In this document: piece by piece, positions 1 to 24,591 of the stretch
Layout of the letters: each line of letters opens with the position of its first letter
How positions within the stretch are numbered: position 1 is the stretch's first letter
Assembly: GCA_048940645.1 (NCBI GenBank)
Contig: JBHLOI010000046.1
Location: 1-24,591, forward strand
Length of the DNA stretch: 24,591 bases
Direction of reading: 5' to 3'
Source: Promethearchaeota archaeon
GTDB lineage: Archaea > Asgardarchaeota > Lokiarchaeia > Sigyniarchaeales > SOKP01
Made by a program: the position numbers and the translations under genes
The notes under the pieces: generated by a model
The model's input: only the letters and a program-made list of their open reading frames with translations
Databases searched by the model: none
Told to the model about the DNA's origin: nothing

Positions 1-2
1 CA

Positions 3-59
3 CTGCTCATTGAGACAAATGAATATTTAATAGGAGTTATTATTTGCAGACCTATTTAA
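3..59 (+). CDS. Possible 3' end of a gene entering from the left edge (…LLIETNEYLIGVIICRPI*)
   Basis: Frame 3 is open from the window edge to TAA at 57-59 and converges on the dehydratase stop at 103. Too short to assign a function. Confidence 0.35.
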   Translation: MLIETNEYLIGVIICRPI

Positions 60-102
60 ATAAAAAATTCTCATTTTTTCCTCTTCATCTCTCTATTGTA
101 GA

Positions 103-1665
103 TTATGAAATTTTTTCTTGGTAGTGTTCTTCTAATTTCTTAGCTGACTCAGTTATTGCGAGACCACCTAATGAGGTACATCGTAATTGAAGAGGTAACA
201 TTTTTCCACTCTCATAAGAGGCTTGAATGCAATCATCAAGATTGATTGGGTTAACATAACCTCCCATAATAAGATCAGCGCATACAAAAGCATTTGAAGC
301 TGCAACAGCGTTTCTTGTGTGGCAGGGAATTTCACAAAATCCAGCTACAAGATCACAAACTGATCCCATGGTATTTTGTAAAGCAATAGCAGCTGCATTT
401 GTGGCAAAATTTGGGCTTCCATTAAAGGCTTCAACAACAGCTGCAGCAGCCATTGCAGCAGCGATTCCTATTTCAACTTGACACCCTGCGATTTCGGCAG
501 CAAAAGTAGAATTCATAGCATTTATTAAACCTATTACTCCAGCAACTAGTGCACAATTAACAATTTTTTCTAGAGAGAGATTAAAATCATAGTGAAGAGT
601 ATAAAGAACTGAAGCAATAACTCCACATGAACCACCTGTAGGTGCAGCACAGATTAAACCGCCAGAAGAGGCTGTATCCATTGCTGCCAATGCTCTATAA
701 GCACTTTTTATATTTATTCCAGGATTAACTAGATTTCCATTGATTTCTTCTTGTTGTATTTTACTTGCAGAATGTTCTAATAAATTCATCGAAGAATTTT
801 CGCTTTTTAAGCCCATTTCTACAGAAGAAAACATTATAGATATCCTTTTTTTAATCTCATCTATAATAATTTTTTTATCTAAATTGAGTAAGACTGATTC
901 GTATTCAAGACCTATTTCTCCAAGTTCAAATCCTTTACTTTCTACTATTTTTAACATTTCTGAAGTATTTCTAAATATTGGGGTTCCATGTATAGGGAAG
1001 ACTATAGGACTCGTTATCCAAACATTTGTTATTTCTACATTTTTCGATATAAATTCGATAAATTTTTCTTCAAAACTATATGGATCTTTTACTTGAATAA
1101 AGGATGATTGTTCAATTCTTTGTATATCAGATATTTTCGAAGATTCAAATCTTAATTGGATAATTTTGTTTATTTCCTCTTCAAAATTAGAGTTAAATTC
1201 AACTAAGAGGTTATGTAGTTGACCATTAATTATAACCTTCCAATTATTGAGTCTATCTATTAATACCATACCACCCCCTATAGATTTGGCTACAAAAGTT
1301 AAAGAAACTCCATTATAGAGAGATATTTCAATAAGGATATAATTCGGATGATCCACATTTGGTATATCCCTTGTTTGAAAATAATGATTAATTCCTTGTT
1401 TTCTGGCAATTTCTAAAGAGTCAAAAAAATTGGGTGCTTCCACAGGCAAACCGATCAAACCAGCCAGGAAAGCAATTTCACTGTTTTGAGATTTATAGAC
1501 CCTGCCAAAAGAACTTTTCGAATCAAAAGTGATGTAAACTTCTTTAATCTTATCTTTACATAACATTTTGGTTAAACAGCCAATATTATAAGATGCCGCG
1601 GTATGCGAACTCGAAGGACCATGCATAATTGGACCTAAAACATCATTTAAAATACTTAAATCTAT
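103..1665 (-). CDS. sdaA: Iron-sulfur-dependent L-serine dehydratase, fused beta (N-terminal) + linker/ACT-like + alpha (C-terminal) chains
   Basis: Beta motifs S-I-L-N-D-V-L-G-P-I-M-H-G-P-S-S-S-H-T and SIGGG; alpha motifs APTGGSCG, GCQVEIG and CDLVAGFCEIPC with the [4Fe-4S] Cys ligands. Conserved coding continues 13 codons upstream of the ORF-track ATG (1626) to ATA at 1665. Confidence 0.9.
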   Translation of the reverse strand: MDLSILNDVLGPIMHGPSSSHTAASYNIGCLTKMLCKDKIKEVYITFDSKSSFGRVYKSQNSEIAFLAGLIGLPVEAPNFFDSLEIARKQGINHYFQTRDIPNVDHPNYILIEISLYNGVSLTFVAKSIGGGMVLIDRLNNWKVIINGQLHNLLVEFNSNFEEEINKIIQLRFESSKISDIQRIEQSSFIQVKDPYSFEEKFIEFISKNVEITNVWITSPIVFPIHGTPIFRNTSEMLKIVESKGFELGEIGLEYESVLLNLDKKIIIDEIKKRISIMFSSVEMGLKSENSSMNLLEHSASKIQQEEINGNLVNPGINIKSAYRALAAMDTASSGGLICAAPTGGSCGVIASVLYTLHYDFNLSLEKIVNCALVAGVIGLINAMNSTFAAEIAGCQVEIGIAAAMAAAAVVEAFNGSPNFATNAAAIALQNTMGSVCDLVAGFCEIPCHTRNAVAASNAFVCADLIMGGYVNPINLDDCIQASYESGKMLPLQLRCTSLGGLAITESAKKLEEHYQEKIS

Positions 1666-1671
1666 AACTTC

Positions 1672-1679
1672 TCACCCTC
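1672..1679 (-). promoter_or_regulatory. Shine-Dalgarno-like site GAGGGTGA for the serine dehydratase
   Basis: Minus strand reads GAGGGTGA-gaagtt-ATA, a 6-nt spacer to the proposed start. Confidence 0.65.
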
Positions 1680-1816
1680 ATTAATTTGAAATTACATTAT
1701 AAATATTATAAACTTCTACTTAAGAATATATTTTCTAAACTAGATTAAAAAAATCTTTAATTAATGATTTTTACTTGGTAAATGTAGCTTTTTTTAACAA
1801 AATAAAAATATTCAGG

Positions 1817-3619
1817 TTATATTTTACCCATTTCTTCAATATATTGTAGAGACTGGTGTCTAAAATATGCATTATAAAGGGTAGCATAATACCCTTTTTG
1901 GCTCATTAATTCTGCATGATTACCTTCTTCGATGATTTTTCCATTTTCTAAAACGATGATTCTATCTACGTGTCGTACTGTCCATAAACGATGAGCAATA
2001 ATAATAGAAGTCCTACCTTCCATAGTTATTTCTAAAGCATCTTGAATACGTGTTTCCGTAAAGGGATCCACCGAGGCTGTTGCCTCATCTAAAATGAGAA
2101 TCGAGGGGTCTTCTAATAAAACTCTGGCAAAAGCTACTAATTGACGCTGTCCCATAGAGAGTAAACTACCTCTTTCCCCTACATTGGTATCTAATCCATT
2201 TGGAAGACTATTTACCCATTCTGACCCACCTGCTTTCTCTAAAGCATTTATAACATCTTCACACTTCGCTGAACTGCATCCATAATTAACATTATTTTCA
2301 ACAGTATCAGCCCATAAAAAGGGTATTTGGGGGATAATACCAATTTGACGTCTATATTCTGTAAGATCATAGTCTCTAATACTTATTCCATCCACCAAAA
2401 TATCACCGCCTTGAAATTCATAAAACCTTGCAATAAGGTTCGCTAGGCTGGATTTACCAGCTCCAGTGTGTCCAACTATAGCTAATGATTCTCCAGGCTT
2501 TACTCTTAATGAGAAATTATCGAAAACTTTCTTTCCCTCTTCATATTGAAAAAGTAGATTTTTGAACTCAATTTCTCCTTTTAACTTTTCAGGTATGAGG
2601 TTATTTTTTTGTAGAACTACAGGTGGAGAATCAATTATGGAAAAGATTCTTTCAGATGCTGAGAGTCCAGCTTGAAACTGGGGCCAAAAGGAAGCAATAA
2701 TTAATAATGGAAAGAATAAGAGATTAAGACTCTGTAAAAACATGTTAAAATCTCCAGCACTTATTGAGTTTAAAATAAGGAAATTTCCCCCATAATATAC
2801 TAAAATAGCTAAAACAATCCCTTGAACAATACCCAAAGAAGGAAAAATCGCATTTAGTGTGAAAGCTCTTTTTAAATTAACTTTATAGGACTGAATATTT
2901 ACCTCATTGAACTGATCATATAATTTTTGTTCTTGCCTAAAGGTTTTGGCATTTTGAATGCCTGAGAAGCTTTCTTTTACGAAAGCATTAACAGATGCTA
3001 AAGCTCGCTGCCCTAATAATGTCATTTTTCTAGCTAATTTTCTATAAGATAATGCTACAATAAAGAAAAGGGGAATTACTATTAGCATTAGAACTGCAAG
3101 GAATGAATTTATGATTAAAAGAAGTATAATTAAAACAATCATAACAAATACAGAGGATACTACATCTAAAGTGAGTTCTACCATCTGTCCAAACTCTCTA
3201 CTATCTGTATTTATTCTACTTACAATTTTACCTACTGGATTTTTATCAAAAAAAGACAGATCATGATTTAATACTGAATTGGTAGCATCTTTACGTAGAT
3301 CAAGCACAACATACCCTATTGATTTTGCAGCATTTTTTTGCCTAAAATAATTAAATACAAAACTTAAAACGTTTAGGGCAAGAATTAGTAAAATTAAATA
3401 AATGAAATAAGTGAAATCTTTATTATATTGCATATTATTGATAGCAATAGAAGTAATAAGCGGTACAAATGATGTTGCAAGAGAGGAAACTATGAGAAAG
3501 AAAGTAACAATTAGCATATATTTCTTATAGGTTGAAAAATAAGAGAGAATTCTTTTAAGAAGAGTTCTGTCTTTATAGACGCGATCATATTTTTCTGCTT
3601 CTAAACCAACCCAAACCAT
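1817..3619 (-). CDS. ABC exporter half-transporter (TMD+NBD), subunit 2 of a heterodimer
   Basis: N-terminal TM helices; Walker A GHTGAGKS, deviant signature LSMGQRQ, Walker B ILILDEATA, H-loop IAHRL. GGAGG RBS lies in the end of the upstream gene, 1 nt gap. Confidence 0.93.
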   Translation of the reverse strand: MVWVGLEAEKYDRVYKDRTLLKRILSYFSTYKKYMLIVTFFLIVSSLATSFVPLITSIAINNMQYNKDFTYFIYLILLILALNVLSFVFNYFRQKNAAKSIGYVVLDLRKDATNSVLNHDLSFFDKNPVGKIVSRINTDSREFGQMVELTLDVVSSVFVMIVLIILLLIINSFLAVLMLIVIPLFFIVALSYRKLARKMTLLGQRALASVNAFVKESFSGIQNAKTFRQEQKLYDQFNEVNIQSYKVNLKRAFTLNAIFPSLGIVQGIVLAILVYYGGNFLILNSISAGDFNMFLQSLNLLFFPLLIIASFWPQFQAGLSASERIFSIIDSPPVVLQKNNLIPEKLKGEIEFKNLLFQYEEGKKVFDNFSLRVKPGESLAIVGHTGAGKSSLANLIARFYEFQGGDILVDGISIRDYDLTEYRRQIGIIPQIPFLWADTVENNVNYGCSSAKCEDVINALEKAGGSEWVNSLPNGLDTNVGERGSLLSMGQRQLVAFARVLLEDPSILILDEATASVDPFTETRIQDALEITMEGRTSIIIAHRLWTVRHVDRIIVLENGKIIEEGNHAELMSQKGYYATLYNAYFRHQSLQYIEEMGKI

Positions 3620-3620
3620 A

Positions 3621-5453
3621 TTATACCTCTCCTTTTATTAACTTTTTTTCATCTAAATCAAATTTTTTAACGAATATTTTCCTATATTCTTCAGATATTT
3701 TGAGCAAATCGTTATGATCTCCCATCGCCTCAATCTGTCCATTTTTTAACACAATTATAAGATCAGCCCAACGGATTTGACTCAAGCGATGTGTTATCAA
3801 GAATGTTGTTCGATTTTTTAGAATGTTCTTAATTGCATATTGAATTTTGTCTTCTGTATTAGAATCTATTGCTGACGTTGAATCATCTAAAATAAGAAGC
3901 TTTGGATTTGATAGAAATGCACGAGCAATTGCGATCCTTTGTCTTTCACCTCCACTTAACTGCACACCTCTCTCTCCAATCTCAGATTCATATCCTTCTG
4001 GTAAATTTGAAATGAAGTCATGAGCTTGAGCTTGTGTCGCAGCATTTATAACTTCTTCAAGTACGCTTGTTCTTCCAAAGGTTATATTATCAAACACCGA
4101 AAATGAAAATAAAAAAACATCTTGTTCTATGTATGAAATTTGATCTCTTAAGGATTTTAATGAATAATCCCGAATATCAATATTATCTACAAGAATTTTA
4201 CCTTCTGAGATGTCATATAACCTTGAGATTAATTTAGTTAATGTAGTTTTTCCAGAGCCCGTAGTACCGACAATTGCTACCGTTTGACCAGGTTTCACTT
4301 TAAATGAGATATTTCTTAAAACATACTTATCACTTCCCGGATACTTGAAAGAAACTTGATCAAAAACTATTGATCCCTCTAAATCTTTCTTTATACCATC
4401 GGGATTTTCATTAATTTCACTACTTTGGTTCATTAACTCAAGCAGTCTTTGAGCACTTGAACCAGCTAGCTTTATAATTGCAAATACAAATATTGAGATA
4501 AAAGTGGGAAATCTTAATAATCCTAATAAAGCTAAATAGGAAATAATTTGTCCAATCGAAATTATTCCATTCAAGTATAAAATCAGAGAATGGGCAAATC
4601 CTAATGTAATTATTAAGGCTAAATAAAGAATGGGAAGATATTTTGCTTGAATTCTTCCTTGTTCTATATAAGCATCCTTATATTTCCCTGCAAAGTTTAA
4701 ATATTTGTTTAATTCATAAAGTTCTTTAGTGGATCCTTTTACAACTTCTATACCCGAGAGGGCTTCATTTAAAGTAGCATTGATCATACCAAAATTCATC
4801 CTTAATTTACCGGTAACAGGTGATAACTTACGGTTATATGACCTTAAAGTTATTAAAAACAAACAGGTGAAAATTATTGGTTCTAATACTAATTCTAAAG
4901 GATAAAAGAAAATTATGAAGAATATTGGGATAATTAAAGATGTAAATGATTCCAAAATTAATGAAATTGCAGGACTCATTAGAAAATTTAACATTCGGAC
5001 ATCATCAGTAACCCGCGCCATTAAATCTCCAATTTTTTGTTTATCATGAAAAGACTGACTTTTCCCTAATAAATTAGTATAAAATTCCTTTCTGGTATCC
5101 CTTTCTAACCTTTGAGCTAGTAATTCTCTTTGCATATAATTTATTAATCGAAAAATAGGAGTTATAAGTCCAAAAATTAAGATAATTATTGTATAATTAA
5201 TGAGACTATCAATATTGGCATTTAAAAATTCCTCAACCGCTGAACCAATAACTACTGAAATAATCGATGCTAAAACAGATGCAAAGATCGTTGTAAATAA
5301 TACTATAAATATAAATATTTTGTTACTTCCATAGAAGATATGAGAGATTATCCACCTACGAACTCCTTTTCTACGCGACTTTTCAAAGGGATCTTTCCCT
5401 GGTGAAAACTCTAATAGTTGTGTTTCTAAAATAGAATCTGATTTTTTTGCCAT
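3621..5453 (-). CDS. ABC exporter half-transporter (TMD+NBD), subunit 1 of a heterodimer
   Basis: TM helices; Walker A GTTGSGKT, signature LSGGERQ, degenerate Walker B LLILDDSTS (catalytic Glu replaced by Asp), H-loop ITHRL. Confidence 0.93.
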   Translation of the reverse strand: MAKKSDSILETQLLEFSPGKDPFEKSRRKGVRRWIISHIFYGSNKIFIFIVLFTTIFASVLASIISVVIGSAVEEFLNANIDSLINYTIIILIFGLITPIFRLINYMQRELLAQRLERDTRKEFYTNLLGKSQSFHDKQKIGDLMARVTDDVRMLNFLMSPAISLILESFTSLIIPIFFIIFFYPLELVLEPIIFTCLFLITLRSYNRKLSPVTGKLRMNFGMINATLNEALSGIEVVKGSTKELYELNKYLNFAGKYKDAYIEQGRIQAKYLPILYLALIITLGFAHSLILYLNGIISIGQIISYLALLGLLRFPTFISIFVFAIIKLAGSSAQRLLELMNQSSEINENPDGIKKDLEGSIVFDQVSFKYPGSDKYVLRNISFKVKPGQTVAIVGTTGSGKTTLTKLISRLYDISEGKILVDNIDIRDYSLKSLRDQISYIEQDVFLFSFSVFDNITFGRTSVLEEVINAATQAQAHDFISNLPEGYESEIGERGVQLSGGERQRIAIARAFLSNPKLLILDDSTSAIDSNTEDKIQYAIKNILKNRTTFLITHRLSQIRWADLIIVLKNGQIEAMGDHNDLLKISEEYRKIFVKKFDLDEKKLIKGEV

Positions 5454-5621
5454 TTTAAACTTGCATCTAATTACTCGTAATATTTTTAATAAAAATAATT
5501 TCTTAATGAATTTTATTCAATCAAAATAAATGGATACTGGATTTTATAATTTTAATTTATAGATTATTATTGATCCAGGAGTTTTCCTACTTCAGTTTTA
5601 GAAAGAAGAAAATTTTAAAGT

Positions 5622-6197
5622 TTAACCAATAATGTCATCCTTTTCTATTATGCCTTCTTCCATAAGCATTAATCTAGCAACATTTTCAAAAATATTATCC
5701 ACGTTATCCCCTGTTTTAGCCGAACATTCAAAATAACCTTGTAGATTACTTGATCTTGCTATTTCAATCCCTTCTTCAGTTGGAACGGACCGTTTATCCT
5801 CTAGATCTAATTTACTCCCAACCACAATTATTGGAATATGGTTTTTAGAAGCTTTCATTTCTTCAATGAAAATTGAGAGCCAACTGTCAATATTTTTTAA
5901 GCTCACATATCTTGTAAGGTCAAACATGAATATTCCGCCCTGAGCACCTTTTACGAAACTTGGAAATAATATTTTATAGCGTTCTTCTCCCGCAAAATCC
6001 CAAATCTGAAGCGTAACTTTATGACCATCCACTTCTAAATCTTTTACACTAAGATCTGTACCAATAGTCATTTTAAGATCTTCATTAAACACTCTATCAA
6101 GATAACGATGGGTTAGAGAAGTTTTACCAACTCCTCCATCACCAAATATACAGAGTTTTAACTTAATCTTTTCATTTTTTTCCATTTGTTTAACCAC
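5622..6197 (-). CDS. Rab-like small GTPase (Ras superfamily)
   Basis: G1 GDGGVGKTS, G2 MTIGTD, G3 WDFAGEERY, G4 SKLD, G5 CSAK. Start may be GTG 6197 or ATG 6185. Confidence 0.92.
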   Translation of the reverse strand: MVKQMEKNEKIKLKLCIFGDGGVGKTSLTHRYLDRVFNEDLKMTIGTDLSVKDLEVDGHKVTLQIWDFAGEERYKILFPSFVKGAQGGIFMFDLTRYVSLKNIDSWLSIFIEEMKASKNHIPIIVVGSKLDLEDKRSVPTEEGIEIARSSNLQGYFECSAKTGDNVDNIFENVARLMLMEEGIIEKDDIIG

Positions 6198-6375
6198 ACT
6201 TTAAATTTTAAGGATAATAAAATTTCAGATAAATTTCATGAAATGTTAAAATAAAAACGTTAAAATTACTCTACTCAACTAAAATATATCTTAATTTTTG
6301 TATTTATGATATTAAAACTTATTATTAAATCTAATTAATATAATAATAAATGCTTACAATAAAGAAATAGTAGCA

Positions 6376-6993
6376 TTATTGGTTTTTTTCTAATTTTTGT
6401 TTTTTTGTATTTTCTTTTAAAAGAATAATAGATTCCTCTCTCGCTTTTAAAAGAGATCTTTCATCCTTTCCTTCCATTTCTTTTGATAGTAGAACTTTTT
6501 CCTTTAATACCTTTTTAAAAAGTAGATATTCATCCTTTCTACTAATAAAAGGTTCTACTTTTTCTATATGGATAAATTTCTCGATAGAAGTATTTTTTCC
6601 ATTACAATTCCCTTCTGTTAAATCAAATCGATATTCTTTATATATTAAAAAGCAATGCACCATAGGTACATATGGAATGTCATACTTTTCTAAAATTCTA
6701 TTTACCCCAGTCGAGATTTCTTCGGTAAATTTATACACACCAACGTATTTATAGAGAGGTATATTTGATTCTTCTGCAAGTCCTGCAATAACTGCATGTT
6801 TAGATGTGCATGTACCCATCTTCTCTTTAAAAAATATCAATTTGTCATCATAATTCGTATTATACCCATATTCAATATTATGTACATAATCACAAGCTTC
6901 CTTGAAATTTTTAATTCCTAACTCTAAAAACTTTCTTGAAATTTGTCCCACAGGTTTAATTTTAGCGTTGGGCAAGTTTTTATATGAATCCAT
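6376..6993 (-). CDS. Hypothetical protein, transglutaminase-like (papain-fold) Cys-His-Asp family
   Basis: G-T-C-T-S-K-H, then H-C-F-L and F-D-L-T with transglutaminase-like spacing (His then Asp about 12 residues later). Confidence 0.6.
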   Translation of the reverse strand: MDSYKNLPNAKIKPVGQISRKFLELGIKNFKEACDYVHNIEYGYNTNYDDKLIFFKEKMGTCTSKHAVIAGLAEESNIPLYKYVGVYKFTEEISTGVNRILEKYDIPYVPMVHCFLIYKEYRFDLTEGNCNGKNTSIEKFIHIEKVEPFISRKDEYLLFKKVLKEKVLLSKEMEGKDERSLLKAREESIILLKENTKKQKLEKNQ

Positions 6994-7078
6994 AAAAATC
7001 TCTTTAGATTTTATAAATATTGTTTAATTTTATCATTTAATTATTGTTTATAAAATTTATTTCTAAGTTTAATAAGTC

Positions 7079-7147
7079 TCAGGTAATTTCTTTATGTTCA
7101 CCATTAACCAGATAATACACTTTTTCCGCAATTTTACAGGCATGATA
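7079..7147 (-). pseudogene. Short remnant resembling a PhoU C-terminus (YHACKIAEKVYYLVNGEHKEIT*)
   Basis: Translated by hand; resembles the PhoU end motif (D)HAxxIAExVxYLVxG. No ATG in frame and an in-frame TAA lies 6 codons upstream. Confidence 0.5.
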
Positions 7148-7202
7148 GTATAATAGTAACAGAAATTACTGAACCGGATCCTGTACCTGATATTATCTGG
7201 TT
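7106..7202. repeat. 12-bp perfect inverted repeat with nested stems
   Basis: AACCAGATAATA (7106-7117) / TATTATCTGGTT (7191-7202); inner TACAGG (7135-7140) / CCTGTA (7180-7185); innermost AGTAA-cagaaa-TTACT. Confidence 0.6.
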
Positions 7203-7210
7203 TTTTTTAT

Positions 7211-7738
7211 CTATTTTGAGATCAATTCATTAGATTTAATCACATGATTTGCTAAGGATTCAAATGCTCTATCCACATTCAATCCATTTTTTGAAGAGGT
7301 TTTAATATAATCAACCATACCGAAACGCTCTTTAGTTTTTTTAGCGTAAATGTCAGCAACCATGGAAAATTCCTCTAAATCGCATTTAGAAGCAATTAAA
7401 ACTATTGGTAAATCTTTATACTGTTTTTTGACAAGTTGTACCCACTTTCCAATATTTACAAAACTAGTCATATTAGTAATATCGAAAAGCAATAAGGCTC
7501 CTGCTGCTCCTCTAATATATCTCTCAATCATAAATCTAAAGCGATCTTGCCCGGATATGTCCCATAAAATAAGTTGACAATTTGTCGAATCTAATTTGGT
7601 TTGCTTAGTGAGAAATTCAACTCCAATTGTCATTGTTGATGTATCAAGAAACTTTCCCTTGACATATCTATGTAAAAGTGTTGTTTTTCCAACACCTCCG
7701 TCTCCAAGAATCAGAAACTTATATGCAACTTGCTTCAT
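7211..7738 (-). CDS. Rab-like small GTPase (Ras superfamily)
   Basis: G1 GDGGVGKTT, Rab-type G2 TIGVEF, G3 WDISGQDRF, YIRGAAG (RabF4-like), G4 SKCD, G5 TSSK. Confidence 0.92.
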   Translation of the reverse strand: MKQVAYKFLILGDGGVGKTTLLHRYVKGKFLDTSTMTIGVEFLTKQTKLDSTNCQLILWDISGQDRFRFMIERYIRGAAGALLLFDITNMTSFVNIGKWVQLVKKQYKDLPIVLIASKCDLEEFSMVADIYAKKTKERFGMVDYIKTSSKNGLNVDRAFESLANHVIKSNELISK

Positions 7739-7847
7739 TTTGCTATTCAGACAACATTTCTCACTTTGTTATTATACAATATAATATAATTATAAAATAT
7801 AAAGATACAAAAAATTTTTGGGAGATTTAAATCATAATATGAATTTT

Positions 7848-9989
7848 TTAGTTATCTTTTTCAACTAAATCATAAGCTGATGTAAATAGTGCCTTTTTAA
7901 CTTTCTTTTTCTTTGATTTGAAATCCACTGAAGATTTCTGATATACATTTTCGTTTAATTCCGATATAAATTGAGAAACTTTTACAAGTTGAGATTCTCT
8001 AAACGTTTGAATAATAGATGGAGATATAAGATATAACTCATCTTTTGCTCTAGTGATTGCTACATAAAATACACGTCTTTCCTCTTCAATGGCTTCTGGG
8101 TCTCCTATTACTCGACTTGAAGGAAATAAATTTTCACATAACATAGGAATAAATATAATTCGCCATTCAAGACCTTTAGCCCTGTGTATTGTTGATAAGA
8201 TCAAGGGTTTCTCATCACTTTGTAGGTCTCCAGCAATTATGGTCTTAGATTCTAAATTAGAGTAATTCAAACTTAAATTTTCTAAGAATTTTCGAACAGA
8301 TGGAAAATTTTTAGCATATATGCTTAATTGGTTTAGATCATCCATCCTATCTTGCCAATTTTCAAATTTTGCTTTAATATGATCTTCAAGAATGGGAATA
8401 AGATCCTTAATAGCCTCATCAGCTTTATCTTCAGGTGAAAAGGATAAAAGATTTTTAGTATAGGATACAAGATTTTTTATACCCACTTTAGAGATTTTTG
8501 AACCCTTAAGATTTGCCTCAATAAAAGATTTACTTGATATGTTATGAATCGGATTCTCTGTCTTAGAAATTGCTTCAAATAATTTAATCGCCGATTTAGT
8601 TCCAATTCCAGGAATTATTGAAAATATTCTCATCCAGGAGATCTCATCATAATAATTTTCTATTATCTTTAAATGAGCTAGCATATCTTTAATATGTGCT
8701 TTTTCAAAAAAAGCAACTCCTGCTCGTACTTCATAAGGAATATTTTTCGCTCTTAATTCCATCTCAACTCTTAATGAATGAGAACCAGCCCTAATCAGTA
8801 TTGCCATTTCATTTAATTCATATCCATCTGATCGTAATTTAAGGATTTGATTGGCTATAAACCGTGCTTGATCCCAATCATCACCTACATTTACTTGATA
8901 GGGTTTAATGCTATTATTTCGTGTTGCTTTCATTTTCTTTTGATATTGTTTTTTATTGTGTTTGATCGAGTTATTAGCTAATTCCAGAATTTGAGGTATG
9001 CTACGATAATTATAAGTAATCGTGTATCGTATACAGTTCTTATATTGCCTTTCAAATTTTAAGATATTTTCATAATTAGCACCCCTAAAGGCATAAATGC
9101 TTTGAGCATCATCTCCAACAGCCATTACGTTATGTCCTGGATTTTCTTGAGCGATCTTATAAATTATTTGATCTTGAATATAATTTGTGTCTTGGTATTC
9201 ATCTACTAAAATATATTTTATACGTTTTGCAACTAATTTTGCTACAAACCTTTCATCAAGTAACTTACTCCAAAAAACTAATAAATCATCAAAATCAACA
9301 AGATTATCATCTGCTTTTTTCTTTCTATAAATTTTGTAAACTTCTTGTAATTTTAAAATAACCGGTTCACTATCAAATTGACTATATTTCCATTGAATAA
9401 CTTCTCGTATCTTTTTGTTGCAATTTATGGAATATGATAAAATATCTTTACACATTGCGCTAGTGGGAAATCTCTCTTCGAGTTCTTCTTTCACCTTTGC
9501 TTGTCCAATAGCAAGTTTCATTAACCCTTTTGAATCTGTTTCGTCCATAATTATATAATTAGGCTTTAAACCCATCGTTTTTGCATACATTCTAAGAAAT
9601 CTATTAGCTATTGAATGAAATGTCCCTGCCCATATTCCCTTCGGTCTTTTTCCAAGAAGAGATTCTACTCTTTTAATCATTTCATTCGCTGCTTTATTAG
9701 TAAACGTAACTAGCATAATTTGGCTAGGTTTTACTCCTACCAATAGTAATTTAGCGACTGAATAGACAATGGTGCGAGTTTTCCCTGATCCTGCCCCAGC
9801 AATAACCAACATTGGACCTGAGATATTATTTACGACTTTGAGTTGTTCCTCATTTAAATCACTTTCAAAATCAACGTCATTATATTCTTCTTTTTTTTCT
9901 GGAATTTTTTCTTCAAAACTTTCTGCATAATCCTCATCATAAAATTCAAAGACATATTCCTCTGCATTTTTCTTTTCTTCGGAAACCAT
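7848..9989 (-). CDS. uvrD: Superfamily 1A DNA helicase, UvrD/PcrA/Rep family
   Basis: Q motif LNEEQ, AGAGSGKT, TFTNKAA, TFHS, VDEYQDTN, VGDDAQSIYAFRGA, NYRS, STIHRAKGLEW, EERRVFYVAITRAKDEL. Confidence 0.95.
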   Translation of the reverse strand: MVSEEKKNAEEYVFEFYDEDYAESFEEKIPEKKEEYNDVDFESDLNEEQLKVVNNISGPMLVIAGAGSGKTRTIVYSVAKLLLVGVKPSQIMLVTFTNKAANEMIKRVESLLGKRPKGIWAGTFHSIANRFLRMYAKTMGLKPNYIIMDETDSKGLMKLAIGQAKVKEELEERFPTSAMCKDILSYSINCNKKIREVIQWKYSQFDSEPVILKLQEVYKIYRKKKADDNLVDFDDLLVFWSKLLDERFVAKLVAKRIKYILVDEYQDTNYIQDQIIYKIAQENPGHNVMAVGDDAQSIYAFRGANYENILKFERQYKNCIRYTITYNYRSIPQILELANNSIKHNKKQYQKKMKATRNNSIKPYQVNVGDDWDQARFIANQILKLRSDGYELNEMAILIRAGSHSLRVEMELRAKNIPYEVRAGVAFFEKAHIKDMLAHLKIIENYYDEISWMRIFSIIPGIGTKSAIKLFEAISKTENPIHNISSKSFIEANLKGSKISKVGIKNLVSYTKNLLSFSPEDKADEAIKDLIPILEDHIKAKFENWQDRMDDLNQLSIYAKNFPSVRKFLENLSLNYSNLESKTIIAGDLQSDEKPLILSTIHRAKGLEWRIIFIPMLCENLFPSSRVIGDPEAIEEERRVFYVAITRAKDELYLISPSIIQTFRESQLVKVSQFISELNENVYQKSSVDFKSKKKKVKKALFTSAYDLVEKDN

Positions 9990-10068
9990 CTAATCCCACT
10001 GAGATTTATCTCTCTATTTCATAGTATTAAGAACTATAAATATAATTATTGATTATTCCTAAAAATCT

Positions 10069-10896
10069 TTAGGTAAGCAAATATTTTTGAAATTGTAATT
10101 CATCATCTAGGAAATATTTAATATCTTGACTCTTCAGAAATTTTAGATGCTTTAGGATATCGAATAGTAAGAAAGTACCGTAAGTTTTGGAAAATTTCCT
10201 TATGATGAAACCCAAAGGTAAACCAGGGATTTTTAGCGTCCTAGATGTTTTGCATTGATAGGTCACAAATGCATTTAAAAGTCGTATCAAATCATTTTGA
10301 CATTTTAACTTTAAATTTTGATCAGTAAAACGAGCTAATTGAAATCCTTTACTCTTAAATGTATGAAGACGCAATGAATATATAGGATTCCATACAACAC
10401 TTCTCTTAATTGAGGATTTTCTATAATGAATCGTTCCGTATTGGTTCTTCCGTTTTTCATAGTAAGAGGAAAAATTTAATGCATAAATAGGCGCAATGAT
10501 CCTTTCCTTTGCCATATTAATATAATAAACCCTACCATGGTACATACTATGCAATTCCCTTTCTGAAGAAGATATTATGACTCCTTGTTCATTTTTGGGG
10601 ATTCGATAATAATAAGGGCCATTCCCATTTAATATCCAGAGTACAAAAATTCCTTTTTGATTATAATTTCTTGTTCGATTTAATAAGTCCTTTTTATAGA
10701 TCTTTGAATGCTGAATTTCTATAGCAATTTTTTTTCTATCTTCTAATTCCACAAATAAATCAATAATTTGATCTCCTATCCTATGTTCTTGCTCAATAAT
10801 TTTTATTGAATTAACAATCGGGATGTTATCATAAAGGTATTTTTTTATCTTAATATGTTCTACCGATTCAGAGAACTTAATTCCTGTATTATTCAT
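10069..10896 (-). CDS. CoiA-like PD-(D/E)XK-fold nuclease
   Basis: ES-x-x-H-x-x-x-K (ESVEHIKIK), E-x-R-I…I-D-L-F, I-A-I-E-I-Q-H-S, R-T-x-x-Y…G-I-x-V-L-W-I, matching the CoiA nuclease-like domain pattern. Confidence 0.75.
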   Translation of the reverse strand: MNNTGIKFSESVEHIKIKKYLYDNIPIVNSIKIIEQEHRIGDQIIDLFVELEDRKKIAIEIQHSKIYKKDLLNRTRNYNQKGIFVLWILNGNGPYYYRIPKNEQGVIISSSERELHSMYHGRVYYINMAKERIIAPIYALNFSSYYEKRKNQYGTIHYRKSSIKRSVVWNPIYSLRLHTFKSKGFQLARFTDQNLKLKCQNDLIRLLNAFVTYQCKTSRTLKIPGLPLGFIIRKFSKTYGTFLLFDILKHLKFLKSQDIKYFLDDELQFQKYLLT

Positions 10897-11032
10897 TTAA
10901 TCAATTTTATTATAATTTCTATTTTTTAAACTTAGATTTTTTTTTCAAATGTCTAAAATTAGTGAAAAATGAAACAATATTAGTAAAATTAAAATAGCTA
11001 TTGAAAAATAAGTTAATACTAGAGAATTAATA

Positions 11033-11689
11033 TCAAATATTATAGGAAACAATCCAAAAATATTCTAAAAATTTGATTTTAAGATTTTTGGCTTGATTTC
11101 TAAGAATCTCGAGAATTTCTTTCTTAGTAGGAAAATTTTTCACTATTTCATATTCTCGACCATTCTCTAATTTCCTGAATTGATAAGTATTTCCATCAAT
11201 ATCAATTCGGCTTATTGGTGTTGAGCTTCCCTCAACTCTTCGATTATCAAAAAAAATAAGAAGTGCGTCTGGTTGTAATTTTGAATGAAATAATGAGAGG
11301 AAGCTTTTTAATTTGGATTTTAAAATATGAGACCACCAAAAACCAGCAAAACCAGCAGAAAAATTATTCTGAATTTTATTTAATGAGAAAACATCATCTT
11401 GAATAAAATTTACTTTATCTGAAGGTATTCGGCGAGTTTTTGCTATTTGAAGAACTTCTTCATTTATATCAACAGCAGTAGTAAATTTTGCGATTGGTGC
11501 GATAGCTTCAGTCCAATAACCAGTTCCACATGCAATCTCAAGGACCCTATGGCCGCTAAAAGCTTTCTTTAGCAAATCATGAAGCTCTTTAATATCTTTC
11601 TGGCGTTCAGGTCTTAAATAAGTTTTATCATATTCGTAGGCTCTATCTGCATAGTATTTTTCGATGTCCTTCTCAATTTTTCTCGACAT
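11033..11689 (-). CDS. Class I SAM-dependent methyltransferase
   Basis: N-terminal YYADRAYEYD, motif I VLEIACGTGYWT, motif II AVDINEE, FWWSHI. Confidence 0.88.
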   Translation of the reverse strand: MSRKIEKDIEKYYADRAYEYDKTYLRPERQKDIKELHDLLKKAFSGHRVLEIACGTGYWTEAIAPIAKFTTAVDINEEVLQIAKTRRIPSDKVNFIQDDVFSLNKIQNNFSAGFAGFWWSHILKSKLKSFLSLFHSKLQPDALLIFFDNRRVEGSSTPISRIDIDGNTYQFRKLENGREYEIVKNFPTKKEILEILRNQAKNLKIKFLEYFWIVSYNI

Positions 11690-11924
11690 ATATATAATTT
11701 TAGAATGAATATAACTATATATTTAATAGATATTTTTATTTGATACTGAAATAAATAGTTATTTTATTTCTTTTTTTATCTTCTTTTTTATGAACTTTAT
11801 ATATATAGAATATATAGTAATTATTTTAAATTGATCAATTATTTATTTTATATAACTAAACTAATGCAATATTGATATTTAAAATTCTATATAGATGTAA
11901 TATTATAAGATAAGGGTGTTAAAA

Positions 11925-12926
11925 ATGGAATATAATATTGATACAAGACGTGTTCAACAAACAGGAGGATCTTCTTATATTATTAGTCTTCCAAAGGAAT
12001 GGATTGAAAAACATGGCATTGAAGCGAAAGATACTATAGGTGTAATTTCTCAACCTGATGGAAATTTATTAATATCTCCTTATATAAGCTCTCAAGAGTA
12101 TGTAAAGGAGAAAATGATTGATGTAGATGACATAAAAAACACGAATTTCTTATTTCGATTACTAATAGGAGCTTACATTATGGGATACACTATTTTAAAA
12201 ATTAAGACGAGCAAACCTAAGTTTGAATCAAAAGTAAGGGAGTGCGTAGAGAGCTTTATTAACATTGCTATGGGTCCAGAAATCATCGAAGAAACCAATC
12301 AGTACATATTTATTAAAGATTTACTTAATCCTAAAGAAATGCCTTTCGAAAAAACCATCAAACGTATGTATATCTTAGCTCAATCTATGCATGAGGATGC
12401 TGTTAAAGCCTTAGAAACAGGAGATAGAGAATTAGCTAATAAAGTTATCTATAGAGATGACCAAGTAGATAGACTTAATTGGTTGGTTGAACGTCAGTCC
12501 CATATAGTCCTTAGGGATATAATTTTATGTCAAAAAATGAATATTACATTAGAAGATGCGAGTAATTTTCAATTAATAAGTAAATTTTTAGAGCGGATTG
12601 GTGATCACGCAGTTAAAATAGCAAAAAATGTTTTAAAAATAGATTATAAAATCATTGACAAGAAATTATTTAAAAGTATCACAAATGCGAGCAAAATTTC
12701 ATTAGAATTACTCAATATCAGTTTAGATGCATGGCTTCAAAAAGATTTAAGGCTCGCTAATGAAAACATTGAATCAATTAAAAATTTAACAACTGCATGT
12801 GAACAGATTAGTTCAGAAAACAGTACTCAATTCGCTGTTGAAATTGGTTATATTGTTGAAAGTATAAGGAGAACAGGGGAATATTCTGCAGATATATCTG
12901 AAACTATCATAAATAATCTTATCTAA
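11925..12926 (+). CDS. phoU: Phosphate uptake regulator, archaeal AbrB-PhoU fusion
   Basis: AbrB N-terminus RRVQQTGGSSYIISLPKEW; PhoU repeats RDDQVDRL…LERIGDHAVKIA and SIRRTGEYSADISE. ATG 11925 follows a GGGTG RBS (the ORF-track GTG at 11916 lies within the RBS). Confidence 0.9.
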   Translation: MEYNIDTRRVQQTGGSSYIISLPKEWIEKHGIEAKDTIGVISQPDGNLLISPYISSQEYVKEKMIDVDDIKNTNFLFRLLIGAYIMGYTILKIKTSKPKFESKVRECVESFINIAMGPEIIEETNQYIFIKDLLNPKEMPFEKTIKRMYILAQSMHEDAVKALETGDRELANKVIYRDDQVDRLNWLVERQSHIVLRDIILCQKMNITLEDASNFQLISKFLERIGDHAVKIAKNVLKIDYKIIDKKLFKSITNASKISLELLNISLDAWLQKDLRLANENIESIKNLTTACEQISSENSTQFAVEIGYIVESIRRTGEYSADISETIINNLI

Positions 12927-12942
12927 TAATTAGATTGGATTT

Positions 12943-13257
12943 TTATATTTTAAAATCTCTTCTTATACTAATTAAGGTTGTAGTTGCCTCTATCCACTGT
13001 TTTAAATCTTTATCAGATCTACAGAAAGCAACAATCTTTTCTAAATCCTCTAGATTACTGAAACTGCATTCTATCAACAAATCCCATCCTCCATAAGTAG
13101 GAGTTGCATAAGTGATTTTCCAATTTTTGTCAGAACTGCTTGAACTAAATTGTTTTAACTTTTTAATGATATCCCATTGAGTATCAATTATCTTAAGCCG
13201 AACCAGAATATATCCACGATAATAAATTAATTTAACACCTGAATCCTTTAGTTTCAC
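12943..13257 (-). CDS. Stand-alone Lrp/AsnC ligand-binding (RAM) domain protein
   Basis: GYILVRL…TYGGWDLLIE…NLEDLEKIV…IEATTTLIS matches the RAM pattern (YILI…GxYDLI…TxTLI). No HTH. Start uncertain. Confidence 0.65.
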   Translation of the reverse strand: MKLKDSGVKLIYYRGYILVRLKIIDTQWDIIKKLKQFSSSSSDKNWKITYATPTYGGWDLLIECSFSNLEDLEKIVAFCRSDKDLKQWIEATTTLISIRRDFKI

Positions 13258-13420
13258 TTCTTTTCTTTGTTAAATCCCTATGTTTTTTTAAAAATTATTA
13301 AATCCTTTAATATTTTTCAAGCTTTCTATTATAATAGAAATAAAATATAGAATTTTTTTATATAAGTTAGTTAAAGATAAGGAATTATTTTTTAATTTTA
13401 AAACTCAATTTTCTTTTATT

Positions 13421-16400
13421 TTACCAATAAATTTCTTTTAATGATTGATGATATTCGTTGAGAGATTTTATCTCAACCTTTTTCTTACGCAATTTTTCAA
13501 TAGCATTTATAATGGCTTCAGCTAATTCCAAGTTAATTATAACAGGTATATTAAAATCAACAGCCATCCTTCTAATTTTATATTCATCTTCCATAATGGT
13601 TTTAAATTTTTTTTCTACGGTTGTTGGAAGAGGTATATTAATAACCATATCAATGCGACCACCTTGTAAACAACTCATAATATTAGGTTCCATTCCGTAT
13701 TCATGAACCTTATAAAGTCGTACGGCTTCAATTCCATTATTGTTTAGGGCTCTTTTTGTGTCTTCTGTTGCAAAAATAGTAAATCCTAACTCCGTAATTT
13801 TTTTAGCTAGGGGAATAACCTGTCTTTTTAATTGTTCTCCACCAACTGAGATTAAAATATTTCCCCCTTCAACAGGTATTTCTTGTTCTGTTGCTTCTAA
13901 AGCTTTTATTAGTGCTTCGGGGAAATCCTTACCTATACAGGCGATCTCTCCTGTGGAAGCCATTTCAACTCCTAAAATAGGATCTGCTTTATCTAATCTC
14001 ATAAAAGAGAACATTGGAGCTTTGATAGATACAAAATTTCCGTAGGGTAGGTTTTTCAAATTATTAGGAATTGAATTTCCCATGATAATTTCAGCTGCAA
14101 GTTTCATGAGATTAATTCCCCTAGTTTTAGACACATAAGGCATACTTCGGCTAGATCTCAAATTACACTCAATTACAAATACTTCTCCGTTTTTAACCAG
14201 GTATTGAACGTTGAATGGCCCCTGAATTTTAAGAGCGAGCGCAATTTTATGTGTATATTCTTCAATTTTTTTTATTATATTCTCTGAAATGGTTTGAGGC
14301 GGGATTGCCATACTTGCATCACCAGAATGAACACCAGCGTTTTCAATATGCTCAACTATTGCTCCAATAAATACAGTTTCACCATCACAGACCCCATCGC
14401 ATTCAATTTCCCTTGCATTTGTAAAAAATTTTGTTATTACAACAGGATATTCTTTTGATACTGATGCAGCAAGATCAAGGGTATCTTTTAAAGTTTTTTC
14501 ATCATAAGAGACTCTCATAGCAGCGCCACTTAATACGTAAGAAGGTCTTACTAAGACTGGGTATCTTACTACTTTAGCAAAGTTTAACGCTTCTTCATTT
14601 GATGTTAATGCTTTCCATTCTGGTTGTCTTATTTCTAACTGATCTAATAATGCACTGAATTTACTTCTATCTTCTGCCATATCTATCCGTGTTCCATGAG
14701 TGCCAAGAATCTTCAAGTTTGTTTTCCGAAAGAATTCTGAATATTTGGCAAATTTAGCTGCTAAATTGTTAGCAATTTGACCTCCTGCCGAAACGACAAT
14801 ACCTATGGCCTTTTCTAACTCACAAATATCAAGAACTCTCTCACCAGATAATTCTTCAAAATATAATTTATCTGAAACATCATAATCAGTAGAAACCGTT
14901 TCTGGATTATAGTTTATCATAATTGCCTGATCTATTCCTAATTTCTTCAAACCCCACAGACAATTTACTGATCCCCAATCAAATTCTACTGACGCCCCAA
15001 TACGATATGTTCCGGAGCCTAAGACAATTACTTTTTTAAGATTAGACTTATACTCTTGCTCAAAATCGATGTCATGCTCTGAAGCACTATAAGTAAGATA
15101 GAGATAATTTGTTTTTGCTGGCCATTCCGCTGCTAAAGTATCAATCCTTTTTACAAAAGGATGGATATTTAACTTTCTACGCACTTGTCTTATAAAAATA
15201 GTATCTACTCCCATTATTTTAGCAATTTGACCATCTGAGAAGCCAAATCTTTTAGCCTTTTCTAACCAATATTTTTTTTCATCATCACTAGAGTCTAATA
15301 AACTAAGATCTTGTATTTGGCGTTCAATATTAATTATATTGTTTAATTTGTAAAGAAACCATTTATCAACTCTAGCTAAACGATATATCTCTTCTATTGA
15401 AATACCCTTTTTTATAGCCTCTCCGATTCGAAAAAGTCTTAAATCCGTAGGATTTCTTAGTTCATATTTTAATTCATTAATATCCTCAATAGAATCCAAA
15501 TCATTCGCTACAAATCCTTTCATTCCGATATCTAGCATTCTTATAGCTTTTTGGAGAACTTCTTCGAATGTTCTACCTATCGCCATTACTTCACCAACGC
15601 TTTTCATCTGAGATCCAATTCTTCGATCAACTTTCTGAAATTTTGTCATATCCCATCTAGGGATTTTTAGTACTAAATAATCCAATGCTGGTTCAAAGCA
15701 GGCTGTTGTGATACCTGTTATTTTGTTCTTTAATTCTGGTAAAGTATAACCGATAGCTAATTTAGCTGCTATGTATGCTAAAGGATATCCAGTTGCTTTC
15801 GAAGCTAGTGCTGAGGATCTAGAAAGACGGGCATTTACTTCGATCACGCGAAATTCTTTAGAGAAAGGATCTAAAGCATATTGAATATTGCACTCACCAA
15901 TTATTCCTAAACTTCTTATTACGCGTATAGAAGCTGAACGTAGCAGATGATATTCTTCATTTGTTAGTGTTTGAGATGGAGCAATTACAATACTTTCTCC
16001 TGTATGAATACCTACCGGGTCAAAATTTTCCATATTACAGTTGATAAAGCAATTATCAGCTGAATCTCTCACTACTTCATACTCAATTTCCTTCCAACCC
16101 CAAACAGATTCTTCAATAAGTATCTGGTTAATTCTTGATTGAGCTAAGCCCCTTCTCGCCATTCTTTCAAAATCTTTCATATTTTCAACAATTCCTGATC
16201 CTCTCCCTCCCAATGTATAAGCAACTCTAATCATGAGAGGGAAACCAAATACTTTAGCCGCTTTAATAGCGTCTTTATATGAATTAACAGCTTTACTTCT
16301 ACAAACTTTAGCTTCAGCATTAATCATTGCTTGAACAAATAAATCACGATCTTCGGTGGCTTCAATGGCTTCTATTGGAGTTCCTAATACCCTAATATTA

Positions 16401-16732
16401 TATTTATTTAAAAGACCCAATTCTTTTAATTCGACTCCGACATTAAGAGCCGTTTGACCTCCAAAAGCTAATAATATTCCATCAGGTCTTTCTTTATCGA
16501 TCACCTTTTCAACATATTTTATATTAATGGGGAGTAAATATACACGATCAGATAATTCTGGGTCGGTTTGGATCGTTGCTATATTAGGATTAATTAAAAT
16601 AGTCTCAATTCCTTCTTCTTTAAGAGCTTTTAATACTTGGCTGCCAGAGTAATCAAATTCTCCTGCTTGGCCAATACGTATACCCCCAGAACCAAGAACT
16701 AATGCTTTTTTTATTGTTCTATCTAAGGGCAT
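13421..16732 (-). CDS. carB: Carbamoyl-phosphate synthase large subunit
   Basis: IGQAGEFDYSG, two ATP-grasp halves (GIHTGES / GVHSGDA; EVNARLSRSSALASKATGYP), C-terminal MGS-like domain. Confidence 0.98.
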   Translation of the reverse strand: MPLDRTIKKALVLGSGGIRIGQAGEFDYSGSQVLKALKEEGIETILINPNIATIQTDPELSDRVYLLPINIKYVEKVIDKERPDGILLAFGGQTALNVGVELKELGLLNKYNIRVLGTPIEAIEATEDRDLFVQAMINAEAKVCRSKAVNSYKDAIKAAKVFGFPLMIRVAYTLGGRGSGIVENMKDFERMARRGLAQSRINQILIEESVWGWKEIEYEVVRDSADNCFINCNMENFDPVGIHTGESIVIAPSQTLTNEEYHLLRSASIRVIRSLGIIGECNIQYALDPFSKEFRVIEVNARLSRSSALASKATGYPLAYIAAKLAIGYTLPELKNKITGITTACFEPALDYLVLKIPRWDMTKFQKVDRRIGSQMKSVGEVMAIGRTFEEVLQKAIRMLDIGMKGFVANDLDSIEDINELKYELRNPTDLRLFRIGEAIKKGISIEEIYRLARVDKWFLYKLNNIINIERQIQDLSLLDSSDDEKKYWLEKAKRFGFSDGQIAKIMGVDTIFIRQVRRKLNIHPFVKRIDTLAAEWPAKTNYLYLTYSASEHDIDFEQEYKSNLKKVIVLGSGTYRIGASVEFDWGSVNCLWGLKKLGIDQAIMINYNPETVSTDYDVSDKLYFEELSGERVLDICELEKAIGIVVSAGGQIANNLAAKFAKYSEFFRKTNLKILGTHGTRIDMAEDRSKFSALLDQLEIRQPEWKALTSNEEALNFAKVVRYPVLVRPSYVLSGAAMRVSYDEKTLKDTLDLAASVSKEYPVVITKFFTNAREIECDGVCDGETVFIGAIVEHIENAGVHSGDASMAIPPQTISENIIKKIEEYTHKIALALKIQGPFNVQYLVKNGEVFVIECNLRSSRSMPYVSKTRGINLMKLAAEIIMGNSIPNNLKNLPYGNFVSIKAPMFSFMRLDKADPILGVEMASTGEIACIGKDFPEALIKALEATEQEIPVEGGNILISVGGEQLKRQVIPLAKKITELGFTIFATEDTKRALNNNGIEAVRLYKVHEYGMEPNIMSCLQGGRIDMVINIPLPTTVEKKFKTIMEDEYKIRRMAVDFNIPVIINLELAEAIINAIEKLRKKKVEIKSLNEYHQSLKEIYW

Positions 16733-16734
16733 TT

Positions 16735-17868
16735 TTATAACCCCATAATTTCAATAAATTTATCAAATAAATAGAGAGAATCTAAAGGTCCTGGTGAAGC
16801 TTCTGGATGGAATTGGACTGCAAATATAGGTTTATCTTCAGAAATTAAACCTTCATTCGAATTATCATCGATATTCTCAAGAAATTCGTTAAAACCCCCT
16901 TTTTCAAAATCTCTAATACAAAACCCATGATTTTGTGAAGTTATATAACATTGTTTTGTATTAGGATTAATAACGGTTTTATTACCACCCCGATGTCCAT
17001 ATTTTAGTTTATAAGAAGATCCACCTGCAGCTAAACCAATAATCTGATTACCTAGGCATATACCCATTGTGGGAATTGCATTTTTAATGAGTTTTTTAGC
17101 GACTTCAATCGCATTTCTATATATGGCTGGATCTCCGGGACCATTTGAAACTAATACTCCATCTGGGTTAAATTCCATAATATTCTCATAGGAATAGTTA
17201 TATGGAACTAGAATTACATTTATTCTCCTTTTTACAAGATTTCTGAGGATATTATTTTTTACACCTAAATCTAATACCACAACTTTTCCTTTAGGATTAG
17301 ATGGAGTAAAATATTTTATTTCTTTCGTTGAAACTTCACTTGTTAAGTGCCTAAGGTTAGGATCTTTTACTTTTTTAACTTCTTCTTTTAATTCTTCAAT
17401 ATTTGGAATTTCACCTGGATTAAAAACAGCAAGTAAACCAACTTGTACTCCCTCTTCTCTTAAAATTTTAGTAATTGCTCTTGTATCAACCCTTTCTATT
17501 CCAGGAATATCTTCTTCCAGAAGAAATTCATTAAGAGTTTTAATACTTTCATAATGACTTGGATTTTTACAACATTCATTTACTACAAAACCACTTACTT
17601 TAATTGAATCTGACTCAAAATATTTATGAATATTATATATATCTTTTTCCCAAGCAGGAACTCCATAATTACCAACTAAAGGGTGTGTCATTACAACTAT
17701 TTGACCCTTGTATGATGGATCTGTAAGAGTTTCATTATAACCAGCTCCCGTAATTGTAGTAAAAACAATTTCTCCTCCTATTTTTTTTGTTGCTCCAAAG
17801 CTGACACCTTCAAAATACCGCCCATCTTGAAGCATCAAAATTGCTAGTCTTTCTTTTCTATAAAGCAT
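16735..17868 (-). CDS. carA: Carbamoyl-phosphate synthase small (glutaminase) subunit
   Basis: GYNETLTDPSYKGQI, SNGPGDP, catalytic GICLGNQ, TSQNHGF, QFHPEASPGP; 2 nt upstream of carB. Confidence 0.98.
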   Translation of the reverse strand: MLYRKERLAILMLQDGRYFEGVSFGATKKIGGEIVFTTITGAGYNETLTDPSYKGQIVVMTHPLVGNYGVPAWEKDIYNIHKYFESDSIKVSGFVVNECCKNPSHYESIKTLNEFLLEEDIPGIERVDTRAITKILREEGVQVGLLAVFNPGEIPNIEELKEEVKKVKDPNLRHLTSEVSTKEIKYFTPSNPKGKVVVLDLGVKNNILRNLVKRRINVILVPYNYSYENIMEFNPDGVLVSNGPGDPAIYRNAIEVAKKLIKNAIPTMGICLGNQIIGLAAGGSSYKLKYGHRGGNKTVINPNTKQCYITSQNHGFCIRDFEKGGFNEFLENIDDNSNEGLISEDKPIFAVQFHPEASPGPLDSLYLFDKFIEIMGL

Positions 17869-17941
17869 TGACTCTTTTGTAAGGTTTTTCTTTATTCACT
17901 TTAAAATAAAGATAGCTAATCCTTTTTTTTAAGATTATTTA

Positions 17942-17953
17942 TTAACTAGTTAA
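17942..17953. promoter_or_regulatory. 12-bp palindrome upstream of carA, possible operator
   Basis: TTAACTAGTTAA is self-complementary and lies about 75 nt upstream of the carA ATG. AT-rich context, so it may be chance. Confidence 0.25.
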
Positions 17954-18113
17954 ATAAAGTGTATTATAGATAGGGCTATTTTATAATTTGATGTATATTT
18001 GCCATAGTTTTAAAAAATTCATATTTGGTATTTCCTATAGCTTGAATAAGAAAATATGAAAAAATTTTATTAAAATAAAAAAAAAGAGCTAAAGGTTCTA
18101 ATTAATAAAAATC

Positions 18114-18671
18114 CTATCTATTTTTTGACTTAAAAACAATGGCAGGTTTAGTTCTCTGAGAATAAGTGAAGTTGTCGGCATTTTTGATATTTCCATATTT
18201 TGATTTTAACTCTTCTAATAAGCCCGAATCTAACGCTCTTGTGCGACAAGTTTCAATACATACAGGTAACTTGCCTTCTAAACGTCTGTCCAAACAGAAA
18301 TTGCATTTTCGCATTTTTGCTCCTTTTTCAGGGCCAAATTGAGGGGCGTCATAGGGGCATGCTTTTAAACACTTTGAATCACATTCTTCATTACCTAAGC
18401 ATTTATCACTATCTACAAGAACAATTCCATCTTCTTCTCTTTTAGTGATTGCATTCACAGGACATACTGGTATACAAACTGGATCTTCACAATGAAAACA
18501 AGGACTAATAAGATAACTTACAAATACATTAGGAATTTTTCCTTTCTCATTATAAAGAATTCTCATCCATTTTTCTGGACCAGCTGGAATGTCATGCCAA
18601 TCTTTACAAGCTATAACACATGCAGAACATCCAATGCATCTAGTTTGATCAAAATAAAAACCAAATTGCAT
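18114..18671 (-). CDS. dmsB: DmsB-like 4Fe-4S dicluster electron-transfer subunit
   Basis: QFGFYFDQTRCIGCSACVIAC, CFHCEDPVCIPVCP, CLGNEECDSKCLKACPYDAPQF, KCNFC…PVCIETC. ATG 18671 follows GGAGG in the end of the upstream gene. Confidence 0.85.
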   Translation of the reverse strand: MQFGFYFDQTRCIGCSACVIACKDWHDIPAGPEKWMRILYNEKGKIPNVFVSYLISPCFHCEDPVCIPVCPVNAITKREEDGIVLVDSDKCLGNEECDSKCLKACPYDAPQFGPEKGAKMRKCNFCLDRRLEGKLPVCIETCRTRALDSGLLEELKSKYGNIKNADNFTYSQRTKPAIVFKSKNR

Positions 18672-18675
18672 ACTA

Positions 18676-20913
18676 TTAGCCTCCTTTAAATTTTTTAAAT
18701 TCAACTAAACATGAGTTTAAAGCAGATGCACCACCAGGAGAATATGCATCTTTTGTTAAAGTATTAACACATCCACCTCTATCAATACCATTTTCATCCG
18801 GATCGTACCATGATCCTTCAAAAATACTAATTACTCCAGGAATTATTCTTTCTGTTAACCATGCTTTAATTGTGAGTTTTCCTCTATCATTGAATACAAG
18901 TATTTCATCCCCATCTTTTACTCCTCTTGCCTCAGCGTCAATAGGATTAATCCATGCAAGATGATCTTCAACTTCTTTAAGCCATTGAACTAAATATAAT
19001 TCTGAATGAACCCTATTTTTAGGATGTGGTGATATTAACTGTATTGGGTACTTTTCATTTAAGGGATCATATCGCCCTTCCCATCTTTCCATGTATTTAG
19101 GAATTGGAGGATTTTCAGGATCATTTAAATCTGCAATTCTTTGAGAAAAAATCTCAATCTTACCAGAAGGAGTACTGAATGGTTTATTTTCAATATCTTC
19201 AATCTGTTCCTTAAATGCAACATAAGGCTGTTCGAGTTTAAGACGATATATTCCATCCTGCCTAAAACTACTTATATCTCGTATATTTTTTCTGGTATCT
19301 TCTCGTAATTTTATTAAAAATCTTAAAGCTTTTTTCTCATCTGGATACTTTTCAAATTCTTCTAATCCAAGTTTATCCGCTAATTCTTCAGCGATTCTTA
19401 AATCAGATTTACATTCTCCAATAGGATCAATTAATTGGTTCGCACATAGAAAATATGGACCAGAAGGCCAAGGTCTTACTAAGTCACTTTTCTCAGCTAT
19501 GCTAGTAACAGGAAGAATTATATCAGCATATCTTGCTGTTGGTGTAAGCCATAAATCAGCTACGACCATGTAATCAAGTTTTTTCAAGGCTTCTGCAGAT
19601 TTATTAGTGTTTCCCAGTTGGTTTAAAAAGTTATTATTCACAAACCATGCAAATTTGACATCAAAAGGATATCCTCCCTTTTTACCTTTTAATATTGCAT
19701 CAAATATTTTATTTGTATGGCATCTTGACTGAAATCTAAGTTTTAAATCTAAAGAACCTCGAACTGATTTTAATCCTGTTTCAACTGGATTTCTGTAAGG
19801 AGGAGGTATCCTAGAAGCAAAAAACATATGACCATAAGGAATTCCCATTAGCCCCCCTGCTGCACTTCCTCCATGTTTACCTATATTTCCAGTCATTGCA
19901 GTTAAAGTCATAGCACATCTATTATATAATTCTCCTACGGCACTTCGCGCAGGACCTTGGCAATCCATCAATGCAGCAGGTTTGGTTCTAGCATACTCAC
20001 GAGCAAGATTAGTAATTGTTTCTGCCGACACAGAAGTAATTTTCTCTGCCCATTCTGGAGTTTTAGATATTCCATCTTTGCTACCCATAAGATAATCTTT
20101 GAATTTCTCAAATCCCACGGTATATTTATCTAAAAATTCTTGATCATGAAGGTTTTCTTTGATCATAACATAAGCCATAGCAACCATCATCGCTGTATCT
20201 GTACCCGGTATAATCGGGATCCATTGATCTGCTAAAATCACGGCAGAATCACTATATCTTGGATCAATACATATGATTTTTATTCCCTTCTCTTTAGCCT
20301 TAATTAAATTAAATATTGTATCTGTACCAGATATCATTCTTGCTGGATCCCAACCCCACATGATAATCAGTTTAGAATTTAAAAGATCTGTACGACTGTG
20401 TCCAACAAAGGGAGAAGTATACTGAGTCTGTGTCGCATAGACTGCTCCTTCAGAAGACACATTACCATAATGGGTCGAGTATCCCCCAAATTGAGTTAAA
20501 AGCCTAATCATAGCGAACATCCCATCATGATAAGCACCTTGATAACCACCACCCATAGCTAAGAATATACTTGAATTTCCATATTTTTCTTTAACTTCTT
20601 TAAGCTTTTCGGCAATCTCAGTCAACGCATCATCCCACGAAATACGTTTAAACTTACCAAGTCCTTTTGGACTATCTCTCTTTAAAGGATATTTTAAACG
20701 TTCTGGATGATATACATATTGTCTAAAGGCCCTACATCTTAAACAGGTTCTAAGTTGTTCATCTTTTTCTTCATAATCATCTCCTTCCACTCTAATAATC
20801 TTCCCTTCTTTAATATGGACTTTAAGAGGACACCTTCCTCCACAATCGAACGTAGATGTTGTACGGATAATTCTAATATCTTGTTGATTTATATTTTTTT
20901 CTTGATTTTCCAT
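18676..20913 (-). CDS. Molybdopterin oxidoreductase catalytic subunit, DMSO reductase family (DmsA-like), no Tat signal
   Basis: DCGGRCPL…LRTCLRC, YHPERLKYPLKR, RISWDDAL, DPRYSD, PGTDTAM, TPSGKIEI, WINPIDAEARG, NDRG, GCVNTLT. Confidence 0.9.
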   Translation of the reverse strand: MENQEKNINQQDIRIIRTTSTFDCGGRCPLKVHIKEGKIIRVEGDDYEEKDEQLRTCLRCRAFRQYVYHPERLKYPLKRDSPKGLGKFKRISWDDALTEIAEKLKEVKEKYGNSSIFLAMGGGYQGAYHDGMFAMIRLLTQFGGYSTHYGNVSSEGAVYATQTQYTSPFVGHSRTDLLNSKLIIMWGWDPARMISGTDTIFNLIKAKEKGIKIICIDPRYSDSAVILADQWIPIIPGTDTAMMVAMAYVMIKENLHDQEFLDKYTVGFEKFKDYLMGSKDGISKTPEWAEKITSVSAETITNLAREYARTKPAALMDCQGPARSAVGELYNRCAMTLTAMTGNIGKHGGSAAGGLMGIPYGHMFFASRIPPPYRNPVETGLKSVRGSLDLKLRFQSRCHTNKIFDAILKGKKGGYPFDVKFAWFVNNNFLNQLGNTNKSAEALKKLDYMVVADLWLTPTARYADIILPVTSIAEKSDLVRPWPSGPYFLCANQLIDPIGECKSDLRIAEELADKLGLEEFEKYPDEKKALRFLIKLREDTRKNIRDISSFRQDGIYRLKLEQPYVAFKEQIEDIENKPFSTPSGKIEIFSQRIADLNDPENPPIPKYMERWEGRYDPLNEKYPIQLISPHPKNRVHSELYLVQWLKEVEDHLAWINPIDAEARGVKDGDEILVFNDRGKLTIKAWLTERIIPGVISIFEGSWYDPDENGIDRGGCVNTLTKDAYSPGGASALNSCLVEFKKFKGG

Positions 20914-21040
20914 TAAATTATCTCTCTAAACATTAATTTTATTAATAAAAAACTATGGTGTAACCACATCAAAATAATTTAAATTTCTTTTTTATCTTGT
21001 TTTAACTATTGTTTCTGTTAAATTTCATAAATGTTCAAGG

Positions 21041-22072
21041 TTATTTTAGCATCGAATAATTTTTTTGAATTGCTGTTTCTGCTTCTTTCATTATTCTTTC
21101 AATAATCTCTTTAACATCCTCTATACTATCGATAATTCCAATAGATTGTCCAAGTAATACCGCACCAGTTATAGTATCTCCATTATAAACTCTATCATAA
21201 GCTCCTAAATCATGTTCTCTTTGCTCATCAGTTATAGTTTGTTCATATGCTATCATTTCCTCTTTAGAACTTGGCGCTGGATGTGATAACGCATATTGAT
21301 TTTTATATAAACGAATAGGTCCAAATGCTCCTGTGAAAAGTCCTGTATCTTGTGGTGTTCCTGGTGGAATTAATGACTTATACTCTTCATGAAACTCGCT
21401 TTGTTTTGATGCAATAAATCGTGAACCCATGGCTATTGCTCCTGCACCTAAGGAAAGTGCTGCTGCCAATGCATTTCCCGTAGCAAATCCTCCACATGCT
21501 ATTTTGGGTAAATTAGGAAAAGTTTTATTAATTTGTTGCAACAAGACGAGCGTTGTAACTCGTTCATAGGATTGATGACCTCCTCCTTCAGTACCAGTAA
21601 CCACTATCCCATCTACACCAGCATCTACGCATTTCTGTGCAAGCCATACAGCAGGTGCTACATGGAAATGTTTAACTTCCGAATTTTCCCTTAATTCTTG
21701 GAATGATTTAGACATAGGCAGAATTTTCGAAGAGCCTGCAGAAGTTAGCCAATATTTACATTGCTCCCTCATTTTTGGATTACCCATTACAATTTTAGGT
21801 AATTCACTTACCATTTCTTGAACTCCTCGATTATTACGAGATGTAAGAATATTGAGACCGAAGGGTTTATCTGTGTGTTCGATCATATATTCCAAACTTG
21901 AAATATGTTCCTTAACGGGATCTGTTCCCACTATGTTAACATTTGATAAAACTCCTAAACCACCAGCTTCACAAACCGCAAGAGCTAAATCTCGTGTAAA
22001 AAAGGGTCCCATAGGGGCACTAAATATAGGATATTTTATCCCAAACATTTTAGTTATATTTGTTTCTATCAT
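21041..22072 (-). CDS. FMN-dependent nitronate monooxygenase / FabK-like enoyl reductase family protein
   Basis: IKYPIFSAPMG, AVCEAGGLGVL, KPFGLN, GTEGGGH (catalytic His), ACGGFATG…AALSLGAGAIAMGSRF, GQSIGII. ATG 22072 follows an AGGTG RBS. Confidence 0.85.
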   Translation of the reverse strand: MIETNITKMFGIKYPIFSAPMGPFFTRDLALAVCEAGGLGVLSNVNIVGTDPVKEHISSLEYMIEHTDKPFGLNILTSRNNRGVQEMVSELPKIVMGNPKMREQCKYWLTSAGSSKILPMSKSFQELRENSEVKHFHVAPAVWLAQKCVDAGVDGIVVTGTEGGGHQSYERVTTLVLLQQINKTFPNLPKIACGGFATGNALAAALSLGAGAIAMGSRFIASKQSEFHEEYKSLIPPGTPQDTGLFTGAFGPIRLYKNQYALSHPAPSSKEEMIAYEQTITDEQREHDLGAYDRVYNGDTITGAVLLGQSIGIIDSIEDVKEIIERIMKEAETAIQKNYSMLK

Positions 22073-22141
22073 TTTTTTCACCTTTTTAAATTTTTAAAAC
22101 TAAATTTGATTTAAAATATTAAAGAATATTTAAGATTTAGA

Positions 22142-23317
22142 TTAAATCATTTCTACAAATTTACCAGATCTAAATAAATCACAAGGTTTTAAATAAGGTT
22201 TGTTTAATTTTTCAGCAGTTTCATCTAAGAGCTTAGCCAATCGTTTGTAATTCTTAGTAGCATATTCCATTGGTCCTGGAAAATTCATGCCTGCTAATAT
22301 CGCTTCATCGATTTCTTTCCAGCTTGTTACGACTCCTTCTTCTAGGATTCTACATCCTTCATTAGCATTAATCGCGTTAAAAATATCCTGATTAACAAGT
22401 CCTGCCTTTTTAGAGAGATCAGGTTGAGGTCTTCCCTTTGACCAATCATAGAATCCTTGTCCAGTTTTTTTCCCTAAAGTTCCCTTTTCTATTTGTATAG
22501 TTAAAACTTTCCCAGGTTTATAATCTGACGAAAGTTTTTCGCCATAGTAAAGTTGACCATGATAAGATATATCACGCCCTGTAAAATCTGATAACGTTAA
22601 AAAAGACATTGGGCTATTTGGTCCAGTTAGATCTGCATCTACTTGTTCCCAAGGAATACCCTTCTCATAAGCTAAATCAATAATGTAATTAAAATAAATA
22701 CTACGTGGCGAGAGTACACGATTAACAATAAAACCTGGACGATCCTTTAGTACACGAGCAACATATCTTTCTCCTCTCAAGCATGGTAGTGATTTTGAAA
22801 CTTCAACTCCTATATCCATAGATTCATCAGAGCTCTTATCACCCTTGATTACTTCAATGAGACGCATTAATGGAGCTGGATTAAAAAAATGCATTCCTAT
22901 TACATTTTCAGGCTTACTACATTTCTCAGCGATCTCACTAATACTCATTGTAGAAGTGTTCGAAGCAAAAATACAATGATTAGGAGAATTTTCAATAACT
23001 TCTTTACAAAGATTTTGTTTTATATCTAATTTTTCTACAACTGCTTCAATTACTAAATCTGCATCCTTAGTGGCTTCAATGAGATCTTTAGATGTTTTTA
23101 ATTTTGCTAAATAATCTGTTGCACTTGAACCTTCAGGTAACTTGTCTTTTGATTCCATCTTCTCAAATCCAGTTTTTATGTAATCTAAACCTTTTTCAAT
23201 AATTTCTTCACTTATATCAAATGCTGTGACGTTATAACCTGCCATTAAACAAACTTGGGCAATTCCCTTACCCATATCGCCAAAACCAAGCATAACAATA
23301 TGTTTAATATTCACCAT
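22142..23317 (-). CDS. 3-hydroxyacyl-CoA dehydrogenase with duplicated C-terminal dimerisation domain
   Basis: Rossmann GFGDMGKGIA, VIEAVVEKLDIK, ASNTST, GMHFFNPAPLMRLIEV, PGFIVNR, LGKKTGQGFYDW, then a second C-domain NEGCRILEEGV…IDEAILAGMNFPGPM. Confidence 0.92.
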   Translation of the reverse strand: MVNIKHIVMLGFGDMGKGIAQVCLMAGYNVTAFDISEEIIEKGLDYIKTGFEKMESKDKLPEGSSATDYLAKLKTSKDLIEATKDADLVIEAVVEKLDIKQNLCKEVIENSPNHCIFASNTSTMSISEIAEKCSKPENVIGMHFFNPAPLMRLIEVIKGDKSSDESMDIGVEVSKSLPCLRGERYVARVLKDRPGFIVNRVLSPRSIYFNYIIDLAYEKGIPWEQVDADLTGPNSPMSFLTLSDFTGRDISYHGQLYYGEKLSSDYKPGKVLTIQIEKGTLGKKTGQGFYDWSKGRPQPDLSKKAGLVNQDIFNAINANEGCRILEEGVVTSWKEIDEAILAGMNFPGPMEYATKNYKRLAKLLDETAEKLNKPYLKPCDLFRSGKFVEMI

Positions 23318-23503
23318 TTATTTCGACTTCAGTTTTTTTTGTTAATATAAGGTATAAATATACATTACACTTTAATAAGGTTTAACAGAGTCTAATTGAG
23401 GTTGAATTTAGCGGAAATTAAATAGGATATATGCTTAAATTTTTCGTAAATATTAAAAAATTAATAAATAGCTAAATTTCAAAATAGAAGGTGAATATAA
23501 AAA

Positions 23504-24331
23504 ATGTCTATAGAGAGAAAATTAGAACATGTTAATATAGAAAAAGTAGTCGATGGAAATTATGGTGTAATAGAAATAAACCGGCCTGATAAGTTGAATG
23601 CTCTCCAAAATCAAACATTAAGAGAGATTACTGAAGCATTAGAAACTATGGAGGTTGATCAAAGCATCCGATGTGTAGTACTACGTGGAACTAAGAAGTA
23701 TTCAAAGAAACCTGCTTTCTCTGCTGGTGCTGACCTCTCAGATAGAGGAAGTGCTGATCTTGATCCAGATAATTTAAGGCATCAAAGTCATGCAATGTAT
23801 AGAAGACATAAATATTATAATTTAATTGAGGCATTTCCAAAACCAATTATAGCTGCTATTGATGGATACGCTTTAGGTGGAGGATTTGAATTAGTTTTAG
23901 TATGTGATATATCTATTGCTTCTAAACGATCAACATTTGGTTTTCCTGAAATTCAACGAGGTATTTTTCCTGCTAATGGAGGTACTCAAAGACTAATTAG
24001 AAATCTTGGTAAGATGAGAGTAAAGAGGTTGATGTTTTTTGGCGAACATTACACAGCGGAACAAATGTTTGATTGGGGAGTTATTTCATTTGTTGTAGAT
24101 GATGACAAATTTGAAGATTTTGTTAAGGAAAGAGCAACTTGGTTAGGAAATGCCGCCACAAATAGTTTATTTCTAATTAAGAAAAGCATAGATTATGGAA
24201 CTCAAGTACCGTTTAATATAGGGTTACAATTTGAACAGATGGGTTATGCTATAAATTCAAGAAGTAAAGATGTTGCTGAAGGCGTTAATGCTTTTTTAGA
24301 AAAGAGAGCACCAAAATTTCAAGGTAAATAA
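23504..24331 (+). CDS. Enoyl-CoA hydratase/isomerase (crotonase family)
   Basis: INRPDKLNAL, AFSAGADL, PKPIIAAIDGYALGGGFEL, FGFPEIQRGIFPANGGTQRL (both catalytic Glu present), AFLEKRAPKFQGK; AGGTGA RBS upstream. Confidence 0.93.
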   Translation: MSIERKLEHVNIEKVVDGNYGVIEINRPDKLNALQNQTLREITEALETMEVDQSIRCVVLRGTKKYSKKPAFSAGADLSDRGSADLDPDNLRHQSHAMYRRHKYYNLIEAFPKPIIAAIDGYALGGGFELVLVCDISIASKRSTFGFPEIQRGIFPANGGTQRLIRNLGKMRVKRLMFFGEHYTAEQMFDWGVISFVVDDDKFEDFVKERATWLGNAATNSLFLIKKSIDYGTQVPFNIGLQFEQMGYAINSRSKDVAEGVNAFLEKRAPKFQGK

Positions 24332-24381
24332 AGAGAAATTTGACGTATATAGTTTTATTATTTTTATAATTATAAACAAAA

Positions 24382-24418
24382 GTGAAACATTTTGAGTATT
24401 TTGTTTCACAATTTTTTT
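24382..24418 (+). terminator. Stem-loop plus T-run downstream of the crotonase
   Basis: GTGAAACA (24382-24389) / TGTTTCAC (24402-24409) followed by AATTTTTTT. Confidence 0.4.
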
Positions 24419-24591
24419 AATCTTTTTAAAGCAATAGGAATCGAATTTTAATCAAAGAGTACGCATAAAGTTACAAGTCTGATTTCATATTTGAAAGTTA
24501 ATATTAAGAAATTCGGAGTCAGATTATTGTCATCATAAATCGAATGGATGATTTCTGTCCTATAAGCGTTTTATCACAATTCTCAATGAAG

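Follow-up and report, generated by a model that had tools for sequence, protein, structure and literature searches.

The window analysed here is the whole 24,591-nucleotide stretch of DNA from an Asgard archaeon. An open reading frame at 7848..9989 of the minus strand translates into a protein of 713 residues (P0001), the C-terminal end of which reads ...DFKSKKKKVKKALFTSAYDLVEKDN*. The features of this gene are as follows.

7848..9989, minus strand: UvrD/PcrA-family SF1A helicase gene, 713 aa (open reading frame, Pfam and 1PJR match)
9894..9989, minus strand: disordered acidic N-terminal region, residues 1-32 (orthologue alignment and AlphaFold2)
9927-9962, minus strand: acidic-aromatic motif E-E-Y-[VI]-F-E-F-Y-D-E-D-Y, residues 10-21, near-invariant in orthologues
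7926..9863, minus strand: helicase core, residues 43-688 (Pfam, 1PJR alignment and AlphaFold2)
7890..7925, minus strand: Lys-rich disordered linker, residues 689-700, with Lys at 7 of 12 positions (translation, AlphaFold2 and orthologue tails)
7863..7889, minus strand: candidate RadA-mimic FxxA motif, L701-F702-T-S-A705-Y-D-L708-V709 (conservation and contacts in the RadA complex model)
7848..7862, minus strand: final four residues EKDN, unconserved, and the stop codon (translation and orthologue alignment)

Both Pfam domains of the helicase were detected in the core, namely UvrD-helicase (PF00580, residues 45-317, 246.6 bits against a cut-off of 23, E = 4.8e-73) and UvrD_C (PF13361, residues 323-655, 182.9 bits against a cut-off of 25.6). 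The catalytic motifs are Walker A AGAGSGKT at 64-71, DEYQD at 263-267 and motif VI around R647, and none of the residues A64-T71, D263-D267 and R647 varies among 98 aligned orthologues. Judged by these domains and motifs, the protein is a helicase of the UvrD/PcrA/Rep SF1A type. The equivalog cut-offs of NCBIfam were missed, with 438.3 against 911.2 bits for PcrA (TIGR01073) and 386 against 1144 for UvrD (TIGR01075). As the preliminary description of this sequence had remarked, no C-terminal Tudor-like domain is present: alignments to the PcrA and UvrD models of NCBIfam end at model positions 651/725 and 651/715, and residues 43-685 of the helicase are aligned to PcrA in PDB 1PJR (E = 1.1e-89) from residue 10 to residue 648 of 724. 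The final core strand spans residues 684-688 in the AlphaFold2 model, where the core ends at about residue 688 and nothing folded follows it.

What follows the core is a short basic tail. The translation confirms that the Lys-rich stretch leads into FTSA, encoded at 7875-7886 (F at 7884-7886, A at 7875-7877), as first described. Residues 691-699 were modelled by AlphaFold2 with pLDDT below 50, and only a short helix was then found at 705-711 (pLDDT ~67); a disordered tail with a short helix is as expected of a docking motif. The tail shows the FxxA/BRC-type pattern, with Phe at i, S/T at i+2 and Ala at i+3 in a non-globular setting. The pattern F.[ST]A.[DE][LIVM] occurs 14 times in the 3199 open reading frames of the same genome. 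Within the last 25 residues, it was found only in this helicase and in no other protein of the set. Nevertheless, about 0.78 C-terminal matches per proteome are expected by chance against the one found, and therefore a lone FxxA in one genome is not significant. The caution voiced earlier, that so short a motif may arise by chance, is justified for a single genome; the conservation described below goes beyond chance. A separate observation concerns a 139-aa open reading frame on contig C16, without a Pfam family, which ends in a Lys-rich stretch followed by F-Q-T-G-V-K-L.

Conservation of the tail within the orthologous clade (44-100% identity) was examined in 140 complete tails, all of them distinct, and in an alignment of 98 orthologues. 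The F-x-[ST]-A-x-[DEK]-L-[LIV] motif was located in 140/140 tails, with F in 139/140, [ST] in 139/140, A in 138/140 (2 Gly) and L(+6) in 132/140. The alignment gave a similar picture: F702 is kept in 97/98 orthologues, S/T704 and A705 in 98/98, and L708 in 93/98. The linker differs between orthologues in both length and sequence, with column entropies of 2.2-3.1 bits in the 98 sequences and a median K+R fraction of 0.42. Across the 140 tails, the motif lies 18-49 residues from the core helix and is followed by -1 to 44 residues, where -1 denotes a tail that ends one residue inside the motif window. It is kept where extra sequence comes after it, including one Zn-ribbon-like extension, and a C-terminal position is therefore not required. 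A second paralogue clade still has the motif, as NFITADKLI. No second BRC module of the LFDE type was found in the 98 aligned orthologues, and nothing is conserved after the motif. The conservation of F-x-[ST]-A-x-[DE]-L beside a diverging linker, which the preliminary description had proposed as a check, was thus observed in both sets, and at the level of sequence it is significant.

The motif resembles the polymerisation motif of RadA itself, F-K-S-A-D-x-I-W in the host, through which RadA subunits are joined. The genome has three RadA-like genes, and the Asgard RadA motif G-F-K-S-A-D-x-I-W is near-invariant. RadA and the tail consensus L-F-[KTQ]-[ST]-A-[D/I]-[DE]-L-L have F, S/T and A in common, frequently D as well, and hydrophobic residues at +6 and +7. 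Six of eight positions agree with RadA's own motif, and the tail departs from it at +4/+5 and +7 (L for W); invariance falls exactly on F and A.

A complex of residues 96-332 of the host RadA with residues 680-713 of the helicase was also modelled, as the preliminary description had suggested, with three unrelated peptides, and no point mutants, as controls. The ipSAE values were 0.84/0.84/0.85, and the best of the three controls reached 0.00. The mark used for ipSAE is reached by 58/80 solved complexes and 2/110 mismatched pairs. At least 85% of the contacts are common to the runs, and the partner pLDDT is at least 57. Residues 701-709 of the modelled tail occupy the FxxA pocket in RadA's ATPase core. 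On the tail side, the interface comprises 701-706 and 708-709, and on the RadA side 139, 156-157, 164, 166-167, 169-170, 181, 184-185, 187-190, 200-201, 204 and 208. These contacts cover the positions of M158, A192, L203 and M210 of human RAD51, four of the five Phe-pocket residues of PMC4855620, when the numbering is transferred with an offset of +2 from the alignment end-points and the alignment is taken as ungapped to about residue 210. The model pass may be partly memory of solved FxxA complexes (1N0W and the RadA-peptide series) rather than binding. With the model and the likeness of motifs taken together, binding of the tail to host RadA at its FxxA pocket is predicted. The earlier proposal that an Asgard UvrD docks on RadA through FxxA is upheld to this extent; it has to be narrowed to one family, as the tail is not a property of Asgard UvrD generally.

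Indeed, the FxxA tail marks one Asgard family, and sister Asgard UvrD copies are without it. Outside this family, a small-genome archaeal phylum has the tails LFKRADEL, DFVSADTLL and GFVRADEL on a few of its UvrD copies, which are distant homologues at 38-45% identity; the RadA of one such genome has GFETADVIF. The tail was not seen in the other UvrD representatives at 36-45% identity, two of which are CPR bacteria. Among the C-terminal peptides of these representatives are SSB-like D-D-P-F ends and F-L-x-D-[IV]-D-x-L, the latter with two CPR carriers. F-L-x-D-[IV]-D-x-L was considered as an FxxA homologue and is treated as a different motif, since its residue in place of Ala is D, S or N; A1527S is known to inactivate BRC4 (PMC4855620). 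The Asgard and the small-genome tailed clades stand apart in both FastTree and IQ-TREE trees of prokaryotic sequences. A single tailed clade is not rejected by the AU test (p = 0.32), and no claim is made of an independent gain, an outcome that would have strengthened the docking reading considerably.

The N-terminal E-E-Y-V-F-E-F-Y is PIP-like by pattern (x-x-x-V-x-x-F-Y for x-x-x-h-x-x-a-a) and lacks the Gln, and a canonical PIP box was found at neither end of the helicase. PCNA binding by the C-terminal tail was rejected, since the tail has neither Gln nor the aromatic pair; the host's Fen1 and PolD DP2 terminate in the canonical form Q-x-x-L-x-x-[FY]-[FL]. The neighbouring genes within the window showed no connection with recombination. 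A pairing of the helicase with a CoiA-like nuclease was also considered as a conserved module and dismissed: the nuclease lies upstream only in four genomes of the same genus (helicases at least 84% identical) and did not turn up within 1.5 kb of the remaining helicase loci.

The reading favoured here, with a confidence a little above even, is that of a bacterial-type UvrD with a RadA-mimic tail in place of the Tudor domain, which docks on RadA and strips its filaments. In RadA, the FxxA pocket of the ATPase core would receive Phe702 and Ala705, and the tail would pair with the neighbouring beta-strand, in the manner of a BRC repeat or of an adjacent RadA subunit. In a RAD51-type filament the free pocket lies at the 3' end, and UvrD-type motors run 3'->5' on ssDNA, so that the helicase would meet the very protomer that has an empty pocket. 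Once docked on this end protomer, the motor would peel RadA off, and every removal would uncover the next pocket. The same logic of a motor with a BRC/FxxA handle would apply as in Srs2, RECQL5 and FIGNL1. As to the motor, PcrA and UvrD translocate 3'->5' and strip RecA (PMC4999840). As to the end of the filament, the FxxA-bearing SWSAP1 would occupy the 3' end according to the FIGNL1 study (PMC6440994). On these grounds of sequence and modelling, the helicase is probably an archaeal regulator of recombination filaments, most likely a stripper; both filament stripping and an anti- rather than pro-recombination direction are what we infer. It is the sole PF00580 gene found in the genome, and UvrA/UvrB and MutS/MutL are also encoded; because of this, a multi-purpose helicase to which a RadA handle has been added is more probable than a dedicated anti-recombinase. 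Weighing against the docking reading are the sister Asgard copies, which manage with no tail at all, the departures of the tail from the RadA motif, and the lack of a recombination connection among the neighbouring genes.

The same gene content also leaves room for other readings of the tail. As the only UvrD beside these repair proteins, the helicase could use its tail in the UvrA/UvrB or MutS/MutL pathways instead. More broadly, the motif might address a different partner (UvrB, MutL, RNA polymerase, RPA/SSB or PCNA) and replace the lost Tudor function, with a superficial likeness to RadA. C-terminal peptides for various partners are common in the UvrD family, and the C-terminus of bacterial UvrD touches other partners; the possible memory in the complex model would weigh on the same side. 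Such a partner is nevertheless doubtful, considering that the likeness to RadA extends over six of eight positions with invariance exactly at F and A, that the tail is not a PIP box, and that it was found in archaea and in none of the more distant representatives, two of them bacterial. The tailless sister Asgard copies further imply that UvrD function itself needs no tail. It is also conceivable that the tail remains within the helicase, as an autoinhibitory helix on the 2B domain or in pairing with the acidic N-terminus, or that it serves self-association, with no external partner. UvrD-family helicases are regulated through 2B-domain conformation and dimerisation, the acidic-aromatic N-terminal motif and the basic linker are found together in the main clade, and the helix 705-711 has a moderate pLDDT in the monomer model. 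However, the invariance falls on F, S/T and A and not along one side of a helix, FxxA is kept without the N-terminal motif in the second paralogue clade, and both linker and N-terminus are disordered in the model, all of which makes this reading highly unlikely. That the motif is functionless, a chance FxxA kept by descent, agrees with the single occurrence expected and found in one proteome, but its presence in all 140 tails, down to 44% identity and beside a free linker, is incompatible with neutrality; this explanation is hardly tenable and effectively refuted.

Docking on RadA could, apart from stripping, have a pro-recombination or neutral outcome: RadA might recruit the helicase to D-loops or post-synaptic filaments, there to clear RadA from heteroduplex or to unwind the invading strand for synthesis-dependent annealing, or the peptide might cap free RadA monomers. 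The docking evidence is the same in each case, sequence fixes no outcome, and FxxA motifs serve mediators (BRCA2, SWSAP1) and anti-recombinases (FIGNL1) alike (PMC6440994). Such an outcome is nonetheless unlikely, given that the known recombinase-acting members of the UvrD family, UvrD, PcrA, Srs2 and FBH1, all antagonise filaments (PMC4999840), and that the polarity suits stripping, with a 3'->5' motor reaching the free pocket of the 3' end. Beyond the stripping by docked helicase that is preferred here, a more far-reaching version can be drawn, in which an Srs2 analogue arose from UvrD and a grafted RadA peptide, its N-terminal motif would bind PCNA, making the helicase a bridge between PCNA and RadA like Srs2, and, in the strongest form, the clade would be the direct source of eukaryotic Srs2/FBH1. 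This version is improbable; if the clade were the direct source, FxxA-guided filament stripping would predate eukaryogenesis.

In literature searches, no published description of an archaeal UvrD-RadA link was found, nor any archaeal anti-recombinase with a defined RadA-binding motif; Hel308 is the one candidate for negative regulation encountered in the reviews consulted. A RadA polymerisation peptide on UvrD suggests, as a simple hypothesis, a means by which archaea may hold recombination in check. With binding predicted, the eukaryotic design of a motor with an FxxA/BRC handle, as in Srs2, RECQL5 and FIGNL1, would exist in archaeal relatives of eukaryotes, in an Asgard version built on a bacterial-type helicase and placed in a genome with three RadA-like genes. 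It would also illustrate cleanly how a short linear motif can evolve through self-mimicry of an oligomerisation interface.

Compared with bacterial PcrA and UvrD (1PJR, 2IS4), the Asgard helicase has the same core, being a relative at the level of 37-43% identity. The bacterial enzymes combine 3'->5' translocation with removal of RecA filaments (PMC4999840). The Asgard helicase differs in scoring far under the equivalog cut-offs, in lacking the Tudor domain and in carrying a putative recombinase-mimic peptide. To our knowledge, this peptide has no bacterial counterpart. With the BRC4 FHTA motif of BRCA2 bound to RAD51 (1N0W) and with the self-motif of RadA/RAD51, the tail shares F/A at i and i+3 and S/T at i+2, and its predicted contacts fall on the pockets for Phe and Ala and on the beta-strand beside them; it is closer to RadA's own F-K-S-A-D-x-I-W than to BRC4. 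BRCA2 differs in being a mediator with an array of repeats, whereas the Asgard tail is a single copy that ends a helicase, with no LFDE-type module identified.

Human FIGNL1 (FxxA, F295/A298) and RECQL5 (a BRC variant) likewise join a motor to a handle for the recombinase, which is needed for efficient dismantling; FIGNL1 requires its FxxA motif to dismantle RAD51 (PMC6440994). Both are eukaryotic and belong to other motor families, AAA+ and RecQ, and their motifs are internal. In Saccharomyces cerevisiae Srs2, a BRC-variant (FxxA-type) motif at aa 836-860, right behind the helicase core, promotes Rad51 binding (PMC5239998), and the protein strips Rad51 filaments (PMC4999840). Its tail of ~400 residues contains a further Rad51-binding region and PCNA and SUMO motifs, whereas the Asgard tail has ~25 residues and a single motif, and the Asgard helicase, likened to Srs2 from sequence and model, probably serves bacterial-type NER and MMR too. 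Apart from these differences, the two proteins share a UvrD-type SF1A core and, behind it, a C-terminal region that is non-globular and contains an element for recombinase binding, this binding being predicted by modelling in the Asgard helicase.

The helicase belongs to the UvrD/PcrA/Rep family, and the family core that the preliminary description had read from the sequence is borne out by the Pfam domains UvrD-helicase (residues 45-317, E = 4.8e-73) and UvrD_C (residues 323-655, E = 1.5e-53). The nearest solved structure is PcrA 1PJR (E = 1.1e-89), with residues 43-685 of the helicase aligned to 10-648 of 724. NCBIfam models align only up to 651/725 (PcrA) and 651/715 (UvrD), and their scores lie far under the equivalog cut-offs (for PcrA, e.g., 438 vs 911 bits). 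In an AlphaFold2 model built from 98 orthologues (mean pLDDT 80.8), the final core strand is 684-688, residues 691-699 have pLDDT below 50, and beyond them just one short helix, 705-711, can be seen; residues 1-32 are likewise disordered. The absence of a Tudor-like C-terminal domain, also claimed previously, is thus confirmed, as the NCBIfam alignments end at 651 and nothing but the short helix is folded after residue 688. Unlike the PcrA and UvrD equivalogs, which carry this domain, the helicase is not an equivalog of either, failing both on score and on the Tudor domain. The Lys-rich tail with an FxxA motif was found as described.

7848-9989, minus strand: UvrD-family helicase ORF, 713 residues, ending ...DFKSKKKKVKKALFTSAYDLVEKDN, then stop
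7875-7886, minus strand: FTSA of the helicase tail, in the translated ORF
9927-9962, minus strand: second short motif, E-E-Y-[VI]-F-E-F-Y-D-E-D-Y, helicase residues 10-21 in the disordered N-terminus

Within one genome, the tail motif is not above chance. Among 3199 ORFs from the assembly to which the window belongs (3.83 Mb, 29.8% GC), F.[ST]A.[DE][LIVM] occurs 14 times, and the one occurrence inside a last-25-residue tail, that of the helicase gene, compares with about 0.78 expected per 3199 ORFs. It is conservation across tails that rules out a chance origin. The best 120 homologues (69-100% identity) are almost all from Asgard MAGs, with Asgard named in 37/37 that have an organism label, and every complete sequence among them terminates in a motif of this kind. 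Among 98 of these aligned with MAFFT, A705 is invariant, F702 is kept in 97/98, S/T at 704 in 98/98 and L708 in 93/98, with entropies of 2.2-3.1 bits in linker columns 693-700. When genome-derived copies with identity down to 44% were added, the motif was present in 140/140 distinct complete tails (F in 139, [ST] in 139, A in 138 with 2 Gly, L at +6 in 132). The expected F-x-[ST]-A-x-[DE]-L-type pattern is therefore kept in orthologues while the linker varies. Across these 140 tails, 18-49 residues separate the last core helix from the motif, and the stretch beyond the 8-residue motif window measures -1 to 44 residues, -1 being a tail that stops one residue inside it. Because the motif is followed in one copy by a Cys-rich, zinc-ribbon-like extension, it is independent of C-terminal position. 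The pattern reads as selection acting on a short linear motif within a disordered tail.

Three RadA/Rad51-like genes exist in the window's genome (contigs C2 L002, C40 L001 and C104 L003), with the following products:

P0279: canonical RadA, 332 aa; motif M-G-F-K-S-A-D-I-I-W, F84-A87
P0280: paralogue, 424 aa, core 67% identical; G-F-K-S-A-E-D-V-W; acidic N-terminal extension of ~115 aa with C-x-x-C
P0281: paralogue, 409 aa; F-T-I-A-E-E-I; additional C-terminal HhH domain

Two weaker RadB-like matches lie on contig C68. The polymerisation motif F-K-S-A-D-x-I-W is nearly invariant in 120 Asgard RadA sequences, and the helicase tail consensus, L-F-[KTQ]-[ST]-A-[D/I/Y]-[DE]-L-[LIV], agrees with it at F, S/T, A, often D, and the hydrophobic positions +6 and +7. 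Since this agreement extends beyond a minimal FxxA, the tail appears by sequence to copy the oligomerisation peptide of the host's own RadA. Separately, a 139-aa ORF without a Pfam family (G000:C16:10483-10902, minus strand; L077) has a Lys-rich stretch followed by F-Q-T-G-V-K-L-K-G-F at its end, a Gly variant of FxxA known from some RadA proteins that may be due to chance.

The complex of the RadA ATPase core (96-332, without its own motif; alignment A2) and the tail (680-713; alignment A1) was modelled. The ipSAE values were 0.84, 0.84 and 0.85, against 0.00 for the best of three controls; in the calibration of the method, this mark is reached by 58/80 solved complexes and 2/110 mismatched pairs. 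The runs share at least 85% of contacts, with partner pLDDT of at least 57. Modelled contacts involve tail residues 701-706 and 708-709 and RadA residues 139, 156-157, 164, 166-167, 169-170, 181, 184-185, 187-190, 200-201, 204 and 208. FxxA peptides pair with the strand beside the pocket, and this adjacent strand, RadA 187-190, is included in the model. P0279 28-332 aligns to human RAD51 30-336, and at this +2 offset the predicted contacts cover the equivalents of RAD51 M158, A192, L203 and M210, 4/5 of the residues that define the BRC4 Phe pocket (PMC4855620). Because many RadA/RAD51-FxxA complexes are already solved, the model indicates no more than the tail's likeness to ligands of the RadA FxxA pocket, from which actual binding does not follow. 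The docking on RadA proposed previously thus gains backing, as predicted docking, from conservation, self-mimicry and the complex model.

Other roles for the tail should be weighed against docking on RadA. An intramolecular role is possible, and it fits poorly with the invariant F/ST/A pattern. Another partner, namely UvrB, MutL, RNA polymerase, RPA or PCNA, is also possible. No PF00580 gene besides that of the helicase was found in the assembly (89.6% complete). There, UvrB adjoins UvrA on contig C46, with a second UvrA-like gene on C57, and MutS adjoins MutL on C32; most likely, the helicase has a further role in bacterial-type excision and mismatch repair, the RadA handle being an addition. 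PCNA binding through a PIP box is unlikely, as the tail has no Q-x-x-L-x-x-[FY]-[FL], unlike Fen1 and PolD DP2 of the same genome, which end in canonical boxes of this form. On balance, docking of the tail on RadA, with an outcome of any sort, is considered probable, and its use as a docking motif for acting on filaments is favoured by a smaller measure.

In the N-terminal motif, E10, F14, E15, F16, Y17 and D20 are each at least 90% conserved, and the match is to PIP-like x-x-x-h-x-x-F-Y, minus the Gln. The main clade has the motif, which is absent from the second paralogue clade and from tailless copies and might bind PCNA, RPA or, as a second site, RadA. Canonical PIP-box-like ends, like those of Fen1 and PolD DP2, were also observed on two DUF72 proteins and one deoxynucleoside-kinase-like protein, which suggests that these are possible PCNA clients:

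G000:C43:2546-3424 (L080): G-Q-L-G-L-D-K-F-L-K
G000:C112:8625-9434 (L083): Q-Q-K-S-L-V-E-Y-F-K
G000:C52:34079-34795 (L081): T-Q-T-T-L-S-D-F-L-V

Within the window, the helicase's neighbours, which include two Ras-family GTPases, a CoiA-like nuclease, a methyltransferase, PhoU and carbamoyl-phosphate synthase, offer no functional link to recombination:

5622-6197, 6376-6993 and 7211-7738, minus strand: two Ras-family small GTPases (E = 4e-47, 6e-46) flanking a 205-aa ORF that matches no Pfam family, immediately downstream of the helicase
10069-10896, minus strand: CoiA-like nuclease (PF06054, E = 6e-14), 79 nt upstream of the helicase
11916-12926, plus strand: 336-aa protein with an N-terminal MazE/AbrB-type domain (PF04014) and a PhoU domain (PF01895)

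The trio may represent a GTPase-plus-regulator cassette of a kind that Asgard genomes typically carry. The CoiA-like gene adjoins the helicase in four same-genus genomes only, an arrangement that the rest of the family lacks, and has a 33% identical paralogue on contig C120.

Among 201 sampled genomes of the same phylum, orthologues (E <= 1e-100) were found in 39/40 genomes of the window's family, 2/3 of a second family in the same order and 3/43 of one further family, with none in 24 other families. Within the window's family no copy lacks the tail, which in a second paralogue clade (44-46% identity) ends N-F-I-T-A-D-K-L-I; copies of the other two families (38-44% identity) have no tail and stop a few residues past the last core helix. 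In a library clustered at 50% identity, just the four closest (46-57%) of 150 representatives carry the Asgard-type tail, and two more distant ones end G-F-V-R-A-D-E-L and L-F-K-R-A-D-E-L. The latter copy lies on an archaeal contig adjoining Archease, Nre and EMC3/TMCO1 genes; its genome measures 1.2 Mb and encodes a RadA with the motif G-F-E-T-A-D-V-I-F. In the phylum of this genome, one of small genomes (0.7-1.5 Mb) and probably part of DPANN, UvrD was found in 7/151 genomes, with an FxxA end on 3/7. Distant UvrD relatives (P0143, P0154, P0167, P0168, P0173, P0182, P0201, P0231 and P0238) end F-L-x-D-[IV]-D-[DE]-L, two carriers of the F-L-x-D-[IV]-D-x-L end being CPR bacteria (Parcubacteria, Uhrbacteria), and other representatives have SSB-like acidic D-D-P-F tips; both kinds of end lack the Ala of FxxA. 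C-terminal docking peptides appear to be a common means of retargeting this helicase family. Trees of the helicase core, with tails removed, recovered a single Asgard tailed clade (support 99), whose sister is the tailless Asgard clade (81-93), and placed the small-genome archaeal clade elsewhere (98). Independent gains of the tail are not claimed, because one clade of all tailed archaeal copies is not rejected by the AU test (p = 0.32).

No archaeal UvrD with a RadA-binding motif was found described in literature searches. PcrA and UvrD move 3'->5' on ssDNA and clear RecA filaments, and Srs2 likewise clears Rad51, which it also binds (PMC4999840). A 3'->5' motor would reach a RadA filament at its 3' end, where the sole protomer with an empty pocket would be met; in the account given by a study of FIGNL1, SWSAP1, a partner with an FxxA motif, would occupy the 3' end of the filament (PMC6440994). 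On its flexible basic linker of ~10-35 residues, the tail would dock there and hold the motor at the filament end, and removal of each protomer would expose the next pocket. Alternatively, the tail peptide could compete with the RadA subunit interface or cap released monomers. Docking of the tail at filaments may act either against or in favour of recombination, and both an anti-recombinase function and kinship with Srs2 are hypotheses. In Srs2, a BRC-variant motif right behind the helicase core (aa 836-860) promotes Rad51 binding (PMC5239998), and full RAD51-dismantling by FIGNL1 requires its FxxA motif (PMC6440994). By analogy, the helicase looks functionally similar to Srs2, RECQL5 and FIGNL1, each of which combines a motor with an FxxA handle.
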